Source of the DNA: a virus
Lineage: Duplodnaviria; Heunggongvirae; Uroviricota; Caudoviricetes
DNA length: 42,721 bases
Strand: one strand, 5' to 3'
IMG/VR virus record: IMGVR_UViG_2703718828_000007
Shown here: piece after piece, positions 1 to 42,721 of the stretch
Numbering within the stretch: position 1 is the stretch's first letter
Layout of the letters: every line of letters starts with the position of its first letter
The notes under the pieces: model-generated
The model's database searches: none
The model's input: only the letters and a program-made list of their open reading frames with translations
Told to the model about the DNA's origin: nothing
Made by a program: the position numbers and the translations under genes

Positions 1-1194
1 ATGATCACCGACACAAAGCTCAGGAAGGCGCTCGGCAAGAAAAGAGATGATATCGAGATTATTTCTGATTCGCACGGGCTCAACGCCAGAATCAGCCAGG
101 CCGGAAAAATATCATTTTTCTATCGGTATCGCTGGGCCGGTAAAGCGGTAAAACTCAATGTTGGTGATTATCCTGCAATGAGTATCACCCAGGCAAGAGA
201 GCGTCGCCAACAATTCAGAAACTGGTTAACTGAGGGACTGGATCCGCGAGAGCAGGTGAAGCTGGATAAGCAGACCCGACAGGAAGCGATGTCCGTTGCC
301 GAAGCGTTCAATTACTGGATTGAAAGGCACTGTATCGCTAACGGGCTAGTTAAAGTCGATTACTATCGCCAGGTGTTTGAGAAACATATCGCCGAACCGA
401 TGAAGAATGTCAAAGTCGATAACACAGCGAAAATGCACTGGATCAACGTCTTCGATTCTATAGAAAGCAGGGTGATGGCTCATTACATGCTTTCGCTGTG
501 CAAACGGGCGTTTAGGTTCTGCGTTAACAGAAGTGTGATCGCCTCAAACCCACTCGAGGGATTACTGCCATCTGATGTCGGGCAAAAGCCTAAAAAGAGA
601 ACTCGCAGGATGGACGATGACGATCTGCGCAAAATCTATCAGTGGTTGAAAAGCCATATGTCGATAGAGTCCGTTTTCCTGGTGAAATTTATTATGCTTA
701 CCGGATGCCGTACGGCTGAGATTCGACTTAGTGAGAGATCATGGTTTCGATTGGATGATAATGAGTGGGTCGTGCCTGCGGGCAGTTATAAAACTCGGGT
801 ACATATTAGAAGGGGACTCTCAGACGCCGCCGTTAACCTGGTCAGAAATCACCTCAAGAAAATAAACACCAATCACCTGGTGACTTCACAACGTAAAATT
901 GATGGCGGGATCAAAGATTCGCCCGTTCATTCACCTGTGGCATCCAATTACGCCCGTTCTATTTGGAATGGAACAGGTATGGCAGAGTGGTCGCTTCATG
1001 ATATGAGGCGGACGATAGCCACAAATCTCTCTGAGTTAGGTTGCCCGCCGCACGTAATTGAAAAGCTGCTCGGGCATCAGATGGTGGGGGTTATGGCGCA
1101 TTACAACCTTCATGACTATATCGATGATCAGAAACACTGGCTCCGCGTTTGGCAGAGCCATCTTGAAGAGATCATCGGAGAGCCCTTCAGTTAA
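1..1194 (+). CDS. int: Phage integrase, tyrosine recombinase family
   Basis: 397-aa ORF; C-terminal catalytic signature residues visible (HDMRRT, LLGH, AHY); sits at prophage edge next to excisionase-like gene. Confidence 0.85.
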
Positions 1195-1433
1195 TTTATC
1201 TTCTTTTTATCCTCCCACTCTTTGATTGACTCAGAGCGCCAGCGGTTAGGGTTGCCGGGCCAGTCAGGGGGTGGGAACGGGCATACGAAGCCCCGAGGCA
1301 TTGTGTCTGCACTTTGCCATGACCAAAGGGTTTTGCGTGAAATTTTGTAGCGACTGGTCAGGTCTGACGTTACCAAAATATCATCCATAGCTCTCTCCAG
1401 TTGCCCGTTCGGGCCATTCAAAATCTTTTTCAA
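1191..1433 (-). CDS. AlpA/excisionase-like small DNA-binding protein
   Basis: 80-aa ORF overlapping int stop by 4 nt; [13 protein letters not shown] segment resembles AlpA/Xis HTH; start codon may be internal. Confidence 0.5.
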
Positions 1434-1672
1434 CCAACCTGCCCGGGCAGGGAGCGGAGACGGCGCATGCCGGTCATCGCTGTGGCCACGTAGCTCGCCT
1501 TTCGGTTCACCACCTCCACCCAGACTTTCACGCCTTCAACCTTCACCGTATAAGTCTCTTTCATCTTGCTTCGCCCATAGTCGCCATATGTTTGCAAGTG
1601 AGCTGCCAGCGCGATGTCGCATGCTTGGCGAGCTAAAGGTGATTGCTTACTTCCTCGATTGATCAGTCGCAT
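1430..1672 (-). CDS. Hypothetical small protein (early-left operon)
   Basis: 80-aa ORF with strong AGGAG RBS 7 nt upstream; 4-nt overlap with downstream gene. Confidence 0.35.
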   Translation of the reverse strand: MRLINRGSKQSPLARQACDIALAAHLQTYGDYGRSKMKETYTVKVEGVKVWVEVVNRKASYVATAMTGMRRLRSLPGQVG

Positions 1673-1710
1673 ATAATCTCCTTGAGGGAGGGTTACCCCT
1701 CCCGGTCTCG

Positions 1711-2829
1711 TCAGGCCACGTATTCCGGTTTCATATCCGCCAGGGTGATGCTGAATTGATCGTGCAGTTCATCGCCTAAGTGACGCTTTGAAGATGCAAG
1801 CATGCGCTCGGCTTCAGCGAACCGTTCGGCTGCATGCGGCTCGTCGGGCTGGGGCAGGGATTTAATAGCCTCCTCAACCTTGTTGCGTGCATCCACTAGG
1901 TAATAACGCTTTACGGCTTTGTTTTTCAGCTCGGTGAATAGTGCGGATCCCAGCGTAGCTTTCGCCGTTTCAATGTCGGCACGCAGCGATTTGGCGCTAT
2001 CCACGTCCTGAGCAGATTCGATGCGTTCGCGGAAATCATCGGCAAGAGAGTCGACATTTACCGACGATTCCTGTGCGCTTTGCGTGGTTGTGACGGTGTC
2101 ACCTGAGATATCAGCCAGGCTAACGCGTTGCGGCGTTGGGTTGATCTCTTTTTCTGTGCGCTGTTCAATCTCATCAGGGGTGTACACACCAAGAACAACT
2201 GCAGGGCAATATAGGCGCGCCCAGTATTTGAGTGCCAGATAAGCGATCTGCTGTTTCGGGTTTGATACCCAAAGTGGAGAATTACGTGTGATTACGCTGG
2301 AGAGGAAAACAGGCTCTCCCCAGGTGATATCACTTTCACCGCGAATAACGGCACCTACCCGTACCGACAGTCCTTGTTCATCAGCACTTTCCCAACCGCG
2401 TACCATTTCTTTCTTGTCGTACGTCCCGCCACCTTTCGCAGGCTTTTTAACGGTTATCTCGCGGCTGCTGGCACATTTCGACCAGTCGCCCTCGTACTCA
2501 TAGTGAAAGCGGCCAACGATGGCGTTTGAGCTGGAGATCACCGCATTAACCAGTTGCGCTTCGTATCCCAGGACACCGTTAACCAGGTGCGTCTTTTGCG
2601 CCACGGCGTAAGGGTTCATACCCCACTGCATCGCCTGCATGATGATGGCCATGCAGTCTGCCGGATTGCCGCGGAGGTGCTCAGGCACCGTTACGGCTGC
2701 CTGTGCCATCAACCCGGCGACAGACTGAAGCTGGGTTAAAGCCTGCACGTTGAAAATGGCATTGCTGGCTGAGATCGTGTTTGGAGTCTGCTGTTCAGCG
2801 GTTACGATATTCGTGTTTTCCATCATCAT
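1711..2829 (-). CDS. Single-strand annealing protein, Red-beta/Bet family
   Basis: 372 aa; segments QWGMNPY and PLWVSNPKQQIAYLALKYWARLY resemble lambda Bet (recalled from memory); immediately downstream of exonuclease gene. Confidence 0.6.
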   Translation of the reverse strand: MMMENTNIVTAEQQTPNTISASNAIFNVQALTQLQSVAGLMAQAAVTVPEHLRGNPADCMAIIMQAMQWGMNPYAVAQKTHLVNGVLGYEAQLVNAVISSSNAIVGRFHYEYEGDWSKCASSREITVKKPAKGGGTYDKKEMVRGWESADEQGLSVRVGAVIRGESDITWGEPVFLSSVITRNSPLWVSNPKQQIAYLALKYWARLYCPAVVLGVYTPDEIEQRTEKEINPTPQRVSLADISGDTVTTTQSAQESSVNVDSLADDFRERIESAQDVDSAKSLRADIETAKATLGSALFTELKNKAVKRYYLVDARNKVEEAIKSLPQPDEPHAAERFAEAERMLASSKRHLGDELHDQFSITLADMKPEYVA

Positions 2830-2834
2830 TCCCC

Positions 2835-5800
2835 TTATGCCTGAGTACGCAGCGCTTCAAGGCGGCGCAGGTCGAAGTCGTTCAGTTCGTCGGTGTAGTC
2901 AGCAGTGATTGGCGCTGGCCATTCACCTGTGTCGAATCCGGTTGCGATATTGCGCATCGCTTTGCGGTACTCGAGCATACCCAGCTCCAGTAGTTCAGCG
3001 GATGCCTCGATGATGGCGATCCAGTGGTAGTTCTCGTCTTTGTTGACGAAAATCCAGAAGAACTGATCCAGCGCTGCGGTTTCGCAGTACATAGCCGCGC
3101 TCAGGTGATAATCACGTTCAATAATTTCCCGGTGTAGCCTGGCGCGCAGGCTTTCCTGCTTAACATTCCACATGCTGATGGTTTTCAGGTCTGCACCTAT
3201 ACGCACGCCATCCAGGTCGATCTCAAGGTCAGGGCGCACACGAACTTCCAAGCCCGTCTCCTCGTCAAAACCAAAGTAGCTCACCTCAACGGCTCGGCTA
3301 GGGTGGGTCAGCAGCATGCCGGCGGTCGGGTGTGCCAGAAGCGCTTTTTGAATATTCAGCGCGGTGCTCAGCTGCTGGCGGGTGACCAGCACTTTTCCTT
3401 CCGGGTTATCGCGCCAGGCATCCAGCAGTTCGTCGGCAAATACGGCATCTGGTTTGACTGCCTTTACGGCCTGGATCATGTCTGCTTTGGTACCGGACAC
3501 TTTCAGTGGTGCCGGTTTCTGTGCTTCCTGAGCCACAAGGTCAGGGTTGATGATTGCCAACTGCTCCAGCAGCGCGTCACGGCTGCCGCTGGTTTTAACC
3601 GGCGGCGGCAGGGTGGCGTTGTACTCTTTAATGCATGCCTTCATTGCCGTCGCCGTCTGCTTCTGGTCACCATCAATACGCTGGAAGTCAGCTGGCAGCG
3701 CCATATAGTTCTGTGCCGTTTCTTCCAGGTTAGCGCCAAGCGGAACCTGCGGCGGCAGGGTGGCGTTGTACTCTTCCAGTAACACCTTGATGTCGTCGGC
3801 AGACAGCAGCGCCGGCAGGCTGGCATTGTGCTCATCGATAAAGGCGCGCAGGGTCGCGGCCGTTGTGAATGCGCCTTCAGGGATCACCGGTTCAACGCTG
3901 AATTCTGCGTCCAGTAGTTCAGGCTGCAACGCCAGCGCATGCACCAAGTTGCCCATGTCCAGCACCGCTGAGCGCTCTTTGACGATGGTTTTCTCTACGT
4001 GGCGCGCATTGAAGTACATCAGCGAAACGCGCGCATCTTTCACCTGGGTTGAGCTGATGCCGTTGGCGGCGTGGTAAACCTCGTTTGGCAGCCCTTCATA
4101 GCGGCCTGGCTCGAAATAAGCGGGATAAACAACAGCTGGTTCGTCAGATTGCGCTTCTGGCTCGGTTTGTGCTGCAACTGGTTCGGTTTGGCTTACAGAA
4201 TCGCTATTTTTGGCGACAGAATCCGTATTCTGGTTTACATCGTCCTTCTGGCTGGTATCTGACTCTTCACCAGACTCCAGACTGCTTTCGCCTGGCTGTA
4301 CTTCATCACCAGCTTGTTTTTCATCACTGACAGTTTCTTGAACCTGCACATTGCTGGTGGTCTCCGTAGCCTTTTTCGTGCCATGAGTTGCTGAGTTCTG
4401 CAGCAAAGCCGTAACGTCGAATATTCCGTTGCCGACATTTTTAACCAGTTCTTGTTCGACTTTCTGCGGTTGTGCTGCCGCTTCCTCTGCGCGGCGGCGT
4501 GCTCCTTCTTCACGCACGCGTTGCAGGTTCTCTTCGTGAGTGCAGAAGGATTTGCGCGGAGACTCCTTACCTTCAGGTTGGGGAATTTCCTGTGCTGCGG
4601 GTTCAGCCTCATGCAACGGCAATAACTCGACCGCGGAATTGAACGCGGCTGTCATGGTCTGGTTAACAAATTCCAGGTGAGCGACAGGAGTTAAATGAAT
4701 ATTTTCCGGTGCGATACGTACCAGGTTAAAAATAGCCGTGCGGTTAACACCCAGAACGCCTGGCTGATTGCGCAGGATGTTGCTCCATGATTTCCATGGT
4801 TCTTCTTTTTTGGTCACGATTTCTTTAGCGCGACGAAGAATGCTGCCCGGGATCTCGAAGTGGTTGAAGTCCATAGGCAGAAGGGCACACGCAATCTCTA
4901 AATCGAGAGTGTCCAGTGTGTGGTGTGCGTCAGGTCCACGGTCAGTGACGTAACCGCCGTCGGCATTAGTGCCGGAATCAGTACGCTGCACACTACTGAT
5001 GCGATTACCGGCGGCCCATTCGCGAACGAGGATACCGCGGTCGATGTGATCTGTAGCGAACCACAATTTCAAAAACTGGATTAAGGTTGCGAGTTCAGGG
5101 ATTTTTCCATCGACAGGGAAGACTTTCTTAACGGCATTCACGACTTTATGAATATCGTGCTCAATGGCTTTTTTGAATGCTTCCACATTCTCAGCTGCCA
5201 GCAGCAGGTTCTGGACGTACGCGTCATCGGTGTCCATCTCAAGGCGGACAATCTCATTTTTCTGCCCTGCGTCGATGTGATAGAGATATTCACCATCACC
5301 GATGAACTGAGCCAGTACGCGCTGGCGGAATGGCAGGGTGGCAACAACGATCAGGTTCGGTTGCTGTGTCTGCTGGGATTGCTCTTCGGTATCGACTTCA
5401 CCATCAACGACGCCACCTTCTGCCCGGCCGTTCTCGTCGGTCTGGATACCGTCCTCAACAGTGAGATCTTGACCCGTTGTAACGTCAGCAGCGTTGCTGG
5501 TTTCAGTTTTGAGCAACTGCAACTTACCACTGCGCCAGTCTTCTACCAGTTGATTGCGGTCACCGGCATCGGTGTTCACCCAGTCAGACATGAATGCAGC
5601 GATCAATCTTGGTTCGTGCTCTTCGTCTGGTGTGAAAATGTCCTTAACCGCCCGAATCATTTTCCACTCAGCATTCAGGCTGAGTTTGGCGGTCGCGGGC
5701 ACATCGTTCCTTGCCACAAGCAGGCTATGGAGATATGTATTGCCTTCATCCAGTGACATTTCGCTGGCAGCCAACTGCTGCTCTTTAGTGACGTGGGTTT

Positions 5801-6224
5801 GGTATTTATCGTTCATCAGATGGACGGCAAAGCGGACCGCTGGAGTACGGTTTTCAACCGGGACAATTTCGGACGCAGTCGCATCTTCAACGATTACGGT
5901 CGGAGTAGGTGTGTAGGGGGCGTAAACGGAACCAGTAGACACACCAGCGGCTTTTGGCAGCCAGGTGCGCCCATCGTCCTGAAGCTCGTAGCGATCACAC
6001 CAGGTAAAATCAACTTCACCTTCTTTCGGCAGGCCGTCGACAACTGGGAAATCAGTGCGAATCGGTTTGGCGTAGTCCTTACCCCGACCTGTTTCGATAC
6101 CTGCATCTTCCAGCGCAACATCCAGCATCAGATTGGCGCGAGCCTCGGTTTTAGCAGTGAACCAGACCACTGCATCTTGCTTTCCGGATTTCTGAGTGGC
6201 TTTAACCACATTAAAGAATTCCAT
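2835..6224 (-). CDS. Large RecE-like exonuclease (exonuclease VIII family) with repeat-containing linker
   Basis: 1129-aa ORF, gene order exonuclease then annealing protein as in Rac recE-recT; C-terminal region has nuclease-like character; internal (E/N)(H/Y)NA(S/T)LP repeats. Confidence 0.55.
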   Translation of the reverse strand: MEFFNVVKATQKSGKQDAVVWFTAKTEARANLMLDVALEDAGIETGRGKDYAKPIRTDFPVVDGLPKEGEVDFTWCDRYELQDDGRTWLPKAAGVSTGSVYAPYTPTPTVIVEDATASEIVPVENRTPAVRFAVHLMNDKYQTHVTKEQQLAASEMSLDEGNTYLHSLLVARNDVPATAKLSLNAEWKMIRAVKDIFTPDEEHEPRLIAAFMSDWVNTDAGDRNQLVEDWRSGKLQLLKTETSNAADVTTGQDLTVEDGIQTDENGRAEGGVVDGEVDTEEQSQQTQQPNLIVVATLPFRQRVLAQFIGDGEYLYHIDAGQKNEIVRLEMDTDDAYVQNLLLAAENVEAFKKAIEHDIHKVVNAVKKVFPVDGKIPELATLIQFLKLWFATDHIDRGILVREWAAGNRISSVQRTDSGTNADGGYVTDRGPDAHHTLDTLDLEIACALLPMDFNHFEIPGSILRRAKEIVTKKEEPWKSWSNILRNQPGVLGVNRTAIFNLVRIAPENIHLTPVAHLEFVNQTMTAAFNSAVELLPLHEAEPAAQEIPQPEGKESPRKSFCTHEENLQRVREEGARRRAEEAAAQPQKVEQELVKNVGNGIFDVTALLQNSATHGTKKATETTSNVQVQETVSDEKQAGDEVQPGESSLESGEESDTSQKDDVNQNTDSVAKNSDSVSQTEPVAAQTEPEAQSDEPAVVYPAYFEPGRYEGLPNEVYHAANGISSTQVKDARVSLMYFNARHVEKTIVKERSAVLDMGNLVHALALQPELLDAEFSVEPVIPEGAFTTAATLRAFIDEHNASLPALLSADDIKVLLEEYNATLPPQVPLGANLEETAQNYMALPADFQRIDGDQKQTATAMKACIKEYNATLPPPVKTSGSRDALLEQLAIINPDLVAQEAQKPAPLKVSGTKADMIQAVKAVKPDAVFADELLDAWRDNPEGKVLVTRQQLSTALNIQKALLAHPTAGMLLTHPSRAVEVSYFGFDEETGLEVRVRPDLEIDLDGVRIGADLKTISMWNVKQESLRARLHREIIERDYHLSAAMYCETAALDQFFWIFVNKDENYHWIAIIEASAELLELGMLEYRKAMRNIATGFDTGEWPAPITADYTDELNDFDLRRLEALRTQA

Positions 6225-6363
6225 GTGAGATCCTCATTTTTGGGTGTTAGAATCCCCGGACCATTGATAGCGCCCATTGGGTTAACTTTGGTTTTAATGT
6301 TGTTTCCGGTGTAACTTTGGTCGGTACCACCGGACGTAGATCCCGCCTTGCGCGGGTTTTACG

Positions 6364-6525
6364 TTAGCCTTCGTGAGCCATCTGGTCGTGCGAAGCGCAA
6401 CGTTTGGAGCAATACTCTTTTTCTTTGCGCGCCAGCTGTGAGCCGTTGCGATAGAGAAGGGTGCTCTTGATTACTTCCTCCGTTTTAACCGGCTTGCCGC
6501 AATATCCGCATTTCTTGTCTAACAT
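6364..6525 (-). CDS. Small zinc-ribbon protein, YdaE-like (53 aa), not in ORF track
   Basis: Hand-translated MLDKKCGYCGKPVKTEEVIKSTLLYRNGSQLARKEKEYCSKRCASHDQMAHEG; CxxC...CxxxC; GGAGG RBS 6 nt upstream; Rac ydaE position. Confidence 0.45.
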   Translation of the reverse strand: MLDKKCGYCGKPVKTEEVIKSTLLYRNGSQLARKEKEYCSKRCASHDQMAHEG

Positions 6526-6536
6526 GACATCCTCCG

Positions 6537-6887
6537 CTAGTGGCTGAGTCCATGCCCCAGACCGTTCAGATAAACTTCAACCAGCAAATCCTTGGTGTAA
6601 GTCATTTCTACGCCGCGATGCAGATACAAACGTCCGCGAGCGTTAGCTGATGCCGTCCAGGTTGAGTCTTTGTGTTTGACGAGCATCCCCGGCTGAACTG
6701 CGCCGCGGTTTACTGTCTGTGTACCGTAGTGCTGATGAACCATGATGTTCTCCAGTTTTTCTGAGTGAACTTCGCTGGTGATGCCGCGGCGCTGATCTTC
6801 ACGGTTGAGCGTTTTAACTCTGCAATTCACCACCGCGAAGCTCACTCTGTGCTTTGCCCTTGTCGCCAGGCTGGCGGAACGTTTCAA
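6537..6887 (-). CDS. Hypothetical protein, first gene of leftward early operon (possibly Kil-like; true start may be internal)
   Basis: 116-aa ORF directly downstream of PL-like promoter. Confidence 0.35.
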   Translation of the reverse strand: MKRSASLATRAKHRVSFAVVNCRVKTLNREDQRRGITSEVHSEKLENIMVHQHYGTQTVNRGAVQPGMLVKHKDSTWTASANARGRLYLHRGVEMTYTKDLLVEVYLNGLGHGLSH

Positions 6888-6986
6888 ACCTACTGCGCGT
6901 TAATCTCACCACCTCATTCCGGTCTTCGTATGCCCCGGACAGCTTCTTCGTGGGCGTCCTGCTTTGGTGGTTGTGTTGATGGAGTA

Positions 6987-7015
6987 ATTAAACACAATGT
7001 TTATTTACGTGTCAA
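6987..7015 (-). promoter_or_regulatory. PL-like leftward early promoter with overlapping operator half-sites
   Basis: Minus strand reads TTGACA, 17-nt spacer, TTTAAT; near-copy of the PR element at 9047-9075; palindromic AACA..TGTT motifs overlap. Confidence 0.45.
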
Positions 7016-7127
7016 CATAATGAGTGTTTTTATATAAACAAAAAGTTTAGTTGGTTGCGCTCGTTGGCACGAGTAGTATGTTTTGTGGTCTATTTTGTGG
7101 TTATAAAAAAATCGATGAGGGTGAGTT

Positions 7128-7334
7128 ATGGATCGTGACGAACTGGAAGAAGACCGCGCAGCGTTTATTGCGGGGGAGATTGGTGGCGCAGTTGTCAGTC
7201 TGATAGCTAACGGGATTGTGATCAGCCGCGATGCGATTGTGGATAGTCTAGAGGCTAAGCGCAGGGTAGTGGGAAACGTCATTCACAAGTGGGTATTGCG
7301 GGATGCGGCTGCTATGGTGAGAAAAGGGCAATAA
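7128..7334 (+). CDS. Hypothetical small protein (68 aa)
   Basis: ORF with GAGGGTGAG RBS; convergent with the repressor operon; followed by hairpin. Confidence 0.4.
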   Translation: MDRDELEEDRAAFIAGEIGGAVVSLIANGIVISRDAIVDSLEAKRRVVGNVIHKWVLRDAAAMVRKGQ

Positions 7335-7336
7335 AA

Positions 7337-7358
7337 AACCCAGTTCGGTAACTGGGTT
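7337..7358. terminator. Bidirectional hairpin terminator between convergent genes
   Basis: Perfect 9-bp stem AACCCAGTT/AACTGGGTT with 4-nt loop, A-run upstream and T-rich tract downstream. Confidence 0.45.
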
Positions 7359-7364
7359 ATTGCT

Positions 7365-7823
7365 TTATTCAACAGATGATGGGGGGGTCGGTGCTTTCTT
7401 AAAGATCGACCACTGAGAAATGTAGGTCAGCAACCTTGAGCTTAACTCGAGTTCTTTTTGTAATATTTCGTCATAACGTTTTTTTGCTGCTTGCATGGTC
7501 GCATCACTAGCGTGATTGTCATCCATAATGATCTTTAGCCTTTTCTTTTCTCGGCTTGAGCATATTGTAAATAACAGACCTGTAAATGACATTCCACCAA
7601 AATCCTTTAACGTTTTGATTACAAAAAGAAGAATCAAAGACAGAAAAGGAACAGATCTGTAGGCCCAATCACGAAACTCACCGTCAGGAAAGAAGATAGG
7701 AATAGCATCTGTAGCATAACCACATATGAGGGAGACAATTAGAAAAGGTAGTCCATTTTTAGCTACATTTTTAACGTTATCGTTAGCCATGATTTTTTCC
7801 CGAGAACGATTTCGAGTCAACAT
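7365..7823 (-). CDS. Small membrane protein (152 aa), third gene of repressor-linked cassette; SieB-like role possible
   Basis: Hydrophobic segments LPFLIVSLICGYATDAIPIFF and VPFLSLILLFVIKTL; start may be the internal MANDN Met. Confidence 0.5.
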   Translation of the reverse strand: MLTRNRSREKIMANDNVKNVAKNGLPFLIVSLICGYATDAIPIFFPDGEFRDWAYRSVPFLSLILLFVIKTLKDFGGMSFTGLLFTICSSREKKRLKIIMDDNHASDATMQAAKKRYDEILQKELELSSRLLTYISQWSIFKKAPTPPSSVE

Positions 7824-8166
7824 GTAACTTTTGTGTTTTGACTACATAATACGCAAATCCAATCTTAACTAACCAATAAGCTACTGGTATGAGTGCTGCG
7901 TAAAGAGGGATATAGTACATAACCTTACCTCCTGTTAACCACACTATAACACCTAGCATCACTATTAGCGCGACAGAAAATGCTTTCAGCCCAACACAGC
8001 TATCAGGATGTGAAACACTGTTCCTTAGCAACAATATCCTGGATTCATCAAGTGTGTAAGGAATATCGCCAACATGATTTTCGATTTTTGGGAAGGTCTC
8101 AAATACTTCAACCCGATCAATCGAAATAATTGAGCTTGATTGATGATCTAAGCAAACTGCAGCCAC
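7783..8166 (-). CDS. Small membrane protein (127 aa), second gene of repressor-linked cassette
   Basis: Two predicted TM segments (AFSVALIVMLGVIVWL, IPLYAALIPVAYWLVKIGFAYYVV); 2-nt gap to upstream gene. Confidence 0.5.
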   Translation of the reverse strand: MAAVCLDHQSSSIISIDRVEVFETFPKIENHVGDIPYTLDESRILLLRNSVSHPDSCVGLKAFSVALIVMLGVIVWLTGGKVMYYIPLYAALIPVAYWLVKIGFAYYVVKTQKLHVDSKSFSGKNHG

Positions 8167-8168
8167 TG

Positions 8169-8504
8169 TTATCCCTCTCGAACCTTTAGTGATACTCGGT
8201 TAGCAGCAAATGTGGCAATGAAACCACATTCTACACATATAACAGGGAATGCCCATATACCTCGGCCAGCTGAATGAGGTAGAGGAAGGGTAATTATTGC
8301 AGGATAGTCTTGACTATCTTCTCGTGGAGGAACTCCCCAAAGCGTATGCTTACAAAGCGGACAGGCCATCTCGCCATGTTTTTCTTCGAGGCGTTGAAAA
8401 TAATCTCGAAATTCTTGTCTTGATATTGATAGCGTCAATGCTGTTGTATTGACACTTTCCTGACTTTTTTCTTCTTCAACCTGTTCGCCCATCTCAGCTC
8501 TCAA
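8169..8504 (-). CDS. Zinc-ribbon protein (111 aa), first gene downstream of repressor
   Basis: CPLC ... CVEC motif pair; co-oriented with repressor gene, 99-nt gap. Confidence 0.5.
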   Translation of the reverse strand: MRAEMGEQVEEEKSQESVNTTALTLSISRQEFRDYFQRLEEKHGEMACPLCKHTLWGVPPREDSQDYPAIITLPLPHSAGRGIWAFPVICVECGFIATFAANRVSLKVREG

Positions 8505-8603
8505 TATAATGATAATTAACTGGTAAGTGAATTTTGCATATCGTTAAGATGTATCCCATTGGTACAGAAACATCTGAGGGGTAAGTAGCTTTTAACTACC
8601 GTG

Positions 8604-8999
8604 CTACTCACCATCCCCCTTAATCCGCCGTCCCATGTACTTGGCGTACAGTTCATCGAGTTCTTTCAACCGTAGAGATACGATCCGCAACATGTTCTGT
8701 TGTTCTTCTTCGTTTGGGAGTTGATTATAGAGTTCCAACAGTCTCCGTTCGTCGTGTCTCAAACCGTCCTTAGCATCCACGTCCTGACCTAGAACCCACT
8801 CAAGACTTACGCCTAGCGCATCGGCAAGTTTTATTGCTGAGCTTTTTCCTATCGCTCCTCTGACAAACCAGTTGTTGACTGATTGTGCGCTCACACCACA
8901 GATTCTCGCTATATCCGCTTTGGATATGCGCTTCTTCTCGATGATTTCATTTAACCGCCGAACCTGCGGGTTATCTGTTTGGTGTGTGTTTTTTCTCAT
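8604..8999 (-). CDS. Prophage repressor, XRE-family HTH (cI/RacR-like)
   Basis: 131 aa; HTH segment ISKADIARICGVSAQSVNNW; divergent from Cro-like gene; start at transcription start of PRM-like promoter. Confidence 0.7.
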   Translation of the reverse strand: MRKNTHQTDNPQVRRLNEIIEKKRISKADIARICGVSAQSVNNWFVRGAIGKSSAIKLADALGVSLEWVLGQDVDAKDGLRHDERRLLELYNQLPNEEEQQNMLRIVSLRLKELDELYAKYMGRRIKGDGE

Positions 9000-9007
9000 A
9001 TATCAAG

Positions 9008-9035
9008 ATTCTAAACTAAAAGTTTATCGCCTCAA
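9008..9035 (-). promoter_or_regulatory. PRM-like repressor maintenance promoter
   Basis: Minus strand TTGAGG, 16-nt spacer, TAGAAT; predicted start coincides with repressor ATG (leaderless, as lambda PRM). Confidence 0.4.
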
Positions 9036-9046
9036 CATTCATAATG

Positions 9047-9075
9047 TTGACTTGAACATAAACATAATGTTTAAT
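9047..9075 (+). promoter_or_regulatory. PR-like rightward early promoter with overlapping operator palindromes
   Basis: TTGACT, 17-nt spacer, TTTAAT; inverted repeats TCAACATT-CAT-AATGTTGA (9032-9050) and AAACAT-A-ATGTTT (9060-9072) overlap -35 and -10. Confidence 0.45.
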
Positions 9076-9102
9076 TTGGTTCGTTATTACTTGGAGCCAA
9101 AT

Positions 9103-9336
9103 ATGAAAGCACTTGATAAAGCAATATGCATCGTAGGGGGTGCAACCCGTTTAGCAGAAAAGCTCAATGTATCCCCAATGACGGTCAGTCACTGGCGTCA
9201 CCGTGACAATGGATTCGTACCGGCTAACCGTGTCATTCCTATTTTCAATGCTACAGGTGTAACTCCACATGAGTTACGCCCTGATTTGTACCTCAACCCT
9301 ACGGATGGATTACCGGCTCAGGAAGCGAGGGCATAA
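9103..9336 (+). CDS. Cro/YdaS-like small HTH regulator
   Basis: 77 aa from internal Met of track ORF 8872-9336; GGAG RBS 6 nt upstream; HTH-like ATRLAEKLNVSPMTVSHW. Confidence 0.6.
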   Translation: MKALDKAICIVGGATRLAEKLNVSPMTVSHWRHRDNGFVPANRVIPIFNATGVTPHELRPDLYLNPTDGLPAQEARA

Positions 9337-9338
9337 CC

Positions 9339-9878
9339 ATGCAGTCACTATCACTTCATCAAAATAGCGGATATCAAACGGCTGCGATGATAAATCGCAA
9401 TCAACCTGTCTCGGTAGATAAACATGACCAGATCCGCGATGCCGTTCGTGCGTGGGCGGGTGTAGATGGTCAGGATGTCGTTTCTGCTCTGATCATCGAA
9501 GAGTACCAGGCTCAAGGGGGAGACGAGATCACTTTCCCTGATGACCTCAGCCGACAGCGTCAGAAGCTTTTCCGCTTTCTGGATAACCATTTCAACAGCG
9601 AACGGTACCGCGAAAACGTTCGCCAGCTGACTCCGGCAATCCTCGCTGTCCTGCCGATTGAATACCGCAATCGTCTGCTACCAGAAGACAACGTAATGGC
9701 TCGTCTGGCAAGGCTGGAGAAGGAAACCAGCGAAGCGAAGATTGCTGTCGCAATGGATGCGCCACGTCATCAGAAGCTGAAAGAGTTGAGCGAGGGGATC
9801 GTGGAGATGTATCGCGTTGACCCTGGGTTAACCGGTCCGTTGATGGAAATGGTGCAGATTATGCTGGGGGCTATATGA
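9339..9878 (+). CDS. YdaT-like protein (Rac-type early module)
   Basis: 179 aa; segments EEYQAQGGDE and TPAILAVLPIEYRNRLL resemble Rac YdaT as recalled; position after cro-like gene. Confidence 0.45.
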   Translation: MQSLSLHQNSGYQTAAMINRNQPVSVDKHDQIRDAVRAWAGVDGQDVVSALIIEEYQAQGGDEITFPDDLSRQRQKLFRFLDNHFNSERYRENVRQLTPAILAVLPIEYRNRLLPEDNVMARLARLEKETSEAKIAVAMDAPRHQKLKELSEGIVEMYRVDPGLTGPLMEMVQIMLGAI

Positions 9879-9929
9879 CCGGTTCAAAAATGGCGAAAGC
9901 CGCGGTGCTCGAACACCAACGGCTTTCAG

Positions 9930-10871
9930 GTGCAAAAACAGTGCGTAATTGCGGAGAACAGTATGTCAAACACCGCTGAAATAATCAATTTCCCAAATAA
10001 AACCGAACAACCGGGAGGTCGTATGGCCGACCTGTCGAACGGGTATACCAAGGTCGCTAACGAGATCCAACAGCTTAAGCCTCGCCTGAGACTGTCAGGC
10101 CGGGAATGGCAATGTTTTGAGGCGGTGATCTGGCTTACCTACGGCTGGAACAAGAAACAGGACCGCGTGACAAATACGGTTATTGCCGAGCTTACGGGCC
10201 TGAGCGATACGCATGTATCGGACGCGCTTAAGTCTCTCGCAGAACGCAAAATCATCTTTTCACAGAAGCAGGGCATGATGAAAATCGTCGGTGTAAACAC
10301 TGACCTTTCAGCATGGATTTTAGACAAACCGGAAACGGGAAGAAAATTCCCGAAAACGGGAAAATCCTTCCCGAAATCAGGAATAACCTTCCCGAAAACG
10401 GTAGACACCCAATACAAGAACAAGAACAGTATTAAAAGATCTTCGTCCGAGAATTCTGACGAATCCTCTGACGCACGTCTGAAGAAATTTTTATCAACTC
10501 ATCCTGAAGCTGCGGTCTACACACCATCCGGTGCGAAGTGGGGCTCTGCTGAAGACCTCGAGACAGCTAAGTGGATTTCCTCCAGGGTGAAGCTGATTAA
10601 CCCAACCTGCAAAGCCCCGGACATGACCTCCTGGTCTAACACTGTTCGCCTGATGCGCCAGATAGACAACCGGTCGCACCAGGACATCTGCGCGCTGTAT
10701 GACTGGGCTAGCAAACACCACTTCTGGCAGACCAACATCCTGAGTCCCGAAAGCCTGCGTAAGCAGTGGGACAAGCTGACAATGCAGCGTAACGCCGGAG
10801 GTGAGCAGCGCGCTGTCAAGCCAGATCTGGACTTCAACAACACTGACTGGGCCTATGGGGTGATCCGATGA
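9930..10871 (+). CDS. Replication initiator, lambda O-like, with internal origin iterons
   Basis: 313 aa; four 21-bp-periodic repeats in mid-gene encoding FPKTG/FPKSG/FPKT; 4-nt overlap with P-like gene. Confidence 0.6.
   Translation: MQKQCVIAENSMSNTAEIINFPNKTEQPGGRMADLSNGYTKVANEIQQLKPRLRLSGREWQCFEAVIWLTYGWNKKQDRVTNTVIAELTGLSDTHVSDALKSLAERKIIFSQKQGMMKIVGVNTDLSAWILDKPETGRKFPKTGKSFPKSGITFPKTVDTQYKNKNSIKRSSSENSDESSDARLKKFLSTHPEAAVYTPSGAKWGSAEDLETAKWISSRVKLINPTCKAPDMTSWSNTVRLMRQIDNRSHQDICALYDWASKHHFWQTNILSPESLRKQWDKLTMQRNAGGEQRAVKPDLDFNNTDWAYGVIR
10326..10409 (+). repeat. Iteron array (candidate replication origin) inside O-like gene
   Basis: Four direct repeats of TTCCCGAAAACGGGAA-like units starting at about 10326, 10347, 10368, 10389, followed by an AT-rich tract. 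Confidence 0.5.
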
Positions 10872-11557
10872 AATCTCTTGCAGAGCAGATGCGTAACCAC
10901 GACCGCGAGCAGATGAGCCGCATGGCCCATAACCTGCCAGAGCAGTACCAGGAGTGCGCGCCGGTCGAGCAGGTGGCGCAGGTATTCAACAAGCTGTTCA
11001 ACGAGCTGCGCGCCGCGTTCCCGGCCAGCATGGCGAACTTCCGCACCCAGGAAGACCTGAACGAATTCCGCCGTCAGTGGCTGCTGGCGTTTCAGGAGAA
11101 CGGGATCCACACCATGGCTCAGGTCGATGCCGGCATGCGCATTGCCCGCCGCCAGGAGCGCCCATTCCTGCCGTCGCCGGGCCAGTTCGTCGCCTGGTGC
11201 AAGCAGAGCGGCGGCGCGCTGGGCGTCAACGTTGACCAGGTGATCGCCGAATACTGGGACTGGCGTAACCGCTCGTTCGAATTCATCTCCAGCGAGCAAT
11301 TTCCATGGTCGCAGCCGGTCATGTACCACATTTGCGTAGAATTGCGCCACCGCAGCACCGAGCGCCAGTTAACGCATGGTGAACTGGCACGCGAGGCAGG
11401 CGATCTGCTGGACATGTGGGAAAGGCGCGTCACCGAGGGTAAGCCAGTGCCGCCGGTACGCCGGGCTATTGCCGCACCAGCTGCCGAGCAAGGGCCGACG
11501 CCGATCCAGCTGCTGCTGGCCAAGTACAACCGCAACAAGTCGAACGGGATGGTGTGA
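10868..11557 (+). CDS. Replication protein P-like (helicase loader)
   Basis: 229 aa, translationally coupled to O-like gene; assignment mainly by position and size. Confidence 0.5.
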   Translation: MKSLAEQMRNHDREQMSRMAHNLPEQYQECAPVEQVAQVFNKLFNELRAAFPASMANFRTQEDLNEFRRQWLLAFQENGIHTMAQVDAGMRIARRQERPFLPSPGQFVAWCKQSGGALGVNVDQVIAEYWDWRNRSFEFISSEQFPWSQPVMYHICVELRHRSTERQLTHGELAREAGDLLDMWERRVTEGKPVPPVRRAIAAPAAEQGPTPIQLLLAKYNRNKSNGMV

Positions 11558-11558
11558 C

Positions 11559-11799
11559 ATGAACATAACAATCCGTGAGCAGGTGCTGGCAGCCCTGCGC
11601 AACAACCCAGGGTTGAACAACGCCAAACTGGCAGGGCTTCCCGGAGTGGTACATCATCGATCAGGACTATCGGGGGCAGAAGTACGCGAAGGACAAGCAG
11701 GTTGCGCGTTGTGGCAACGCAGTTCCGCCGCCATTCGCCGAGGCACTGGTGAGGGCTAATTTACCGGAGCTTTGTCAGCAGAAAGAGATCGCAGCTTAA
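11559..11799 (+). pseudogene. Frameshifted C-terminal remnant of a C5-cytosine DNA methyltransferase
   Basis: Frame +1 reads WQGFPEWYIIDQDYRGQKYAKDKQVARCGNAVPPPFAEALVRANL (QGFP and GNAV motifs of motifs IX-X); ATG at 11559 is in another frame; no N-terminal catalytic domain present. Confidence 0.45.
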
Positions 11800-11898
11800 T
11801 GTCCGAGTTTCAGAACATGGTGTAACAAATCCTGCTACTTCAATGACGTAGATTCAAACCTGATATAATTAGGCTCTTCACAACACGAGGAGCCTAAA

Positions 11899-12135
11899 AT
11901 GCACCATTACATGATCCCTATCAACGGAACTGTTCACCTGATCAAGACTGACTCTCTAATCCCTGAAGGGACTGAGTATAGCTTTGAAGGAGAAAGTCTA
12001 ATCTGCGCTCATGCCACTTTTAAATCTGGGACGTATGGCTTCCTGATACCAAAGGGAAATCAGTTGAATAGAGAGCATGCGTTCTGGCATGTAAGTGGAA
12101 TTCACCCTAATCCCCTGGGAATGGATAAATCGTAA
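11899..12135 (+). CDS. Hypothetical small protein (78 aa), moron-like
   Basis: GAGGAG RBS, AT-rich upstream with TATAAT-like -10; flanked by duplicated methyltransferase 3' tails. Confidence 0.4.
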   Translation: MHHYMIPINGTVHLIKTDSLIPEGTEYSFEGESLICAHATFKSGTYGFLIPKGNQLNREHAFWHVSGIHPNPLGMDKS

Positions 12136-12404
12136 TCCATAATATGCATGCCATCGTCCTGAACATACGGTGGCATGCATCCGGCACTACAACAGAAACG
12201 TTAAAGTGCAAACAATACAATTCGAGCAATATTCAACCTGTCACAGATGGCGAATACCACCGCCATTTCGTGCATTCTGTGGTTTCTATTACCCATTGCG
12301 TTAATGCTGTCCAATCATCAGCTCGCTGAGGCGCTGGTTAGGGCTAACCTACAGGAGCTTTGTCAGCAGAAACAAATAGCGGCGTAATAAAACATCGCTA
12401 ATTC

Positions 12405-12432
12405 AACCCGCTACGGCGGGTTTTCTTTTTTT
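12405..12432 (+). terminator. Rho-independent terminator
   Basis: CCCGC-TACG-GCGGG hairpin followed by T-run. Confidence 0.5.
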
Positions 12433-12494
12433 ACTACTGACAGAAAATTAACAATTTGTGCTCTTAAAGCGTTGATCATTTCCGCGCATAGGTA

Positions 12495-12514
12495 TACTGT
12501 ATAAAAACACAGTA
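12495..12514 (+). promoter_or_regulatory. LexA box (SOS operator) upstream of dinI-like gene
   Basis: TACTGTATAAAAACACAGTA matches CTGT-N8-ACAG consensus perfectly. Confidence 0.65.
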
Positions 12515-12532
12515 AATGCAATGGGGGCCATT

Positions 12533-12766
12533 ATGAAAGTTGAATTAACCATTGATCGCATGAAAGAACTTCCTAAAGGCGCAGTACCAGCACTGGAGAA
12601 AGAACTGCTTAAGCGCCTGAATGATCACTATGACAATTGCAGGCTCACAATCCGCCGTGCCGGGGCCGATGGGTTAAGTGTTTTTGGTGGTGACAAGGAC
12701 GATAAAAAGAAAATTGAATCAATCCTCCAGGATACCTGGGAAAGCGCTGACGACTGGTTTTATTAG
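12533..12766 (+). CDS. dinI: DinI-family DNA-damage-inducible protein
   Basis: MKVELTIDRMKELPKGAVPALEKEL ... ILQDTWESADDWFY closely resembles DinI (from memory); GGGGG RBS; LexA box upstream. Confidence 0.75.
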   Translation: MKVELTIDRMKELPKGAVPALEKELLKRLNDHYDNCRLTIRRAGADGLSVFGGDKDDKKKIESILQDTWESADDWFY

Positions 12767-12883
12767 AATTGCGCTTAAGGCTGGCGCGCATTTTTCAGAA
12801 TACCGCAATTTGCGTAACCCTCTGATGCTGCTGCCGACAATCTTTAATCGCGTCTGTTAGTCGCTCGAAGGGAGAACATAAAT

Positions 12884-13132
12884 GTGAGTGATTCAGCTTT
12901 GCAAACGTCAGAAGACAACTGGTATGACATTGTAAGAAGGTCTGACGGCTGCGTGGTGTTTAGCTTTCCTTCATCGGGCAGGCATCTAATTTATCGCGTC
13001 AATGGCATGGTTTCTATGCGGCCTTTGCTGGATGATGAAGAGGTCTTTACTCCTAATGGTTTTATGCAGTTTATTAACCGTCTCGGCTACCGGGTAACCC
13101 AACCTTCTGATAATATGAAATCAACGGTCTGA
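12884..13132 (+). CDS. Hypothetical protein (82 aa)
   Basis: ORF with GGGAG RBS; GTG start per track. Confidence 0.35.
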   Translation: MSDSALQTSEDNWYDIVRRSDGCVVFSFPSSGRHLIYRVNGMVSMRPLLDDEEVFTPNGFMQFINRLGYRVTQPSDNMKSTV

Positions 13133-13166
13133 ACAACCGTAACCTACTGCGCCACGGAGAGAAACC

Positions 13167-13766
13167 ATGGCGCACGAACTACAACTCATCAAGCAGTCAT
13201 CAGGAATCCTGATCCCCGCGACGCCGGAGACCAGCGATATTCTGCAATCAAAAATCAAACTCGGCGCCGTGCTGGTAGCCGAATTTCGCCAGGTGAGGAA
13301 TCCCGCATTCCATCGCCGTTTTTTTGCGCTCCTGAATCTCGGGTTTGAATACTGGGAACCTACTGGAGGGGCGATATCCAGCAATGAGCGTAAGCTCGTA
13401 AATGGTTATGCTAAATTCCTCGCGGCATTTGGTGGAAACGAAGGCGCACTGCTGGATGCTGCCGAGCAATATCTGGACCGCATCGCCGATAAGCGCGCCG
13501 GTAGCATCAGCATCTGCAAATCCTATGATGCTTATCGCGCCTGGGTGATCGTCGAGTCTGGTCACTATGACGCTATTCAGCTTCCTGACGGAACACTTCG
13601 CAAACATCCCCGCAGTATTGCCTTCGCTAACATGGACGAAACCGAGTTCCAGCAGCTGTACAAAGCCGCGCTCGATGTTCTGTGGCGATGGATACTCTCC
13701 CGATCATTTCGCAGTTGTGAAGAGGCAGAAAACGCCGCCGCCCAGCTGATGAGCTTTGCGGGGTGA
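13167..13766 (+). CDS. Nin-region phage protein (DUF1367/YbcN-like, tentative)
   Basis: 199 aa; sits upstream of YbcO-like and RusA as in DLP12 nin region. Confidence 0.4.
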   Translation: MAHELQLIKQSSGILIPATPETSDILQSKIKLGAVLVAEFRQVRNPAFHRRFFALLNLGFEYWEPTGGAISSNERKLVNGYAKFLAAFGGNEGALLDAAEQYLDRIADKRAGSISICKSYDAYRAWVIVESGHYDAIQLPDGTLRKHPRSIAFANMDETEFQQLYKAALDVLWRWILSRSFRSCEEAENAAAQLMSFAG

Positions 13767-13972
13767 TGGCGATGAAATTTTCCTGGTTCCACCATCACGA
13801 ATGCACCACCGAACAGGCCGACGAGCTGGTGGAGAAATACCGGGCGCGCGGTGTAAAGACAGAGCGCAGCCTGAATCGCGACAACATCACCTGGACCGTC
13901 AGCGCGCAATTGCCGGAAGGCGACAACGCGCCTCGCCCGAGCCGGGTATGGCAAAGCAAGGCGTGGGGGTGA
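13766..13972 (+). CDS. Hypothetical small protein (68 aa) of nin region
   Basis: ATG overlaps upstream stop (TGATG); between YbcN-like and YbcO-like genes. Confidence 0.35.
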   Translation: MAMKFSWFHHHECTTEQADELVEKYRARGVKTERSLNRDNITWTVSAQLPEGDNAPRPSRVWQSKAWG

Positions 13973-13974
13973 GC

Positions 13975-14265
13975 ATGGCAAATTTACGCAAAGAGGCTCG
14001 TGGTCGTGATTGTCAGGTTCGAATTCCCGGCGTCTGCAACGGTAACCCGGAAACGTCTGTACTGGCGCACATTCGCCTGGCCGGGTTATGTGGCACCGGA
14101 ATCAAACCGCCTGATCTGATTGCCACCATTGCATGCTCTGCCTGTCACGACGAGATCGACCGCCGTACACATTTTGTCGATGCTGAGTATGCTAAAGAAT
14201 GCGCGCTGGAAGGTATGGCGAGAACGCAGGTTATCTGGCTGAAAGAGGGGGTAATCAAGGCGTGA
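13975..14265 (+). CDS. YbcO-like protein (DUF1364, putative nuclease)
   Basis: 96 aa from internal Met [14 protein letters not shown]..; Cys/His-rich; immediately upstream of rusA. Confidence 0.5.
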
Positions 14266-14624
14266 ATACTTACAACATCACATTGCCCTGGCCGCCGAGC
14301 AATAACAGCTACTACCGCCATAATCGCGGGCGCACGCACATCAGCGCAGAAGGGCAGGCATACCGCGATAACGTCGCCCGAATCATTAAAAACGCAATGC
14401 TGGATATCGGTCTGACTATGCCTGTGAAAATCCGCATTGAGTGCCACATGCCGGATCGCCGTCGCCGTGACCTGGATAATCTGCAAAAGGCCGCTTTTGA
14501 CGCACTCACCAAAGCAGGTTTCTGGCTGGACGATGCTCAGGTCGTTGATTATCGCGTTGTGAAGATGCCCGTTACCAAAGGTGGAAAGCTGGAACTGACA
14601 ATCACCGGGCTGGAGGCCGTATGA
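14262..14624 (+). CDS. rusA: Holliday junction resolvase RusA
   Basis: GTG start; 120 aa [50 protein letters not shown]... nearly identical to E. coli RusA as recalled. Confidence 0.85.
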
Positions 14625-14754
14625 CATTTGAATCCTGTTTTTCCGATCACCTCCGCGTTCGCTGGCAGCGGCTTCGCTTATACCACTTTCCCGGCTCTGT
14701 GCTAACGGACTACCGGATACTGAAAAATTACATCAAAACCATAGGCGGTGCTGT

Positions 14755-15444
14755 ATGAACACTCAATTCCTCGAATACGTGCGCCAGCAGCTGATGGTGG
14801 CTACCGCCGATTTAAGTGGTGCGACGAAAGGGCAGTTGATGGCGTGGCTTGAGAACGCGCAGTTTGATACGGGAACGTTTAAACGTAAGAAGCCTCGAAT
14901 ATTGGATGAAGTGACCGGGAAAATGATTACGCTTGATAACCCACCGATTCCCGGCAAACAGTCGCATACCAAGGGTTCGCATATTCCCTTGGTGCAACCG
15001 GTTGAGTATTCAACGGCATCGTGGCGCCGCGCACTGATGACGCTCGAAGAACACCAGAAGGCCTGGTTGCTATGGAACTATAGCGAGAATGTGAGTTGGG
15101 ATAATCAGGTGCTGATTACTCAGTGGGCGTGGTCGAAATTTTGCGAGCATCTGGCCGGGAGGAAGGTGGCGAAGAAGACCGTCGAACGGTTGCGACAGCT
15201 TATCTGGCTGGCGGCACAGGATGTGAAGGCTGAATTGGCTGGGCGTGATGTCTATCAATATGGTGATCTGGCTGCGCTGGTGGGAGTTAACAAAACAAAC
15301 TGGTCTCAAAATTACGTGGAACATTACAATGTAATTATCAGCCTGTATAAGGGACTCGACTCCAAGGCGCTACTTCATGTTTCGCGATCACGTTCACAAC
15401 AAAAGGCAGCAAACTATCAGCAAGGTATTGCAAAAATGAACTAA
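14755..15444 (+). CDS. Late-gene antiterminator, Q-like (tentative)
   Basis: 229 aa; last gene before PR'-like promoter, tR'-like terminator and lysis region. Confidence 0.45.
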   Translation: MNTQFLEYVRQQLMVATADLSGATKGQLMAWLENAQFDTGTFKRKKPRILDEVTGKMITLDNPPIPGKQSHTKGSHIPLVQPVEYSTASWRRALMTLEEHQKAWLLWNYSENVSWDNQVLITQWAWSKFCEHLAGRKVAKKTVERLRQLIWLAAQDVKAELAGRDVYQYGDLAALVGVNKTNWSQNYVEHYNVIISLYKGLDSKALLHVSRSRSQQKAANYQQGIAKMN

Positions 15445-15456
15445 TTAGCATATATT
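15428..15456 (+). promoter_or_regulatory. PR'-like late promoter
   Basis: TTGCAA, 17-nt spacer, TATATT overlapping the Q-like stop codon. Confidence 0.4.
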
Positions 15457-15490
15457 TCGTGTAAATTTGATATTGTGCCAACAGTATATA

Positions 15491-15516
15491 AACCCGCCAG
15501 TGAGCGGGTTTTTTAA
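15491..15516 (+). terminator. tR'-like rho-independent terminator
   Basis: ACCCGC-CAGTGA-GCGGGT hairpin followed by TTTTTT; about 35 nt after predicted late start site. Confidence 0.6.
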
Positions 15517-15866
15517 TTTTGCGGAATACTTTTTTAATCGCAGAAAAGCATGTCGTTTCGTTTTGATAGGAAAAAACGATGGATAGGCAACACAAGGCTC
15601 TAATGTGCGTAAGTTTGATGGATATGATAATTACGCACAGCTTATCAACAATATTTTGCTATTAGTTAAGTTGTGAATAACTTTTTTTGTTGATAACTCT
15701 TTTTTCTGTGGATAAGTCTGTAGGTTTATTAAATTCTTATGCACAAGTAGAACGCTGATGGTCCTGTACAATCCCGTAAAAGCTTCAATACTGATGACAG
15801 CAATATAAAAACCTATCCAGTGAAGCTATTGAAAACATACAGAATTTAGTTTTCTTCGGGAAAATT

Positions 15867-16622
15867 ATGTCAGGACAGCCTGAGTCAAAAGAACAAGAAC
15901 TGCTTGCAACAATCCTCGATTACTTCCAGAAGGGAGAAGTCCCGGATACAGACACTATTGCGGAAATTGAGCACGACATTGCTAAACTTCCAATAAGTGA
16001 GCGCGCACATGCGTATGCATGGCTTAATGGAACTCTCGGGCGTCACTCTGATGCAGTACGTTTATTCAAAGACGCGATGAGCTCTGGGAGTCCAACGATC
16101 GCACAAAACTACTTGGCGTATCTTTCTCGTTCGGCTCATAACTATGAGCATCGCGTTGAGTTGTTTAGAATAGTTGAGCTTTTCCCTTCACATGAACTGA
16201 GGCTTGTAGCAAGAAACGCTGCATTTTGTATCGGCAACGACAAGTTGGTTAAAAAGTTCTCCCTCAAAATGGCTGCTCTTTATGATGGCCAAGAGCGAGA
16301 GGATATAATCAATCAGGGAAATTATATGGCTGAACAGATTGTTGATTTCAAAAACGCTACCCGTCTTTCTTCTCGAGAACTAGAAGCCCTTTGCGATCAA
16401 GCTGAAGAGATTGCGAACAAGCGCGGTATTAACTGTTCAAGTGTTAGCTATTATCTTGGTGGAGATGATGACAATGCATTCATCGTTAGAGCCCAAACTG
16501 CTGATCCGCAGGTTTTAGCTGAAATGAACATGGAACTGTTGGTTTTGCTCTCAGATGATAGTTATCGGAACAGCCCTTTTACATCCTGGTTCCAAAGCGA
16601 TGAAAAAAGAGGGATTTACTGA
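15867..16622 (+). CDS. Hypothetical protein (251 aa), gene 1 of AT-rich two-gene cassette
   Basis: No recognisable motif; predicted helical; stop overlaps gene 2 start (TGATG). Confidence 0.6.
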   Translation: MSGQPESKEQELLATILDYFQKGEVPDTDTIAEIEHDIAKLPISERAHAYAWLNGTLGRHSDAVRLFKDAMSSGSPTIAQNYLAYLSRSAHNYEHRVELFRIVELFPSHELRLVARNAAFCIGNDKLVKKFSLKMAALYDGQEREDIINQGNYMAEQIVDFKNATRLSSRELEALCDQAEEIANKRGINCSSVSYYLGGDDDNAFIVRAQTADPQVLAEMNMELLVLLSDDSYRNSPFTSWFQSDEKRGIY

Positions 16623-17026
16623 TGAGCGTATCGGGGAAAGATTTTATTGTTTTTGCTGGTAAATGCATTTCTCACAACGATGAAATCGGTTACAGAAACG
16701 CCATTGGTCGAGCGTATTATGGAGTTTATCATGAAACGCTTGATAAGCTTGAGAAATGCCCAAACAAGTCGTCACACCAAGCTGTTCGCGACTATCTTAC
16801 AAATGATGCATGGTTAAAAGGAAATGAGCCGTTTGAAAAAATGAAACTCATTTCTATGGGAACAATGCTGAGACATTTGCATACCCGACGTAAATGGGCA
16901 GATTACGAGCTTGATAGAACTTTAAGTAAGGCTGATGCGGAAGCTATATTGATAATGGCTAACAAAGCTATTGACACCCTTCAGCAGATGTATGAGCAGG
17001 TTTATCCATCCGAACCTGCTGCTTGA
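16622..17026 (+). CDS. Hypothetical protein (134 aa), gene 2 of cassette; tentative HEPN-like R-x6-H spacing
   Basis: GRAYYGVYH segment; translationally coupled to gene 1; terminator follows. Confidence 0.6.
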   Translation: MSVSGKDFIVFAGKCISHNDEIGYRNAIGRAYYGVYHETLDKLEKCPNKSSHQAVRDYLTNDAWLKGNEPFEKMKLISMGTMLRHLHTRRKWADYELDRTLSKADAEAILIMANKAIDTLQQMYEQVYPSEPAA

Positions 17027-17043
17027 TTATCTATTCGAAATAA

Positions 17044-17067
17044 CCTCGCTTAAGCGGGGTTTTTTTA
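17044..17067 (+). terminator. Rho-independent terminator after two-gene cassette
   Basis: CCTCGC-TTAA-GCGGGG hairpin (one G-U pair) followed by TTTTTTT. Confidence 0.55.
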
Positions 17068-17235
17068 TGCCTTCGCACCTCCATTTCGGAGGTATTTTGC
17101 TGTGAAAATGGGCGGCTGGTGGATGTTGGAGCACCCACCAGCCATCAGCTCATGCTTTCAGGTCACAAGCTAACCAAGGCCCATTGCTTTAGCGCAAAAG
17201 CAAAGAGAGCCTATCAGAGTTACGCTTATTGATCT

Positions 17236-18288
17236 ATGAAAAATACTGTAAATATAAACAGTGTCGAGTTAGTCAACGCTGATAGCCTGCAATACATCGC
17301 CACTCTCCCTGATAACTCCATTGACCTGATAGTCACGGATCCGCCGTACTTCAAAGTGAAACCCAACGGCTGGGACAATCAGTGGAAAGGGGATGAGGAT
17401 TATCTTCGCTGGCTTGATATGTGCCTCGCACAATTCTGGCGAGTGCTTAAACCTGCTGGCAGTCTTTATCTTTTCTCCGGTCACCGCCTGGCGGCAGACA
17501 TTGAGATCATGATGCGTGAGCGGTTCAACGTCCTGAACCACATCATCTGGGCTAAACCGTCGGGCCGCTGGAATGGCTGTAATAAAGAGAGTCTGCGCTC
17601 TTACTTCCCTGCAACAGAGCGCATCCTCTTCGCTGAGCATTACCAGGGGCCGTATAAACCAAAGAGCGACGGTTACGCGGAGAAGGGAAGCGAGCTGAAG
17701 CAGCATGTAATGACTCCCCTAATTTCTTATTTCCGGGATGCACGTGAAGCGCTTGGCATAACCTCAAAACAAATAGCCGATGCGACTGGAAAGAAGAACA
17801 TGGTGTCTCACTGGTTCAGCGGTAGCCAGTGGCAATTACCGAATGAATTAGACTACCGGAATCTTCAGTCCCTTTTCACGCAGGTAGCCATCGAAAAGCA
17901 CCAGAACGGCGAACTGGCAACACCACACCACCAGCTGGTGGCTATGTGGCATTCGTTAAATCGCAAGTATTCAGAGCTGCTCGAAGAGTACAAATCGCTT
18001 CGGCGGCATTTCTCTGTTTCCGTATCCGTTCCTTATACCGACGTCTGGACACATAAACCCGTTCAGTTTTACCCAGGTAAACACCCATGCGAAAAACCCG
18101 CTGACATGTTGCGGCAGATCATCAACGCCAGCAGTAAGCCTGGTGATGTGGTGGCTGATTTCTTTATGGGGTCCGGTTCGACCGTGAAAATCGCGCTGGA
18201 ACTTGGCCGCCAGGCTATCGGCGTTGAACTCGAGGAGGACAGGTTTAGCCAGACGGTGGAGGAAATAAGGGCGTTAACAGGGGAATAA
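17236..18288 (+). CDS. DNA methyltransferase, beta-class amino-MTase (N6-adenine or N4-cytosine), orphan
   Basis: Motif IV DPPY near N-terminus (LIVTDPPYF) and motif I FFMGSGST near C-terminus; no restriction endonuclease partner recognised. Confidence 0.8.
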   Translation: MKNTVNINSVELVNADSLQYIATLPDNSIDLIVTDPPYFKVKPNGWDNQWKGDEDYLRWLDMCLAQFWRVLKPAGSLYLFSGHRLAADIEIMMRERFNVLNHIIWAKPSGRWNGCNKESLRSYFPATERILFAEHYQGPYKPKSDGYAEKGSELKQHVMTPLISYFRDAREALGITSKQIADATGKKNMVSHWFSGSQWQLPNELDYRNLQSLFTQVAIEKHQNGELATPHHQLVAMWHSLNRKYSELLEEYKSLRRHFSVSVSVPYTDVWTHKPVQFYPGKHPCEKPADMLRQIINASSKPGDVVADFFMGSGSTVKIALELGRQAIGVELEEDRFSQTVEEIRALTGE

Positions 18289-18294
18289 ACGTGA

Positions 18295-18317
18295 GGTCGC
18301 TCAAGCGGCCTTTTTTA
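18295..18317 (+). terminator. Rho-independent terminator after methyltransferase
   Basis: GGTCGC-TCAA-GCGGCC hairpin followed by TTTTTT. Confidence 0.5.
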
Positions 18318-18356
18318 TTACCTCAATAACACCCGCACACAGCGAGGTGAGAGACC

Positions 18357-18659
18357 ATGAAAATGAATGATTCAGGGAACATTTTCACGCAGTTCTTCGC
18401 GTGGGTAGCAGCTCTGGCGTCAGCCATTGGTTTTACCACTCAGGATATGGTGTTCATGTTCTTTGGCGCCGCTGGTCTGCTTATCTCGTTTGCCTCCTAT
18501 GTCAATGGTCGCGTGGATGCCCACCGCAGGCGTAGAGAGGACGAGAAGCGAACAAAAATGGTTAATGACTACCTGAAAGGCGTTGGTGATAAACCCCTTC
18601 ACGAACGTCCTGCGGCTGCAAGCGTGGTCGTTGAGGCATTACAAAAGGAAGGTGAGTGA
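18357..18659 (+). CDS. Holin (putative, two-TM type)
   Basis: 100 aa; two hydrophobic helices then charged C-terminus (RRRREDEKRTK); overlaps endolysin start. Confidence 0.55.
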   Translation: MKMNDSGNIFTQFFAWVAALASAIGFTTQDMVFMFFGAAGLLISFASYVNGRVDAHRRRREDEKRTKMVNDYLKGVGDKPLHERPAAASVVVEALQKEGE

Positions 18660-19192
18660 TGGGATCCAGAGCAAAATTAAGTGCTGCTGTTCTGGGGTTG
18701 GTACTTGCTGGTGCGCCAGCATCCGTCATTCTCGATCAGTTTCTGAATGAGAAAGAGGGAAACAGCCTTACAGCGTACAAAGATGGCAGCGGTATCTGGA
18801 CGATTTGCCGGGGAGCTACCACGGTTGACGGCAAGCCTGTTACCCCAGGTATGAGGCTATCGCCAGAGAAATGTAATCAGGTGAACGCCAGCGAGCTGAA
18901 CAAGGCGCTGGCTTGGGTCGACCGCAATATCCAGGTACCACTGACCGAACCGCAGAAAGCGGGGATTGCCTCATTCTGCCCGTACAACATTGGTCCTGGT
19001 AAATGCTTCCCTTCTACCTTTTATAAACGCATCAACGCCGGTGATCGTAAAGGGGCATGTGAAGCAATCCGCTGGTGGATCAAAGACGGTGGCCGCGATT
19101 GCCGACTAACCAAAGGCCAGAAGAATGGCTGCTATGGTCAGGTTGAGAGACGGGACCAGGAAAGCGCGCTGGCGTGTTGGGGGTTAGATTAG
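18656..19192 (+). CDS. SAR endolysin (phage lysozyme)
   Basis: N-terminal signal-anchor-release helix ([16 protein letters not shown]), E...D...T catalytic spacing, C-terminal similarity to phage 21-type lysozyme (from memory). Confidence 0.8.
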
Positions 19193-19653
19193 TGAGCCGA
19201 TTAACAGCAATTATCTGTGCTGTCGTTATATGCCTGATGGTTTCCATGGCTTGGGCTATTAACCACTACCGCGGCAACGCCATCACCTACAAAGACCAGC
19301 GCGATAAAGCCATTAAGAATCTTAACCAGGCGAACGCCACCATCAAAGACATGCAGATCCGCCAGCGTGATGCAGCGGTGCTGGATGCCAAATACACGAA
19401 GGACTTAGCTGATGCTAAAAAGCAGCTTGATGATTTGCAGCGTTGTGTTCGCACTGGCAAGTGTGGGCTGCACGTCAACGCCAGATGTCCCGCGAACGGA
19501 GCGACCAGCACCGGCGGCCTGGGCGATGTTACCGGCCCCCGACTTACTGACTCCGCTGAACGGGATTATTTCACCCTCAGAGAGCGAATCGTCACAGTGA
19601 CGAAACAGGTTGGATATTTGCAGGAATACATCAAAGAGCAGTGCTTAAATTGA
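19192..19653 (+). CDS. Rz-like i-spanin
   Basis: GTG start overlapping endolysin stop; 153 aa, strongly lambda-Rz-like ([48 protein letters not shown]). Confidence 0.8.
19412..19600 (+). CDS. Rz1-like o-spanin embedded in Rz in +1 frame
   Basis: 62 aa with lipobox ASVGC and proline-rich body; ends NGIISPSE as lambda Rz1. Confidence 0.75.
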
Positions 19654-19685
19654 TGTTAAATTAACCTTTTACATACGGAGGGGTT

Positions 19686-20090
19686 ATGCAAATAGATCAA
19701 GAATACCTTAAAGGTTTGCTCGAGGCTTTCGAGGCATCGGATTCACCTGATACCGATATTATTCGATTAAATGATTTAGGGTTCAATTGTGAAACTGACA
19801 CATTTGTGTTTCATATGCGTTTGCTTGAGGATAGAGGGCTGATTATCAGGAGTGATGGGGAGCCCGGCTTTGGTGCTATTCAGTCTTTAGACGGAATGAC
19901 TCACTGGGCTGTAATGCCCTTGCGATTGACCGCGATGGGGCATGACTTCTTGGATGCTCTCCGTAACAAAGAGGTTTGGGCAACATTAAAAACCGGATTC
20001 AAAGATGCCAGTATGGGCACGCTGATGACAGTTTCGAAGGAGCTGTTTAACCGAGCTCTTGCTAAGCAACTTGATAAAATGTTCGACTAA
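19686..20090 (+). CDS. Hypothetical protein (134 aa), moron-like
   Basis: AT-rich ORF after lysis cassette, own terminator downstream. Confidence 0.5.
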   Translation: MQIDQEYLKGLLEAFEASDSPDTDIIRLNDLGFNCETDTFVFHMRLLEDRGLIIRSDGEPGFGAIQSLDGMTHWAVMPLRLTAMGHDFLDALRNKEVWATLKTGFKDASMGTLMTVSKELFNRALAKQLDKMFD

Positions 20091-20111
20091 CCGCCTACGG
20101 GCGGTTTTTTA
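20090..20111 (+). terminator. Rho-independent terminator
   Basis: CCGCC-TACG-GGCGG hairpin followed by TTTTTT. Confidence 0.6.
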
Positions 20112-20166
20112 TTGTCAACTTTATGAGCAAACTGATCTTAATTACTGTAACTAGGAGGTCAATGAT

Positions 20167-20808
20167 ATGGCAACGCTTAAGGACCTTTCCAGTCAGTTAA
20201 GACAGCTGCAGAAGCAAATACCGTTTGCGACTGCCCAGGCTATGACTAAAGTGGTTCGCCAGATAGAAGCGGCCCAAAAAACAGCATTTGAGCGGAATCT
20301 GGATAATCCAACACCTTTTACAGTTAAATCGGTAGGGTCAGTTGGTGCCAGGAAAAACAGCCTTCGTGCGAAGGTGTTTGTTCGTGATACTGCTGCTGGC
20401 TACCTTGAACCCTTCGAGTTCGGCGGAGAGCACAAGCTTAATGGTAGTGCTTTGCTTAATCCGAAAGACATAAAGCTTAATAAATACGGCAACCTGCCGC
20501 GTAATAAGCTCTCTCAGCTCAAAGCAAAGCCAAACGTATTTATTGGTGACGTTGGTGGCGTGAATGCCGTGTGGCAGAGAAAAAAGCCGAAAATCAAAAA
20601 AGGGAAGAAACGGGCAAAACGTTCTCCGAACGGCACGCGCAGAGACAAGATTAAGCAACCTGCACCAAAATTGCTCATTCGGTTTGGAGACGCGCTTCCA
20701 GTCAAACCAACGCTCGGCTATATGGACAGGGCAAACACCATGGTCAACGCATTGTTACCCTCAGCGCTGCACCAGGCGATTGCTGAGGCGATCAGCTCGG
20801 CCAGATAG
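20167..20808 (+). CDS. Hypothetical basic protein (213 aa) upstream of cos region
   Basis: AGGAGG RBS 8 nt upstream; Lys/Arg-rich centre (KKPKIKKGKKRAKR). Confidence 0.5.
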   Translation: MATLKDLSSQLRQLQKQIPFATAQAMTKVVRQIEAAQKTAFERNLDNPTPFTVKSVGSVGARKNSLRAKVFVRDTAAGYLEPFEFGGEHKLNGSALLNPKDIKLNKYGNLPRNKLSQLKAKPNVFIGDVGGVNAVWQRKKPKIKKGKKRAKRSPNGTRRDKIKQPAPKLLIRFGDALPVKPTLGYMDRANTMVNALLPSALHQAIAEAISSAR

Positions 20809-20899
20809 CCCCCCAGGGGTTTTGGGTCCTTCCTGAGCCTTTTGTAAGGCACGGGCATTGCGCGCCGCGGTGTTTTCCTAGCTACAACTTTCAGATTTG

Positions 20900-21047
20900 T
20901 GTCCCATGTCCCACCTCTGGCGATCATTACGGACACCTCGCCAGCTCTGGCTATTCCAGTTTATTCCAGTGGGACATTCTGGTGGGACATGGCAAAAATG
21001 TCCCAGGCGAATGTCCCACCCCAGAAAATGTCCCAGGTGATGTCCCA
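20900..21047. repeat. Array of eight TGTCCCA heptamers (6 direct, 2 inverted); candidate cosB-like terminase-binding region
   Basis: Copies at about 20900, 20907, 20970(inv), 20983(inv), 20999, 21012, 21029, 21041; abuts small terminase start. Confidence 0.45.
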
Positions 21048-21616
21048 TGACCACGATGAACCAGAGTCAGTACGCACAACATTCAGGTGTGGATCGCAAA
21101 ACAATTGGCCGGTGGATTAAAGCCGGGCGCTTCATTGTGATGGACGGAGACCTGATTGACGTAGAGGCCAGCGATGCGGCATTGAAGAAAAACCGCGATG
21201 GCAAAGACCCGCGCGCCTCGAACGCGAAGAAAAAGAAAACTCCCGTCGTTAGCGATAACGATGATGACGGTGATGAAATCAATAAAACTGTCCGCCAGAT
21301 AATGCTCACTGAAGGGGCAGATCTTTCGAGAGAGGAAGCGGGACGTATCCGCGAGAATTACATGGCCCTGCAGGCAAAGCTGCAGTATGAAAAAGACAGC
21401 GGCCAGCTTATTGAGCTGACAGCAGCCGAGGAGGTTTTATTCAACGCCTTTCGCCAACAGCGTGATGCCTGGCTTAACTGGCCGTCCAGGGTGGCGCCGC
21501 TAATGGCTGCTGATCTGGATGTACCGGCGGACAGGATGACAGAGGTGCTGATTGAACATGTCCACAAACACATCTCAGTCCTCGGAGAGCCAGAGTTTAA
21601 CCCGGCAGAAGATTGA
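21047..21616 (+). CDS. Terminase small subunit (Nu1-like)
   Basis: N-terminal HTH similar to lambda Nu1 (from memory); start may be ATG at 21056; overlaps large subunit. Confidence 0.7.
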   Translation: MTTMNQSQYAQHSGVDRKTIGRWIKAGRFIVMDGDLIDVEASDAALKKNRDGKDPRASNAKKKKTPVVSDNDDDGDEINKTVRQIMLTEGADLSREEAGRIRENYMALQAKLQYEKDSGQLIELTAAEEVLFNAFRQQRDAWLNWPSRVAPLMAADLDVPADRMTEVLIEHVHKHISVLGEPEFNPAED

Positions 21617-23681
21617 GCGTCTTGAATTAAGCGTCCGCAAAGGCTGGACACCCCCGCCGCGTATCAGTGTGCCGCAGTGGGCAGATGACTATCGTAAGCT
21701 GGCAAAAGAGGCTGGGAGCACTTCGGGAAACTGGGAAACATCGACGGTAGAAATTGCCCGCGGACCGATGCTTGCCGCGACGGAGTCCGGGGTTCATATC
21801 ATCACTGTAATGTGCTGTACCCAGTTGATGAAGACAGCACTGCTGGAAAACCTTTTTGGCTATTTTGCCCACCTCGATCCTTGTCCGATACTGCTGCTGC
21901 AGCCGAAAGAAGAAGCCGCTGAACAGTTTTCGAAAGAGCGTATTAGCCCGCTGGTAAGGGTGACGCCGGTACTGCGTAAAATCATCGGTGATTCGAAACA
22001 GAAAAGCTCGAAAGAAACCATTCTTTACAAGGCATTCACTGGCGGATTTCTGGCGCTGGCGGGTGCTGGTAGCCCTGATAACCTTGCGCGTCGTCCGATT
22101 CGTGTCCTGCTGGCGGATGAAGTGGACAAGTACCCGATAACCCGCGAAGGCGATCCAATTGCGCTGGCCGAAGAGCGTACAGCGACATTTGGCCTGACCT
22201 GGCTGTCTGTACGCGCCTGTTCGCCGACGGTGGAGGATGAGAGCCGCATTGCTGACAGCTACGCCGACTCCGATCAGCGCCGGGCATCTGTGGTTTGCCC
22301 GCACTGTGGCCACCGCCAGTTCCCCGACTTTTTCAAACACGTTCAGTGGCCGAAAGAGGGAGATAAACACCTGACTAAATCGGCGATGCTCTATTGCGAA
22401 TGCTGTGGTAGTGGCTGGTCCGAAGGACAGCGCCTCAGAGCTCTGCACACTATTCGATGGCATCAGACGCGCCCATTTGAGTGCTGCGGGGAGCGGCACT
22501 CACCGCTGATGGATTATGACCTTGCCTGGCGGGCGGCAGACGAGGGCAGCGTTGAAAAGGTCTGGCAATGGTCAGAGTCGGAACGGCATGCGGTCTATCG
22601 CGCAATCTGCCCCTCCTGTGGAAAGGAGGCAGTCGATAACCACCACGCGGGGTACCAGGCATCCAAGCTTTTCAGCCCCTGGCAAAAAGATAAGCCGTCG
22701 GATATTGCGAAAAAATATATCGATGCGAAGGGCGATCCGGATAAGGAACAGGCGTGGTGGAATACCCAGATGGGGCTTCCGCACCGACCTAATCATGGGA
22801 AACAGCTCCCTGTTGATGTTCTGCTGGCGCGCCGGGAAATATTTCCGGCCGTCGTTCCGGACGGGGTGGCATTGTTAACAGCTGGAGTTGATACCCAGGA
22901 CGATCGCTTCGAAATTACGATCACCGGCTGGGGGAGAGATGAAGAATCGTGGTCGGTCGCGCATGACGTTATTTATGGTGACCTTGAGACGGAAGAACCC
23001 TGGAAGCGACTGGATGCATACCTGAAACAGATCTGGCGACGTGGTGACGGGCGCGGCCTGAATATCATGGCAACGTGCATGGACTCCGGCGGCCACCATA
23101 CGCAGAAGGTATACGAATTCGCCAAAGAGCGTCTTGGCCGTCGTGTCTGGGCAATTAAGGGGGAGTCTGCACAGGGAGGCAAACGCAATCCTGTCTGGCC
23201 GACCAAACGACCATCATCGAAAAGCAAAGCCAGTTTCCGCCCTGTCATTCTGGGGGTTAACTCAGCGAAAGACGTGATACGCGGTCGCCTGCATCTTGAG
23301 CCACCCAAACCTGGCGCCGCCGCTGCGGGTTATATGCATTTTCCTGACGATCGCGATCTCGGGTACTTCAATCAGCTGCTGGCGGAGCGACTGGTTTACA
23401 AAGTCATTTCCGGGCAGCGGTACAGTATCTGGGAAGCAATACCAGGACGAGCTAACGAAGCGCTTGACTGCCTCGTTTACAGCTATGCCGCGCTGTGCGG
23501 TCTCAAACATATGGGGTTAAAACTCAACGTCCGGGCCGCCAACCTCGAAGCCGATCCGGATAAGTTCCTGCCAGCGCCAGTTGGACAGGAAGAAAAAATC
23601 AATTACGAGCTGCCGGGTGCGGTTATTGAAGAACCAGCGCCGGTCAAACGTAAGCGAATATCGCAACTCCTGCCGAAATAA
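21552..23681 (+). CDS. Terminase large subunit (lambda gpA-like)
   Basis: 709 aa; C-terminal NEALDCLVYSYAAL motif as in lambda gpA; follows Nu1-like gene. Confidence 0.85.
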   Translation: MNMSTNTSQSSESQSLTRQKIERLELSVRKGWTPPPRISVPQWADDYRKLAKEAGSTSGNWETSTVEIARGPMLAATESGVHIITVMCCTQLMKTALLENLFGYFAHLDPCPILLLQPKEEAAEQFSKERISPLVRVTPVLRKIIGDSKQKSSKETILYKAFTGGFLALAGAGSPDNLARRPIRVLLADEVDKYPITREGDPIALAEERTATFGLTWLSVRACSPTVEDESRIADSYADSDQRRASVVCPHCGHRQFPDFFKHVQWPKEGDKHLTKSAMLYCECCGSGWSEGQRLRALHTIRWHQTRPFECCGERHSPLMDYDLAWRAADEGSVEKVWQWSESERHAVYRAICPSCGKEAVDNHHAGYQASKLFSPWQKDKPSDIAKKYIDAKGDPDKEQAWWNTQMGLPHRPNHGKQLPVDVLLARREIFPAVVPDGVALLTAGVDTQDDRFEITITGWGRDEESWSVAHDVIYGDLETEEPWKRLDAYLKQIWRRGDGRGLNIMATCMDSGGHHTQKVYEFAKERLGRRVWAIKGESAQGGKRNPVWPTKRPSSKSKASFRPVILGVNSAKDVIRGRLHLEPPKPGAAAAGYMHFPDDRDLGYFNQLLAERLVYKVISGQRYSIWEAIPGRANEALDCLVYSYAALCGLKHMGLKLNVRAANLEADPDKFLPAPVGQEEKINYELPGAVIEEPAPVKRKRISQLLPK

Positions 23682-23689
23682 GGAAAATC

Positions 23690-23953
23690 ATGTTCAACCG
23701 GAACACCAGCCTGCTTGCCGGCGCAATGACTGACGATCAGCTCAGGGATGCGCTTGCGAAAGCTCAGCAGGCGTACATTGATTTAGCAACCGGGAGCCAC
23801 GGTGTTTCGTTTTCCTATACGCAGGGAGACGGGACGCGATCAGTGTCCTATCAGCAAAGCACCCTGGCTGATCTGCTGGCCCTGATTCAACTTCTGCAGG
23901 CGCAACTGGGGATTATCTCTCGTCCCCGGAAACCAGCGAGGTTTAGATTCTGA
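23690..23953 (+). CDS. Head-tail joining protein, gpW-like
   Basis: 87 aa between terminase and portal, as lambda W. Confidence 0.55.
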   Translation: MFNRNTSLLAGAMTDDQLRDALAKAQQAYIDLATGSHGVSFSYTQGDGTRSVSYQQSTLADLLALIQLLQAQLGIISRPRKPARFRF

Positions 23954-25590
23954 TGAATAAAGTACAGATACTGGGCTCTGATGGGCAGCCGTTGCGACAG
24001 CAGCGTCCCTCTATGCTGGTGGGGGGTAGCCGCGTACCTTATGACGCAGCTGACTCTTTCAGCGATCAACTGGCGAACTGGCAACCCGCGCTGTGGTCCC
24101 CGGACAATGAAATTAACATTTACCGGGATCGCATCGTGTCCCGCGCACGCGATCTGGTCCGTAATGACGGCTGGGCAAACGGTGCGGTCACACGTCTGCT
24201 GGATAATGCGGTTGGTGCCAACTTCCGCCCCATCATGAAACCCGATTACCGTGTTCTCAGAATGATCACCGGAAACAAGGCGTTTGATGCGTCCTGGGCG
24301 GAAGAGTACGGAAAAGCACTGGACGGGCACTGGCGGACCTGGAGTAACGATCCTGGCCGGTATTGTGATGTTGAACGAAAACTCACCGTGTCGCAGATGT
24401 TGCGCCTGGGATTTCGTCACAAGCTTATTGACGGGGATGCTCTGGCCATTCTCCAGTACAGAACTGACAGGCTTGGTCCCGGAAGAGGGCGTTACGCCAC
24501 CACGGTACAGATTGTCGATCCTGACCGCCTCAGTAATCCTCAGCAGAATTTCGATATGCCAAATGTCCGTGGTGGCGTTGAAATTGATGCGGACGGTGCG
24601 CCGGTTGCTTACCACATCAGGGAGGCCCATATCGGTGACTGGTGGAGCGGGGCTAAAACCATGACGTGGCAGCGTATCCCGCGTGAAACTGACTGGGGCC
24701 GCCCGCATGTGGTTCACGATTTTGATCATGAGCGTGGCGCGCAGCACCGCGGTAACGGCATCCTGACTCCGGTTATTCAGCGTCTGAAAATGCTGGTGAA
24801 GTATGACCAGAGTGAGCTTGAGGCAGCAATTCTTAATGCCATATTCGCCGCTTACATTGAGTCACCCTATGACCCTGCGATGGTTCAGTCTGCCCTGGGC
24901 GAGACCTATGACGAGTCGGAGTTAGGCACTTATCAGGACGGGCGTGTTGAGTTCCATAACGATCGGCGTCTGACACTTCAGAATGGTGCCCGAATGCCCA
25001 TTCTTTATCCTGGTGAGAAAATCACGACGGTTAACGCGGCGCGGCCCTACAGCAATTTTGAAGTCTTCGAATCTGCTGTTCTCCGTAATTTTTCTTCAGG
25101 AACAGGGTTGTCCCCACAGCAGGTCACCCAGGACTGGTCTGACGTTAACTACAGTTCTGCACGCTCCTCGTTGCTGGAGGCATGGAAAACACTGACTCGC
25201 CGCCGGGACGATTTTTCTACCGGCTTCGCTCAGCCCATTCTCACCGCCTTTGTTGAAGAAGTTCACGACAATGAGGATTTACCCCTGCCCGCAGGCGCAC
25301 CTGATTTTGTTGACGCCAGAGCCGCGTATTCTCGCGCGCGCTGGATGGGGCCAGGGCGCGGCTGGGTGGATCCGGTTGCAGAGAAAAAAGGCGCCATTCT
25401 TGGTCTGGATGCCGGACTTTCCACCCTCGAGATTGAGGTGGGTGAAAACGTCGGTGAAGACTGGGAAGAAGTGCTTGATCAGCGCCAGAGAGAAATTGAG
25501 TCATGTCTTAAACGCGGATTACCGCTTCCGAGCTGGGCACAGGCTGACCAGTTTGCGAGCCAGACCATTACCGATCCGGAGGAAAAGTGA
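23953..25590 (+). CDS. Portal protein (lambda gpB-like)
   Basis: 545 aa; position and size; overlaps W-like stop. Confidence 0.75.
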   Translation: MNKVQILGSDGQPLRQQRPSMLVGGSRVPYDAADSFSDQLANWQPALWSPDNEINIYRDRIVSRARDLVRNDGWANGAVTRLLDNAVGANFRPIMKPDYRVLRMITGNKAFDASWAEEYGKALDGHWRTWSNDPGRYCDVERKLTVSQMLRLGFRHKLIDGDALAILQYRTDRLGPGRGRYATTVQIVDPDRLSNPQQNFDMPNVRGGVEIDADGAPVAYHIREAHIGDWWSGAKTMTWQRIPRETDWGRPHVVHDFDHERGAQHRGNGILTPVIQRLKMLVKYDQSELEAAILNAIFAAYIESPYDPAMVQSALGETYDESELGTYQDGRVEFHNDRRLTLQNGARMPILYPGEKITTVNAARPYSNFEVFESAVLRNFSSGTGLSPQQVTQDWSDVNYSSARSSLLEAWKTLTRRRDDFSTGFAQPILTAFVEEVHDNEDLPLPAGAPDFVDARAAYSRARWMGPGRGWVDPVAEKKGAILGLDAGLSTLEIEVGENVGEDWEEVLDQRQREIESCLKRGLPLPSWAQADQFASQTITDPEEK

Positions 25591-26453
25591 ATCTACCCCA
25601 TCTGGCCCAGCGATTATTTAACACCCCGCTGGCGCTGCACCCGAGTAAAGCCGAAGTCATCATGGCATCCGTAATGGACCGATTTGGTATCAGTAAAATC
25701 GAATCTTCTCTTGCCATGGAGGATGACTGGTACGGATATGACGATAACCGGGGACGTGAATCCCGTAGTGATCCGGGTTATGACAATGTGCTGGGTGTCG
25801 CCGTCATCCCGATATGCGGAACGCTGGTGCAAAAACTGGGCAGTCTGCGTCCGTACAGTGGAATGACAGGGTATGACGGCATTCGTCAGGCGTTTCTTAC
25901 TGCGATGGAAGATCCCGACATTTCGGGCATTTGCCTGGATATCGACTCACCCGGCGGCGAGGTCGCTGGATGCTTCGATCTGGTTGATGTCATTTACGGC
26001 TCCCGGGGGAAAAAGCCTATCCATGCCATTCTGACGGAAAGCGCTTATTCCGCTGCGTATGCCATTGCCAGTGCAGCGGACCGGATTTCTGTTCCGCGCA
26101 CCGGCGGAGTGGGTTCTGTGGGTGTGATCACCATGCACCTTGACTGGACGCAGCGGATTAAAGATGACGGTCTTAAAGTTACGATCATCACCTATGGATC
26201 CCGCAAGGCTGAAGGTTCGCCGCTGAGAGAGTTGTCAGATGAAGCGCTGGCCGCCATCCAGCAGGACATTAACACCATGGGCGAATTGTTTGTGAACACT
26301 GTTGCCAGAAACCGGGGGATTAGCGCAAAGGTTATAAAAAGTACCCAGGCCGCCTGTTTTATGGCTGCTGATGGCGTTGAAATTGGACTGGCTGATGAGG
26401 TGTGTCCTCCTGACGCTGCGTTCAAAAACTTACTTGAAAAAACAGGAGCCTGA
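25587..26453 (+). CDS. Head maturation protease (S49/ClpP-like)
   Basis: 288 aa after portal; peptidase-like core (GGEVAG, SAAYAIASAADRI). Confidence 0.7.
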   Translation: MNLPHLAQRLFNTPLALHPSKAEVIMASVMDRFGISKIESSLAMEDDWYGYDDNRGRESRSDPGYDNVLGVAVIPICGTLVQKLGSLRPYSGMTGYDGIRQAFLTAMEDPDISGICLDIDSPGGEVAGCFDLVDVIYGSRGKKPIHAILTESAYSAAYAIASAADRISVPRTGGVGSVGVITMHLDWTQRIKDDGLKVTIITYGSRKAEGSPLRELSDEALAAIQQDINTMGELFVNTVARNRGISAKVIKSTQAACFMAADGVEIGLADEVCPPDAAFKNLLEKTGA

Positions 26454-26454
26454 A

Positions 26455-27045
26455 ATGGCAAAGAAAAAGACGTTTAGTTTTGCTCACCTCATTGGTCTTG
26501 GCCCTTCCGCTTCTGAGGAAGAAGAGGATAAAAAAGCCAAAAAAGCGAAAGCCCGTCGCGCGGAAGAGGACGAGCGCGAAGATGATGCCGATGATGATGA
26601 GCGCGACGACGACGCGGAAGAAGACGAACGCGACGATGATGCTGAAGATGACGGCGATGATCCGGATGCGTCAGAAGATGATGATTCTGAAGACGACGGC
26701 GACGACGATCGCAAAGAGAGTAAGGCGGTAAAAAATGCACGCGCTGCTGAGCGTAAACGCTGCGCCCGTATTTTCGGCAGTAAGCATGCAGCTGCGAATC
26801 CTTCACTGGCCGCGTCACTGGCTTTCAATACCGGGATGAGTTCTGCGGCAGCAATTAATGTCCTAGCCTCTTCGGCTCCGGCCGCAGCCGCATCTCAGCC
26901 ATCCCGTAAACGCTCTCTCGATCAGCGTATGCAGGAAAGCCACCAGGTCCGGCTTAATCCGGATAGCGGACAGAAAGAGACCGGAAAGTCTGCGCTGGTA
27001 AGTAAAATGACCGGCCTCTACAACTCCACAAGAGGAGAGAAATAA
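26455..27045 (+). CDS. Acidic scaffold-like head protein with tandem repeats
   Basis: 196 aa from internal Met MAKKKTF; three tandem 27-bp repeats encoding EEDEREDDA/DDDERDDDA/EEDERDDDA. Confidence 0.45.
   Translation: MAKKKTFSFAHLIGLGPSASEEEEDKKAKKAKARRAEEDEREDDADDDERDDDAEEDERDDDAEDDGDDPDASEDDDSEDDGDDDRKESKAVKNARAAERKRCARIFGSKHAAANPSLAASLAFNTGMSSAAAINVLASSAPAAAASQPSRKRSLDQRMQESHQVRLNPDSGQKETGKSALVSKMTGLYNSTRGEK
26563..26643 (+). repeat. Three tandem 27-bp coding repeats
   Basis: Acidic nonapeptide repeats within scaffold-like gene. Confidence 0.6.
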
Positions 27046-27449
27046 TGGATCAGTTTGGTCAGAATGCGTTTGCGCCTGGCATGAAGAGCGCGCTGTTTGT
27101 TCCGGATCAGCTTGTCGCTGGCACGCTCCAGCTGGTGACTGACACCGGGATCATTACGGGCGGTGCCTTTAAGCGTGGTACTGTCCTGGGCCTGGTGGCT
27201 GCCAGCGGGAAATACACGCAATGTGTGAAAACGGCTGAAGATGGCAGTCAGTTACCCGTTGCTATTCTGGTTGATGATGTTGATGCATCGTCTTCCGATC
27301 AGAACGGCGGCCTGTATCTGATGGGGGAATTCAACCAGCACCGAATTATTTTTGATAACTCCTGGACGACCGCTGACCTGAAAAAAGCGCTCCGACCGCT
27401 GGCTATCTTCCTGAAAGACAGTGGCCAGGCACCTGTAACCACCTCCTGA
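27045..27449 (+). CDS. Head decoration protein (gpD-like)
   Basis: 134 aa directly upstream of major capsid gene. Confidence 0.5.
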   Translation: MDQFGQNAFAPGMKSALFVPDQLVAGTLQLVTDTGIITGGAFKRGTVLGLVAASGKYTQCVKTAEDGSQLPVAILVDDVDASSSDQNGGLYLMGEFNQHRIIFDNSWTTADLKKALRPLAIFLKDSGQAPVTTS

Positions 27450-27546
27450 TTTCCCCCACGGCTCTCCTGACGAATGCTTTAACCGGCAGGGGCTGGCTCG
27501 TTTAAATTTTTTGCCAGCTGCGGCTGGCACTATCAAGAGACTGAAT

Positions 27547-28596
27547 ATGGAAAATATTTTTGATACCAGCGTGCTGGTGCAGGTTGTTCCTAACCTGAAA
27601 ACCAGTCAGAACTGGCTGCTCGATCGCTTCTTCCCGAATGTCGTGACTTACGAGACTGAAGAAGTGGCGATTGATGTTGATGTCGGCCTGCGTCGTATGG
27701 CGCCGTTCGTCTCCCCGCTGGTGGAAGGTAAGCTGGTCGAATCCCGTAAATACCAGACCAATACCTTCAAACCGGCATACATCAAAGATAAGCGCGCGCC
27801 GGACCTGCGCAAACCTATCCGCCGCCAGATTGGTGAGCGTATTGGCGGGGAATATACCGCTGCCGAGCGCGAAATGCTGAACCTTCAGTTTGAAATGACT
27901 GACCAGATTGACATGATCAACCGTCGTCTGGAATGGATGGCGGCGAGTGCGCTGGTGTCTGGGACCGTAACCGTCGCCGGGGAGGGCTATGAAACTCAGG
28001 TGGTGGATTTCGGGCGTGCTTCGGATCTGACCATCACTCTTAGCGGCTCGGATAAATGGCCACTGACCGTTGCAGCTGGCGCTACCAATACCCAGCCATC
28101 AGATGACATTGAAATCTGGCAGACTACTTTCCTGAAAGAGTCCGGCTCTGTCGCCACGGATCTGGTCTTTACGAATAAGTCATGGCGTGCATTCCGACTG
28201 GATACCACCATCAAGGATAACGCCATTACATTCCCGGCGCTGAGCCCGTTTGGTAACCAGATTAACGCCGGCCCACAGGTAATGAAGGGCGCAATTTATA
28301 AAGGGCGCTGGGGTAACTTTGACCTCTGGTTATATAACGACTGGTTTATTGACCCGCTGGATAACGTCGAGAAGCCTATGATCCCCGATGGCGCTGTCAT
28401 TATGAGTGGTGCCGATCTGATGGGTACCCGCGCCTTTGGCGTTATCCTGGACCCGGCTTTCAACTACGGTCCGCTGGCTTATGCGCCAAAATCCTGGGTG
28501 AAAGAAGATCCAGCCCAGCGTCTTATCCTGATGCAATCCTCCCCGCTGGTTATTCCGAGCCGGGTAAATGCATCCCTCTGCGCAACGGTGGTCTGA
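27547..28596 (+). CDS. Major capsid protein (lambda gpE-like)
   Basis: Start at internal Met MENIFDTSV; C-terminal SWVKEDPAQRLILMQSSPLVIP resembles lambda E (from memory). Confidence 0.75.
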   Translation: MENIFDTSVLVQVVPNLKTSQNWLLDRFFPNVVTYETEEVAIDVDVGLRRMAPFVSPLVEGKLVESRKYQTNTFKPAYIKDKRAPDLRKPIRRQIGERIGGEYTAAEREMLNLQFEMTDQIDMINRRLEWMAASALVSGTVTVAGEGYETQVVDFGRASDLTITLSGSDKWPLTVAAGATNTQPSDDIEIWQTTFLKESGSVATDLVFTNKSWRAFRLDTTIKDNAITFPALSPFGNQINAGPQVMKGAIYKGRWGNFDLWLYNDWFIDPLDNVEKPMIPDGAVIMSGADLMGTRAFGVILDPAFNYGPLAYAPKSWVKEDPAQRLILMQSSPLVIPSRVNASLCATVV

Positions 28597-28597
28597 T

Positions 28598-28978
28598 ATG
28601 GCAAAACAACCTAATACCGGGCTGGCTGATGATCTGAATGCAGAAGGATCTGCCAAAGACGGCCTGAGCGTTGACGACCTGAATGCTGGCGATAACACCC
28701 AGGAAAAACAGCCTTTGAGCAAAACAGATGATGCCGAATTGTCTGTTGATGACGATGGTGGTGACGAAAAATCCGGAGACACTGAATCGCAGGAGTATGT
28801 GGTGTTGAAAGGGAATTGCATTCGTCATGACGGGGAGATGTACCGCGAAAATATGCGCATCCCTGTAACCGGCAAAGATGCTGAGCGTCTTCTGCAGTCC
28901 GGCGTTATTGCTGATGTTGATGTGCTTCGTAAGCGAGTTCTTGCTTCTCAGCCATCAGTTTCAGTTACGACAGGGTAA
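28598..28978 (+). CDS. Hypothetical acidic head-associated protein
   Basis: Start at internal Met MAKQPNTG 2 nt after capsid stop. Confidence 0.4.
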   Translation: MAKQPNTGLADDLNAEGSAKDGLSVDDLNAGDNTQEKQPLSKTDDAELSVDDDGGDEKSGDTESQEYVVLKGNCIRHDGEMYRENMRIPVTGKDAERLLQSGVIADVDVLRKRVLASQPSVSVTTG

Positions 28979-28982
28979 TGAC

Positions 28983-29342
28983 ATGGGCGTGGACTGGGAT
29001 TCTCATCTTCTGAGTCCGCTGCATGATGTCTTTGGCGATGAGCACGAGTACCGTCCACGTAACGGTACTCCTTTTACAATTAACGGGATTTTTGACCGTG
29101 GTTATGCGCAGGTTGCTGAAAACCTTGATGGCGATTCAGAAATTAACACCTCCAGCCCGATGTTGGGTGTGCGCGATGCTGAATTTCGCAAGCTGGGTAA
29201 ATCGCAACCTGCTGTATCTGACCGGGTATTTATAAAGACGGTCGGTGGTCACATCATCAATCAGTTATTTGTTGTGTCAAACGTCGAACCCGACAGTCAT
29301 GGCGGATCTCGTCTTGTCCTCAATGTGGTAAAACCGCGATGA
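28983..29342 (+). CDS. Head completion/head-tail connector protein (FII-like, tentative)
   Basis: 119 aa from internal Met MGVDWDS; position between head and tail genes. Confidence 0.4.
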   Translation: MGVDWDSHLLSPLHDVFGDEHEYRPRNGTPFTINGIFDRGYAQVAENLDGDSEINTSSPMLGVRDAEFRKLGKSQPAVSDRVFIKTVGGHIINQLFVVSNVEPDSHGGSRLVLNVVKPR

Positions 29343-29884
29343 ATTCAGCAGCGATTCGGCAAATGGTTGTCACTGCACTAACCGGGACAACCAGCGCGGG
29401 CGACCGCGTATTCTCTCCACGCGACTGGTCAACTTCACCAGATATGTATCCTGTGTTGTTGGTTCAGACGCCTTTTGAACAGAAAAAATCACAGGGGCGT
29501 AATACCCCTGCTTTTACCACCCTCACCACTGTCAGGATCACTGGGCGCGTTCAGGAGTATGACGGCGATACAGTGGATGATGGAGCCATGCGGGCAGAGC
29601 TGGCGCTTGAAAGCCTTCGCGAGCAGGTGGAGCGCGCGGTGATCAACAGCTACGAACTGACGCGGAATATTCAGAAATACGCGGAAGTTCGTTCAACCAT
29701 CAATGTTGATTCAGAAGGAGAGGCCCATATGGGGCAGCTTCTTTTCGAGATCGACATAGAGCATTACCAGGGGCCGGAAGATTTTTATCCTGTCCAGTCG
29801 GTTCCCCTTGAGGGCATGGATATTGCGGTCGACATGCCAGACGGCACAGTTAAACCGGGTATCAGCCTCAATCTTCAGGAGTAA
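29339..29884 (+). CDS. Hypothetical structural (neck/tail completion) protein
   Basis: 181 aa, 4-nt overlap with upstream gene. Confidence 0.4.
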   Translation: MNSAAIRQMVVTALTGTTSAGDRVFSPRDWSTSPDMYPVLLVQTPFEQKKSQGRNTPAFTTLTTVRITGRVQEYDGDTVDDGAMRAELALESLREQVERAVINSYELTRNIQKYAEVRSTINVDSEGEAHMGQLLFEIDIEHYQGPEDFYPVQSVPLEGMDIAVDMPDGTVKPGISLNLQE

Positions 29885-29887
29885 TCC

Positions 29888-30085
29888 ATGTTTGTTAAGC
29901 CGAACAACGGGCTCAGCGTTCGCTGCCCCGTCAAGGGCATCCCATTGCCTAAAGAGGGTGCTGAAGTACCTGACAATATTTTCTGGCGTCGCCGTCTGAG
30001 CGATGGGGACGTGATCCTCTCTAAAAAGGATGAGGGCGCGCCAGAGAAACAATCATTACCTAAAAAAGCGGGAGAAAATGAATGA
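29888..30085 (+). CDS. Small hypothetical protein upstream of sheath
   Basis: 65 aa, overlaps sheath start. Confidence 0.4.
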   Translation: MFVKPNNGLSVRCPVKGIPLPKEGAEVPDNIFWRRRLSDGDVILSKKDEGAPEKQSLPKKAGENE

Positions 30086-31584
30086 CCGTACCTTTCGCTC
30101 GTGTTCCCGATAACCTGCGGGTAGGGCTTTTCTTCGTTGAGTTTGATAACTCAATGGCGAATAACGCCACTGCCACGCAGCGCACCCTGCTTATCGGTGG
30201 GATGCTCAGTACCGGCTCAACCCTCCCTGGTATTCCGCAGCGAGTTTCCTCTTCGGATACCGTCGGTGAGCTGACAGGAAAAGGGGGAATTCTGCAGGCC
30301 ATGATGGCGGCGTATCAGAAAAATGATACCGCAGCCGAAGTCTGGATCCTGCCGCTGGAGGAAGACTCCGATTCCATGGTGGCTGCAACCGGCACCATTA
30401 AAGTGAGCAGCGCACCGACGGCAACCGGAGTGATCTCCCTTTATATTGCTGGTGAGCGCATTCAGTTGACCGTTGTAGCAACAGATACGGTGGCAGCGAT
30501 CGCCACCTCTCTGGCCGCGGCGATTAACGCAAAAACCACGCTACCTGTAACCGCCAGTGCGACTACGGATACCGTAACCCTGACCGCGAAGAATCTTGGT
30601 GCTACGGGTAATGGGATCGACATTCGCCTGAACTTCCTCGGCTTACCTGGAGGCGAGTCCACACCTGCAGGCCTGGAACTGACGATTACTGCTATGTCTA
30701 ACGGAGTCGGGGCTCCGGATATTACCGGCGCGCTGGCAAACCTGCAGGATCGGACATTCGATTTCATCATCAACCCTTACGACGATACAACCTCGTTGAA
30801 TGTGATGAAGGAGTTCCTGTCAGACACTGGCGGTCGCTGGGCATGGGACAAGCAGCTTTATGGCCATTCCTTTGGTACCACCACCGGGACTTACGCCCAG
30901 CTCGGTACCAAAGGTGAGCTGCGCAATAACCAGCATGAGACCCTGCTGGGCGTAAATAAATCGCCGTCCCCTTCCTGGGCATGGTCTGCAGCTTACACCG
31001 GCGCAGCTGCGGTGAGTCTGCGTAATGACCCCGGCCGCCCGCTACAGTCGCTCGCTGTTCAGGGGGTGCTTGCGCCAGAACTGCAGGATCGCTTTGAGCT
31101 GACCGAGCGTAACAATCTGCTGTACAGCGGCATTTCGACATTTACGGTCGATGACGATGGCACGGTGCGCATTGAAAACCTGATCACCACCTACCAGAAA
31201 AACAGCTATGGCGATGCAGATGACAGTTATCTGGAAGTGGAGACGCTGTTCAGCCTGATGTTTGTGACCCGCTACCTGCGCACAGCGGTGACCAGCAAGT
31301 TTGGCCGTATGAAGCTTGCTGCGGATGGAACCCGATTTGCACCTGGAGCGGCGATCGTCACGCCAAACATTATCAAGGCCGATCAGATTGCCGAGTACCA
31401 GACTCTGGTATGGAACGGTTATGCGCAGGATGCGGAGGCATTCGCAAAAAATATCATCGTCGAGCAGAACGCCAAAAATCCGAACCGCGTCGATGTGCTG
31501 TGGCCGGGAACCCTCATGAACCAGTTGCGCATTTTCGCGCTGCTCAATCAGTTCCGCACTCGGGCTGAATCAACAGGAGCTTAA
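30082..31584 (+). CDS. Tail sheath protein (contractile tail, Mu-like)
   Basis: 500 aa followed by tube, chaperone and tape-measure genes. Confidence 0.7.
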   Translation: MTVPFARVPDNLRVGLFFVEFDNSMANNATATQRTLLIGGMLSTGSTLPGIPQRVSSSDTVGELTGKGGILQAMMAAYQKNDTAAEVWILPLEEDSDSMVAATGTIKVSSAPTATGVISLYIAGERIQLTVVATDTVAAIATSLAAAINAKTTLPVTASATTDTVTLTAKNLGATGNGIDIRLNFLGLPGGESTPAGLELTITAMSNGVGAPDITGALANLQDRTFDFIINPYDDTTSLNVMKEFLSDTGGRWAWDKQLYGHSFGTTTGTYAQLGTKGELRNNQHETLLGVNKSPSPSWAWSAAYTGAAAVSLRNDPGRPLQSLAVQGVLAPELQDRFELTERNNLLYSGISTFTVDDDGTVRIENLITTYQKNSYGDADDSYLEVETLFSLMFVTRYLRTAVTSKFGRMKLAADGTRFAPGAAIVTPNIIKADQIAEYQTLVWNGYAQDAEAFAKNIIVEQNAKNPNRVDVLWPGTLMNQLRIFALLNQFRTRAESTGA

Positions 31585-31587
31585 ACG

Positions 31588-31959
31588 ATGGCAGGTGATA
31601 CTACTAACCGCCTGGCGGGAACCGCCTATGTCACTGTTAACGGTGTGACGGTAATGGTGGAGGGCTCGTTTAAATACCAGGCTGCCACCGTAAACCGTAC
31701 CACCCTGACAGGGATGGATGGTGTGCACGGATATAAGGAAAAACCTGTGGCGCCATACATTTCTGCCCGACTGCGTGACAGTGGCGGAACGAATGTGCAG
31801 GGCTTTAACCAGCAGACGAACGTCAACGTGATCGCCGAGCTGGCTAACGGGAAAACTATCATTGGCCGTTCACTCTGGACGGTCAACGTCCAGGAAGTGG
31901 AAAGCGAAGATGCAGTATTTGATGTTCGCTGGGAAGGCCGCGACGTAACGGAGAACTAA
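31588..31959 (+). CDS. Tail tube protein
   Basis: 123 aa immediately after sheath. Confidence 0.65.
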   Translation: MAGDTTNRLAGTAYVTVNGVTVMVEGSFKYQAATVNRTTLTGMDGVHGYKEKPVAPYISARLRDSGGTNVQGFNQQTNVNVIAELANGKTIIGRSLWTVNVQEVESEDAVFDVRWEGRDVTEN

Positions 31960-31960
31960 G

Positions 31961-32239
31961 ATGGCTGAGATTGAACGCGTTAAAACCATTCCATTAACCG
32001 TAGCGCTGGATGATGCTGCGGAGAAGACCACTTATACGCAGCTGGAGCTGAAAGCACCCACGCTAAGCCAGGCTGAGCAGTTTTACGAGAAACAGGCTGC
32101 GTCAACGTCGCTCGCGGCGATGCGCCTGCTTATTGCGCTGGTTTCCGGTACGCGTGAAAGCGTACTGCAGCCGATGGATTTTCTCGACTTCCGTAAGTGT
32201 GAGGAGTATCTGCTCAGTTTTTTGACCTGGAAGCCCTGA
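31961..32239 (+). CDS. Tail assembly chaperone (short form)
   Basis: 92 aa between tube and tape measure; slippery site near 3' end. Confidence 0.6.
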   Translation: MAEIERVKTIPLTVALDDAAEKTTYTQLELKAPTLSQAEQFYEKQAASTSLAAMRLLIALVSGTRESVLQPMDFLDFRKCEEYLLSFLTWKP

Positions 32240-32388
32240 CAACCTGGCAGGAAATGGCCGCTGACGTCACCTTCTATTTCCGCTGGTCTGAGGACAGGGC
32301 GTGGGGAATGACCCGCGCCCGGCTGAAATGGTGGGTGGCGCAGGCATCCCGGATAAACAAGCTTAGGAAACCTGAAGACGATGAGTAA
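32218..32388 (+). other. Programmed -1 frameshift extension of tail chaperone
   Basis: Slippery heptamer T_TTT_TTG at 32218-32224; -1 frame stays open through FFDLEALTTWQEMAADVTFYFRW...PEDDE to stop at 32386-32388, overlapping tape-measure start. Confidence 0.5.
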
Positions 32389-34309
32389 TTCTTTTGATTT
32401 TGAGCTGGTGGCCAGCGACCAGGTTAGCGAGGCTATAGACCGCATTAATGAGGCTGTCCGTGACCTGGAGCCGAAGCTAGATAAAACTAAAGAAGGGCTC
32501 AAGTTAGGCGGTCAGGAAACAGCCGACGGACTGAGCGGTTTTATTTCTCGCCTCGAGAATATGTCGAAGAGCGCGCGGGATAACGTGCAGTTTATTGGCG
32601 ACATGGTTCCCCCACTGAAAATGGTGGGGGAGCTCACGGGGAAGATGGGGGCGCTGGGGTTAGCCGGTGCTGCCGGCTACGGACTGAAACAGGTCGCTTA
32701 TGGATTTCGGGAGGCATCCCGTCAGGCCTATAATCTTGATGTCTCGGCAAAAAATGCGGGAATGCGCGTTGACGATTTTACCCGACTTTCCGGGGCAATG
32801 CGTATTCTTGGGGCAGACAGCGAGAGCGCTAATGCATCAATAGAAGGTATTTTCAAAGCATTCAATGAGGCTGCCAGTGGTAAAAACGAGGGGGTTATGG
32901 CAGCGATGGCGCAAATTGGTGCTCAAATCCAAAAAAACAGCGATGGTTCAGTAAATACCCTTAAAACACTGGAGTCTATCGCAAAAATTTTTCCAACCTT
33001 GCGACCTGAACAGCAGAAGTCCGCCGCTGATGCACTTGGGCTGACGCCCGAATTGCTGGCGCTAATGCGTGACGGTGAGCGCATGAAAAAGCTGCTGGCG
33101 AAATCGGATGAATTTGGTCTGACTGTGGATCCGGCACTAAATCAGCAATTGAGTGAAGTGAACGGCACTATGAATGAGCTCAGCGCATCCTGGGATGGTC
33201 TGTGGCAACGTTCAAAAAACAAGGCACTTAAGACCATTCTTTCGGATGGTTCAGTCAAAGACGGCCTTGAAGGTGTTACCGATCTGTTCACTAATGGTGA
33301 TTTTACTGGGCTGTCTCATGCTCTCGGTTTTATCAACAGCAATGATGCTGAGAAACTACGGCGCATTCAGAACGATAAGGAACTTTATAACAGCTTACCC
33401 CGCAGTGAACGTGGGCAGGTTGACGCGGGTTTCATGACTGATGCTGTAAGAAAGCGGTACGATGCGAATTACCGCGCGACCGATTCTGCGATTCAATTGC
33501 AGAATGACTTATCCGCTATCAGCCAGCCACAATCCAACGTTGCACGCGGCAATGTTCCTTACGGGGAAACAAGGAATAACGCAATTGGCTTCAGAAATAA
33601 TAATCCCGGTAATTTGAGGGCTGCAGCAAACGCAACGGGTAAAAATGGCGGATTTTCTACCTTTGCGAATGATGCCGACGGAAGAGCTGCAATGGCGAGA
33701 CAGCTGATGTTGTATGGTGACAGGGGGAATAATACTCTGGATGGGATTATTCATACCTATGCTCCGCAATCAGAGAATAATACTCGTGCATATATTGATT
33801 CCGTATCAAAAAGTACTGGGTTTGGAGCGCAGCAGCGTATTAATCTCCACGATCCTGATGTGTTAAAAACACTGATGGCAGCAATGATTAAACATGAAAG
33901 CGGAGCACAGCCGTATACCGAAAATGAACTGAGCGATTCTGTCCGGACGGCCATCATTGACGATCGGTGGAAGGGTTTACGTAGCCCGGAAGTTCTGGCT
34001 CAACAGCGATATGATATTATCTCAGGTTCGCAAACTGGAAATCGTGACTCCAGCACTCTTAGTAACCCGAGTGATGAAACTGATATTCTCTCAGGCTCGC
34101 AGAACAGAAATCGGGAATCCATCATTCTGAGTGATACGGGTAAGAAAAGTGATGAAAGTGTACTCGGCGACAATCTGGCTAAGTCTCTTAAAGAGGCAAT
34201 GTCAGAACAACCACTTAAGCTCGAAATCACAATGGTTAATGATAAGGGTGAGCGAAAAACCTATAATGCGGAAAATAATGGCAGAATAACAACGGCCATG
34301 AATTACTGA
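32381..34309 (+). CDS. Tail tape measure protein
   Basis: 642 aa, follows chaperone/frameshift. Confidence 0.75.
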   Translation: MSNSFDFELVASDQVSEAIDRINEAVRDLEPKLDKTKEGLKLGGQETADGLSGFISRLENMSKSARDNVQFIGDMVPPLKMVGELTGKMGALGLAGAAGYGLKQVAYGFREASRQAYNLDVSAKNAGMRVDDFTRLSGAMRILGADSESANASIEGIFKAFNEAASGKNEGVMAAMAQIGAQIQKNSDGSVNTLKTLESIAKIFPTLRPEQQKSAADALGLTPELLALMRDGERMKKLLAKSDEFGLTVDPALNQQLSEVNGTMNELSASWDGLWQRSKNKALKTILSDGSVKDGLEGVTDLFTNGDFTGLSHALGFINSNDAEKLRRIQNDKELYNSLPRSERGQVDAGFMTDAVRKRYDANYRATDSAIQLQNDLSAISQPQSNVARGNVPYGETRNNAIGFRNNNPGNLRAAANATGKNGGFSTFANDADGRAAMARQLMLYGDRGNNTLDGIIHTYAPQSENNTRAYIDSVSKSTGFGAQQRINLHDPDVLKTLMAAMIKHESGAQPYTENELSDSVRTAIIDDRWKGLRSPEVLAQQRYDIISGSQTGNRDSSTLSNPSDETDILSGSQNRNRESIILSDTGKKSDESVLGDNLAKSLKEAMSEQPLKLEITMVNDKGERKTYNAENNGRITTAMNY

Positions 34310-34340
34310 TCACTGTCGTCATTTCGTTAAGGAAGAAGTT

Positions 34341-34589
34341 ATGAATGAAAAAGTTTTTGGAGCAAAAGCCATTTAGACTCCAAAGGTTTTTGCGCTTGTT
34401 TACCTGGTAATTGGCATTTTCCTCGTTTTTTCTGTTGTCTCAATGAATTTCACGGCGATTACGATATCGGTGGTAAGTGCATTGCTTTTACGTGTGCTTT
34501 ATGAGTTCCTAATGAACTCATTCAAGGCGACTGAGCATCTTTACAGGATCGCCGAATCTCTTGACCGTAATGGATCCAGCGATAAATAG
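34341..34589 (+). pseudogene. Small hydrophobic ORF with in-frame TAG (moron-like insert between tail genes)
   Basis: AAGGAAG RBS then ATG at 34341, in-frame TAG at 34374-34376, then hydrophobic TPKVFALVYLVIGIFLVFSVVS...; intact 48-aa version possible from ATG 34443. Confidence 0.3.
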
Positions 34590-34614
34590 ATAAGTCATTT
34601 CAGTGCATATGTAA

Positions 34615-34637
34615 ACCGCCGACATGGCGGTTTTTTT
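34615..34637 (+). terminator. Rho-independent terminator after small hydrophobic ORF
   Basis: ACCGCC-GACAT-GGCGGT hairpin followed by TTTTTTT. Confidence 0.5.
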
Positions 34638-34649
34638 ATTTCCGGAGGC

Positions 34650-36056
34650 GTGATGCCGTCAATTATCCAGGACGCAATAACTTCTCTTTTGGGGGGAGAT
34701 ACCAGCGATGACTGGCAGGGGCAGTTACGGCCCAGCTCATTCAGAGGTGTGCCATTTGCAATTGTTGCTGAGGAAGGGAGCCACGGCCGACGCCAGGCGG
34801 TACATGAATATCCCTACCGTGATACAGCCTGGATAGAGGATATCGGGCGGGCAACACGGCGATTTGTTATTCGCGGTTTCTTGATCCAGAACAGCCAGGT
34901 TTACGGCGGCGGCGATGCTATCACGCAGCGCCAGTCACTGATTGAAGCCTGTGAACAAAAAGGTAGCGGTACGCTTGTCCATCCGACACTGGGCGAATTA
35001 ACGGTTTCCATCCCTGAGAATGGTTTGCGTATTTCCGGTTCGATGGAGAACGGGCGAGTATTTGAATTTACCCTGATGGCAATTGAATCAGGGCTTAAAG
35101 TGTTTGCTGTCACGGGCAGTACCGTTGCAGGCGCCACGGTGAAAACCAACTATCTGAAACTGGTCAGCACTGCTGTGCTGAGCACGATTGCCAGAGTTAA
35201 GAGTGAAATCCGCGGTGTCACACAGGCTATAAACACCATCAGAGGCACGGTCACGTTCTGGACTAACATGGTTGACAGCACCATCAGTCAGGTCACGAAT
35301 CTCAGCAATGTCCTGAACTCCACGTTCGGGAATACCCGGTACGGACGTTACAGTAAAGGCTCTGTGGGCGGTAGTTCCTCTGCTGTTGCTGGCAAATCGT
35401 CAGTTGCTGATGTGGATGATGAGAGAGCACTGGCTGACAAGGTAACAGCCCAGTCGGTAATGGACCGGAAAAATGTTACCGACAGGTCGAGCCAGCTTAG
35501 CAGCTCCAACACACCTGATGAGTTTGTCCAGGGCGTCGCCGACGTGGTAAACGCAATTCTTAACAGCGCCGGCAGCGTTAATGACCGAATCACAGCGCTG
35601 GAAAAACTGGCTAATTCAATCAGCACGGAGTACCAGCAGTCCGACAGCAGCAAAGCGATTTCGGCGACCATGAACACGCTGATTGTTGTGCTATGTACTG
35701 GTGCCATGACCAGTGCCGCTGCGGACTCCAGACCAGCCAGTACAGACGAGGCAGAAGAGTTAACTCAACGAGTTTCTGTGCAACTTGATACGGCGCTGGT
35801 TCTGGCTGGAGACCGCGCGGACGATGATATGTATAACGCGCTTCTCGCCGTCAGATCGGCATTCCTTTCTACGATGAGTGAGCGTGCTTCTGGTCTGAGC
35901 GAGCTTCTGCAGGTTACTACCGCTCAGCCGCTTCCGGCGCTGACGCTGGCAAACCGATTATACCAGGATGCCACCCGTGCAGATGAACTGGTACAGGAAG
36001 CGCGCGTACCGCATCCGGCGTTTATGCCGACAACCATGAAGGTACTGAGGCAATGA
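34650..36056 (+). CDS. DNA circularization protein (Mu gpN-like)
   Basis: 468 aa; position after tape measure in Mu-like tail order; probable start ATG 34653 after GGAGG. Confidence 0.5.
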   Translation: MMPSIIQDAITSLLGGDTSDDWQGQLRPSSFRGVPFAIVAEEGSHGRRQAVHEYPYRDTAWIEDIGRATRRFVIRGFLIQNSQVYGGGDAITQRQSLIEACEQKGSGTLVHPTLGELTVSIPENGLRISGSMENGRVFEFTLMAIESGLKVFAVTGSTVAGATVKTNYLKLVSTAVLSTIARVKSEIRGVTQAINTIRGTVTFWTNMVDSTISQVTNLSNVLNSTFGNTRYGRYSKGSVGGSSSAVAGKSSVADVDDERALADKVTAQSVMDRKNVTDRSSQLSSSNTPDEFVQGVADVVNAILNSAGSVNDRITALEKLANSISTEYQQSDSSKAISATMNTLIVVLCTGAMTSAAADSRPASTDEAEELTQRVSVQLDTALVLAGDRADDDMYNALLAVRSAFLSTMSERASGLSELLQVTTAQPLPALTLANRLYQDATRADELVQEARVPHPAFMPTTMKVLRQ

Positions 36057-37138
36057 ATGCAGACAGCGATCTGGATGTTGTTTCTTTGACGGTCGACGGC
36101 AAAATCATCGAGGGGTGGGATTCTGTCCGGGTAACGCGGGGTATTGAGCGTTTTCCCTCTGATTTCGATCTTGGGCTAATGGATTACTTCCCTGGCAACG
36201 AAGATCGTCAACTCGTTGAAGAGGGAATGTCTTGTGAAGTTCGTATCGGAGATGATCTGACACTGACGGGATATGTTGATGACTGGGAACCCGCACTATC
36301 GCGCTCCCGCCATGAGGTCCGCGCCACGGGCAGGAGCAAATGTCAGGACCTGGTGGATTGCTCAGCCGAGTGGCCTAACAACGTCATCAATGCCAGTAAT
36401 GCGCTTGAAATTGCTTCTCGCCTGGCATCCTACTACGGCATCACCGTAACCACGGATGTTGATGAACTTGTGAAGGTACCCCAGTTCACTCTGAACTGGG
36501 GTGAGTCTCCGCAAGAAGTCATCGATCGGGTGGCCAGATGGTCTGCTCTGCTTTACTACGATCAGCCCGATGGAAACCTGTTACTGACCCGGGTGGGAAC
36601 ACGTCGTGCGGCAAGTGGGATAGCCGAAGGGGTAAATGTCGAGCAGGCATACTACCGCAAATCGATGGCTGACAGGTTTTCAGATTATGTCGGTGTATCA
36701 ATGAGCGTTTCTCCAATTGCAGGGTATTCGCCTGATACGGCCTATGACGCTGTGACTCTGGCAACGGCGAGAGATCCGGAGGCCGCCCGCATGCGGTACC
36801 GAAAACATATATCGATTGTGGAAAGTACCCTGATGGCTACTCAACAGGCACAAAGTGCGATCGACTGGGAAATGAACCGGCGGTACGGACGTTCAAAACA
36901 GCTCTCGGTAACCATCGATTCCTGGCGGGATAAAGACGGGAAACTGTGGGAACCAAACACATTGATCCCCGTTGATCTTCCCACCTTACGGTTGCCGAAG
37001 ACTGAATTGCTACTGGCAGAAGTCACCTATATGCGCGATGACTACGGCACCCATGCACGCATGACGCTGATGCCGCCTGAAGCATTCTCCGTTCAGCCAT
37101 ATGCCTTCTACCAGAACCTGGCGGGATTCAATACATGA
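36053..37138 (+). CDS. Baseplate hub / tail protein (Mu gpP-like)
   Basis: 361 aa, overlapping gene chain. Confidence 0.5.
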   Translation: MNADSDLDVVSLTVDGKIIEGWDSVRVTRGIERFPSDFDLGLMDYFPGNEDRQLVEEGMSCEVRIGDDLTLTGYVDDWEPALSRSRHEVRATGRSKCQDLVDCSAEWPNNVINASNALEIASRLASYYGITVTTDVDELVKVPQFTLNWGESPQEVIDRVARWSALLYYDQPDGNLLLTRVGTRRAASGIAEGVNVEQAYYRKSMADRFSDYVGVSMSVSPIAGYSPDTAYDAVTLATARDPEAARMRYRKHISIVESTLMATQQAQSAIDWEMNRRYGRSKQLSVTIDSWRDKDGKLWEPNTLIPVDLPTLRLPKTELLLAEVTYMRDDYGTHARMTLMPPEAFSVQPYAFYQNLAGFNT

Positions 37139-37719
37139 AGCAACTATTTAAACATGCAGCGACCAGGATCGCCGGCATGCTGGGGATTGGCCGGATCACG
37201 GCTATGAAAGATGGTGGGGTGGTGCAGTCTATCCAGTACCAGACTCCGCTGGAGGTGGCCAGCGCTCCGCGGATGGCAGAATTTGGCTTTTCATCCGGCC
37301 TGCCGTCAGGGACTGACGTGGTTCTGGCTTTTATTGGCGGTGATCGTTCCAGCGCGGTGGTAATTGCGTCCAACCATCAGGGGTTCCGTCATACAGGCCT
37401 GAAAGCGGGCGAAACGGTCATGTATAACCAGTGGGGCCTTAATATTCTCCTGACGGAGAAGGGGATCTTCCTGGATGCAAAGGGCCAGAATGTTGAGGTC
37501 AATAACGCCACTAACGTGACCATCAATGCCAGCCAGGGGATCCTTGCAAATACCCCGATCCTGAGGTGCACGGGTGACATTGTTGATAACTGTGAAACCA
37601 ATACCCGAACACTGAAAGAGCTGCGGGATGCACATAATGACCATGATCATGTGGTTAAAAATGCCCAGAGTGGCAATGACAATATCCGCAGCCAAAAAAC
37701 AGAGGATCAGGTGACATGA
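37135..37719 (+). CDS. Baseplate assembly protein V / spike (Mu gp45-like)
   Basis: 194 aa; position in Mu-like baseplate block. Confidence 0.55.
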   Translation: MKQLFKHAATRIAGMLGIGRITAMKDGGVVQSIQYQTPLEVASAPRMAEFGFSSGLPSGTDVVLAFIGGDRSSAVVIASNHQGFRHTGLKAGETVMYNQWGLNILLTEKGIFLDAKGQNVEVNNATNVTINASQGILANTPILRCTGDIVDNCETNTRTLKELRDAHNDHDHVVKNAQSGNDNIRSQKTEDQVT

Positions 37720-38153
37720 GTGACATCGCTTCATTCTGGAATGTGGATGAGATGTTTGCTGACTGGCAGAAAGGGCTGGGTGAACTCACCACGGGGAACG
37801 ATTTACAGACTGCAATACTGGACAGCCTGTTTACCGACAGGCTGGCGCGCGCTGACGATGATTATGAGGATAGCGATCGCCGCGGCTGGTGGGGGGATTC
37901 CGGGGAGGAATCCCAACTGGGATCCCGGCTGTGGCTGCTACGGCGGAAAAAACTGACCCCGGATGTAGCAAAAAAAGCGGAGGAATACTCGAGTGAAGCG
38001 CTCAACTGGTTAAAGGTTGATGGCGTTGTCAGCGAGGTTATTCCTGTTGCAAGGATCGTCCTGCCTGACCGGCTCAATCTCATTATCCGCTATCAGGCAC
38101 CGGGGAAGGACTGGCAGGAATTCAGGTTTTACTGGATATGGGAGCAACGTTAA
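37716..38153 (+). CDS. Baseplate protein (Mu gp46 / GPW-gp25-like)
   Basis: 145 aa; position and size. Confidence 0.5.
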   Translation: MSDIASFWNVDEMFADWQKGLGELTTGNDLQTAILDSLFTDRLARADDDYEDSDRRGWWGDSGEESQLGSRLWLLRRKKLTPDVAKKAEEYSSEALNWLKVDGVVSEVIPVARIVLPDRLNLIIRYQAPGKDWQEFRFYWIWEQR

Positions 38154-38154
38154 T

Positions 38155-39297
38155 ATGCCGTTTAAACGACCGACGCTGAGCGAACTCCGCGACGGAAACC
38201 GGAAATTTATGCAGGCGGAGCTTGAGGATGTTGGTGCGCTCCTGCGCTTCGCGAACCTGAAGGTACTGGCTGACATGGATGCGGGGATGGGGCATCTGCA
38301 TTACGCCTACCTTGACTATATTGCCCTGCAGACAAACCCGTTTACCTCTACCGATGAGTATCTCGCCGGGTGGATGGCCCTTAAGCAGGTATTCAGAAAA
38401 CCAGCTGCAGCGGCGAAGTCGCCTGCGGTACAGGCTAGTGGCAGTGTTGACTGTATTATCCCTGTTGGCTCGATCATTAACCGCGGGGACGGATACCAGT
38501 ACCGGACGGATGCAGATCTTAAAATTCAGGCAGATGGATTTGGTATCGTCGCGGTGACGGCCATACTGCCGGATATTACCAGTGATGTAACGGGTGGAGG
38601 CGCGCGCGGTAACGCTGATGCCGGGACCATAATGACCCTGGACGCGAATATTGCTGGCGTGGATCCACAGGTAACGTTACTGTCCGCTGCGACCGGCGGA
38701 GCCGATATTGAAACGGAAGAGGATTTTCGCAGTCGTGGCTTGCTGGCATGGCAGAATCCGCCTCAGGGTGGAAGCGACGCCGATTATAAAAAATGGGCGC
38801 TTGAGGTTTCGGGCGTCACCCGCGCGTGGGTAAAGCGGCGTCTGAACGGGGCCGGGACCGTTGGCGTGTATATCATGTGTGATCGGAATGACAATGGTGG
38901 GTTTCCGGTCGGTACCGACGGAATATCCCAACTTGAGGACTGGGGGGCTGTTAAAGCCACCGGAGACCAGCTCGCTGTCGCCGACCACATCTATCCGCAG
39001 CAGACAGACACTGCCATTGTTTTCGTATGTTCCCCGATCAAGAAAGTCATCAATATTGAAATCTCTGGGATCAAAAATGCCGACAGCACCACAGTTCAGG
39101 GGATAAAAGACGCGCTGACGGCGCTGTTTTTTGATGAAGCTAACCCTGATGGTTCTGGGAAAGTTTACCTCTCTGATATTAACGGGAGTATCGGCGGTGT
39201 TAGCGGCACGACGGGCTATATTCTTAACTCTCCGACGGCCAATATCACCTTTGCTGTTGGCGAAATTCCGGTGCTTGGCGGGGTGAATTTTGTATGA
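38155..39297 (+). CDS. Baseplate J-like protein (Mu gp47-like)
   Basis: 380 aa from internal Met MPFKRPTL 2 nt after upstream stop. Confidence 0.55.
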   Translation: MPFKRPTLSELRDGNRKFMQAELEDVGALLRFANLKVLADMDAGMGHLHYAYLDYIALQTNPFTSTDEYLAGWMALKQVFRKPAAAAKSPAVQASGSVDCIIPVGSIINRGDGYQYRTDADLKIQADGFGIVAVTAILPDITSDVTGGGARGNADAGTIMTLDANIAGVDPQVTLLSAATGGADIETEEDFRSRGLLAWQNPPQGGSDADYKKWALEVSGVTRAWVKRRLNGAGTVGVYIMCDRNDNGGFPVGTDGISQLEDWGAVKATGDQLAVADHIYPQQTDTAIVFVCSPIKKVINIEISGIKNADSTTVQGIKDALTALFFDEANPDGSGKVYLSDINGSIGGVSGTTGYILNSPTANITFAVGEIPVLGGVNFV

Positions 39298-39887
39298 GCC
39301 TCTTTTCAAAAAATGATTATGCCGGTGCGCTTGGTGCGCTGCTACCGACGGGCAGGGCGTGGCCCCGGTCGCAAAGAACGGTACAGGCTGCGGTATTACG
39401 GGCACTGGGCAGCGCGTTTCAGCGTTCTGACAACGATGCGCAAAGCCTGATTACTGGTGCTTTTCCCCCTACAGCGACGGTAATGTTGTCAGAATGGGAA
39501 AGCTCTCTGGGGTTACCAGATGATTGTGCGATTGGTGAATCCGGTGGCGTCAGCGATCGCCAGCGCGCCGTGGTGGCAAAGTTAATCAGCACCGGCGGCC
39601 TGAACCGCGATTATTACATCCGGGTGGCTGCAGCTCTTGGTTATACCATCACTATCACACAGTTCCGGCCCGCTATGAGTGGCATGTCAGTATGCGGTGA
39701 TGCGCTTAACGGTGACGAGTGGCCATTTACCTGGCGGATAAATGCGCCACAAACAACGATCAAGTATTCGCTTGCTGGCGCGTCCTACTGCGGAGATCCG
39801 CTCGCATCGTGGGGCAATAAACAACTGGAGTGTTCAATCAACAAAATTGCCCCATCCCATCTGAACATCATTTTCAATTATTCATAA
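39294..39887 (+). CDS. Tail protein (Mu gp48-like)
   Basis: 197 aa; last baseplate gene before tail fibre. Confidence 0.5.
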   Translation: MSLFSKNDYAGALGALLPTGRAWPRSQRTVQAAVLRALGSAFQRSDNDAQSLITGAFPPTATVMLSEWESSLGLPDDCAIGESGGVSDRQRAVVAKLISTGGLNRDYYIRVAAALGYTITITQFRPAMSGMSVCGDALNGDEWPFTWRINAPQTTIKYSLAGASYCGDPLASWGNKQLECSINKIAPSHLNIIFNYS

Positions 39888-39938
39888 CTGATATTTCCCC
39901 CTCTGATTTTATCGCTTAACACTAAGTGAGGATTAACT

Positions 39939-40613
39939 ATGCTCCGAATCGGGCAAGTCGAAGCCACTGCAACGCAGGATGGCAAATATACTGATGGAAG
40001 TGTTGCTGGTGGTATTGCCGCAACGAGGCTGCGGGCAGCAGCGTTTAATGCCATGCAGGAAGAGTTAGCGCATATCGTAGAGTCAGCAGGATTGGCGCTC
40101 GACATTAACGATATGACTCAGGTTTTAAAAGCCATTCAAAAACTCACACTGAGCCGTGCAAACCCATTTGCCGATATCAAATCAGATGGTGCAGCGGCGA
40201 TTTCTACGGCTCTCACAAACCTTGGTTTGGGAGAAGCGGCAACGAGGAACGTCGGAACGGATACCGGGCAAGTACCAGATATGAGTAGTTTTACAACGGG
40301 GCACTCTGGAGCAGCAGACTGGCCGATTCCTAAATCTGGATGGAGTAAGGGGCCGGAAGGGGTAATTACACAATGGGGTATTTTCGGTTTCCCCGTTGGA
40401 CAGACAGGGACGAATGTTGTTTTCCCGCTACCTTTCCCCGCGCGGGTCGAATCAATTACACTGACAATGGCAGATATCCAGGAGTCTCTGCTTTCTCCAA
40501 CAACCATGCCTGCTTATGGAGTTAACTCAACTGGTACTTCAAGAACGGGTTTTACAGCCCGTATGTCAGGCGTCGGTGGGTTTAATCTTTGCTATATAGC
40601 GAAAGGGAGATAA
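39939..40613 (+). CDS. Tail fibre protein (constant N-terminus plus current variable C-terminus)
   Basis: 224 aa; contains hix/gix-like crossover site at codons 91-99; followed by tail fibre assembly gene. Confidence 0.65.
   Translation: MLRIGQVEATATQDGKYTDGSVAGGIAATRLRAAAFNAMQEELAHIVESAGLALDINDMTQVLKAIQKLTLSRANPFADIKSDGAAAISTALTNLGLGEAATRNVGTDTGQVPDMSSFTTGHSGAADWPIPKSGWSKGPEGVITQWGIFGFPVGQTGTNVVFPLPFPARVESITLTMADIQESLLSPTTMPAYGVNSTGTSRTGFTARMSGVGGFNLCYIAKGR
40210..40235. other. Left inversion crossover site (hix/gix-like)
   Basis: CTCTCACAAACC-TT-GGTTTGGGAGAA; reverse complement shares TTCTCCCAAACCAA with site at 42088-42113. Confidence 0.6.
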
Positions 40614-40617
40614 CAGA

Positions 40618-41061
40618 ATGAATAAAGTTAAAAGTGTTTACAGCCCGTCCGAAAATGCAATCTACAACGCAGCGCTATATGAAAGTTATATCAAGGAGGG
40701 GACATGGCCGCAGGATGGTATTGAAATCAGCGATGAGGATGCTGTCAGATTTAATGGGGGAAATAAGCCAACAGGAAAAATGCTGGGAATGGTTTCAGGG
40801 ACCCTTGCATGGGTTGATGAGCCGCCGCTTTCACCAGAACAGAAAATATCAGATGCAGAAAACATGAAAGCCACATTTCGTGCAAAAGCTGACAGCGAAA
40901 TATCCTGGCGTCAGGATGCTGTTGATGCTGGTATCGCAACTGATGAAGAAACTTCAACTCTCACCCAATGGAAGAAATACCGTGTGCTGCTGATGCGTGT
41001 TGATACGTCAACAGCACCCGATATTGAATGGCCTACGCCTCCGGCAGCTCAGGCCAGATGA
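40618..41061 (+). CDS. Tail fibre assembly protein (orientation A)
   Basis: 147 aa; C-terminal TAPDIEWPTPP motif typical of Tfa. Confidence 0.7.
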   Translation: MNKVKSVYSPSENAIYNAALYESYIKEGTWPQDGIEISDEDAVRFNGGNKPTGKMLGMVSGTLAWVDEPPLSPEQKISDAENMKATFRAKADSEISWRQDAVDAGIATDEETSTLTQWKKYRVLLMRVDTSTAPDIEWPTPPAAQAR

Positions 41062-41635
41062 CATCAGGCGCGGTGCTGGTATCTGTTGCCGTCACCGCGT
41101 CAATGTAATCCAGCACGGCGTTAAGTCGGGTTGTTTCTGCCGGCGTCAACTTCCGTCCGGCCTGTAATTTCAACTGAATCAGACTAATGGAAGCCATTGC
41201 AGTATCCATCAGCGACTGGCGCTGTGCTTCTGCTGCATCTACTGCGGCGCTATGCTGTGCCTCGGTATCCGTCACCCATTTCTCACCATCCCATTTATCG
41301 TATGGCGTTAACGGGGCTATAGTGGTTGTATTTTCGGGGTAATCACCCGGAGCTGTGATTTCTTTTGATTCTCCTGTTTTGGTGCTATAGACCGTTTCAC
41401 CGCGATGGTCTGGCACATATTCCCATGAGTTAAAATCTGCAGAACGGCAGATTGCATAACCAGCCTTATGTGTGCCAGGGGCATCTAAACAGGAACATGC
41501 CGGAATGCCGACACCAACGGCAAGATATTCATTTGAAGTGGAAATATATTCCCGAGTTTCACCATCATAGCTATAGACGGTAATATTCCCCGCCTTCGTG
41601 GCAATAAGCTCGCTATTTAATACAGCGTTATCCAT
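41033..41635 (-). CDS. Tail fibre assembly protein (orientation B)
   Basis: 200 aa; C-terminal TAPDVIWPELP; convergent with the other tfa. Confidence 0.7.
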   Translation of the reverse strand: MDNAVLNSELIATKAGNITVYSYDGETREYISTSNEYLAVGVGIPACSCLDAPGTHKAGYAICRSADFNSWEYVPDHRGETVYSTKTGESKEITAPGDYPENTTTIAPLTPYDKWDGEKWVTDTEAQHSAAVDAAEAQRQSLMDTAMASISLIQLKLQAGRKLTPAETTRLNAVLDYIDAVTATDTSTAPDVIWPELPEA

Positions 41636-42120
41636 TATGCAGCCCTCACGATAAAGTTAAATGCAATATTTCGCGCACGTGTTTCCGTTGATGTTCTGGC
41701 AACAAGTGATGCATCAAAATAATAATTCGCCTGTTTATATGTACCACCTATCGCAATTGATGCGAGATTTGGTGTCACTATTGAAGAGGTAAATGCGCCG
41801 ACAGTATTATTATTTGGCCCCGTGGTCATATCCCAAAAGCTACCTGTAATATTTTGCAGCGTATCGCTCTGAGCACTCAATAACGCTCGCCCACTGTCCA
41901 CTCCACGCCCATCATCCCAGCCACGAATAAACTCACCACGTAAATCAGGCAATTTATTTGTCGGGTAAGCCTTTGCCAGCTCCGGGTATTCTTCAGCAGA
42001 AAAAGCTGCACCATTGCATTTCAACCAGCCTGTCGGTGGTGTAGCTGAAGGCCACGGAACAGGCACACCAACCGGTAATGCAGAGCCTTCTCCCAAACCA
42101 ACCTTTTTTATAACCATCAA
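41635..42120 (-). CDS. Alternative tail fibre variable C-terminal segment (expressed after inversion)
   Basis: Minus ORF beginning inside right crossover site; encodes GLGE junction shared with the plus-strand fibre gene. Confidence 0.55.
   Translation of the reverse strand: MMVIKKVGLGEGSALPVGVPVPWPSATPPTGWLKCNGAAFSAEEYPELAKAYPTNKLPDLRGEFIRGWDDGRGVDSGRALLSAQSDTLQNITGSFWDMTTGPNNNTVGAFTSSIVTPNLASIAIGGTYKQANYYFDASLVARTSTETRARNIAFNFIVRAA
42088..42113. other. Right inversion crossover site (hix/gix-like, imperfect)
   Basis: TTCTCCCAAACC-AA-CCTTTTTTATAA. Confidence 0.55.
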
Positions 42121-42172
42121 AAATCTGGTGATGCTTCGCCGTTTCTCCTGTTTTCATAACAGGAGAAATCCC

Positions 42173-42721
42173 ATGATTTACGGTTATGCCCGAGTATCAA
42201 CAAACCACCAGGATACTGAATTGCAACTAACGGCGCTCAAGTCAGCGGGTTGTGAGAAAATTTTTGAAGAGCATGCCAGCGGGAGGAAATCGAATCGGCC
42301 GGTTCTAAAACGGCTGATCGCCACTATGCAGCCGGGGGATGAACTGGTGGTCTGGAAGCTGGACAGGATAGGCCGCAACGTTCTGCATGCGCTGTTGATG
42401 TTCCAGCAGTTACAGGAAAAGGGTATCAACTTCCGCAGTATTACCGATGGCGTGGATCTCAAAACAGCCAGCGGCCGCTATAACTTTCGTAACATCCTTT
42501 CCGCAGCACAATATGAATCTGATCTTAATAGCGAACGTACCTTAGCAGGGCTGGCCGTAGCCAGGGCAAAAGGGCGAGTTGGTGGTCGCAGGCCTAAGTT
42601 CACGGATGAGCAATGGCGGGAAATGGGGGAGCGGATGGCAACCGGTGAATCACGACAAAGCGTATCAAAAACGTATGGAGTAGGGCTCTCAACTCTGTAT
42701 AAAAAGTTTCCAGCTAGCTGA
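42173..42721 (+). CDS. DNA invertase, serine recombinase (Hin/Gin/Pin family)
   Basis: 182 aa from internal Met MIYGYARVST (catalytic Ser), C-terminal HTH; adjacent to invertible segment. Confidence 0.85.
   Translation: MIYGYARVSTNHQDTELQLTALKSAGCEKIFEEHASGRKSNRPVLKRLIATMQPGDELVVWKLDRIGRNVLHALLMFQQLQEKGINFRSITDGVDLKTASGRYNFRNILSAAQYESDLNSERTLAGLAVARAKGRVGGRRPKFTDEQWREMGERMATGESRQSVSKTYGVGLSTLYKKFPAS

Follow-up and report, generated by a model that had tools for sequence, protein, structure and literature searches.

A probable Gifsy-1/Rac-like lambdoid immunity region with predicted TAAAC-N5-GTTTA operators at PL and PR

Introduction

In lambdoid phages the OL and OR operators overlap the PL and PR promoters, and the lambda cI mRNA is leaderless. 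In lambda, 434 and P22, the repressor and Cro use common operators. The 42,721-bp stretch of viral DNA analysed here (hereafter the window) contains two mirrored promoter-like units on either side of a small repressor gene, which raises the question of which DNA elements in these units serve as operators and to which known immunity system they belong. The original prediction placed the operators in AACAT..ATGTT palindromes shared by the two units. As shown below, the evidence points instead to a different, 15-bp palindrome, TAAAC-N5-GTTTA, and we estimate a probability of roughly 0.8 that the whole locus represents the OR/PR and OL/PL regions of a Gifsy-1/Rac-like lambdoid immunity switch with a GfoR-orthologue repressor.

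Results

The PL and PR units form a long inverted repeat

The genes and promoters of the region are as follows.

8604-8999, minus strand: repressor gene, 131 aa, with Pfam HTH_3 and Phage_CI_repr matches
9103-9336, plus strand: Cro-like gene of the YdaS family, 77 aa (Pfam YdaS_toxin, 7.6e-16; weak P22_Cro match)
9339-9878, plus strand: CII-like gene of the YdaT family, 179 aa (Pfam YdaT_toxin, 1.9e-25)
9047-9075, plus strand: PR, TTGACT-17-TTTAAT, hexamers read directly at 9047-9052 and 9070-9075
7015-6987, minus strand: PL, TTGACA-17-TTTAAT, hexamers read directly at 7015-7010 and 6992-6987
9035-9008, minus strand: PRM-like promoter, TTGAGG-16-TAGAAT, from the promoter scan and conservation

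The rightward and leftward units were both read as had been predicted, and together they make up the longest inverted repeat found by a repeat search of positions 6800-9300. The two arms (6986-7028 and 9034-9076) are 43 nt long and match at 35 of the 43 positions (81% complementary). In 60 simulations of this 2.5-kb stretch with a first-order Markov model, the number of matches averaged 25.9 (sd 1.0) and never exceeded 29. The near-identity of the two units claimed earlier is thus well beyond what was seen by simulation.

A generic promoter scan picked up the PRM-like promoter but missed PR and PL on account of their -10 box, TTTAAT, in which position 2 is T instead of A; since this A is highly conserved, the -10 box or the start of PR and PL may differ from those given here, or the promoters may be weak. 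Promoter-like matches were not enriched in the region (8 seen versus 5.5 expected), so the hexamers by themselves say little and the weight lies on the repeat and its conservation. At PR, three elements are invariant across 15 loci (described below): TTGAC, the first five bases of the -35 box; GTTTA, the operator arm; and the final AT of TTTAAT. PL is conserved in 15 loci as well. The AT follows the promoter-proximal operator O1 in 30 of 30 cases, whereas the base past the second operator O3, on the side away from the promoter, is variable. PR would transcribe the YdaS/Cro-like gene, the YdaT/CII-like gene and replication genes, and PL would transcribe a kil-like gene, ydaE, recE and recT.

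The divergent promoter had been predicted to start transcription at the repressor ATG, and the comparison supports a start at or next to it. The -10 box TAGAAT ends 8 nt before the ATG in the window and is conserved in 14 of 15 loci at 6 or 8 nt (6 in the GfoR-type loci). With the -10 box so near the ATG and a Shine-Dalgarno sequence lacking, the repressor mRNA is predicted to carry either no leader or one of up to about 4 nt. Leaderless repressor mRNAs have been mapped for paaR2 of CP-933P by 5' RACE (PMC8630535) and for racR by primer extension (PMC9638921).

Four copies of a 15-bp palindrome lie at PL and PR

The common core of the two units is TAAAC-N5-GTTTA, of which the window holds four exact copies.

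9059-9073: O1R, strong predicted operator, TAAACATAATGTTTA, lying over the spacer of PR and reaching 4 nt into its -10 box
9012-9026: O3R, strong predicted operator, TAAACTAAAAGTTTA, in the PRM-like spacer and overlapping 2 nt of its -10 box
6989-7003: O1L, strong predicted operator, TAAACACAATGTTTA, lying over the spacer of PL and reaching 4 nt into its -10 box
7035-7049: O3L, strong predicted operator, TAAACAAAAAGTTTA, starting 46 bp from O1L

All four lie at PL or PR, and Markov simulation gave a mean of about 0.02 exact copies for a window of this size. No copy with one mismatch was found in the 42,721 bp, and matches with two mismatches were near the level of shuffled sequence. With a position weight matrix (PWM) built from the conserved sites, the scores were 23.4 bits for O1R, 18.5 for O3R, 23.9 for O1L and 21.8 for O3L, and no other position in the window exceeded 3 bits. 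The two half-sites are spaced by one helical turn, 10 bp from centre to centre. In the intergenic region at 9000-9102, between the divergent repressor and cro genes, O1R covers PR and O3R covers the PRM-like promoter; OL lies 2,070 bp from OR.

These results bear in different ways on what had been proposed. Repressor operators overlapping PL and PR are supported in kind, both by these statistics and by the sequence comparison below, and the motif itself was misread, since AACAT-Nx-ATGTT occurs at OR only. Likewise, the promoter-proximal site of each region had been noticed, and the second strong sites at 9012-9026 and 7035-7049 had been missed.

The operators are conserved in related prophages

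The window was compared with 13 prophages from Citrobacter, Raoultella, Siccibacter, Silvania, Enterobacter, Kluyvera and Leclercia and with Gifsy-1 from S. Typhimurium 14028, giving 15 non-redundant loci (the window and 14 related loci). OR carries two exact TAAAC-N5-GTTTA sites in all the related prophages and in Gifsy-1, and O3R starts 47 bp from O1R in every locus including the window. At OL, the two sites are 46 bp apart and exact except in two loci, L013 and L014; O3L is exact in 13 of 15 loci, with one mismatch in L013 and degradation in L014. Counted by prophage, 12 of the 13, as well as Gifsy-1, have the 2+2 set of sites at 47/46-bp spacing. The cores of O1R and O3R are invariant in the 15 OR sequences, as is the core of O1L in the 15 OL sequences. 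While these core columns are 100% invariant, the neighbouring spacers have a majority fraction of 0.48-0.70, the flanking bases vary, and the distance from OL to OR ranges from 0.7 to 2.9 kb among the 14 other loci. The centre of O1 also changes among relatives (ACAAAATGT, ACTTTGTGT, ACAATATGT and others), whereas TAAAC and GTTTA are never altered.

The proteins encoded next to the sites are kept as well. The repressors of the 13 prophages are 74-99% identical, the recognition helix QSVNNWF is invariant in 13 aligned homologues, and in 13 loci a YdaS-family Cro-like gene accompanies the conserved repressor and operators.

The repressor is a GfoR orthologue, and recognition helices and half-sites differ together in heteroimmune relatives

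The repressor is 72-74% identical to the Gifsy-1 protein P0105; both are 131 aa long and have the same recognition helix. P0105 is GfoR: the published 5' and 3' primer sequences for gfoR match it exactly. Its gene is followed by a parA-like gene, as described for Gifsy-1 (PMC3121763). A Pfam search with the window repressor returned HTH families only and no Peptidase_S24 domain. In an AlphaFold2 model (pLDDT 86), the N-terminal domain superposes on the N-terminal domains of P22 c2 and 434 repressor, and the C-terminus is a 45-residue helical hairpin. Hence by sequence and model the repressor is a GfoR orthologue, with an HTH domain and a C-terminal helical hairpin and without a cleavage domain.

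Heteroimmune relatives share the architecture: two sites lie 47-49 bp apart and O3 abuts the ATG. In four of the five relatives, the region downstream of the repressor gene also holds one or more matching sites. Both the recognition helices and the half-sites have changed in these phages, while the C-terminal domain is nearly identical. SW-37 (TPQSVNGWFKKG) has four copies of TAAGC/TAAGT-N5-RCTTA, PHB10 (TPQAVNGWFKKG) has TAAAC-N5-ATTTA, and ST846phi9.2 (SKQAVSGWFKTG) has TAAAG-N5-ATTTA. The DNA-binding domain appears to be freely swapped onto a nearly invariant C-terminal domain, which would be a common antirepressor target. A homologue in mEp237, 72.5% identical, has the same recognition helix, yet no TAAAC-N5-GTTTA site was found in 8.4 kb of mEp237, so possession of the repressor does not always go with cognate operators nearby. 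Both mEp237 and SEN34 have a second, 'orphan' repressor belonging to this immunity type and lacking cognate operators, which could be a cross-immunity gene against competing phages.

Other readings of the conserved elements

One alternative is that TAAAC-N5-GTTTA is bound only by YdaS or only by YdaT and that the repressor binds elsewhere, for example at a middle element TCA..GTTGAC. YdaS and YdaT are kept together with the sites, the middle element is conserved too, and sequence comparison alone gives no assignment of sites to proteins; binding by repressor and by Cro is inseparable in this way because both proteins co-vary with the sites. However, the repressors and Cro proteins of lambda, 434 and P22 share operators, as do those of CP-933P (PMC8630535), and the YdaT of CP-933P binds the 3' end of ydaS, outside OR (PMC9986795). 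In addition, changes in the repressor helix track changes in the half-sites while the C-terminal domain stays nearly identical, which leaves an exclusive YdaS or YdaT site quite unlikely.

The second alternative is the original prediction itself, here with a 19-bp element, TCAACATT-CAT-AATGTTGA, as a main operator and the 13-bp palindromes AAACATAATGTTT and AAACACAATGTTT as the others. All three quoted palindromes do exist, TCAACATTCATAATGTTGA at 9032-9050, AAACATAATGTTT at 9060-9072 and AAACACAATGTTT at 6990-7002; the two 13-bp palindromes are sub-strings of the O1 sites, and the 19-bp element lies between PR and the PRM-like promoter, in the place of lambda OR2. However, AACAT-Nx-ATGTT is confined to OR, and the O1 centres vary while the TAAAC and GTTTA arms are fixed. 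The palindromy of the 19-bp element is lost in relatives (CTCAATATTCAAAATGTTGAC), and at OL it is lost in every locus (AAAAACACTCATTATGTTGAC); there, where no PRM is present, its distal arm is missing in all 15 loci. Its outer arms, TCAAC..GTTGA, are the -35 boxes TTGACT of PR and, on the opposite strand, TTGAGG of the PRM-like promoter. Furthermore, the half-site spacing of N9 versus N5 is 4 bp off, which is awkward for a single dimeric protein. At OR, most of the 19-bp palindrome consists of two -35 boxes standing back to back, one belonging to PR and the other to the PRM-like promoter, and we consider AACAT..ATGTT operators very unlikely.

That the conserved blocks are promoter elements only (-10 and -35 boxes and UP-like A/T tracts), duplicated through common ancestry of PL and PR, is highly improbable: O1 does overlap the PR and PL -10 boxes, O3R overlaps the PRM-like -10 box and the regions are A/T-rich, yet O3L is exact in most loci with no conserved promoter associated with it, 5+5 invariant arms around 5 variable central bp are the signature of a dimeric site rather than of a promoter spacer, and the arms change with the HTH in heteroimmune phages.

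A candidate middle site and the proposed switch

Each region also has a candidate for a third, weaker operator.

9036-9050: O2R, candidate weak middle site, CATTCATAATGTTGA, within the 19-bp palindrome at 9032-9050 and overlapping the PR -35 box
7012-7026: O2L, candidate weak middle site, TCAACATAATGAGTG, overlapping the PL -35 box, its centre 23 bp from those of O1L and O3L

O2R adjoins the PRM-like -35 box, and its centre is 23-24 bp from those of O1R and O3R. In all 14 OR sequences scored it ranks among the four best PWM positions of the region, and in most of them it ranks third. The elements TCA and GTTGAC of the middle site are conserved across loci, but its match to the core covers only 6 of 10 positions, a large part of which is the -35 box. 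Since the conservation could be explained by the -35 boxes, it is uncertain whether O2R and O2L are real sites.

From the sequence features above, we infer the assignment of sites to proteins, the filling order, looping, the transcription starts and antirepression. Most likely, a repressor dimer would bind the 15-bp TAAAC-N5-GTTTA sites. When O1 is filled, the early lytic operons would be shut off, because O1 lies within the spacer and -10 box of PR and PL. Occupancy of O3R would give negative autoregulation of the repressor, or shut-off of PRM by the YdaS-family Cro. O3 is conserved as well as O1, as would be expected equally under simple autorepression and under an ordered switch of the lambda kind. 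The invariant arms would give specificity. O1 and O3 differ systematically, and the variable central N5 together with the sixth base (TAAACA..TGTTTA at O1, TAAAC(T/C) at O3R) would probably set the filling order for repressor as against Cro in a 434-like manner. The middle site, xAYTC-W5-GTTGA, 23-24 bp from the strong sites, may fill cooperatively, which is uncertain.

The GfoR-family switch may be built from near-symmetric back-to-back promoters with one strong 15-bp operator per spacer; its direction may be set only by the non-contacted N5, the sixth base and the degenerate middle site, and that middle site may both block PR and touch the PRM -35 box. That such a non-lambda switch design, a freely swapped DNA-binding domain and orphan cross-immunity repressors all hold jointly is doubtful.

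A putative induction module lies to the right of the switch

About 3.5 kb to the right of the switch lies a probable induction module.

12495-13132, plus strand: whole module
12495-12514: LexA box, TACTGTATAAAAACACAGTA
12533-12766: dinI homologue (phrog_189, 1e-26)
12884-13132: GfoA-like antirepressor gene, GTG start, 82 aa, whose ends resemble GfoA

The ends of the 82-aa product read MSDSALQT and RLGYRVTQPSD, compared with MSNSALQK and RLGYRVTPPSD in the peptides encoded by the gfoA primers, and a DUF1367 gene follows directly. By sequence, the order of LexA box, dinI homologue and GTG-start small ORF is that of the Gifsy prophages, where LexA controls a dinI-gfoA-irsA operon (Lemire et al. 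2011, PMC3121763) and GfoR is not cleaved on induction and is inactivated by LexA-controlled GfoA (PMC3121763). That paper examined GfoR and GtgR by Western blotting after mitomycin C treatment and by EMSA with repressor and antirepressor. Because the repressor has no S24 domain and a LexA box, dinI homologue and GfoA-like gene lie downstream, induction is predicted to be by antirepressor; it would probably proceed via a LexA-controlled GfoA-like protein rather than by self-cleavage of the repressor.

Discussion

The GfoR immunity group now has a testable operator map with four strong sites, a motif, a spacing and three promoters. Distinct operator specificities were inferred earlier from heteroimmunity (PMC3121763), and because our literature search found no published operator sequences for the GfoR group, the map could guide EMSA and footprinting, prediction of homoimmunity and switch engineering. 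Gifsy/Rac-like prophages are widespread in Escherichia, Salmonella, Klebsiella, Citrobacter and Enterobacter, and those of Salmonella are antirepressor-induced carriers of virulence genes. The element itself is of an ordinary kind, and it confirms rather than challenges the lambda paradigm; the more interesting leads are the modular evolution of the N- and C-terminal domains and the orphan second repressors.

With lambda, the window shares divergent repressor and cro genes, palindromic operators over PR and PRM, a second set at PL about 2 kb away, a predicted leaderless or nearly leaderless repressor mRNA and, if the middle site is real, a site-centre spacing of 23-24 bp. With 434 it shares conserved outer arms around a variable centre, and in the model the N-terminal fold resembles those of 434, P22 c2 and lambda. 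In contrast, each region of the window combines two strong sites with no more than one weak site, compared with three comparable sites in lambda; O1 and O3R sit inside the spacers of near-symmetric back-to-back promoters, unlike in lambda; and the operator is 15 bp long, compared with 17 bp in lambda and 14 bp in 434. A self-cleaving repressor like lambda CI or LexA was rejected, given the missing S24 domain and the helical hairpin at the modelled C-terminus.

Rac of E. coli K-12 (PMC9638921, PMC5700373) shares with the window a backbone of RecE/RecT, a kil-like gene, YdaE, YdaS and YdaT. It has three operators between racR and ydaS and a leaderless racR promoter (PMC9638921, PMC5700373), and the RacR operators read (T/A)TAGGC-n3-GCCTA(T/A) (PMC9638921). 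A comparison with the racR-ydaS motif had been suggested for the window's operators; TAGGC-N3-GCCTA gave 0 matches in the window with up to one mismatch, so by sequence the immunity specificity differs from that of RacR.

CP-933P of E. coli O157:H7 (PMC8630535, PMC9986795) is an experimental precedent for the same switch logic. Its small repressor, PaaR2, lacks a cleavage domain, as does that of the window, and in both the Cro is of the YdaS family and the CII of the YdaT family; the window's YdaT-family gene matches phrog_163 'CII-like transcriptional activator' (1e-57) and the YdaT structure PDB 8bt1 (E 5.9e-6). The divergent intergenic region is 97 bp in CP-933P and 103 bp in the window. 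In CP-933P, the PL hexamers are identical to those of PR. Across PRM and PR, well-conserved inverted repeats take turns with degenerate ones, and these repeats are protected by the repressor as well as by YdaS (PMC8630535). However, the repeat consensus is GTTTAGTAA / CACTAAAC (PMC8630535) rather than TAAAC-N5-GTTTA, and the paaA2-parE2 toxin-antitoxin pair downstream of the CP-933P repressor is absent from the window. The YdaS proteins could not be aligned (E 0.42), and PaaR2 from the O157:H7 genome has no detectable similarity to the window repressor (BLASTP E 3.5), so membership in the PaaR2 repressor module was rejected, although the YdaS and YdaT families are present.

The correct reference system is Gifsy-1 GfoR rather than Rac. 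Gifsy-1 has the same 2+2 TAAAC-N5-GTTTA sites, promoters and leaderless-type ATG context as the window, the same succession of a LexA box, dinI, a small ORF with a GTG start and a DUF1367 gene, and RecE/RecT, a kil-like gene and YdaE at the same positions. The two differ in the host (Salmonella for Gifsy-1, Escherichia/Citrobacter-type for the window), in the cargo between the repressor and OL (parA-like STM14_3218-3220 compared with three small ORFs of unknown function) and in the gene at the CII position, which has a weak Phage_CII match in the Gifsy-1 loci and belongs to the YdaT family in the window.

Two predicted operator-promoter regions share four copies of one palindrome

Promoter-like units were read from the sequence at the predicted right and left operator-promoter regions (OR/PR and OL/PL) exactly at the coordinates of the original prediction. 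Their near-identity was borne out, as they form the longest inverted repeat of the region (arms 6986-7028 and 9034-9076; 43 nt, 35 matches, 81% complementary), against 60 simulated best inverted repeats that averaged 25.9 ± 1.0 matches and never exceeded 29. All three palindromes quoted in that prediction are in the window, but AACAT..ATGTT, which had been taken as the element common to both regions, is present at OR only. A repeat search grouped four 15-nt copies of a different palindrome, TAAAC-N5-GTTTA:

Predicted operator sites (O1, strong site over PR or PL; O3, distal strong site)
6989-7003, O1L, 46 bp start-to-start from O3L
7035-7049, O3L, partner of O1L
9012-9026, O3R, 47 bp start-to-start from O1R
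9059-9073, O1R, partner of O3R

These are the only exact copies in the 42.7 kb, where about 0.02 would be expected; copies with one mismatch are absent across the window, and those with two are scattered through it at about chance level. With a position weight matrix (PWM) built from the conserved sites, the four score 18.5-23.9 bits and the rest of the window at most 3 bits. Each O1 overlaps the spacer and the -10 hexamer of PR or PL, with O3 lying distal. The reading of these regions as repressor operators was right in its general kind, but not in its motif, its number of sites (both O3 sites were missed) or its reference system.

A generic promoter scan of the region had neither PR nor PL among the matches listed, because TTTAAT lacks the A at position 2 of the -10. 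This non-canonical hexamer is a weak point of the reading. Promoter-like matches in the region are at chance level (8 observed, 5.5 expected); one of those listed, the divergent TTGAGG-16-TAGAAT (9035..9008, minus strand), lies 5' of the repressor gene as a PRM-like promoter.

Gene order around the predicted operators

The window is a Rac/Gifsy-like lambdoid prophage. Its 6500-9400 segment is 99.8-100% identical to chromosomal prophages of five complete E. coli genomes and is partly common to 78. The gene order was obtained from the annotation of one near-identical prophage together with ORF and family searches:

Gene order
recT, then recE (2835-6224, minus)
After recE: ydaE, then a kil-like gene, then the leftward promoter region
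7128-7334, plus, 68-aa ORF (phrog_3975)
7337-7358, bidirectional terminator between the 68-aa ORF and the three small ORFs
7365-8504, minus, three small ORFs of no known family
8604-8999, minus, helix-turn-helix (HTH) repressor, 131 aa
Intergenic region of 103 bp between the repressor and Cro-like genes
9103-9336, plus, YdaS-family Cro-like gene
9339-9878, plus, YdaT-family CII-like gene
Replication O and P genes after the CII-like gene

The repressor gene and OL are separated by a slot (7128-8504) that holds the three minus-strand ORFs and the opposite 68-aa ORF. None of the three small ORFs reaches the threshold for a Pfam family (the sole match, DUF7156, was below it), and one partial PHROG match, with function listed as unknown, was obtained for the slot. 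Its length ranges from about 0.2 to 2.5 kb across related prophages, and in Gifsy-1 of strain 14028 it carries the parA-like genes STM14_3218-3220, which are required for RtcR activation (PMC9879122). The slot looks like a cargo (moron) site expressed together with the repressor. On the other side of OL, about 235 nt (6744-6980) separate the predicted PL start site from the ATG annotated as the start of the kil-like gene (6743); a CACCAAGACGCAC-type block just downstream of PL is kept in relatives. This stretch has no Rfam match, nor was any Rfam family above threshold in the entire window, and it could be a leader or nut-like element, or contain a small ORF. The O-like replication gene is annotated as a pseudogene with an internal stop in the 99.8%-identical prophage of E. 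coli EC17CM13 (L001, 9464-10372); in the window (9930-10871) the frame is open, starts with GTG and encodes 313 aa.

The sites are conserved across genera

Homologues of the repressor number in the hundreds in Enterobacteriaceae, and the recognition helix QSVNNWF is invariant in the 13 compared (72-95% identity). We compared loci from 13 prophages of at least seven genera and three Salmonella loci. In each, the stretch from the repressor gene to the cro-like gene contains two exact TAAAC-N5-GTTTA sites and no more, set 47 bp apart. A second pair, with 46-bp spacing, lies beyond the downstream end of the repressor operon at 0.7-2.9 kb from OR; this OL pair is exact in every locus except two (one mismatch in L013, a degraded O3L in L014). 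None of the ten arm positions in O1R, O3R or O1L varies across the 15 non-redundant sequences, while the majority fraction is 0.48-0.70 in the adjacent spacers and 0.54-0.59 beyond the promoters. The YdaS-like Cro is conserved alongside the operators.

The TAGAAT of the PRM-like promoter, which has 2 nt in common with O3R, is kept in 14 of 15 loci. From its end to the repressor ATG there are 8 nt in the window and the loci most closely related to it, and 6 nt in the GfoR-type loci, so that in the latter the ATG begins at the seventh base after the -10. The ATG is not preceded by a Shine-Dalgarno sequence. This spacing fits a predicted repressor mRNA with either no leader or one no longer than about 4 nt, and leaderless repressor mRNAs have been mapped for paaR2 of CP-933P by 5' RACE (PMC8630535) and for racR by primer extension (PMC9638921).

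Between O3R and O1R lies a 19-bp palindrome, of which the GTTGA arm is part of the PR -35 (TTGACT) and the TCAAC arm is the complement of the PRM-like -35 (TTGAGG). Relatives have CTCAATATTCAAAATGTTGAC or CTCAACACTCAAAAAGTTGAC, whose inside is not palindromic, and at OL, which has no PRM, the distal arm is absent in all loci (AAAAACACTCATTATGTTGAC). A resemblance to the CII-like YdaT site TTGATT-N6-AATCAA was considered and rejected, because the YdaT of CP-933P binds at the 3' end of ydaS (PMC9986795) and the palindrome is not conserved. What OR and OL have in common is xAYTCA-W4-GTTGAC. If this element is taken as a site of 15 bp (xAYTC-W5-GTTGA), its centre is 23-24 bp away from O1 and O3, and in most OR and OL sequences it ranks third by PWM score. 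We retain this middle site only as a candidate weak operator, not as a true third one: no more than 6 of its 10 arm positions match, and the -35 box accounts for much of the agreement. A further inverted repeat with 10-bp arms, GGTGTAACTC-CACAT-GAGTTACGCC (9256-9280, 3' end of the cro-like gene), was flagged by a terminator scan and lies at the position equivalent to the CP-933P YdaT operator; a role as YdaT site or terminator was not supported, as it falls in conserved GVTPHELRP coding sequence whose synonymous positions are unconserved in other loci.

Half-sites co-vary with the recognition helix

Distant relatives also have two OR sites, 47-49 bp apart, with the distal one abutting the repressor ATG, and in four of five, one or more matching sites lie beyond the 3' end of the repressor gene. 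Wherever the recognition helix differs among them, the half-sites differ:

Recognition helices and half-sites
SW-37, helix TPQSVNGWFKKG, TAAGC/TAAGT-N5-RCTTA (four sites)
PHB10, helix TPQAVNGWFKKG, TAAAC-N5-ATTTA
ST846-OXA48phi9.2, helix SKQAVSGWFKTG, TAAAG-N5-ATTTA
Arsenophonus locus, helix QSVNSWF, TAAAC-N5-GTTTA / GATTA

This co-variation is the pattern expected of immunity operators and speaks against reading the conserved blocks purely as promoter elements. In these relatives the C-terminal ~55 residues hardly differ from those of the window repressor, so specificity has diverged on a constant C-terminal module. The heteroimmune repressors of SW-37, ST846-OXA48phi9.2 and PHB10 (L020, L021, L022) have the C-terminus …DGLKPDEQRLLELYRQLPEEEQQNMLRI…KELDELY.KYM… in common with the window repressor, with divergent HTH domains and operators, which suggests domain shuffling; such shuffling could be the reason why Gifsy antirepressors act on heteroimmune repressors (PMC3121763). 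In the Cro-like proteins, a C-terminal GVTPHELRPDLYPNP motif is invariant across immunity types.

Two phages, mEp237 (L017, 3514-4393) and SEN34 (L018, 3590-4402), each carry two tandem paralogous small repressor genes, the sites beside the first being TAAAG-N5-WTTTA. The second gene of mEp237, 038, encodes a protein 72.5% identical to the window repressor with QSVNNWF kept. Because the 8.4-kb mEp237 locus has no TAAAC-N5-GTTTA, 038 looks like an "orphan" repressor, and it might provide immunity against GfoR-type phages.

Proposed mechanism

By analogy with lambda, 434, CP-933P and Gifsy, repressor dimers would bind TAAAC-N5-GTTTA, in which one helical turn separates the centres of the half-sites. 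Occupancy of O1R and O1L would block PR and PL, and occupancy of O3R would block PRM, giving repressor autoregulation or shut-off by Cro; the evidence here does not separate repressor from Cro binding at the predicted sites. Relative affinities would be set by the differences between O1 (TAAACA…TGTTTA) and O3R (TAAAC(T/C)…) and by the central N5, and OL and OR may cooperate by looping. O3 equals O1 in strength, so simple autorepression and an ordered switch of the lambda kind are equally likely. On SOS induction, cleavage of LexA would release a GfoA-like antirepressor, which would pull the repressor off the DNA. The observation itself is confirmed, and this switch has not yet been described; the element is of a well-known kind, and its significance is modest.

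Comparison with Gifsy-1, Rac and CP-933P

A Salmonella homologue (P0105), 72-74% identical to the window repressor, is encoded in the immunity region with a parA-like gene after it. The lambda-Red primers published for gfoR, at its 5' end (ATGAAAGAAAAAACTCATCAG) and 3' end (…GAAGGGAAGGATTCGAACGCGCGAAGAT), match the start and end of this gene exactly, and P0105 is therefore GfoR, the Gifsy-1 repressor of ATCC 14028, of which the window repressor is an orthologue. The Gifsy-1 locus has the same four TAAAC-N5-GTTTA sites as the window. GfoR is not cleaved on induction but is inactivated by GfoA, which is encoded outside the immunity region in the LexA-controlled dinI-gfoA-irsA operon (Lemire et al., PMC3121763). 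Different operator specificities of GfoR and GfhR were inferred from heteroimmunity in the same work, with EMSA only for GtgR. No GfoR operator map was found in the papers searched, and Owen et al. 2020 (PMC7067206) and PMC9879122 contain nothing relevant on Gifsy-1 start sites or operators.

The window has a probable Gifsy-type SOS induction module at 12405-13766 in the same order as the dinI-gfoA-irsA operon:

Probable SOS induction module
First element, terminator-like hairpin
12495-12514, LexA box TACTGTATAAAAACACAGTA
12533-12766, dinI homologue
12884-13132, GTG-start 82-aa ORF, similar to GfoA in its N- and C-terminal peptides (phrog_340, listed without a known function)
13167-13766, DUF1367 gene

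A further exact CTGT-N8-ACAG (CTGTAAATATAAACAG) lies at 17246-17261 (two in the window, 0.54 expected). A domain search found no S24 domain in the repressor. Its model (pLDDT 86) consists of an HTH domain of five helices and, C-terminal to it, a helical hairpin, and the N-terminal domain superposes on those of P22 c2 and 434 at 2.2-2.5 Å with weak E-values; Foldseek returned generic HTH domains (E > 1e-3), and the sequence had no match in the PDB.

Rac had been suggested as the motif reference, but the RacR operator motif, TTAGGC-n3-GCCTAA (PMC9638921), is absent from the window, and the comparison with Rac is therefore one of different specificity on a common backbone. The best-studied switch with YdaS and YdaT is that of CP-933P (PMC8630535), the locus of which we rebuilt from published primers. 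There, alternating strong and degenerate repeats are bound by both PaaR2 and YdaS (PMC8630535). These repeats differ from the sites in the window, and no similarity was detected that would make the window repressor a PaaR2 homologue, yet the logic is the same, with a leaderless PRM and PL hexamers identical to those of PR.

Follow-up and report, generated by a model that had tools for sequence, protein, structure and literature searches.

The three small genes behind the repressor in the immunity region of this phage genome, here named A, B and C, are best explained as a module of inter-phage conflict that would be co-transcribed with the repressor and follow a Rex-like or toxin–antitoxin (TA)-like logic. 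We assign this reading a probability of about 45%. All coordinates refer to the window, i.e. the whole analyzed stretch of 42,721 nt. In a lysogen the region behind the repressor is among the highest-expressed parts of a lambdoid prophage and is the source of RexAB, BstA and TA modules. The cassette described here is a clean, compact candidate for a conflict system of a new kind that would be expressed in lysogens, with a core protein that is reused with other effector sets.

The cassette comprises gene A (8169–8492), gene B (7783–8166) and gene C (7365–7790), all on the minus strand and tightly packed, which fill the interval from the stop codon of the repressor to a bidirectional terminator. 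A reading made from the sequence only had described three small co-oriented genes downstream of the repressor in the position of the lambda rexAB genes, and both statements hold: the genes lie between repressor and immunity-region terminator, with an operator-like site (7014–7028) beyond it. Two of the predicted proteins are shorter than given there. The open reading frame of A starts with TTG and covers 8169–8504 (111 aa), but conservation and PGAP both place the start at the ATG at 8492, which leaves 107 aa. The frame of C extends over 7365–7823 (152 aa), but the conserved start is the ATG at 7790 and the protein has 141 aa. Gene B (127 aa) begins with a GTG 2 nt past the stop codon of A and is preceded by an AGGGA Shine–Dalgarno sequence, while the first 8 nt of C, counted from its ATG, lie within the end of B (ATGGCTAA). 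The 2-nt spacing and the 8-nt overlap suggest translational coupling across all three genes. The cassette measures about 1.26 kb with precise boundaries (7342–8604), and the AT-richness noticed earlier is clearly present: its GC content is 39.7%, compared to a window mean of 51.2% (sd 4.1), and is the minimum among all 1263-bp windows of the stretch.

Next, we compared 35 related loci, namely 14 from Logan, NCBI and JGI, 20 from IMG/VR and the phage PHB10. We observed A, B and C together, intact and in unchanged order in all 35 of them. Protein identity stays at 42–76% across loci even though synonymous sites are saturated; with dS saturated in this way and dN between 0.13 and 0.44, the median dN/dS of the cassette genes is about 0.06–0.2. 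The pairwise identities of the three proteins are correlated with one another (r = 0.85–0.95), while the correlation between cassette and repressor is weak (r = 0.4–0.5). Judged by these correlations, A, B and C co-evolve as a unit and the repressor does not co-evolve with them. The cassette is rare, with 5 occurrences in 5426 complete E. coli genomes, and is carried by an isolated phage, PHB10. The annotation reads 'hypothetical protein' and nothing further, as would be expected if the frames were spurious or decaying and without function. However, these conservation data effectively refute such a reading, which we regard as extremely improbable: all three genes are intact at every locus, the proteins are retained under saturated synonymous divergence at the dN/dS values given above, invariant motifs are present and an isolated phage carries the set. 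The comparison of loci shows that A, B and C are genuine genes and together make up a single mobile cassette whose members co-evolve.

In order to delimit the variable insert we used sister E. coli prophages whose repressors are at least 98.5% identical. These carry three other unrelated gene sets in the slot, among them hicAB in prophage L003, and one repressor is thereby found with four different cargos behind it (five when prophage L033 is counted). The right breakpoint lies exactly at the repressor stop codon, with homology to the sister prophages ending at 8605, and the left breakpoint of the variable slot is at 7341 in the terminator. The earlier expectation of immunity-region cargo at this position is borne out, and given these alternative cargos the slot is a proven cargo hotspot. 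Comparable cargo is described elsewhere: in BTP1, bstA stands behind cI as lysogen-expressed cargo at the equivalent position, with alike synteny of cI-bstA and rexAB (10.1101/2020.07.13.199331), and in CP-933P the paaR2-paaA2-parE2 operon, divergent from ydaS-ydaT, is driven from the leaderless PRM933P and contains the addictive TA pair paaA2-parE2 (PMC8630535).

In all 35 loci with the gene set of this window (type I, A plus the pair of small membrane proteins B and C) the cassette is linked to and co-oriented with an HTH repressor. Some of these repressors have the S24 autocleavage domain and others lack it; they represent at least four unrelated types and are separated from the cassette by 37–123 nt, by a gap of 219–393 nt or by one small intervening ORF. 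This constant linkage, seen likewise for most of the distant A-family genes, is what one would expect if the cassette were the phage's own accessory of the lysis–lysogeny switch, for example a membrane-linked signal input or a factor that tunes induction or the stability of the repressor; zinc-ribbon proteins, to which A is predicted to belong, often mediate protein–protein or protein–nucleic-acid contacts. However, the cassette is dispensable, since the same repressor, YdaS and YdaT also occur with unrelated cargo or with only a TA pair. The presence of at least four unrelated repressor families, with or without S24 domain, makes a specific partnership with the repressor unlikely, and the repressor does not co-evolve with A, B and C. 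We therefore consider a role in the switch improbable. Less probable again is lysogenic-conversion cargo with a host benefit unrelated to phages, such as stress resistance, envelope functions or bacteriocin tolerance. The AT-rich, moron-like composition, the own terminator and the presence of membrane proteins without assigned function agree with it, but in the loci examined the cassette is always found within prophage immunity regions, and the slot is enriched for TA and abortive-infection functions.

The repressor itself (8604–8999, minus strand, 131 aa) matches Pfam HTH_3 and Phage_CI_repr, and ydaS (9103–9336) and ydaT (9339–9878) are divergent from it. It had been called cI/RacR-like, and of this label the repressor assignment stands; the likeness to RacR is limited to position and a 27-residue HTH segment in the comparison with the K-12 protein, and we rejected RacR orthology. 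By consensus scan and sequence we located a PRM-like sigma-70 promoter at 9008–9035 on the minus strand (TTGAGG-16-TAGAAT), next to a palindromic operator-like site at 9034–9048 (AACATTATGAATGTT) in the repressor/ydaS intergenic region. The predicted end of this promoter is 8 nt upstream of the repressor ATG, and the repressor mRNA is therefore predicted to be nearly leaderless. Any transcription that reads through into the cassette probably starts at this promoter. Neither the promoter and terminator scan nor RNA folding revealed a canonical terminator between repressor and A. RNA folding places a stem-loop with a 14-bp stem over the repressor stop codon (8576–8618, minus strand); it has no downstream U-tract, and the region is no more stable than shuffled sequences (z = -0.68). 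It is not a canonical terminator and may act as an attenuator or influence RNA processing or stability. Gene A is separated from the repressor stop codon by a cassette-specific leader of 111 nt (8493–8603, minus strand), inside which the promoter scan finds a weak promoter-like site (8531–8503); the leaders of other cassettes are 37–123 nt long and not conserved in sequence. The stop-codon stem-loop and the weak internal site leave several transcription patterns possible.

At its other end the cassette is closed by a bidirectional intrinsic terminator at 7337–7358 (described before as a strong bidirectional hairpin) with a 9-bp stem and T-runs on both strands, which serves the cassette as well as a convergent 68-aa gene. 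We considered the latter as a truncated SieB and rejected this, the product being a phrog_3975 protein. Upstream of the kil-like gene a second operator-like site was found at 7014–7028 (AACATAATGAGTGTT), which has two mismatches to the OR palindrome and is tentatively taken as OL; the signal is weak, with four palindrome matches in the window compared to 1.3 expected by chance. If it were OL, the cassette would lie between OL and OR like rexAB in lambda. No known RNA, such as the antisense RNA of a type I TA system, reached the Rfam gathering score in the region.

Turning to the proteins, A is predicted to be soluble, and B and C are predicted to be small membrane proteins of helical build whose basic tails lie in the cytoplasm. 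A consists of an acidic, disordered N-terminus, a helix (25–39), the motif CPLC (44–47), a beta-sheet and the motif CVEC (86–89). The residues C44, C47, C86 and C89 are invariant in 38 of 38 A-family sequences, and the AF2 model, of moderate confidence (pLDDT 71.7), sets the four cysteines around the beta-sheet. The two motifs reported before are real, and two conserved CxxC knuckles flanking beta-strands predict a zinc ribbon, in a protein that begins downstream of the start first assumed; a Foldseek search of A against BFVD returned generic zinc ribbons only. B carries a soluble N-domain (1–58) with the motif PKIENxVGDIPY, followed by a predicted transmembrane hairpin (about 62–79 and 84–108) with an invariant GGK turn and a basic C-tail, in agreement with the transmembrane helices foreseen for the 127-aa frame. 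C, the best conserved of the three genes, has four predicted helices (4–33, 38–63, 69–89 and 96–125), of which the first two are clearly hydrophobic and perhaps a third as well, and a charged C-terminal tail ending in PTPP. Its assignment as a predicted membrane protein stands, in the shortened form given above. The AF2 model of C is of moderate confidence (pLDDT 66.7) and gave no Foldseek match in BFVD.

We searched for known families with all three proteins. Pfam-A hmmscan (E ≤ 0.1) returned only unrelated sub-threshold matches, e.g. the Rad50 zinc hook and DUF7156; PADLOC-DB v2.0.0 returned zero families at E ≤ 1; NCBIfam gave no match. PDB sequence-profile searches with A, B, C and the type II protein C' gave none either. 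In PHROGs the sole usable match was a partial one of A to phrog_4293, and B and C had none. Specifically, A, B and C show no Pfam or PADLOC match to RexA or RexB, no Pfam or PHROG match to the exclusion families SieA, SieB and Imm, and no toxin or antitoxin domain in the Pfam, NCBIfam and PADLOC scans. Holin families gave no Pfam or PHROG match for the cassette proteins, which are encoded in the immunity region, and the annotated holin of a near-identical prophage lies elsewhere. No paper on the three proteins was found in the literature under their RefSeq accessions, the phage name or the phrog id. The sequence-only reading had spoken of a module of an unfamiliar type, and this agrees with the absence of matches to SieB and to other catalogued families or folds; the functional class that it proposed, however, is an assignment by position, because homology and fold similarity to defence, exclusion, TA and holin proteins were not found.

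A belongs to a wider family of proteins of about 100 aa that is related to phrog_4293, a phage protein family without assigned function whose members are sequence relatives of A. The match of A itself covers only the 25 residues 85–109 at the C-terminus (E = 4e-7), while distant family members match over residues 5–103 and thus over nearly their full length. The family has 46 representatives at 50% identity, in which the four cysteines and one tryptophan are invariant. Scans of GTDB genomes with the A-family profile A5 and of metagenomes with profile P0065 gave no match. The partners of the A-family proteins vary: apart from type I we observed a pair of soluble proteins (type II, e.g. in Yersinia phage vB_YenM_30.14) and a single-pass coiled-coil membrane protein (type III). 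The zinc-ribbon protein is the sole component conserved in every architecture. Most of the distant A-family genes are repressor-linked; the one of Metapseudomonas resinovorans has no adjoining repressor. PADLOC also gave no match for the partner proteins of type II or for a distant relative of A. As a side observation, the type II set resembles an acidic small protein with a larger partner. From its motif pattern C' gave the impression of a RelE/YafQ-like toxin, which was unsupported by Pfam, NCBIfam and PDB profile searches. An ENxxGDIxY motif that would link B to the type III partner was likewise set aside; the match covers 13 residues at an hhalign probability of 10%, and we keep it as a hint.

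This family view bears directly on the possibility that the cassette is a constitutive inner-membrane superinfection exclusion system of the SieA, Imm or HK97 gp15 type, in which B and C would block DNA entry, with A as an assembly factor or regulator, and neither a death nor a sensing step would be involved. The superinfection exclusion genes of lactococcal, P22-like and HK97-like phages encode small membrane proteins and are expressed in the lysogen. The cassette likewise contains two small predicted inner-membrane proteins, which are probably expressed from the lysogeny module, and its slot is known to house exclusion genes (10.1101/2020.07.13.199331). However, the core of the family is cytoplasmic and has soluble partners elsewhere, which is hard to fit to a pure membrane barrier, and homology to SieA, SieB and Imm is lacking. 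A further point against it is that known exclusion systems mostly consist of a single gene. We regard pure exclusion as quite unlikely. The label 'membrane-associated' is retained in part: B and C are predicted membrane proteins, but the only family-wide component is the soluble A, with soluble partners in other lineages.

Somewhat less unlikely is an addiction or TA module that stabilizes the prophage, with B and/or C as membrane toxins and A as a labile zinc-ribbon antitoxin, in which case any anti-phage activity would be incidental. Bona fide TA pairs share the slot, namely hicAB in L003 and paaA2-parE2 in CP-933P (PMC8630535). The genes are tightly coupled, the composition of the type II variant is of the kind noted above, and A has a disordered acidic N-terminus. 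Such N-termini are common among labile antitoxins. Against this stand the presence of three genes rather than two, the absence of similarity to toxin or antitoxin families, and the fact that A is without DNA-binding domain. An addiction module overlaps strongly with the explanation we prefer, as abortive infection is the mode of action of many TA modules.

The preferred explanation of a repressor-co-transcribed conflict module can be formulated as follows. The cassette would be transcribed in lysogens by read-through from the repressor maintenance promoter. A would act in the cytoplasm as a sensor, regulator or neutralizer, with B and C as the effector, a small complex in the inner membrane. 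Once A is triggered or lost at superinfection, B and C would impair the energetics or the integrity of the membrane and so stop the incoming phage, by abortive infection or exclusion. We infer these roles from conservation patterns only; A is cast as sensor or regulator because it alone is retained in every architecture of the wider family. Defence and TA systems typically combine a constant core with effectors that can be exchanged. More tentatively, the A family could represent the sensor or adaptor of an unrecognised modular family of prophage immune systems with interchangeable effectors, most of them repressor-linked. If so, modular systems would shield lysogens from heterologous phages by a mechanism outside catalogued defence. 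A defence function of the cassette would enlarge the anti-phage repertoire by a new family and provide a small, tractable model for the control of a membrane effector by a cytoplasmic sensor, a problem that has occupied work on RexAB for decades. A function in addiction only would lengthen the list of membrane-acting toxins in immunity regions. The isogenic prophages with other cargo in the same slot offer natural swap controls.

Finally, we compared the cassette with named systems. The Rac prophage of K-12 shares the backbone of recE-ydaE-kil, a convergent gene, cargo, repressor and ydaS-ydaT, but its slot cargo, ydaG and ydaF, is unrelated to A, B and C, and its convergent gene is SieB instead of the 68-aa phrog_3975 protein. 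CP-933P has the same arrangement of a non-S24 HTH repressor divergent from ydaS-ydaT and followed by same-strand cargo, and the promoter geometry predicted here is that of its PRM-like leaderless promoter (PMC8630535). Co-transcription of the cargo is experimental in CP-933P (PMC8630535), and the cargo there is a soluble ParE-type TA pair, whereas here it is a zinc ribbon with two membrane proteins without TA match. BstA of BTP1 is also prophage-restricted and kept downstream of diverse repressors; it is highly expressed in BTP1 lysogens and acts by abortive infection (10.1101/2020.07.13.199331). In contrast to the cassette it consists of one large, soluble protein that binds DNA and has a cognate self-immunity DNA element, aba; it has no homology to A, B or C. 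RexAB of lambda differs in having two genes instead of three and gives no sequence or family match; RexA has about 279 aa compared to the 107-aa zinc ribbon A, and RexB has four transmembrane helices compared to two to three predicted in each of B and C. Both, however, are dispensable cargo that follows the repressor immediately on the same strand within the immunity region and ends at a terminator, and the proposed logic of a cytoplasmic component together with a small polytopic inner-membrane component would be common to the two.

About 40 kb long, the window is an E. coli prophage of lambdoid (rac-like) type, and its region 7000-9400 matches prophages of five complete E. coli genomes at 99.8–100% identity; in strain EcE.CRE.COL the prophage is located between kch/yciY and yciI/tonB. 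RecE (2835-6224), a YdaE-like gene and a Kil-type FtsZ-inhibitor gene (ORF 6537-6887) lie in this order on the minus strand, followed by a plus-strand 68-aa gene of phrog_3975 (7128-7334) and a bidirectional terminator (7337-7358). Next come four minus-strand genes, C (7365-7790), B (7783-8166), A (8169-8492) and, at 8604-8999, the HTH repressor, from which YdaS (9103-9336), YdaT (9339-9878) and the replication O/P genes, all on the plus strand, diverge. The sequence-only reading had placed and described these features correctly except for the starts of A and C: homologue alignment, with which PGAP agrees, sets them at ATG 8492 (107 aa, not 111) and ATG 7790 (141 aa, not 152). Only 2 nt separate A from B, whose AGGGA Shine–Dalgarno sequence sits within the 3' end of A, and the reading frames of B and C share 8 nt; this operon-like spacing suggests translational coupling. 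The convergent 68-aa gene, which has a hydrophobic centre and shares its terminator with the cassette, is unrelated to SieB, and this candidate identity was ruled out. Two sister prophages (L003 and L004) carry a 64-aa allele, only 36% identical, in its place, and a DUF2767 gene occupies the position in other cassette-bearing prophages.

The region behind the repressor was compared with three E. coli sister prophages (L002-L004), in which the repressor is at least 98.5% identical and YdaS/YdaT are the same. Each holds a different cargo, unrelated to A-B-C, in this slot: a 149-aa and 136-aa protein pair in L002, YoaK-HicA-HicB plus a 141-aa protein in L003 and a 101-aa and 217-aa pair in L004. 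Homology is lost at the very end of the repressor ORF (8605; 8613 for L004) and returns within the terminator (7341) or at 7132, and therefore the variable unit, which the sequence-only reading had proposed to define by such a comparison, is 7342-8604. Its 39.7% GC makes it richer in AT than any other 1.26-kb stretch of the window (window mean 51.2% GC, sd 4.1), which bears out the earlier impression of a block richer in AT than its neighbours. We conclude that the slot behind the repressor is a proven hotspot for cargo and that the cassette is inserted there precisely.

Several further observations concern cargo slots. The alternative cargos (2860-3722 in L002, 2860-4249 in L003, 2853-3817 in L004) are uncharacterised except for HicAB and YoaK; the 136-aa protein is a coiled coil with a C-terminal TM helix, and the 217-aa protein has coiled-coil and TM parts and an (AP)n tail. 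In several prophages a gene for a 32-aa YoaK-family small membrane protein lies between repressor and cargo: in L006 (5648-5746), in L003 (4151-4249) and probably in L028. It occurs irrespective of cargo type, with A-B-C in L006 and HicAB in L003. In the IMG/VR contig L037 the ORF directly upstream of A (3504-3902) encodes not an HTH repressor but a protein of 132 aa with a TM helix at its N-terminus, which may be extra cargo stacked in the same slot. Only one other stretch of the window, from near 15401, is about as AT-rich as the cassette. It starts close behind the gene for the Q antiterminator (14755-15444), in the slot of stx in Stx phages, and differs from the otherwise near-identical NZ_CP191804 prophage; within it (15867-17026 and 17236-18288, both plus) lie 251-aa and 134-aa ORFs without a Pfam match and then an N6/N4 DNA methylase.

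Homologues of A, B and C (6, 13 and 17 clusters at 90% identity, respectively) come from Enterobacteriaceae (E. coli, Klebsiella, Kluyvera, Cedecea and Enterobacter) and are annotated only as 'hypothetical protein'. The three genes are intact, contiguous and in the same order in 14 homologue-derived loci, 20 IMG/VR viral contigs and the isolated Escherichia phage PHB10. Between homologues dN is 0.13–0.44 with synonymous sites saturated, and dN/dS has median values of about 0.19 (A), 0.22 (B) and 0.06 (C). A, B and C are genuine genes, and that the cassette is non-functional is barely credible. It is rare, being carried by 5 of 5426 complete E. coli genomes. There is a slim chance that it is host-fitness cargo unrelated to phage conflict.

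A-B-C follows repressors of at least four unrelated types, including RacR-position HTH proteins of 123–131 aa, a second HTH type of 134 aa and several lineages of CI-like S24-peptidase proteins (211–251 aa). The gap to the cassette is mostly 37–123 nt, with some gaps of 219–393 nt (filled in L006 by the YoaK micro-ORF) or one small ORF in between. Pairwise identities of A, B and C correlate with one another at r = 0.85–0.95, compared to r = 0.4–0.5 with the repressor; C proteins 72–84% identical adjoin unrelated repressors, and in locus L033 the repressor is 92% identical, yet the cassette only 42–44%. These data show that A-B-C is a co-evolving, horizontally mobile three-gene cassette. An accessory role in the lysis-lysogeny switch is very improbable, since the cassette is dispensable and combines freely with unrelated repressors.

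The cassette encodes one soluble zinc-ribbon protein and two small predicted membrane proteins. In A, an acidic, poorly conserved N-terminus and a helix precede two CxxC knuckles (C44, C47, C86, C89) flanking a small beta-sheet. In B, a soluble N-domain of ~58 residues contains an invariant motif of the PKIENxVGDIPY type; behind it come a hydrophobic hairpin, whose helices are joined by the invariant turn GGK(V)M(Y)YIPLY, and a basic tail. C is all-helical: two of its helices are clearly TM, a third is amphipathic or hydrophobic and a long, charged C-terminal one terminates in a PTPP motif. In the most divergent A-B-C cassettes (L032, L034-L038; e.g. L036 4340-4807) B is ~155 aa long, with ~30–40 extra C-terminal residues past the TM hairpin. 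A, B and C matched no curated Pfam or NCBIfam family and no PADLOC system, in line with the 'unfamiliar type' previously proposed; the sole PHROG signal is that of the A C-terminus to phrog_4293, a family of unknown function. An Rfam scan of the cassette region gave no family above threshold, and our literature search found no paper on the RefSeq accessions of the cassette proteins, on the phrog or, in this context, on the two isolated phages.

Searching exhaustively with the A profile yielded 46 representatives at 50% identity, nearly all 84–117 aa long, with four Cys and one Trp invariant. Members with retrieved genomic context fall into three architectures. Type I is A-B-C. In type II, found in six IMG/VR contigs (L040-L045, ~3670-4950) and Yersinia phage vB_YenM_30.14 (L050, OM046629; 3480-4479), the A-like gene lies directly behind a CI-like repressor and is followed first by an acidic, soluble protein of 86–103 aa and then by a soluble protein of 124–138 aa (phrog_5954, function unknown) with invariant WHYHxG, GDxTS..LHY and HPPF motifs. 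Searches of Pfam, PADLOC, NCBIfam and PDB gave no match for the latter; its motif pattern had raised a RelE/YafQ-type toxin, an identification that no profile search backs. In type III one partner is encoded after the A-like gene, a membrane protein with a single pass and a coiled coil at its C-terminus. This pair lies behind a CI-S24 repressor in two IMG/VR contigs (L046/L047, 3501-4312) and also occurs in Metapseudomonas resinovorans (L052, 3501-4306), where no repressor was found within ~1.7 kb upstream and the upstream genes encode lipoprotein-like proteins. The partner in the two contigs carries ENRQGDIMY, positioned like ENHVGDIPY of B, a statistically weak match. As the three partner architectures share the A-like gene, what stays constant is the soluble zinc-ribbon protein, while the putative effectors change. 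One 751-aa protein (P0051) is hit by the A profile seven times, in separate stretches, and represents either tandem repeats of A-like units or an assembly/gene-calling artefact.

A PRM-like promoter (TTGAGG-16-TAGAAT, 9035-9008) ends 8 nt ahead of the repressor ATG and overlaps the perfect palindrome AACATTATGAATGTT. A related site upstream of kil (7014-7028) may, on weak evidence, be OL, which would place the cassette between OL and OR, where rexAB sits in lambda. No canonical terminator was found between repressor and A; a 14-bp stem-loop without a U-tract spans the repressor stop codon (8576-8618, minus). L036 and L038 carry at this junction a GC-rich hairpin unlike that of the window, and these junction hairpins could modulate read-through or mRNA stability. 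In our tentative reading, with a probability of about 0.45, the cassette is a Rex-like regulated membrane-effector module: read-through from the maintenance promoter would express it, A would act as sensor, regulator or neutraliser, B and C would form the membrane effector, and the function would lie in conflict (abortive infection, exclusion or TA-like). A pure addiction module is an unlikely alternative reading of the same three proteins, and a constitutive, rather than regulated, block of injection is distinctly improbable. The lysogen-expressed exclusion or defence module originally proposed is supported in part, by the rexAB slot and the precise insertion in a cargo hotspot. A-B-C is a good candidate for experiment, not a demonstrated system.

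The position ascribed to the three genes, that of lambda rexAB, holds: A-B-C is co-oriented behind the repressor and closed by the terminator at 7337-7358. K-12 Rac has the same backbone order as the window; its slot downstream of racR contains ydaG-ydaF and its convergent gene is sieB, to which that of the window is unrelated. The gene bstA is located behind cI, at a position described as conserved and as the site of rexAB (10.1101/2020.07.13.199331), and the paaR2-paaA2-parE2 operon is driven by the leaderless PRM933P promoter, opposite ydaS-ydaT (PMC8630535); both are direct precedents for lysogen expression of cargo in this slot. By type, the cassette belongs with rexAB, bstA or TA modules, as cargo of the lysogeny module that is linked to the repressor, and it shows no relationship to known systems. 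What is new compared to these is that its proteins are without known relatives and that the core family has a modular architecture.

Follow-up and report, generated by a model that had tools for sequence, protein, structure and literature searches.

Methyltransferase relics and a putative accessory cassette in the early-right region of a lambdoid prophage of Escherichia coli

The locus and its features

The DNA considered here, a stretch of 42,721 nucleotides (IMG/VR record IMGVR_UViG_2703718828_000007) that is called the window throughout, is a lambdoid prophage of E. coli. The locus lies in its early-right (nin) region, which is phi80/mEp237-like, and has the following features.

9930-10871: O-like replication gene, left of the locus
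10868-11557, + strand: gene for replication protein P (phi80 gene 14 homologue), the intact left neighbour, annotated in mEp237 and in E. coli genomes
11559-11639, + strand: first 27 of the 114 codons of a ren-like winged-helix gene, all that is left of ren
11559-11759, + strand: chimeric 66-codon ORF, ren codons 1-27 followed by out-of-frame methyltransferase tail; RefSeq WP_001299077.1
11631-11639, + strand: deletion junction with one retained copy of GCAGGGCTT, present twice in mEp237, 718 bp apart
11632-11799, + strand: tail 1, the last 55 codons and stop of a C5-cytosine methyltransferase gene, with motifs IX (QGFP) and X (GNAVPPPF)
11861-11869, + strand: predicted extended -10 element of ORF78, TGATATAAT, read from the sequence; mEp237 has an annotated promoter there
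11870-11896, + strand: hairpin (inverted repeat I5) with the ORF78 Shine-Dalgarno sequence in its 3' arm; -15.5 kcal/mol, z -6.1
11887-11892, + strand: predicted Shine-Dalgarno sequence of ORF78, GAGGAG, read from the sequence
11899-12135, + strand: ORF78, a 78-aa protein, phrog_30079 over its full length at 6.9e-49; equivalent to mEp237 gp47
12144-12180, + strand: stem-loop directly 3' of the ORF78 stop; 14 pairs, no U-tract, -21.8 kcal/mol, z -4.1
12289-12387, + strand: tail 2, what decay has left of the final ~33 methyltransferase codons, with a 1-nt insertion near 12319 and motif X destroyed
12405-12432, + strand: intrinsic terminator, also found 3' of the intact methyltransferase stop codon in Klebsiella phage 5 LV-2017
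12495-12514, + strand: LexA box, near-consensus TACTGTATAAAAACACAGTA, 5' of the dinI homologue
12533-12766, + strand: dinI homologue, NF007893 at 3.7e-26; DinI in the mEp237 and E. coli annotations

Tail 2 is attached to the right-hand module, formed by the LexA box and dinI (12495-12766), and the dinI promoter block with its LexA box is kept in Salmonella phage SEN34 and Citrobacter phage Chris1. E. coli AR_0118 (NZ_CP020048.1) is 100% identical to positions 11400-12520, only ~95% identical over 9874-14626, and its prophage gives no alignment with most of the remaining window. Judged by these alignments, the window prophage is a different mosaic from that of AR_0118, with the early-right segment in common.

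Tail 1, ren and two deletions

The frame that opens at 11632 translates as QGFPEWYIIDQDYRGQKYAKDKQVARCGNAVPPPFAEALVRANLPELCQQKEIAA*. This 56-aa piece matches Pfam PF00145 (DNA_methylase) at profile positions 287-320 of 324 (E 0.004) and two phage methyltransferase families, phrog_23072 (E 8e-23) and phrog_116 (E 2e-14). By tblastn it is 96% identical to residues 658-712 of the intact 712-aa methyltransferase of locus L014, and when that enzyme was searched against the whole window only residues 658-712 (tail 1) and 692-712 (tail 2) were matched. The same search found no motif I (FxGxG, AdoMet binding), IV (PC, catalytic cysteine) or VI in the window, and the N-terminal motifs of the methyltransferase of E. 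coli H6, which match PF00145 profile positions 4-115, have no counterpart there. No in-frame start codon was found for tail 1; the sole upstream ATG, at 11559, is in another frame. As a member of PF00145, tail 1 thus has the C-terminal motifs IX and X and lacks the catalytic motifs and a complete ORF. The motif matches speak for homology, not for function, and tail 1 is, on its sequence, a homologous non-functional remnant of a C5-methyltransferase and not an enzyme. Programmed frameshifting was considered and rejected because no in-frame methyltransferase N-terminus is available for joining. For tail 2, the chimeric ORF and the methyltransferase remnant alike, nothing suggestive of a function was found.

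The ATG at 11559 is the start codon of ren. Up to the junction the ren piece is 100% identical to mEp237 gp44, which at full length matches phrog_142 (Ren-like exclusion protein) at 1.8e-28 and also PF13412 (HTH_24). The full winged-helix domain of ~110 aa that characterizes phrog_142 is not present in the window. In the chimeric ORF the 27 Ren residues are followed by 39 residues of out-of-frame methyltransferase sequence, and apart from a sub-threshold HTH_24 hit on residues 5-25 there was no family match in Pfam, PHROG, PADLOC or NCBIfam. A function is not expected for this ORF or for the methyltransferase remnant.

How ren came to be joined to the methyltransferase tail is seen from mEp237 (NC_019704). 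Its identity to the window is 100% up to 11639 and 99.7% from 11631 on, with 718 extra bases between the two pieces. The BLAST pieces overlap by 9 nt, and these are GCAGGGCTT, sited at both ends of the 718-bp interval. The overlap and the extra bases show that the window carries a short-direct-repeat deletion: as in other microhomology deletions, the relative without the deletion has two copies of the repeat, the junction has one, and the interval between has been lost exactly. On this sequence comparison the deletion joins ren codons 1-27 to the last 55 methyltransferase codons in the +1 frame. It may have occurred by replication slippage or by RecA-independent recombination, between which the sequence alone does not discriminate. 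The 718 extra bases, in mEp237 as in E. coli CUWW10, whose flanks likewise match the window at 99.7-100%, carry the ren-like gene, gp45 and a 134-codon methyltransferase fragment. CUWW10 represents the undeleted mEp237 form, and PGAP flags its methyltransferase as a pseudogene without an N-terminus. All 30 complete E. coli genomes among the matches listed align with the deleted form as one uninterrupted piece; a coverage of at least 80% is reached by 32 genomes, CUWW10 among them. An assembly artefact at the junction was rejected, since the same junction is found in ~30 independent complete genomes.

The 134-codon fragment of mEp237 (gp46) is itself the result of an earlier truncation of a methyltransferase gene of ~660-715 aa. 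Between E. coli H6 and mEp237 the identity is 99.7% across P, ren and gp45, as far as L001 position 3761. Beyond that point H6 has an ead/Ea22-like gene, HNH, DUF4014 and two small ORFs, and then a full 662-aa methyltransferase. The homology of mEp237 to the intact L014 methyltransferase begins at L001 position 3750. From this overlap it follows that the first deletion spanned the interval between the 5' end of the ead-like gene and approximately methyltransferase codon 590. The 12 overlapping bases hold the repeat GGTGG(G/C)CTG, similar to that of a short-repeat deletion but imperfect.

Tail 2 and the ORF78 cassette

Positions 11735-11800 and 12323-12388 form a direct repeat with a spacing of 588 and 55 of 66 positions identical (83%). 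When tail 1 was compared by BLAST with the whole 42.7-kb window, tail 2 was recovered at E 8.6e-13 and the next best match had an E above 1. The Smith-Waterman local score of the two tails is 72, to be compared with a mean of 15.7 and a maximum of 27 for shuffled sequences. In tail 2 the last 21 codons can still be read, with CGNAV changed to CVNAV at the degraded motif X, and in the alignment with intact methyltransferase genes the homology reaches left to ~12289. The 5' part, 12289-12322, is far more degraded than the last 66 nt, an unevenness that is not explained by a single simple event. The window's two tails share an identical 19-nt stretch, GGAGCTTTGTCAGCAGAAA, which is not found in L007 or L014. 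This run hints at a later gene conversion or recombination within tail 2, which would be an ad hoc addition to its history. The sequence CCACCGCCATT (12257-12267), which matches the PPPF codons of tail 1 over 11 nt, was set aside as probably due to chance.

Over the last 21 codons the tails differ at 11 of 63 nt, and the differences fall in 10 codons, 8 of them synonymous and 2 not. Because the changes are mostly synonymous, the tails appear to be two alleles that diverged while coding rather than a duplicate that drifted in place. Tail 2 is present in the window, in mEp237, in L007-L010 and in L014/L015; it is absent from H6, L012 and L013. In L014 it accompanies an intact methyltransferase gene and ORF78, in a segment that matches window positions 11631-12381 at 91.5%. 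Since tail 2 there stands beside an intact gene, it is older than the upstream gene's decay and no by-product of it. Similarity among the three lineages represented by the window, L007 and L014 stops at or just past the tail 2 stop codon. Beyond it the window has the terminator and LexA-box dinI, L007 a 60-aa ORF and theta, and L014 other ORFs. Salmonella phage SEN34, which has no methyltransferase, carries a comparable short relic (...LVRASLPELCQ...) ahead of the terminator and dinI. Tail 2 is therefore best read as a putative remnant of another methyltransferase allele, left by module exchange.

ORF78 lies between the two tails. Homologues of the same length and 39-41% identity occur in three other contexts. 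For example, one follows the intact 662-aa methyltransferase gene of E. coli H6 (41% identity, equal length and promoter), and another the intact 657-aa methyltransferase gene of the metagenome locus L012 (39%). A closer homologue (95%) follows the intact 712-aa methyltransferase gene of L014/L015 (assembly GCA_001062165.1). In L013 an ORF78 homologue has no methyltransferase at all; it lies beside a different gene near an integrase gene, and the promoter block GACGTAGATTTAAACTTGATATAAT is shared. A word-indexed protein search gave two close ORF78 clusters, to which an exhaustive phmmer search of 1.84 billion representatives added two distant ones, for four clusters at 50% identity; the other phmmer hits were spurious (long proteins). 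A degenerate-pattern scan of one-genome-per-species contigs found no ORF78 relatives.

That ORF78 is real as a gene is supported by these length-conserved homologues at ~40% identity, among which Y-G at positions 46-47 and HPNPL at 69-73 are invariant. Among close relatives dN/dS is ~0.6-1.1 on only 5-14 differences, too few to judge, so that selection is supported only by the long-range conservation. The AlphaFold model (pLDDT 80.5) has a beta-sheet and a C-terminal helix. It has no structural relative, and for the protein there was no defence-family match, with PADLOC, NCBIfam and Pfam all empty. In RefSeq E. coli genomes that hold ORF78 at 99-100% identity it is not annotated, and the adjacent chimera is annotated instead.

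A strict scan for consensus sigma-70 promoters over 11400-12900 called none, and the -35 of ORF78 is weak. The predicted promoter hence rests on the extended -10 and its conservation: TGATATAAT is kept in five contexts, one of them with a different upstream gene, and the block GACGTAGATTYAAACYTGATATAAT at the promoter is kept in L014, L007, H6 and L013, the last without an upstream methyltransferase. The hairpin that holds the Shine-Dalgarno sequence starts directly after the extended -10, and its anti-Shine-Dalgarno arm is kept in L007, H6 and L013 and weaker in L014. From its position, transcripts begun at the ORF78 promoter would lack most of the 5' arm, and read-through transcripts could mask the Shine-Dalgarno sequence. 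On the other side of the gene, the core of the stem-loop at 12144-12180 is a perfect 10-bp inverted repeat, ATGCATGCCA and TGGCATGCAT, at 12144-12153 and 12171-12180. This structure is kept in L007 and L014, where substitutions mostly preserve pairing, and it was not called by the terminator scan. The spacer of ~56 bp that follows (12189-12246, to tail 2) is absent in L007-L010 and present in L014 and mEp237, apparently another small indel polymorphism.

ORF78 and its predicted promoter can be considered a self-contained cassette, in most but not all cases found behind this methyltransferase. The cassette fits the usual description of a moron, a putative independent accessory gene, since it lies between genes that are adjacent in Klebsiella phage 5 LV-2017 (methyltransferase, terminator, dinI). 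Its role can be suggested only tentatively. ORF78 might represent a new family of accessory factors expressed in the lysogen, acting for instance in superinfection exclusion or host modulation, although this is a rather doubtful proposal. With its Shine-Dalgarno sequence sequestered by the hairpin, it would perhaps be translated only from its own lysogen-active promoter and be blocked on read-through lytic transcripts. If so, the hairpin would be a simple built-in switch that responds to transcript origin.

As to what is observed, the description above agrees fully with the initial annotation of this DNA. That had noted C-terminal methyltransferase motifs only, in one frame, as now placed at 11632-11799 by PF00145, phrog_23072 and phrog_116, with an ATG at 11559 in a different frame, which is found to open the 66-codon ORF ending at 11759. 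It had also noted a diverged second tail ~590 bp downstream (spacing 588, 55/66 identical, E 8.6e-13), frameshifted upstream as the 1-nt insertion and the homology to ~12289 confirm. The 78-aa ORF with promoter-like sequence and ribosome-binding site between the tails was likewise recognized (11899-12135, with TGATATAAT and GAGGAG), as was the perfect 10-bp inverted repeat, which extends to 14 pairs. It is in the explanation of these features that the two accounts part.

History of the locus and related systems

The region very probably represents what stepwise decay and the shuffling of modules have left in a phi80/mEp237-like E. coli prophage. The starting arrangement, seen in relatives, would be an 85-aa ORF, a C5-cytosine methyltransferase gene for 660-715 aa and the promoter with ORF78, downstream of P, ren and gp45. 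In one sub-lineage, a non-homologous recombination would then have joined this module to a phage whose own methyltransferase gene was cut to its last ~100 bp; this became tail 2, still attached in the window to the terminator and the LexA-controlled dinI. Where this step falls in the order of events, and which allele gave rise to tail 2, is inferred from a small number of loci. The next step, directly visible in the comparison of genomes, was the deletion at GGTGG(G/C)CTG, which reached from the beginning of the ead/Ea22-like gene to roughly methyltransferase codon 590; with ~590 codons lost, it yielded the mEp237/CUWW10 state and its 134-codon fragment. The 718-bp deletion between the GCAGGGCTT copies, again evident from the comparison, removed ren codons 28-114, gp45 and 79 more methyltransferase codons, and left the start of ren out of frame with the last 55 methyltransferase codons, as in the window. 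The ORF78 cassette (extended -10, Shine-Dalgarno sequence, downstream hairpin) persists through all stages, and the conserved 3' end of the methyltransferase gene may since then have provided the homology at which further exchanges took place.

A public protein of 142 aa (P0003) consists of the N-terminal part of a YdaT/CII-like ORF fused to ORF78 residues 21-78; the counterparts in the window are 9339-9878, joined to 11959-12135. Such a fusion implies that some prophage has a much larger deletion, with the O, P and ren genes and the methyltransferase remnant gone, and is further evidence that the region is eroded by deletions.

The initial annotation had explained the locus as a frameshifted methyltransferase gene whose 3' tail was duplicated around an inserted ORF. 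In its explicit form, a full methyltransferase would have been inactivated by a frameshift, and insertion of ORF78 into its 3' end would have duplicated ~100 bp of target. Such a history would account for the position of ORF78 between two methyltransferase 3' ends in the window, mEp237, L007 and L014, and for its having a predicted promoter of its own and occurring once, in L013, without a methyltransferase. It is nonetheless quite unlikely. The frameshift falls away because it is ren that starts at the out-of-frame ATG, and because the junction was made by the 718-bp deletion between 9-bp direct repeats that fuses the start of ren to the tail. The duplication is contradicted by the tails themselves, whose 17% difference, with 8 synonymous and 2 non-synonymous codons, is that of alleles which diverged as coding sequence. 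It is contradicted as well by H6 and L012, which have an intact methyltransferase and an ORF78 homologue but no second tail, and by L014, where the second tail stands beside an intact methyltransferase; and no transposase, att-like site or terminal repeats were found around ORF78. The earlier idea of a recombination scar survives as module exchange at a methyltransferase gene; the part of it that made the tails a duplication from ORF insertion does not, given that 8 of the 10 differing codons are synonymous.

Two further readings would make genes of the short ORFs. It is very unlikely that the 66-codon ORF (11559-11759) encodes a genuine, conserved small protein, such as a wHTH regulator that was truncated and gained a new C-terminus, even though it has the start context of ren, is annotated in RefSeq (WP_001299077.1) and is identical in ~30 genomes. 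Only 27 of 114 wHTH residues are left and the recognition helix is lost; the remaining 39 residues are out-of-frame methyltransferase codons without a family match; and the genomes that carry it are near-identical in DNA, so its conservation is uninformative. An intact conserved small protein was the alternative that the initial annotation had itself raised for this frame. What is found is a ren-methyltransferase chimera. Hardly more credible, indeed the least so, is the suggestion that tail 2 is kept as part of a small gene, a 46-aa membrane protein or toxin upstream of dinI. A 46-codon ORF (12247-12387) does overlap tail 2, with a hydrophobic N-terminal half, MANTTAISCILWFLLPIALML..., of which the stretch ISCILWFLLPIALML is common to L014. 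Against this, no Shine-Dalgarno sequence was found before 12247, the L014 equivalent ends after 30 codons, tail 2 of L014 has an in-frame stop, L007 lacks the ATG and there is no family match. By its sequence the 46-codon ORF is probably not a gene. The preferred reading thus remains stepwise decay combined with module shuffling.

Each of the elements in that reading has known counterparts. In mEp237 (NC_019704 / JQ182730) the segment gp43-gp48 has the same P, methyltransferase tail, annotated promoter, ORF78 (gp47), tail 2, terminator and dinI. It differs in that mEp237 keeps the whole ren-like gp44 (114 aa), gp45 (65 aa) and the 134-codon gp46, the 718 bp being absent in the window. The annotation of gp46 reads 'DNA methyltransferase, similar to the C-terminus of' a Klebsiella enzyme. 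The parent arrangement is therefore already in GenBank, with the fragment correctly described, as gp46 in mEp237 and as a pseudogene in CUWW10. A search of the literature on mEp237 found only irrelevant or non-specific papers.

The remnant also resembles the orphan C5-cytosine methyltransferases of prophages, proteins of 660-715 aa encoded in the lambdoid nin region at the same position downstream of the replication genes. Intact relatives are found in E. coli H6 (WP_073464677.1), Klebsiella phage 5 LV-2017 (ARB15725.1) and L014 (in GCA_001062165.1). In H6 and L014 the gene is followed by ORF78, whereas the gene for the 715-aa enzyme of the Klebsiella phage leads to the terminator and dinI without ORF78. 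Unlike the intact enzymes, the window lacks the AdoMet-binding and catalytic part and keeps motifs IX-X only. For hosts of this prophage, phage-encoded m5C activity from this locus is not to be expected. RefSeq WP_001299077.1, a 66-aa 'hypothetical protein', combines ren with an out-of-frame methyltransferase tail as the result of a deletion.

As a whole the locus is ordinary lambdoid mosaicism together with prophage decay, of a kind already known, and has little importance beyond annotation. Its sole point of interest would be the role of ORF78 and the possible restriction of its translation by the Shine-Dalgarno hairpin. Lambdoid mosaicism with joints at gene boundaries, gene remnants and morons has reportedly been described by Hendrix, Juhala, Clark and colleagues. 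The likeness extends to novel joints at or near gene ends, to short relics of a replaced gene and to a small promoter-bearing gene between genes that are adjacent in relatives. There is no difference in principle, except that here the intermediates are available. The locus can serve as a worked example in which sequenced genomes hold the intact, once-truncated and twice-truncated stages of one methyltransferase gene, stages that show how a lambdoid prophage gene is eroded via short-repeat deletions while a neighbouring accessory cassette is kept.

Follow-up and report, generated by a model that had tools for sequence, protein, structure and literature searches.

What are the two small genes that lie between the antiterminator gene Q and the lysis genes of this prophage, and what might they do for the element that carries them? 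The stretch of DNA analysed, referred to here as the window (42,721 nucleotides), is a complete lambdoid prophage of 42.7 kb. An integrase gene occupies positions 1–1194, and RecT and a RecE-like exonuclease are followed by Q, the lysis genes, terminase and tail genes. Lambdoid phages are known to carry morons in the interval between Q and the lysis genes, stx being an example. An earlier note on this DNA had placed a two-gene accessory cassette there, encoding proteins that it regarded as unrecognisable.

The Q gene (14755–15444, plus strand) matches Pfam family PF06323 (Phage_antiter_Q) with an E-value of 1.2e-97, and PHROG 304. Its 3′ end is overlapped by a pR′-like sigma-70 promoter match, TTGCAA-17-TATATT (15428–15456, plus strand), which scores 9/12 in a consensus scan and which, judged from its position after Q, would act as pR′. 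A tR′-like intrinsic terminator, made up of the hairpin AAACCCGCCAGTGAGCGGGTTT and a T-run, follows at 15490–15520 on the same strand. Downstream of the two genes, and outside the cassette, a gene for an N6/N4 DNA methyltransferase (17236–18288, plus strand; PF01555, E 1.3e-42; PADLOC MTase_II, E 7e-145) precedes the lysis genes, which comprise a holin-like ORF at 18357, lysozyme at 18656 and Rz at 19174. The description of the locus as lying between Q/tR′ and the lysis genes is thus right on the Q/tR′ side and needs amending on the other, where the methyltransferase gene intervenes. In the window, the cassette sits within the Q-dependent late transcript. Farther along, 3′ of the lysis genes, there is a DUF2513 gene with four matches among deposited phage records; none of these is phi80, and so no link was found to the phi80 Tai locus.

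A leader and a terminator, with two genes of coupled translation between them, make up the cassette. Gene 1 (15867–16622, plus strand) encodes 251 amino acids and gene 2 (16622–17026, plus strand) encodes 134, each from an ATG start and at exactly the coordinates previously assigned. The TGA of gene 1 (16620–16622) and the ATG of gene 2 (16622–16624) share one base within the sequence CTGATGA, as expected from the reported stop/start overlap. The AT-rich non-coding leader, estimated beforehand at about 350 bp, measures 346 nt with a GC content of 0.34 and extends from the tR′-like terminator to gene 1 (15521–15866, plus strand). After gene 2, the predicted hairpin and T-run are found at 17042–17068 on the plus strand, where the palindrome AACCTCGCTTAAGCGGGGTT followed by T7 forms the cassette's own intrinsic terminator. 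Terminator-like sites are enriched across 15300–17400, with 8 present against 1.3 ± 1.0 in shuffled sequences. The GC content is 0.34–0.35 in the leader and 0.40–0.46 in the two genes, compared with about 0.49–0.55 in the flanking phage genes, so that the region as a whole (0.34–0.46) is indeed more AT-rich than its surroundings.

On the left, the cassette joins the prophage at about 15505, within the tR′-like hairpin (3′ arm and T-run), and identity with a prophage bearing a different Q and a tRNA-Thr starts at GGGTTTTTTAAT. The 12-mer at this junction is found again at the cassette's own terminator, and both junction regions finish with the identical terminator tail GGGTTTTTT(A/T)AT. The right junction is situated 5′ of the methyltransferase gene (17088–17235, plus strand), with megablast matches beginning at query position 1644–1651; from about 17088 onward, the sequence is common to cassette-free prophages, such as that of Nissle 1917, in which the slot holds instead an SDH-family Clp-fold serine protease together with small ORFs. 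Carriers of the cassette number 12 among 5,426 complete E. coli genomes. These copies are at least 99.7% identical and chromosomal, all occupy the Q-to-methyltransferase slot, and they stand behind two different Q types, one of which also has the tRNA-Thr after Q. The presence or absence of the cassette among otherwise related prophages, and the alternative cargo in Nissle 1917, uphold the claim that it is accessory, and the features of a moron are found in its atypical composition, its presence/absence polymorphism and its own terminator. We conclude that the cassette is a self-contained and horizontally mobile accessory unit, a moron, of some 1.58 kb spanning roughly 15505–17087.

Analysis of the gene 2 product at the level of its family assigns it, as a prediction from profiles and fold, to the HEPN-fold proteins of the HEPN-T (PF05168/UPF0332) type. 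The window protein taken alone has no Pfam match at E ≤ 1 and none in NCBIfam or the PDB, and it matches only PHROG 5176, of unknown function. Pfam HEPN PF05168 is nevertheless matched by 8 of 24 homologues, with a best E-value of 1.5e-5, and comparison of the family profile with the PDB returns 9xbd/9xbc, annotated 'HEPN domain-containing protein' (E 3.1e-5), and 2hsb (E 1.7); we found no papers mentioning 9xbd or 9xbc. The protein is an all-α up-down helical bundle that can be superposed on solved HEPN domains. The description of both proteins as unrecognisable does not survive these results, or those for gene 1 (see below).

Across 39 distinct sequences, the residues Ala12, Glu21, Arg25, Arg30, Tyr32, Tyr33, His37, Leu83, Arg90, Asp94 and Tyr95 of gene 2 are invariant, and this invariance holds down to 26% identity. 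In the alignment with 9xbd, the segment R90-K-W-A-D94-Y95 falls on R-N-R-S-D-Y. This segment occupies the position of the canonical Rx4–6H endoribonuclease motif and contains no histidine; the canonical motif is absent from gene 2 and the catalytic histidine is missing. The spacing R-x6-H, in GRAYYGVYH, had been taken as a hint of a HEPN-type RNase. The sequence is present, located in helix 2, and its Arg30 and His37 are invariant in the 39 distinct homologues, and the hint was correct as to the fold, but GRAYYGVYH is not the canonical motif. In HEPN-T proteins, the canonical histidine is replaced by aspartate, and a histidine conserved at another position may take part in activity (PMC3710099, Table 1). 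Both features are found here, since Asp94 and His37 are invariant in all 39 distinct sequences; Arg30 and His37 are the counterpart of what the same table calls the 'alternative conserved H' of this subclass. The helix topology would place His37 and the segment Arg90–Tyr95 together at one end of the bundle.

Nine of the invariant residues are polar or aromatic and cluster in two motifs, a pattern more suggestive of an active site than of a passive fold. As far as we are aware, RNase activity has not been demonstrated experimentally for D/Y-substituted HEPN-T proteins. Domains of this type may act through RNA or nucleotide binding alone, and non-catalytic HEPN domains have been discussed (PMC3710099). 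A regulatory or housekeeping-like pair without toxicity can be envisaged, in which the HEPN-T protein binds a nucleotide or RNA without nuclease activity and the gene 1 protein serves as a scaffold that modulates host physiology; this would be lysogenic conversion unrelated to phages. We consider such a role improbable, given the invariance of the nine residues at identities as low as 26% and the precedent that small HEPN proteins of mobile elements have proved to be toxins or effectors wherever tested (PMC7641770, PMC13043305, PMC11087260).

The AlphaFold model of the gene 1 protein (pLDDT 86.7) contains eight helices spanning residues 8–136, a long helical hairpin at 141–184 and a β-β-α-β arrangement at 190–244. 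In this model, gene 1 is a TPR-like helical repeat protein (residues from about 8 to 136) with a C-terminal α/β domain; the latter is RimP-N-like, with no helix between its first two strands. The protein belongs to PHROG 17809, of unknown function, and an exhaustive HMM comparison with 1.84 billion representative proteins recovered only 71 clusters, nearly all of 250–260 amino acids and matching over their full length, with no fusion to other domains in any of them. A profile scan of genome contigs for gene 1 gave no match. Among 52 aligned members there is no invariant column and no invariant acidic pair. No nucleotidyltransferase signature was detected, either by Pfam in 14 members or in NCBIfam or PADLOC. 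We considered whether gene 1 might be a diverged MNT nucleotidyltransferase; the fold, the missing motifs and the lack of family-wide invariant residues rule this out, and thus gene 1 is not an MNT antitoxin. On the model and the alignment, the protein is most probably non-enzymatic.

To define the association between the two genes, loci with either gene were taken from IMG/VR, GTDB genomes and assembly look-ups, and all their ORFs were scanned with HMMs of both families. In every locus retrieved, a gene-1-family ORF lies directly upstream of a gene-2-family ORF on the same strand. The co-occurrence in other genomes that the earlier note had proposed checking is strict in 43 further distinct loci, counted as distinct sequence pairs besides the window. 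The two ORFs overlap or are separated by no more than 15 nt in all 43, against a 1-nt overlap in the window, and the pairing is kept down to 26–40% identity for gene 2 and about 22% for gene 1. In the sole HMM-negative locus, on a 2.8-kb Thiotrichaceae MAG contig, an ORF of 266 amino acids still overlaps gene 2 by 8 nt, and in a Klebsiella prophage record gene 2 is annotated as fragments, yet the ORF is intact. The identities of the two proteins to the window copies drop together. In 35 of 36 pairs gene 1 has diverged further than gene 2, the difference averaging 12 percentage points. Its faster divergence, taken with the lack of invariant residues, agrees better with a role in binding or sensing than with catalysis.

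Some of these features would also suit a plain addiction toxin–antitoxin pair: the genes overlap, the larger partner comes first, the two co-occur strictly and diverge together, gene 2 has a HEPN fold, and the pair resides on mobile elements. Gene 1 would then be a labile antitoxin and gene 2 a HEPN toxin, the two stabilising the prophage or islet with no dedicated sensing of phages. We regard this as unlikely. Gene 1 is unusually large for an antitoxin and TPR-like; it gives no HTH, RHH or AbrB match that would indicate a DNA-binding domain, and the model is well ordered throughout with high pLDDT, leaving no disordered tail by which a toxin might be neutralised. Addiction is, moreover, of little use to an integrated prophage, and the cassette occupies classical lysogenic-conversion slots.

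The pair occurs in at least five kinds of genomic place. The Q-to-lysis slot is used in prophages of E. coli, Morganella and Enterobacter ludwigii. In Hafnia, Pseudocitrobacter and a viral contig adjoining mutS, the pair lies at the att–int edge, with the bacterial flank on one side and a convergent integrase gene on the other, and in Erwinia, Enterobacter SA187 and a P2/Mu-like element it is at the tail-fibre/umuDC end of the prophage. It precedes the tape-measure gene in a Klebsiella prophage, and in Gilliamella it is chromosomal, flanked by frr and an MFS transporter gene, and no phage genes are visible nearby. The pair was not seen in classical defence islands among the loci examined. In most of these contexts the pair cannot belong to a late operon, which implies that the unit is able to drive its own transcription.

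The leader contains conserved blocks and, before gene 1, a weak Shine–Dalgarno sequence. A consensus scan of its plus strand found no sigma-70 match of 9/12 or better. A −10-like TACAAT at 15767–15772 lies inside the invariant block CTGTACAATCC, which is kept in the leaders of relatives at 96–75% identity. Upstream of this is an array of DnaA-box-like 9-mers (15604–15745, no strand assigned), in which five sites with at most one mismatch to TTATCCACA, at 15642, 15672, 15688, 15707 (a perfect match) and 15737, are accompanied by an inverted pair of two-mismatch sites at 15604/15631. Dinucleotide shuffling of the leader gave a mean of 0.10 such sites in 20,000 trials, none of which reached five, and 5 of the 15 matches in the whole window fall within 104 bp (15642–15745). 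A footprint alignment reveals that the sites are kept, with single substitutions, where gene 1 is 96–75% identical; they are missing from the leaders of more distant pairs. A DnaA-controlled promoter in the leader is an attractive explanation for these sequence features and the array, if real, would represent an uncommon way of regulating prophage cargo. Two other leader candidates were set aside. An ORF of 28 codons (15579–15665) has a strong Shine–Dalgarno sequence and a conserved start, but a stop at codon 4 in the homologous locus L020 means that it is not counted as a gene; searches for a known RNA in the leader or at the 3′ end gave sub-threshold Rfam matches only.

The lack of a strong promoter of its own in the scan, and the location of the cassette within the late operon between Q and lysis in the E. 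coli, Morganella and Enterobacter ludwigii prophages, would also suit a role in lytic growth. The genes would then be transcribed from pR′ under Q antitermination and would serve as an anti-defence or host-takeover pair. The HEPN protein might, for example, sequester or process host or rival RNA or a signalling nucleotide, for which the non-canonical motif is compatible with a binding function (PMC3710099); the TPR protein could have a host immune protein as its target. This is rather doubtful, however, because the pair is also found outside late operons, convergent with integrase, at umuDC/tail-fibre edges and in the Gilliamella chromosome, because the leader is conserved and bears a regulatory-looking array of sites, and because gene 2 is present in just 1 of 50,697 deposited phage genome records, making the pair very rare in sequenced phage genomes.

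Overall, we tentatively favour, at somewhat short of an even chance, a toxin/sensor module resembling abortive-infection systems, in which the TPR protein restrains the HEPN effector and triggers it. Gene 2, probably dimeric like other HEPN proteins, would act on RNA by cleavage or by tight binding through an active site composed of the invariant Arg90, Asp94 and Tyr95 together with Arg30 and His37. Gene 1, produced in step with gene 2, would bind the HEPN protein and keep it inactive, acting as the specificity or sensor subunit. We infer that the pair is expressed in the lysogen and that, on infection, the gene 1 protein either engages a phage-derived protein or is lost, freeing the HEPN effector, whereupon translation would stop and the infection abort. 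Several observations weigh against this reading: the missing canonical histidine, the lack of a D/Y-type HEPN-T protein known to be an RNase, the absence of a significant PADLOC match for the window proteins, a leader with no clear sigma-70 promoter, and the fact that the pair was not seen in classical defence islands. A re-sequenced Enterobacter SA187 genome (CP100130) also carries an apparent 1-nt frameshift in gene 1, its gene 2 being intact, which, if real, argues against a constitutively lethal toxin. A more specific form of this proposal, a two-component abortive-infection system whose TPR receptor senses a phage protein and releases a His-less HEPN-T RNase, with expression wired to DnaA and so tied to the replication state, is in our estimation a speculative one and on balance unlikely. 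The cassette is small (1.6 kb), self-contained, derived from E. coli and easily cloned, so that toxicity, defence spectrum and trigger are directly testable.

Neither protein of the window has a significant match to a known defence model or named family, in keeping with the earlier suggestion of an undescribed module. PADLOC-DB 2.0.0 gives nothing for gene 1 and, for gene 2, PDC-M05B at a non-significant E-value of 0.012; neither protein has a match in NCBIfam. The matches of gene 2 homologues in PADLOC are weak, with PDC-M05B in 5 of 24 (best 8.7e-5) and HEPN_IX in 2 of 24, and there is no consistent match among 52 relatives of gene 1. Both are 'hypothetical protein' in RefSeq, and no published papers on them were found by protein accession or PHROG identifier. 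The earlier note had named housekeeping homology and a lack of conserved pairing as outcomes that would count against an accessory module; no such homology was found and the pairing is conserved. Identity with a DefensePredictor system was also considered: the RefSeq accessions of the two proteins do not appear in the portion of the supplement text searched, and DS-28, a two-gene HEPN system in the same source, as compared by eye, has a canonical RNSVAH HEPN protein first and an unrelated-looking partner of 252 amino acids.

In arrangement, the cassette resembles the HEPN-MNT (HepT/MntA) type VII toxin–antitoxin, which likewise has co-directional, adjacent genes with the partner upstream and translation coupled; in mntA–hepT operons, the partner comes first and the HEPN gene second, with stop and start overlapping (PMC7641770). 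The pairs differ in that gene 1 is not a nucleotidyltransferase and gene 2 is without the Rx4H motif. Since the fold of gene 1 is TPR plus RimP-N-like with no nucleotidyltransferase match, neutralisation by AMPylation is not expected. HEPN-T family members of known structure include AF0298 (2hsb), TT1696 (1ufb), ST0689 (1wol) and PDB entry 9xbd. Classical HEPN-T proteins are encoded beside, or fused to, minimal nucleotidyltransferases, whereas here the partner is TPR-like. Coupling of HEPN genes to TPR or Sel1 repeat genes has been described for the LA2681 family and for AbiU2, which occurs with a Sel1-repeat gene (PMC3710099, Table 1). The likeness of these to the present pair is one of genomic coupling alone, to an α-solenoid repeat protein; their HEPN families, also uncharacterised, retain the Rx4–6H motif, unlike gene 2.

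In lifestyle, the pair resembles HepS of Gifsy-1 (PMC13043305) and Tha of S. aureus (PMC11087260), which are prophage-encoded and represent an established class of HEPN proteins acting in abortive infection. HepS is, however, a solo protein of 218 residues with a canonical R100-x4-H105 motif and no partner, whereas gene 2 encodes 134 residues, is non-canonical and always occurs with its partner gene; we treat HepS, Tha and Tai as analogues only and not as homologues. With lambdoid morons, the cassette shares a distinct base composition, its own terminator, presence/absence polymorphism and alternative cargo in a fixed slot, and it differs from them in using at least three other slots and one chromosomal site. 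If functional, it would provide a new type of partner for the abundant HEPN effectors, with a TPR-like receptor replacing the nucleotidyltransferase. It would likewise offer the first way into the function of the large HEPN-T subclass with a replaced catalytic histidine, a group that is uncharacterised biochemically. Two-gene HEPN modules on mobile elements are known; what is new in this one is the TPR-like partner, the His-less HEPN-T effector and the architecture of the leader.

The cassette carries a shared terminator tail, GGGTTTTTT(A/T)AT, at each of its ends, at positions 15506-15517 and 17057-17068 of the window. When the window is compared with a prophage whose Q gene is of another type, the left junction falls within this same tail. 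A junction inside a tail that recurs at both ends suggests, at the level of sequence, that the cassette was gained or swapped through recombination at terminators, whether by insertion or by exchange.

The slot between Q and the methyltransferase gene is a cargo hot spot, since a prophage of Escherichia coli Nissle 1917 (locus L003, 2521-3999) has different cargo there, namely an SDH-family Clp-fold serine protease (289 aa) together with two small ORFs, of 68 and 63 aa. The N6/N4 DNA methyltransferase itself (17236-18288), apparently an orphan, is encoded after the cassette and ahead of the holin-like gene, and prophages without the cassette conserve it as well. Its two methylase halves are split by a weak HTH_3-like segment spanning residues 167-197 (E = 9e-4). 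Two more accessory-looking genes are found between Rz and the terminase region, at 19686-20808, where the GC content is lower, at 0.40-0.46. One encodes a DUF2513 protein of 134 aa belonging to PHROG 585 (function unknown), with only four matches in deposited phage records; the other is a 213-aa ORF for which a Pfam search returned no match. Base composition is also unusual in the early region, where the GC content of positions 11000-11750 reaches 0.62-0.65, against approximately 0.50 in the rest of the prophage.

The leader of the cassette contains a dense array of 9-mers (15604-15745) that resemble the DnaA box by sequence match. Five sites have at most one mismatch, one of them being perfect, and the array also holds an inverted pair with two mismatches. 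The mean number of such sites in shuffled sequences is 0.10, and none of 20,000 shuffles attained five. The sites are kept in close relatives only. An ORF of 28 codons (15579-15665), preceded by the strong Shine-Dalgarno sequence TAGGAAAAAACGATG, lies within an invariant block of the leader. It is probably non-coding, because in a related leader (locus L020) it meets a stop at codon 4, and the invariance around it may reflect the putative binding sites.

The pair occupies yet another slot in Klebsiella phage ST405-OXA48phi1.3 (MK416008; locus L089), upstream of a zinc-ribbon gene and a tape-measure gene. Here, a gene 1 homologue (E = 6e-45) precedes a gene 2 homologue (4018-4416), which the annotation splits into two small fragments but which is in fact one intact ORF of 132 codons. 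In one of the two assemblies of Enterobacter sp. SA187 (CP100130, locus L085, 4242-5004, compared with CP019113, locus L086), an A-run contains one extra base that shifts the reading frame of gene 1, while gene 2 is intact. Either the sequencing was in error here, or gene 1 has been lost naturally and the cell tolerates its absence.

A literature search for PDB entries 9xbd and 9xbc, the closest solved HEPN sequences, found no paper. Within the aligned region, the two entries differ solely by a Tyr-to-Phe change in the motif R-N-R-S-D-Y, and from this comparison of sequences, the tyrosine, which aligns with Tyr95 of gene 2, has apparently already been probed experimentally by others.

Follow-up and report, generated by a model that had tools for sequence, protein, structure and literature searches.

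Positions 15604-15745 of a lambdoid prophage of Escherichia coli, analyzed here as a stretch of 42,721 nucleotides (hereafter the window), form a candidate operator array for the host protein DnaA. On balance, we favor the reading that this array controls the promoter of the two-gene cassette downstream in a mioC-like manner. Judging from its sequence, the array is likely to be bound by DnaA in vivo. Because dense and conserved boxes lie directly upstream of the cassette promoter, the phage has probably wired a defense-like module to the replication-initiation protein of its host.

An earlier note on this DNA had placed four DnaA-box-like nonamers at 15642, 15672, 15688, and 15707, and all of them were found there. 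The first, TTATCAACA (box 3; 15642-15650, plus strand), and box 5, which is TTATCAACA on the minus strand (15688-15696, written TGTTGATAA on the given strand), are each one mismatch from the perfect consensus. Box 4, TTATTCACA (15672-15680, minus strand; TGTGAATAA on the given strand), matches the relaxed consensus TTWTNCACA, and box 6 (15707-15715; TGTGGATAA as noted earlier) is a perfect box, reading as the E. coli consensus TTATCCACA on the minus strand. Box 7 (TTATGCACA, 15737-15745, plus strand), which the note had missed, also matches TTWTNCACA and has at most one mismatch. The inverted repeat reported upstream is present, but it is one base longer than described: its arms are TGTGCGTAA at 15604-15612 and TTACGCACA at 15631-15639, and it extends imperfectly to arms of 16 nt. 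Both arms are box-like, each one mismatch from TTWTNCACA, and the left arm, which reads TTACGCACA on the minus strand, is box 1. Counting the arms, seven box-like sites were found within about 140 bp: one perfect, two that match the relaxed consensus, two that are one mismatch from the perfect consensus, and two that are one mismatch from the relaxed one.

This cluster is located in a 348-bp AT-rich stretch (33% GC) running from the tR' terminator to the ATG at 15867, and the earlier note had allowed for chance in AT-rich DNA. Five boxes with no more than one mismatch were counted in 104 bp (15642-15745), while the whole 42.7-kb window has 15; all three TTWTNCACA matches of the window fall in the array. 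Dinucleotide shuffles of the local AT-rich sequence gave an expectation of 0.04 boxes per 141-bp test region, and five boxes did not arise in any of 20,000 shuffles. The density is thus far above that expected from local base composition, and chance is rejected both by these shuffles and by the local-composition samples given below. In E. coli K-12, only 307 TTWTNCACA boxes occur across 4.6 Mb (PMC5835720). By the same count, the array, with five boxes per 150 bp, is denser than the oriC (3), DARS2 (3), DARS1 (2), datA (2), and dnaA promoter (1) regions of K-12.

According to ChIP-seq of K-12, the unit bound by DnaA in vivo is the "double DnaA box", two 9-mers in the same orientation and 2-3 bp apart; only 16 regions were bound, and only 13 of the 32 perfect single boxes (PMC11317965). 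The earlier note had proposed a matrix scan with background correction, and we scanned both strands of the window with a double-box matrix built from 13 published double boxes, that is, from only 26 half-sites. The best sites were those of the array. Double box I, TTACGCACA-gc-TTATCAACA (15631-15650, plus strand), scored 22.0 with 15 of 18 matches, the highest value in the window. Double box III, TTATTAAAT-tc-TTATGCACA (15726-15745, plus strand; strong half at 15737-15745), scored 14.3, and double box II, AAACCTACA-gac-TTATCCACA (15707-15727, minus strand), which holds the perfect box, scored 14.1. These were the top three scores in the 42.7 kb, the next best elsewhere being 13.0. ChIP-bound K-12 sites scored 14.8-26.4 on the same matrix; double box I is inside this range, and double boxes III and II are just under it. 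None of 3,000 samples of local composition reached the maximum of 22, and none contained three sites scoring at least 14. Double box I has no perfect half-site, and the perfect box at 15707-15715 is joined to a weak partner half. On the scan and sampling scores, therefore, the strongest site is the right arm of the inverted repeat together with box 3, not the lone perfect box.

We compared the leader with its diverged homologs, which include an Enterobacter hormaechei prophage among others. Six distinct leader lineages were distinguished; they are not very diverged, the contigs carrying cassette-protein relatives about 75% identical (down to 74%). Across these six lineages, mean pairwise identity was 0.84 in box columns and 0.60 in spacer columns (Mann-Whitney p 8e-8). 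The double-box architecture is kept in most or all of them. Double box I was found in all six with scores of 16.4-22.0 and an invariant spacer length of 2 bp, and double box III in all six with scores of 14.3-17.9. Double box II persists in five of six, taking in relatives the form AAATCCACA-gag-TTATCCACA (19.8) or one that ends in TTATACACA (17.8). Box 7 is 100% identical in the six lineages, and box 5 is kept in five, the sixth (L013) having TTACACACA at the same place. Box 4 is present in three lineages, degenerate in one, and lost in two. Box 6, the strong half of double box II (TTATCCACA), is replaced by TTATACACA in one lineage (position 5, the N of the consensus) and by TTACCCACA in another (position 4). 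Where a box has decayed, another box-like 9-mer has often arisen; half-sites turn over, and double-box scores and spacer lengths are maintained. The alignment thus indicates that the boxes are under purifying selection.

The arms of the inverted repeat behave in the same alignment as boxes. In relatives, box 1 is TTACACACA or TTATGCACA with TTA..CACA retained, and an arm has become TTATGCACA in L013 and L026. As an RNA hairpin, the repeat folds with -11.6 kcal/mol (z -1.97), and no compensatory pair was found across the six lineages. Because the arms vary independently, leaving G-U pairs or mismatches, we regard them as two box-like sites and not as structured RNA.

Base variation within the boxes bears on another explanation, namely that the 9-mers merely resemble DnaA boxes and are operators of a different DNA-binding protein of cassette, phage, or host origin. 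Consensus position 5 (N) is among the two most variable, with TTATCCACA, TTATACACA, TTATGCACA, and TTATTCACA all seen, but the most variable of all is position 6 (C or A), against the canonical prediction of a fixed C. Both this position and position 4 (T or C) vary more than is expected of canonical boxes, and the pattern TTAYNMACA fits slightly better than TTATNCACA. In addition, TTATCAACA includes the IHF core ATCAA, and toxin-antitoxin-like modules are commonly autoregulated. We nevertheless consider such operators very improbable. A perfect R1/R4 box is among the sites, and two others agree with TTWTNCACA. The half-sites are paired at the distance of 2-3 bp that is specific to DnaA dimers, and the ChIP-validated purH site has TTACGCACA as its upstream half. 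Gene A of the cassette encodes a TPR-like protein without a helix-turn-helix, gene B a HEPN-like protein, and no full IHF consensus is present.

The position of the boxes relative to the cassette promoter points to DnaA control of transcription. The hexamer TACAAT at 15767-15772 (plus strand) is the -10 element of the cassette's own putative promoter; it occupies the position of the -10 in the promoters of distant relatives, CTGTACAAT is invariant in the lineages, and transcription is inferred to start near 15779. The window lineage has no -35 consensus correctly spaced from TACAAT. The end of box 7, 21 bp upstream of the -10, is where the -35 element should begin, and box 6, box 7, and TACAAT succeed one another at rigid intervals of 30 bp in all lineages. 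The boxes abut the core promoter at an invariant spacing, as is characteristic of DnaA-regulated promoters. A second, weak promoter candidate, TGTACA-16-AATACT, would put a longer distance between the boxes and the promoter downstream of them. In cassette relatives at 45-62% identity, a near-consensus promoter, GTGAC(A/T)-16-TA(G/C)AAT, stands about as far from the ATG, and no DnaA boxes were found upstream. Since these relatives work without a DnaA box, the link to DnaA is lineage-specific.

The earlier note had offered DnaA-dependent regulation of the cassette or a sequestration site as possible roles. Sequence, conservation, and position together speak most for the former, position through the fixed distance to the -10. 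The latter lost its basis: no GATC occurs in the 456 bp from 15445 to 15900, where about two are expected, and SeqA-type sequestration would thus be without a substrate.

The high density of boxes could also mean that the array acts on the host as a sink or modulator of DnaA in the manner of datA or DARS, shifting the timing of initiation either when amplified after induction or as a single copy. By the count given above, it surpasses datA, DARS1/2, and oriC. Moreover, a mioC-type promoter region titrates about eight DnaA monomers per copy (PMC5835720), and YfdR is a known cryptic-prophage protein that targets DnaA (PMC5742627). The orientation of the boxes, one forward and then reverse (box 3, then boxes 4, 5, and 6), echoes the DARS core, in which box I faces against boxes II and III. 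However, IHF is essential for datA and DARS2, and WATCAANNNNTTR, the IHF consensus, has no match in the array, the best candidates having one mismatch; the IHF site between boxes that would identify a datA element is missing. The gaps between the boxes are 21, 7, and 10 bp, whereas those of the DARS core are 5 bp and 3 bp (K-12 DARS1), and identity with DARS was rejected despite the orientation pattern. A sink is also made unlikely by the distance to the -10, which is rigid, and by the association of the array with a single cassette lineage and not with replication or lysis modules, and titration would in any case follow as a by-product of promoter control.

Hardly credible is a relic or secondary replication origin, in which units of a box plus a T-tract would be left from a plasmid or phage-plasmid origin that was captured along with the cassette. 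Such units do occur in the unrelated viral contig L028, where CTGTGGATAAC followed by eight T stands in tandem beside iterons in an origin-like region, and iteron-type origins with TTATGCACA boxes were seen in L034 too. A pattern scan of metagenomes for the array returned only an unrelated iteron origin. The array itself has no iterons, no GATC, and no unwinding 13-mer within two mismatches, no initiator gene adjoins it, and an origin of the oriC or iteron type was rejected. The prophage carries its own O/P-type replication genes about 4 kb upstream, and the selection on the boxes and their phasing with the promoter suggest a transcriptional role now.

Other elements of the leader were examined around the array. 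An invariant block, TTTGATAGGnAAAAACGATG (15562-15581, plus strand), resembles a Shine-Dalgarno sequence followed by ATG and is the same in the six lineages. A leader peptide starting at the ATG at 15579 was rejected: the open reading frame, 28 aa long in the window, varies between 5 and 33 aa among relatives, and its sequence is not conserved either. A second invariant block, AAGCTTCAATACT (15780-15792, plus strand), lies where the cassette mRNA is predicted to begin and is able to pair with 15821-15830, although the fold is not significant (z -0.84). A minus-strand promoter within box 4 was also rejected, being unconserved among relatives. Rfam searches of the leader gave only sub-threshold matches, all on the tR' hairpin and none in the array.

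The surroundings of the array are those of a late-operon leader. A 501-bp query (15400-15900) matched E. coli VE-F5 with 100% identity, and the annotated order in VE-F5 is replication genes, nin region, antiterminator Q, two hypothetical genes, DNA methyltransferase, holin, lysozyme, Rz-like protein, and terminase. In the window, the Q antiterminator gene occupies 14755-15444 (PF06323, E 1e-97), and its end is overlapped by a candidate late promoter pR', TTGCAA-17-TATATT (15428-15456, plus strand), found by promoter scan. The pR' hexamers are conserved in relatives; they lie outside the array and provide context only. A terminator scan revealed a tR'-like intrinsic terminator, a hairpin with a U-tract (15490-15518, plus strand), that forms the left boundary of a mobile module. 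Its RNA folds with -12 kcal/mol (z -3.9), and in relatives the bases of the stem differ and the pairing is kept.

About 85 bp separate this hairpin from the start of the array, and the question arises whether the array serves as a roadblock or insulator. Bound DnaA would then stop transcripts that leak through tR' in the lysogen, sparing the cell from the HEPN protein and the lysis genes, and Q-modified polymerase would pass. In the classical case of a roadblock, asnC transcripts stop at the mioC-proximal box. For DnaA bound inside transcribed DNA, a roadblock effect favoring termination has been described (PMC11317965). However, the lysis genes are already shielded by two further strong terminators, at 17042 and 18293, a roadblock would have no need of boxes 6 and 7 being phased with the -10, and the boxes face both directions. 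We consider this role quite unlikely as the main function of the array.

The array and the cassette travel together as one module. Gene A (15867-16622, plus strand) encodes a 251-aa protein with a TPR-like helical repeat and a small alpha/beta C-terminal domain, in which no DNA-binding fold was recognizable that would point to a competing autoregulator. Gene B (16622-17026, plus strand) encodes a HEPN-like protein of 134 aa, and its start overlaps the stop of gene A (ATGA). The unit is closed by an intrinsic terminator at 17042-17068 (plus strand) whose 8-bp stem includes five GC pairs and precedes 8 consecutive T (7 after the stem as called). Within the family of gene B, the Pfam HEPN model matched 8 of 24 members (best E 1.5e-5), and the family profile matched the PDB entry 9xbd, annotated as "HEPN domain-containing protein" (E 3e-5). 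The predicted structure of gene B had a pLDDT of 93.7 and its best Foldseek matches, although weak, were HEPN proteins; R30-x6-H37 is invariant in the family. Fold, Rx4-6H motif, and profile similarity together assign gene B to the HEPN proteins. PADLOC, Pfam, and NCBIfam did not recognize the cassette genes of the window. The TPR and HEPN pair plausibly represents a toxin-antitoxin or defense module, by analogy with HEPN toxins and the prophage protein HepS (PMC13043305).

The 251-aa protein is rare, with 13 clusters among 5.8 billion proteins, and a search of one genome per species gave only a spurious match. Of 5,426 complete E. coli genomes, 12 contain the leader, in each case together with the cassette, and it was not found in INPHARED or deposited phage genomes. 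In other E. coli prophages, the identical module stands behind a different Q gene, and the homology in several of these prophages starts from the terminator hairpin (15493); in one prophage that was inspected, a tRNA-Thr gene also lies between the different Q gene and the module. Conversely, L035 has the same Q gene and pR' with a different downstream region, and no DnaA box was found there. The presence of the module is thus independent of Q type. Its GC content is 42%, and that of the flanks is about 53%. The module thus shows the features of a phage moron inserted between the Q antiterminator gene and the lysis genes: a terminator on either side (15490 and 17042), a conserved -10, deviant GC content, and variable presence. 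In view of the terminator and array, the promoter of its own in relatives, and the strong terminator after gene B, the unit is a classical autonomous moron consisting of terminator, DnaA array, promoter, TPR gene, HEPN gene, and terminator.

We propose the following mechanism for DnaA control of the cassette promoter. In the lysogen, the module would use its own promoter, and during lytic growth Q-modified polymerase would read through it. Host DnaA would bind the three double boxes as dimers or short oligomers and would also occupy the flanking single boxes. Because the promoter-proximal box ends 21 bp upstream of TACAAT, in the place of the -35, DnaA occupancy would set the level of cassette transcription in the lysogen. 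By analogy with mioC and dnaA p2, this effect would be repression, rising with free DnaA-ATP, and we favor repression over activation by a modest degree. Activation is kept as the minority alternative because the promoter lacks a -35 and the box-free relatives have a near-consensus one. As secondary effects, each copy of the array would titrate several DnaA molecules, and bound DnaA may block transcripts leaking through tR'.

A more far-reaching form of this model appears doubtful to us. According to it, the prophage would employ DnaA as the sensor of an immune or toxin module: the array would silence the TPR-HEPN cassette at normal levels of free DnaA-ATP and release it upon titration or inactivation of DnaA, as by a replicating invader or replication arrest, and the amplified prophage would soak up DnaA and stop host initiation. 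If this were true, a datA-like DnaA sponge carried by a phage would be linked to a defense-like effector, an arrangement that has not been described before.

DnaA-regulated promoters and DnaA-box clusters are already well known. What is unusual here is the density above that of oriC, the location in a mobile prophage moron, and the uncatalogued TPR and HEPN pair downstream. If DnaA control of the cassette holds, the DnaA regulon would extend to accessory, defense-like genes, and a phage module would read or perturb the replication-initiation state of the host. The locus also provides a compact natural test of the double-box rule, with three double boxes and single boxes in about 140 bp, and its TPR and HEPN gene pair is missed by current catalogs of defense systems. 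In the literature, we found no description of DnaA boxes in prophage morons or toxin-antitoxin promoters.

Several known systems share part of this organization. HepS of Salmonella Gifsy-1, a prophage abortive-infection protein for which nothing is reported on control by DnaA, is like gene B a HEPN accessory gene product of a lambdoid or siphovirus-type prophage (PMC13043305). HepS, however, is a single protein, whereas the cassette has a TPR-like partner gene upstream. The iteron origins represented by L028 resemble the array in their repeated units of a DnaA box plus a T-tract (period 16-19 bp), but the array is without iterons, initiator gene, and unwinding element. The datA, DARS1, and DARS2 loci are likewise non-coding clusters of boxes in mixed orientation, and the density of the array is equal or higher; unlike them, it has no IHF or Fis site consensus and no 5/3-bp core spacing, and it is phased with a promoter.

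The double boxes of K-12 at purH, polA, nrdA, and nrdD have the same pair architecture as those of the array, and TTACGCACA is the upstream half of the purH site (Stringer, Fitzgerald and Wade 2024; PMC11317965). The 16 bound regions of the K-12 regulon all relate to replication, nucleotide supply, repair, and RNA metabolism, and none was at a recognizably prophage-borne gene (PMC11317965). In that regulon, nucleotide and replication promoters of the core genome have one double box each, whereas the array has three as well as single boxes and lies in horizontally acquired DNA.

In its architecture, the array comes closest to the mioC promoter. There, in K-12, the distance from a TTTTCCACA box to a downstream TACAAT is 25 bp, compared with 21 bp for the last box of the array, weaker boxes reach about 100 bp upstream, and a double box, TTAATCCCA-tac-TTTTCCACA, is present. 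The mioC region is fully repressible by DnaA, titrates about eight DnaA monomers, and terminates upstream transcripts (PMC5835720, PMC11317965). The array differs from mioC in having no sequence homology to it, five boxes with at most one mismatch instead of one, a location in a mobile prophage moron and not beside oriC, and a TPR/HEPN module as the gene it precedes.

The DnaA array, a cluster of DnaA-box-like 9-mers, lies upstream of a two-gene cassette (window 15867-17026) encoding a 251-aa TPR-like protein and a 134-aa HEPN-like protein, whose reading frames overlap by an ATGA start/stop. Neither protein was recognized by Pfam, NCBIfam, or PADLOC. The cassette family was rare, the two genes were paired in every case, and most members were in enterobacterial prophages, in the interval that separates the antiterminator gene Q from the lysis genes. 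The pair may represent a new toxin-antitoxin or defence system. Downstream, an N6/N4 DNA methyltransferase gene (window 17236-18288) is flanked by intrinsic terminators at 17042 and 18293, and a weak, sub-threshold match to a helix-turn-helix domain (E 9e-4) was found in the middle of its product. Because this gene was missing from some cassette-bearing relatives (loci L014 and L008), it appears to be a second moron, independent of the cassette.

The candidate late promoter and the tR'-like terminator that follow Q form a very short unit (window 15428-15518). From the positions of the promoter hexamers (15428-56) and the terminator (15490-15518), the terminated RNA should be about 55 nt long. 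Pairing in the terminator stem was kept among relatives despite differing sequence. Prophages whose antiterminator is a different protein of 269 aa had a tRNA-Thr gene after Q, and then the same module of terminator, DnaA array, and cassette; in the E. coli ECCWS199 prophage this tRNA gene occupies 4871-4945 of locus L002. This arrangement marks 15493 as a recombination boundary.

Further into the leader, TTTGATAGGnAAAAACGATG (window 15562-15581) was unchanged across six diverged leader lineages and resembles a Shine-Dalgarno sequence with an ATG. The open reading frame after it encodes 28 aa in the window; its length in relatives is 5-33 aa, and the sequence is not conserved. Within the array, three boxes of the same orientation (window 15671-15715) are separated by T-tracts. 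Consecutive boxes start 16 and 19 bp apart, distances that match neither the helical repeat nor the 2-3 bp spacing of double DnaA boxes. The A/T tracts there may bend the DNA.

Two contigs unrelated to the window were also observed. Metagenome contig Ga0310690_10019280 carries, at 1300-1800, GGTGTAACC-type iterons together with several TTATGCACA, TGTGCATAA, and TGTGTATAA boxes, an origin-like region. Viral contig IMG/VR UViG_3300045988_153594 contains, at 2620-2830, tandem CTGTGGATAACTTTTTTTT units with GGGGTGATRA-type repeats on their flanks and a D5-like primase/helicase gene nearby, and this region looks like an iteron-type origin. It shares with the DnaA array a unit in which a T-tract follows a DnaA box.

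Follow-up and report, generated by a model that had tools for sequence, protein, structure and literature searches.

Why would a temperate phage carry a DNA methyltransferase gene immediately upstream of its lysis genes, with no restriction endonuclease beside it? The question arises from a 42,721-nucleotide stretch of viral DNA (Caudoviricetes; IMG/VR record IMGVR_UViG_2703718828_000007), hereafter the window, a complete lambdoid prophage that opens with its integrase gene at position 1. An earlier sequence-only reading of this DNA had favored an anti-restriction function and had considered, as a less likely option, protection against an effector encoded by the adjoining two-gene cassette. 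That reading overlooked the homology of the enzyme to M.EcoGII, the backbone status of the gene in the late operon, and the conserved structured leader in front of it. The features of the locus are collected in Table 1.

Table 1. Features of the methyltransferase locus, in window coordinates
Feature	Coordinates	Strand	Evidence or remarks
Q antiterminator, putative upstream regulator of the methyltransferase late transcript	14755..15444	+	PF06323 Phage_antiter_Q, E=1.2e-97; phrog_304
pR'-like sigma-70 promoter, TTGCAA-17-TATATT, overlapping the end of Q	15428..15456	+	Consensus 9/12; putative function, assigned from position
tR'-like intrinsic terminator, ~30 nt past the promoter	15490..15511	+	8-bp G+C-rich stem, then T run
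Moron cassette, context only, outside the methyltransferase unit	15867..17026	+	phrog_17809, phrog_5176; 251-aa and 134-aa proteins
Terminator-like hairpin closing the cassette module	17042..17061	+	Hairpin scan
Terminator-like hairpin at the left edge of the methyltransferase module	17077..17093	+	Sequence varies, stem kept
Conserved structured leader, ~140 nt, directly upstream of the methyltransferase ATG	17098..17235	+	P1, P2-P4, GAGCYTA box
Methyltransferase coding sequence, predicted M.EcoGII-type beta-class N6-adenine enzyme	17236..18288	+	ATG start, 350 aa
Codons of catalytic motif IV, DPPY, residues 35-38	17338..17349	+	Invariant in homologue alignment
Predicted central helical target-recognition region, ~residues 147-255	17674..18000	+	Approximates the M.EcoGII four-helix-bundle TRD, 160-237
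Codons of SAM-binding motif I, FMGSG (FxGxG), residues 310-314	18163..18177	+	Invariant in homologue alignment
Terminator-like hairpin directly past the methyltransferase stop, before the holin	18293..18312	+	Hairpin scan
Lysis genes (holin, endolysin, Rz spanin), same late unit as the methyltransferase	18357..19653	+	Pfam, PHROG

Class and clade of the methyltransferase

The open reading frame at 17236-18288 exists on the plus strand exactly as the sequence-only reading had placed it. Its 350-residue product matches the Pfam family PF01555 (N6_N4_Mtase) over residues 29-340 (E=1.3e-42, 146.7 bits against a cut-off of 26.7), the PHROG family 'DNA methyltransferase' (E=1e-99) and, over its full length, the PADLOC Type II methyltransferase model (E=7e-145). 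The DPPY motif at residue 35 precedes the FMGSG motif at residue 310, so that motif IV lies N-terminal to motif I with the target-recognition domain (TRD) between them. This is the beta-class order of amino-methyltransferases, as had been proposed from the FxGxG arrangement, and both motifs are invariant across an alignment of 25 homologues. Among solved structures, the protein matches the beta-class enzymes M.BceJIV-like 8urk, M.RsrI, M.MboIIA, and CcrM (E = 1e-24 to 1e-13). The catalytic Rossmann halves of these enzymes align with the window protein, but they recognize defined sites and have no similarity to its residues 114-280. Pfam also gives a weak match to HTH_3 at residues 167-197. An AF2 model shows two beta/alpha halves (residues 1-107 and 289-348) on either side of a helical middle (147-255). 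This picture of a split Rossmann fold, at a mean pLDDT of only 65, is of low confidence and adds little.

The description of the gene as an orphan was also borne out. Pfam, PHROG, and PADLOC scans of the named neighbors (NinB-like DUF1367, YbcO, RusA, Q, the two cassette proteins, holin, endolysin, Rz, DUF2513, and terminase) gave no match to a restriction endonuclease or to a PADLOC defence model. No neighboring ORF in related loci gave such a match either, and the pairing expected of a Type II restriction-modification system was found in none of these loci.

A close and well-studied relative of the enzyme is M.EcoGII, a 349-aa beta-class methyltransferase encoded on an E. coli prophage. It acts on adenine whatever the surrounding sequence and deposits non-specific m6A on dsDNA, ssDNA, and RNA (PMC5778455). 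M.EcoGII and its 95%-identical paralogue M.EcoGI come from E. coli O104:H4 C227-11. M.EcoGII is colinear with the window methyltransferase and has in common with it a lambdoid prophage origin and the DPPY - central TRD - FxGxG order, the TRD of the window protein being predicted as helical. The two proteins are 77.5% identical over their full length by global alignment (272 of 348 residues by BLASTP). Over the M.EcoGII TRD, which spans residues 160-237 and forms a four-helix bundle (PMC11551740), the identity is 78%, with differences at 17 of 78 positions. The M.EcoGII sequence used here was taken from a machine-read PDF of Table S1 of PMC11551740, and its 349 residues match the published length.

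The same study provides tested reference points on either side of the window protein. M.EcoGII and the reconstructed ancestors Anc289, Anc291, and Anc284/SUPREM are all active in methylation, and M.EcoGII, Anc291, and SUPREM are largely non-site-specific on RNA (PMC11551740). The window methyltransferase shares 84-85% of its residues with Anc289 and Anc291 and 72.6% with Anc284/SUPREM. As judged from sequence, it is nearer to M.EcoGII and the tested ancestors than the deeper non-specific node is. These pairwise identities, rather than a tree, place it inside a clade bracketed by experimentally non-specific proteins, and it is almost certainly a member of the non-specific M.EcoGII clade. M.PflMI (CCANNNNNTGG), named in PMC11551740 as the nearest relative whose site-specific activity is confirmed, lies outside this clade. 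M.PflMI is also a beta-class Type II methyltransferase in the sequence-similarity neighborhood of the window protein, and is set apart, following the description in PMC11551740, as a member of a restriction-modification system. Non-specificity remains a prediction for the window allele, which differs from M.EcoGII at 22% of residues; this divergence includes the TRD, and the window methyltransferase could have acquired a sequence preference.

M.EcoGII has been placed in "a very large family" of E. coli prophage enzymes (PMC5778455), and Murray et al. named phage 1720a-02 as bearing a very similar enzyme (PMC5778455). RefSeq WP_001767234.1 of E. coli VE-F5 is an exact match (100% identity) to the window protein. 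Identity is 96% with the methyltransferases of two phage isolates, Eeyore and Flotzy, and 77-87% with those of SfV (orf48), mEp460, cdtI, phiP27, many Stx2 phages, and 1720a-02. The homologues in SfV, phiP27, mEp460, cdtI, the Stx2a and Stx2c phages, 1720a-02, Eeyore, and Flotzy are unstudied; they lie at the same position, downstream of Q and upstream of either the lysis genes or stx, and are preceded by the same leader as in the window. Relatives are present in 589 of 5426 complete E. coli genomes. At E<=1e-20 there are 2884 protein clusters, the best 120 of which are all at least 72% identical to the window protein, nearly all at least 78%, and spread over the Enterobacterales.

Late-operon position and the upstream cassette

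From the integrase, the gene order of the window runs recT/recE, CI-like repressor, O, P, DUF1367, YbcO, RusA, Q, lysis genes, and terminase. A consensus scan of the plus strand found no promoter-like site between the pR'-like promoter, which ends at 15456, and the lysis genes. Twelve terminator-like hairpins, identified as consensus matches, fall within 15300-18500, against 3.3 expected. At the left edge of the methyltransferase module the stem is kept as its sequence changes, with CCTCC/GGAGG, CCTTC/GAAGG, and CTGCC/GGCGG among 47 aligned leaders. The SfV and phiKO2 records annotate a promoter and terminators equivalent to those of the window, including tR' and the terminator past the methyltransferase. 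In addition, the order Q - variable slot - methyltransferase - holin-endolysin-spanin, or tRNAs and stx in place of the lysis genes, is conserved across phages. It is found in E. coli VE-F5, Eeyore, a mussel E. coli isolate, SfV, 1720a-02, and the Stx2a phage WGPS2, as well as in Hafnia yong2, Morganella IME1369_02, Serratia OS31, and phiKO2; in Vibrio phage Valp1 the methyltransferase lies directly upstream of holin and endolysin. The methyltransferase is therefore a backbone gene of the lambdoid Q-dependent late operon. The gene order, the hairpins, and the promoter point to Q-dependent late expression, which agrees with the published silence of M.EcoGII in lysogens.

The stretch between Q/tR' and the methyltransferase (window ~15512-17070) holds a different insert in each phage when compared with related loci (L002, L003, L004, L005, and L015). 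These inserts include the HEPN cassette described below, an SDH-family Clp-fold serine protease with a small ORF, a 181-aa ORF, and ~65-aa ORFs (for example SfV orf47), and the HEPN cassette occupies the slot only in the lineage of the window. The slot is a swap site for accessory cassettes, and adjacency there is thus no evidence of functional linkage. The hairpins at 17042-17061 and 18293-18312, which follow the cassette and the methyltransferase, share the core TCGCTNAAGCGG followed by a T run and are 78% identical over 46 nt; the common core could reflect chance or a recombination joint between modules. Further downstream, a DUF2513 protein (19686-20090) and a homologue of the PHROG 'minor tail protein' (20167-20808) lie between the spanin and the small terminase, an unusual location for a tail gene.

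The two cassette genes overlap by one base. The 134-aa product belongs to the HEPN family: of 24 members of the family, 8 match PF05168, a precomputed PF05168 hit exists for one homologue, and the family profile matches a PDB entry named "HEPN domain-containing protein" (E=3e-5). Its invariant residues are R25 N26, R30, H37, H52, R90, and D94 Y95. For the 251-aa product, Pfam, NCBIfam, and PADLOC recognized no domain, and tblastn against the phage collection gave no match. The cassette is a candidate toxin-antitoxin or abortive-infection moron, with no match among PADLOC models, and the insertion site common to the cassette and methyltransferase modules is a known moron site (PMC4104026).

The suggestion that the methyltransferase protects against an effector in this cassette (15867-17026) draws on the adjacency of the two modules on the same strand and on their association in E. 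coli, where all 12 strains with the cassette among complete genomes carry it adjoining this methyltransferase allele. These 12 copies are 99.8-100% identical and therefore represent one recent module. The association breaks down once diverged cassettes are considered. Homologues at 26-57% identity keep the gene pair intact, and no methyltransferase lies within 5 kb of it. The pair occupies prophage ends in Erwinia and in a metagenomic contig, adjoins umuDC in Enterobacter, and in Morganella is situated between Q and holin. Overall, 7 of 10 cassette loci have no methyltransferase and 85 of 88 methyltransferase loci have no cassette (it is present in 3), so that conserved co-occurrence is not found across either set; in other phages the slot holds unrelated genes. 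The homology of the window to other methyltransferase-bearing phages begins at ~17071-17098, just past the cassette terminator, and two terminator-like hairpins separate the modules. Moreover, the recognizable domain of the cassette is HEPN, typically an RNase rather than a DNA endonuclease, and an enzyme that, like M.EcoGII, would be silent in lysogens and harmful if constitutive could be no standing protective partner. The cassette and the methyltransferase are independent modules, and a protective partnership between them is scarcely credible.

The leader upstream of the start codon

The methyltransferase coding sequence is preceded by a leader that is nearly identical among phages with unrelated upstream genes and that abuts the methyltransferase start in all 65 phage records containing it. 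We searched bacterial genomes, one per species, with a degenerate pattern of three invariant boxes (AATGGGCG...AAGGCCCA...GAGCYTA), which found 38 places. At 28 of them, nearly all in Enterobacterales, a methyltransferase homologue (58-94% identical) follows, its ATG exactly 22 nt past the end of GAGCYTA. Another place, in Morganella, runs off the end of the locus, and the remaining 9, in unrelated taxa with no methyltransferase gene, are chance matches. Two loci with non-enterobacterial labels, Limoniibacter endophyticus (L119) and a Geobacteraceae MAG (L120), carry the leader with homologues that are 61% and 94% identical, respectively; the cause here may be contamination or mis-binning and not a genuinely wider host range.

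In 31 of 38 comparisons conservation is higher in the leader than in the coding sequence (median nucleotide identity 86% versus 74.5%), and the leader is non-coding because one-base indels are present in the alignment. The constraint continues into the gene. In codons 2-10 (17239-17265), synonymous sites are near-invariant in 40 diverse homologues (ACT 100%, AAC 100%, AGT 97%), compared with ~40-70% further into the gene, and these codons can form an ACUGU/ACAGU hairpin just past the start codon.

We propose a leader structure, derived from related sequences, in which an invariant long-range helix P1 (UGGGC/GCCCA) encloses hairpins P2 and P3 and is followed by hairpin P4; P2-P4 covary, and the invariant GAGCYTA box is fixed 22 nt from the ATG. 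RNAalifold recovered only P1 and P2 from the MAFFT alignment; P3 and P4 were added manually, then tested against controls and against sequences outside the derivation set. The MAFFT alignment comprises 42 non-redundant leaders, and the structure pairs 84.5% of its cells, versus at most 46% when the partners are slid. Thirteen pairs are changed on both sides, versus 8.7±1.4 in shuffled alignments (1 of 500 reaches this value), and the covariation score is 0.161 versus 0.088 (reached by 0 of 500). A second alignment, which was itself fitted to the structure through a covariance model, gives double changes at 18 of 28 pairs and a covariation of 0.233 versus 0.081. The 31 leaders with less than 95% identity to any sequence of the derivation set have 86.7% of their cells paired, against at most 45% after sliding, and double changes at 17 pairs; one P3 pair, for instance, occurs as AU/CG/UA/UG and another as UA/CG. 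The covariance model, built from the MAFFT alignment, detects a single leader per locus in 79 of 80 further viral contigs, and matches the window only once, at 17087-17241.

The strand of the putative RNA deserves comment. The minus strand of the leader folds slightly better (z = -4.6 versus -3.3), A-C cells outnumber G-U cells in the leader alignment, and a minus-strand promoter-like site at 17267-17240 overlaps codons 2-10. The would-be minus-strand terminator has a tract of only 2-4 U, which is unconserved. We favor an RNA on the mRNA strand over a minus-strand antisense RNA.

Searches of Rfam 15 at gathering score, covering the window and seven related loci, returned no match to the leader, and Rfam in E-value mode on 15400-18400 gave no convincing match. 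The sub-threshold hits to P26 (minus strand, 24.6 bits against 36), Trp-leader, and Leu-leader look like chance or generic terminator resemblance. We also considered whether the leader is the STnc100/anti-sRNA locus of Stx phages. This candidate was rejected: STnc100 lies 3' of stx2B in two Stx2 phages that carry the methyltransferase upstream of stx (L015, 6258-6473; L005, 6946-7158), has no similarity to the window, and is absent from it. The AgvB hallmark CACAACA is absent. Some kinship with the "convergent sRNAs" described by Tree et al. (PMC4104026) is conceivable. A targeted literature search found no description of this leader. We give about even chances to the proposal that 17098-17235, probably together with the first ~10 codons, is an undescribed structured cis-regulatory RNA. 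It may act as a translational gate, as an autoregulatory binding site for the RNA-methylating enzyme, or as a metabolite sensor. The leader may be the only new part of the locus, as the methyltransferase itself is of the already known M.EcoGII kind.

What the methyltransferase probably does for the phage

Taken together, our analysis makes it probable that the gene encodes an M.EcoGII-type methyltransferase with little or no sequence specificity, which is expressed late under Q and masks progeny DNA against restriction. The family, motifs, position, and cassette independence come from the present analysis, and non-specificity, silence in the lysogen, and harm come from the literature on M.EcoGII, which is silent in its lysogen and yields slow-growing, unstable clones when constitutive (PMC5778455; PMC12707154). 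According to this proposal, the methyltransferase would be silent in the lysogen and would be made once Q-modified RNA polymerase reads through after induction, so that phage DNA would be densely methylated as it replicates, shortly before it is packaged. The progeny would thereby reach the next host masked against Type I, Type III, and many Type II systems that are blocked by m6A, and perhaps also against systems in which m6A marks self, of which BREX is an example. The price would be vulnerability to m6A-dependent Type IV nucleases. The structured leader probably adds post-transcriptional control of the harmful enzyme.

The anti-restriction function suggested by the sequence-only reading is also the accepted reading for the family (PMC5778455, PMC12707154), although its benefit is an assumption in the literature too. 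Our literature searches found no report of hypermethylated virion DNA for any phage carrying the gene, and none of the gene improving plating on restricting hosts or having an anti-restriction role in vivo. Phage Mu Mom and the Hia5-type non-specific adenine methyltransferases of Haemophilus phages, the latter cited in PMC5778455, follow the same logic of broad DNA modification by a temperate phage. They differ from the window enzyme in belonging to unrelated folds or families, with different chemistry (Mom) or a different motif class.

Other readings of the gene must be weighed against this proposal. It might encode a sequence-specific orphan adenine methyltransferase that follows a Dam-like logic and either shields the phage only against restriction enzymes sharing its site or regulates phage functions at specific sites. 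Most PF01555 enzymes are site-specific, as the matched structures illustrate, relatives carry the label 'site-specific DNA-methyltransferase' in RefSeq and other sources, and the TRD differences from M.EcoGII noted above point in the same direction. However, these labels are automatic names, the protein falls within a clade delimited by M.EcoGII and by tested reconstructed ancestors more distant from M.EcoGII than the protein itself, and O111 homologues (~93% similarity) are likewise predicted to be non-specific (PMC6602927). We regard a site-specific enzyme as unlikely. An active and non-specific enzyme might instead have been selected for recombination or packaging, late host shut-down, or RNA methylation. 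The activity of M.EcoGII on ssDNA and RNA would suit such roles, as would the placement of the gene with the lysis genes and away from early anti-defence genes, and dense M.EcoGII m6A is reported to enhance RecA-mediated recombination (PMC12403123). The anti-restriction benefit is, moreover, undemonstrated in the literature searched. Late modification nevertheless shields progeny in the next host, which is the classical logic of Mom-like enzymes, and no data favor an alternative role; we consider selection for one quite improbable.

That the gene is an inert remnant in a cryptic prophage is suggested by the description of M.EcoGII as unexpressed and located on a 'cryptic prophage' (PMC5778455). 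This reading is very hard to reconcile with a full-length ORF in which the catalytic motifs are all invariant, with the occurrence of the same protein at 96% identity in the isolated phages Eeyore and Flotzy, and with the complete set of integrase, replication, lysis, and terminase genes in the window. Constraint is also visible in the leader and at synonymous sites of the opening codons. A late-expressed, non-specific enzyme that masks progeny DNA thus continues to be the reading that we prefer.

The placement of this enzyme has consequences beyond a single prophage. Relatives are labeled 'site-specific DNA-methyltransferase' in RefSeq and other databases, and membership of the M.EcoGII clade would correct this annotation. 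Enzymes of the clade are sold as reagents and are used for chromatin footprinting and RNA engineering. The benefit of the gene to the phage has apparently never been measured, and the prophage studied here would be a convenient system in which to do so. If the enzyme is non-specific, phage DNA derived from such lysogens is expected to be resistant to many restriction enzymes and sensitive to m6A-dependent nucleases. The leader, if confirmed, would be a new RNA motif marking M.EcoGII-type genes, and would explain how these phages control a harmful non-specific methyltransferase by keeping it off until the right moment.

Follow-up and report, generated by a model that had tools for sequence, protein, structure and literature searches.

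Positions 20824 to 21047 of the 42,721-bp stretch of DNA analyzed here (the window), which is an E. coli prophage, very probably form a lambda-type cos site with 5' cohesive ends, made up of a cosQ (GGGTCCT), a cosN (GCATTGCGCGCC), and a cosB of eight copies of (A)TGTCCCA. The seven-base word is most likely read by the small terminase subunit (TerS). An earlier note on this DNA had proposed a packaging recognition (cosB-like) region here, and this is supported by our analysis: the repeat array lies between cosN and terS and covaries with the predicted N-terminal helix-turn-helix of TerS, including in natural hybrids. The parts of the site and the adjoining terminase genes are listed in Table 1.

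Table 1. Coordinates of the parts of the predicted cos site and of the terminase genes in the window; offsets are counted from cosN nucleotide 1.
Feature	Coordinates	Strand	Remarks
cosQ-like heptamer GGGTCCT	20824-20830	+	Inside conserved block GGGTCCTTCC (20824-20833); putative role in packaging termination at the downstream cos
cosN GCATTGCGCGCC, predicted 12-nt 5' cohesive end	20855-20866	+	Identity to the BZS1 overhang
cosN-to-cosB spacer GCGGTGTTTTCCTAGCTACAACTTTCAGATTTG	20867-20899	+	Conserved; contains CTAGCTA and an A/T-rich stretch
Proximal abutting tandem pair TGTCCCA-TGTCCCA (starts 20900, 20907)	20900-20913	+	+46 to +59; copies at +46 and +53, forward
Variable spacer, including the TATTCCAGT pair	20914-20969	.	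Poorly conserved among close relatives
Inverted heptamer pair, 13 bp apart (20970-20976, 20983-20989)	20970-20989	-	Copies at +116 and +129, reverse
Four distal direct heptamers (starts 20999, 21012, 21029, 21041)	20999-21047	+	Copies at +145 to +187, forward
terS, small terminase subunit, 189 aa	21047-21616	+	phrog_57 match
Putative specificity cassette: heptamer array plus ~120 terS codons	20895-21410	+	Identity profile of the window versus L007
terL, gpA-family large terminase	21552-23681	+	Pfam GpA_ATPase, GpA_nuclease

A 1-kb query spanning the site (window 20700-21700) matched 60 of 5,426 complete E. coli genomes (~1%), and the prophage family is also present in many other Enterobacterales. 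Over this query, E. coli 2022CK-00450, ECONIH4, and AW1.7 are 99.7 to 99.9% identical to the window. The open reading frame upstream of the site encodes 213 aa (phrog_1924) and ends at 20808; downstream of terS are genes for a gpA-family TerL, which follows terS directly (Pfam GpA_ATPase, 2.8e-64; GpA_nuclease, 2.2e-78), a gpW, and a lambda-family portal. Contractile, Mu-like tail genes were found in a relative that is 99.9% identical over the 1-kb query. Many of the genome matches begin exactly at query position 112 or 124, corresponding to window 20811-20823, which places a mosaic junction just before the site. The region gave no megablast match in the phage collection, and in a more distant blastn search the cosQ-cosN block alone was matched, in phages phiNP and phiAP1. 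Among sequenced phages, Serratia phage vB_SspM_BZS1 (BZS1) and Citrobacter phage phiNP are the nearest, with TerL proteins ~48% identical to that of the window.

The most conspicuous feature of the region is the heptamer TGTCCCA, for which a recount gave the same result as previously noted for about 150 bp: six direct and two inverted copies, all within 148 bp (20900-21047), with three more in the other 42.5 kb of the window. Shuffled sequence is expected to hold 5.3 copies per whole window, or ~0.018 per 148 bp, and the Poisson probability of eight or more is ~3e-19 by hand calculation; the cluster is therefore far beyond chance. No copies with one mismatch were found inside the array. The actual unit is ATGTCCCA, i.e., (A)TGTCCCA, in seven of the eight window copies; in relatives, 82% of 405 copies have A at position -1 and 17% have G (among the matches listed). 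The last base of the final heptamer is the A of the terS ATG at 21047, so that this copy fills the gap between a Shine-Dalgarno-like AGGTGA (21035-21040) and the start codon; the same AGGTGA-heptamer-ATG arrangement is seen in a relative with a different repeat word (L007, class G, described below). The words are better conserved than the DNA between them: across 36 distinct close relatives (81 to 100% identity), there is no variation in 49 of 56 heptamer columns, versus 35 of 95 spacer columns (Fisher p = 5e-10), and in more distant arrays of the same word class (class T), the words alone persist between unrelated spacers.

The tandem pair that had been noticed and the GC-rich tract just upstream were both found again, the former as TATTCCAGT at 20952-20960 and 20962-20970 and the latter as GCGCGCCGCG at 20860-20869. 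The TATTCCAGT pair is read here as a degenerate third copy of a 13-bp inverted-repeat unit, ATTC(C/T)(A/G)GTGGGAC. Two other descriptions of the array were discarded. A 30-bp super-repeat suggested by a repeat finder failed once the array was laid out in 30-bp rows, and replication iterons were rejected because the site is flanked by a late gene and the terminase genes, with no replication gene adjacent.

The earlier note had placed cosN around 20850-20880, and homology with a mapped phage end now allows it to be placed to the base, at 20855-20866. The 12-mer found there, GCATTGCGCGCC, is unique in the window and identical to the mapped 5' cohesive end of BZS1. That overhang, also GCATTGCGCGCC, was determined with PhageTerm on virion reads, which indicated 5' cohesive ends, and was confirmed by sequencing the phage ends against a prophage PCR product (PMC7556043). 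In keeping with this, the BZS1 record (MT843275) is linear and begins with the 12-mer (cosL at 1-12). With slashes setting off the 12-mer, the joined ends of BZS1 read ...ATGGGTCCTTCCCTGCACTTTTGTAAAGCACGG/GCATTGCGCGCC/GCGTTC..CTAGCTATCAACTTTTGAAATTTG-GGTAACAGGTAACA..., the window counterpart reads ...TTTGGGTCCTTCCTGAGCCTTTTGTAAGGCACGG/GCATTGCGCGCC/GCGGTGTTTTCCTAGCTACAACTTTCAGATTTG-TGTCCCATGTCCCA..., and the ends of lambda read ...ACGGGTCCTTTCCGGTGATCCGACAGGTTACG/GGGCGGCGACCT/CGCGGGTTTTCGCTA.... Both cosN flanks are identical or nearly identical between the window and BZS1, and those of the window (..GCACGG/../GCGGTGTTTT) are similar to those of lambda (..TTACG/../CGCGGGTTTT). The spacer between cosN and cosB is conserved in BZS1, phiNP, and phiAP1 and partly conserved in lambda. 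By analogy with the mapped end, the top strand is predicted to be nicked before 20855 and the bottom strand after 20866.

The heptamer GGGTCCT lies 31 nt before cosN nucleotide 1 in the window and in BZS1 and 30 nt before it in lambda (48473-48479), where it is reported to be cosQ (Wieczorek and Feiss 2001). Among the matches listed, the distance from cosQ to cosN is 29 to 31 nt in 132 of 132 loci, although the pattern used to search viral contigs itself fixed cosQ. In an alignment of lambda, the window, BZS1, phiNP, phiAP1, and L007, the invariant positions are GGGTCCTT, the CGG preceding the nick, and parts of the right flank. cosQ has been described as a highly conserved 7-bp site that is needed for termination (PMC4669245).

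These matches also bear on whether the region might instead start headful (pac-type) packaging or belong to a defective remnant whose array has lost its function. In favor of such a reading, some carriers, such as E. coli HS, have a truncated prophage (integrase and upstream gene fragments). However, the gpA-family TerL, the cosQ, and the exact copy of a mapped cohesive end favor cos packaging; the array and cosN are under purifying selection in many lineages and genera; and genes for head, tail, lysis, and replication are all present around the site in the near-identical relative. We consider headful packaging or a dead remnant to be extremely unlikely, and the site is discussed below as a cos site.

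Comparison with the cos regions of related phages, which had been suggested as a check, revealed that the cosQ-cosN block is held in common and that the heptamer word covaries with the type of TerS, which we regard as the decisive evidence. In three E. coli relatives (L007, L008, and L009), the cosQ-cosN block is retained, and GGTAACA takes the place of TGTCCCA in the same layout, i.e., two abutting copies, an inverted pair with 12-bp spacing, and three direct copies, the last of which abuts the ATG; the N-terminus of their TerS is MNQSDFARLHGVSRKTVTMWKSRG, versus MNQSQYAQHSGVDRKTIGRWIKAG in the window. L007 and the window are 100% identical over 20167-20866 and 76% identical in the 50-bp bin from 20867, with divergence beginning near 20895. 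Identity is 26 to 62% over 20917-21416, the two sequences being essentially unalignable to ~21410, and then returns to 88 to 94% over 21417-21616, which encodes the C-terminal part of TerS; in terL, it is 64 to 88% per 50-bp bin. In all three hybrids, the differences are confined to the array and to terS codons 1 to ~120. This identity profile indicates that the array and approximately 120 codons of terS are exchanged as one cassette.

The same comparison weighs on the suggestion, made as an alternative in the earlier note, that the array is the operator of a transcription regulator (a late activator or a repressor) for the structural-gene operon. Operators typically contain clusters of short repeats, both direct and inverted, immediately before a gene, and the last copy overlaps the translation start region of terS. 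However, no sigma-70-like promoter was found in 20300-21700; the 700 bp upstream are 100% identical in L007, in which the only coding change linked to the repeats is the TerS N-terminus; and the position of the array is fixed relative to cosN rather than to the ATG. In addition, the distal repeats of relatives with a short form of the site, described below, lie inside terS, which would be odd for an operator. With no promoter-like site and with TerS as the sole protein that changes with the repeats, regulator binding is left without support, and we regard it as exceedingly improbable.

Returning to recognition by TerS, we scanned viral contigs for GGGTCCTTCC-N15-30-GCATTGCGC and obtained at least 120 loci; because this pattern fixed cosQ and cosN nucleotides 1 to 9, it biased what could be seen, and variation in cosN was visible at nucleotides 10 to 12 only. 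Classes were counted over viral and E. coli loci after removal of duplicate arrays. Among the matches listed, class T (~40 loci; TerS motif YAxHxGV(D/N)RKT..RW.K.G) has 5 to 9 copies of TGTCCCA and none of GGTAACA, and class G (~30 loci; TerS motif FAxLHxVSRKT.T.WK.RGW) has 1 to 9 copies of GGTAACA and none of TGTCCCA. The heptamer type thus tracks the type of the predicted TerS helix-turn-helix with zero exceptions among the distinct viral and E. coli loci in the matches listed, although the counts are not phylogenetically independent and the independent events are few, namely, the cassette swaps and the classes. Other types of TerS go with words of their own at the same +46 position (GGTAACG, GGTTGCA in phiAP1, TGTTCGCA, TGTTTGCA, TGTCCGCA, CGTTACAC, and GTGTGAA), giving at least eight word/TerS classes on one cosQ-cosN scaffold. 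It is from this covariation of array and TerS that we infer binding of the heptamers by TerS.

The layout of the arrays is constrained as well as the word. Since the cosN-to-cosB spacer is of fixed length, the position of the first heptamer is also fixed, and the first copy lies at +46 to +49 from cosN nucleotide 1 in 80 of 81 arrays. The copies of the proximal pair are spaced by 7 bp in nearly all arrays of classes T and G, the dominant spacing of the distal copies is 12 to 13 bp in both classes, and the spacing from one inverted copy to the other is 12 to 14 bp across all arrays (all among the matches listed). In the short-cos relatives (BZS1, phiNP, and others), terS starts at +74/+75, and more repeats, the first of them inverted, lie ~200 bp downstream within terS; these intragenic clusters consist of 3 to 6 copies that double as Gly-Asn codons.

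The inverted copies raise the question of whether the repeats act as an RNA hairpin in the terS 5' leader, or as a DNA cruciform, that regulates terS translation, either alone or beside TerS binding. A 22-nt inverted repeat with 86% complementarity spans 20969-21019, the RNA fold has a z score of -2.97 versus shuffles, and the last heptamer is set between the Shine-Dalgarno-like sequence and the ATG, all of which would fit such a structure. However, the pairing is limited to the heptamers, and the complementarity of the 6-nt arm spacers is lost in relatives; the proximal pair is left unpaired, as are copies 7 and 8; and relatives that lack inverted copies altogether (L083) or have a single one (L036 and L006) are otherwise of the same layout. 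No Rfam family was found either, the sole match being a chance miRNA hairpin at 20.9 bits versus a gathering score of 100. Because the heptamers alone pair, we judged the hairpin to be secondary; regulation of terS translation by such a structure is very unlikely, and the inverted-repeat fold may be a by-product of the symmetric arrangement of the sites.

The protein predicted to read these sites, the 189-aa TerS, matched phrog_57 ("terminase small subunit") with an E value of 4.6e-36; its database relatives are all named "hypothetical protein." A Pfam search of TerS gave no family, only sub-threshold HTH_28 and HTH_17, and the Phage_Nu1 model (PF07471) did not match it even at E ≤ 5, whereas lambda Nu1 scored 333 bits in the same run. 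Using hhalign, residues 1 to 49 of the TerS family profile aligned to residues 3 to 55 of lambda Nu1 with an E value of 1e-4 and a probability of only 58%; these profile residues are counted from the MNQS methionine at 21056 and correspond to residues 4 to 52 of the open reading frame starting at 21047. The AF2 model of TerS has a mean pLDDT of 69.8, with values of 73 to 79 over the first 50 residues and of about 76 to 79 for the N-domain, and over these residues consists of a strand, helix 6-13, helix 17-26, strand 36-38, and helix 39-49. The top PDB match of this model in Foldseek was 1J9I, the gpNu1 DNA-binding domain, with a probability of 0.94 and a TM score of 0.58 but an E value of 0.45 (superposition of 2.5 Å over 54 columns), followed by Xis and BldC-type MerR-like domains. 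When the TerS sequence was compared with the PDB, matches to RecA fusions and ATPases were discarded as spurious.

On the profile alignment and the model, a Nu1-like winged helix-turn-helix in TerS has moderate support. It is predicted to comprise residues 1 to 50 (21047-21196), with residues 17 to 26 (21095-21124) as the recognition helix, and the C-terminal ~70 residues would be the TerL-binding part. The recognition helix of the lambda protein comprises residues 17 to 24, and residues 20 and 24 determine specificity (PMC9026076, PMC4669245). The segment that aligns with it is KTIGRWIK in class T and KTVTMWKS in class G, so the two classes differ where this would be expected, in the predicted recognition helix.

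In its overall plan, the site resembles that of lambda. The two have in common the cosQ word GGGTCCT 30 to 31 nt before the nick site, 12-nt 5' ends (predicted for the window), similar cosN flanks, a forward-reverse-forward order of TerS sites (putative in the window, R3-R2-R1 in lambda) between cosN and terS, a gpA-family TerL, a gpW, and a lambda-family portal. A winged helix-turn-helix at the N-terminus of TerS, as in lambda, is predicted for the window. The proximal pair, at about +46 to +59, is the counterpart of lambda R3 at bp 50 to 65, and the distance from R3 to cosN is critical in lambda (PMC9026076). The inverted pair corresponds to R2 by orientation and order, the distal direct run occupies an R1-like position, and cosN nucleotide 1 is 192 nt from the terS ATG in the window versus 190 nt in lambda.

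There are also several differences. The cohesive end shares 5 of 12 positions with GGGCGGCGACCT, and on that criterion, the phage falls outside the "lambda-like phages" of Feiss et al. (definition in PMC4669245). In place of three 16-bp R sequences, the window has eight 7- to 8-bp words (an abutting pair, a 13-bp-spaced pair, and four direct copies), so that each lambda R site corresponds to two to four heptamers. Its TerS fails the Pfam Phage_Nu1 model, and the tail is contractile and Mu-like (in the near-identical relative) rather than siphoviral. A scan for the IHF consensus WATCAANNNNTTR with up to one mismatch, from cosN to the ATG, found no site in the window and recovered I1 in lambda, although a consensus scan is a weak test; a match at +31 has 0 to 1 mismatch in relatives and 2 mismatches in the window. 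Since the spacer has no IHF consensus site where lambda has I1, lambda-style hairpin geometry cannot be assumed.

Exchange of packaging specificity has precedent. Lambda and phage 21 have cosQ and cosN in common and differ together in cosB and in the TerS recognition helix, and in laboratory lambda-21 and lambda-N15 hybrids, which carry the cosB and the terS 5' segment of the other phage, packaging specificity is switched (PMC4669245). The window and L007 are a natural counterpart of the lambda-21 hybrids, with the same boundaries; they differ from lambda and 21 in that the family is known by sequence covariation and has at least eight classes per scaffold rather than two or three. The cosB of N15 is "simple," with R3 plus an inverted accessory site, rR2, that lies within the TerS gene (PMC4669245, PMC9026076). 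The short-cos relatives are similar to N15 in that terS starts at +74/+75, versus +89 in N15, and in that the intragenic repeats are led by an inverted copy, but their clusters have 3 to 6 copies and serve also as codons; the window, in contrast, is a long form with all copies upstream of terS. BZS1 and phiNP share the cosN 12-mer with the window without change; cosQ and the flanks are conserved, TerL is homologous (48%), and the 213-aa gene is likewise found upstream. Their TerS, in contrast, is only ~28 to 33% identical to that of the window and is of class G, three copies of GGTAACA preceding its start codon. In a literature search with the cohesive-end sequence, the BZS1 paper was the sole relevant match, and neither cosQ nor cosB repeats are described in it (PMC7556043); no publication describing these heptamer repeats was found.

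On this basis, we propose the following mechanism. The N-domains of TerS would bind the heptamers, with the proximal pair at its fixed distance of +46 to +59 from the nick site taking the place of lambda R3. A TerS oligomer assembled on cosB would then position the gpA-family TerL, which would introduce staggered nicks 12 nt apart at 20855-20866. Packaging would then run to the right, with terS and terL entering first, and would be terminated at the following cos, assisted by cosQ. The heptamer word and the TerS recognition helix would together set packaging specificity and be exchanged between phages as one cassette. The 12- to 13-bp spacing of copies is suggestive of a TerS oligomer whose successive N-domains follow the DNA in a spiral, rather than of a hairpin clamped by a single dimer.

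A broader view, which we offer tentatively and hold to be possible rather than probable, is that the window belongs to a large and so far undescribed family of cos phages spread across Proteobacteria, in which an invariant cosQ-cosN scaffold homologous to that of lambda is combined with a fast-swapping cassette of 7- to 8-bp words (3 to 9 copies and at least eight words) read by matching variants of the TerS helix-turn-helix. The distal cluster of the short form might then be Gly-Asn linker code within terS, and the last word could couple TerS occupancy to terS expression. If this is true, the short form uses the same DNA twice, once as a recognition site and once to encode its own reader protein.

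As a cos site, the element is of the lambda kind, and the architecture of its cosB represents a variant, not previously described, in a large modular family. By homology, our analysis provides an exact predicted cos map (cosQ, cosN, and cosB) for a prophage family present in ~1% of complete E. coli genomes, and it extends the cosQ word and the cos geometry of lambda to phages with unrelated cohesive ends and contractile tails. The natural TGTCCCA/GGTAACA hybrids, together with at least six further word classes, are a ready series in which DNA reading by TerS and the evolution of packaging specificity can be studied; an element of this kind is to be expected mechanistically, yet it is a clean natural system for work on packaging specificity. 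The specificity word would predict which prophages, cosmids, and satellites a given helper can package, a prediction that is relevant to transduction and to engineered phage-based delivery.

The gene next to cos, a 213-aa ORF with no Pfam family found for it, occupies the same place in Serratia phage vB_SspM_BZS1 (p72) and in Citrobacter phage phiNP (annotated "phiBZS1_p72"), a conserved position also remarked on by the BZS1 authors (PMC7556043); in phiAP1 the corresponding place is taken by an ORF of about the same length, a candidate counterpart. This gene would be the last packaged. A mosaic junction lies at about 20811-20823 of the window, just past its stop. In E. coli HS, an integrase fragment adjoins a fragment of the 213-aa gene beside tRNA-Ser; the prophage is truncated, yet cos and terS-terL are kept complete.

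Features of the cos region and its relatives (+n, distance from cosN nucleotide 1)
Feature	Locus	Position	Remark
213-aa ORF	window	20167-20808	directly upstream of cos; phrog_1924 "minor tail protein"
Shine-Dalgarno-like AGGTGA, one heptamer, terS ATG	window	21035-21049	
Shine-Dalgarno-like AGGTGA, one heptamer, terS ATG	L007	about 1839-1853	
cosN variant locus	L002	1660-1671	
Palindrome TGCATAnnTATGCA	L036, L040, L066, L083	+62 to +80	class T
Intragenic distal cluster	L010 (phiNP)	+249 to +310	
Truncated prophage	L004 (E. coli HS)	368-1488	

Two viral contigs, L041 (420-3124) and L122, carry identical cosQ and GCATTGCGCGCC, diverge straight after cosN nucleotide 12 and continue into an HNH endonuclease, a P27-type small terminase and a Terminase_1-like large terminase, all named from reading of the ORF translations. 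As judged from sequence, the packaging module of these contigs is HK97-style, and its junction falls precisely on the cosN of the gpA-type family, whose loci share the cosQ-cosN scaffold. Variants of cosN in L002 and other loci (GCATTGCGCACC and forms ending in GAG, GCG, and GCT) have changes confined to nucleotides 10 to 12, the search pattern having fixed nucleotides 1 to 9, so that the left half is invariant by design; in lambda-like cohesive ends, too, the right half is reported to vary.

Several class T relatives (TGTCCCA heptamers with a matching TerS) have the palindrome adjoining the proximal heptamer pair on its downstream side. The window lacks it; the spacer there is GC-richer and has in its place a CCACCTCTGGCGAT/CCAGCTCTGGCTAT repeat, 30 bp apart.

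Short-cos relatives have the terS ATG at +74/+75, and their distal word cluster falls within terS. Besides phiNP, the intragenic cluster was found in BZS1, L016, L023, L088, L130, and phiAP1, with one inverted copy first and then three to six direct copies at a spacing of 12 bp. The words translate as a low-complexity TerS linker, GGTAAC giving Gly-Asn repeats and, in phiAP1, TGCAACC giving Gln-Pro or Ala-Thr; one DNA stretch appears to be binding site and coding sequence together.

Exactly one heptamer separates AGGTGA from the terS ATG in both specificity classes (the window and L007, which has GGTAACA heptamers); the last recognition word is therefore the Shine-Dalgarno-to-ATG spacer. From this arrangement of motifs, terS expression may be linked to TerS occupancy via the last heptamer.
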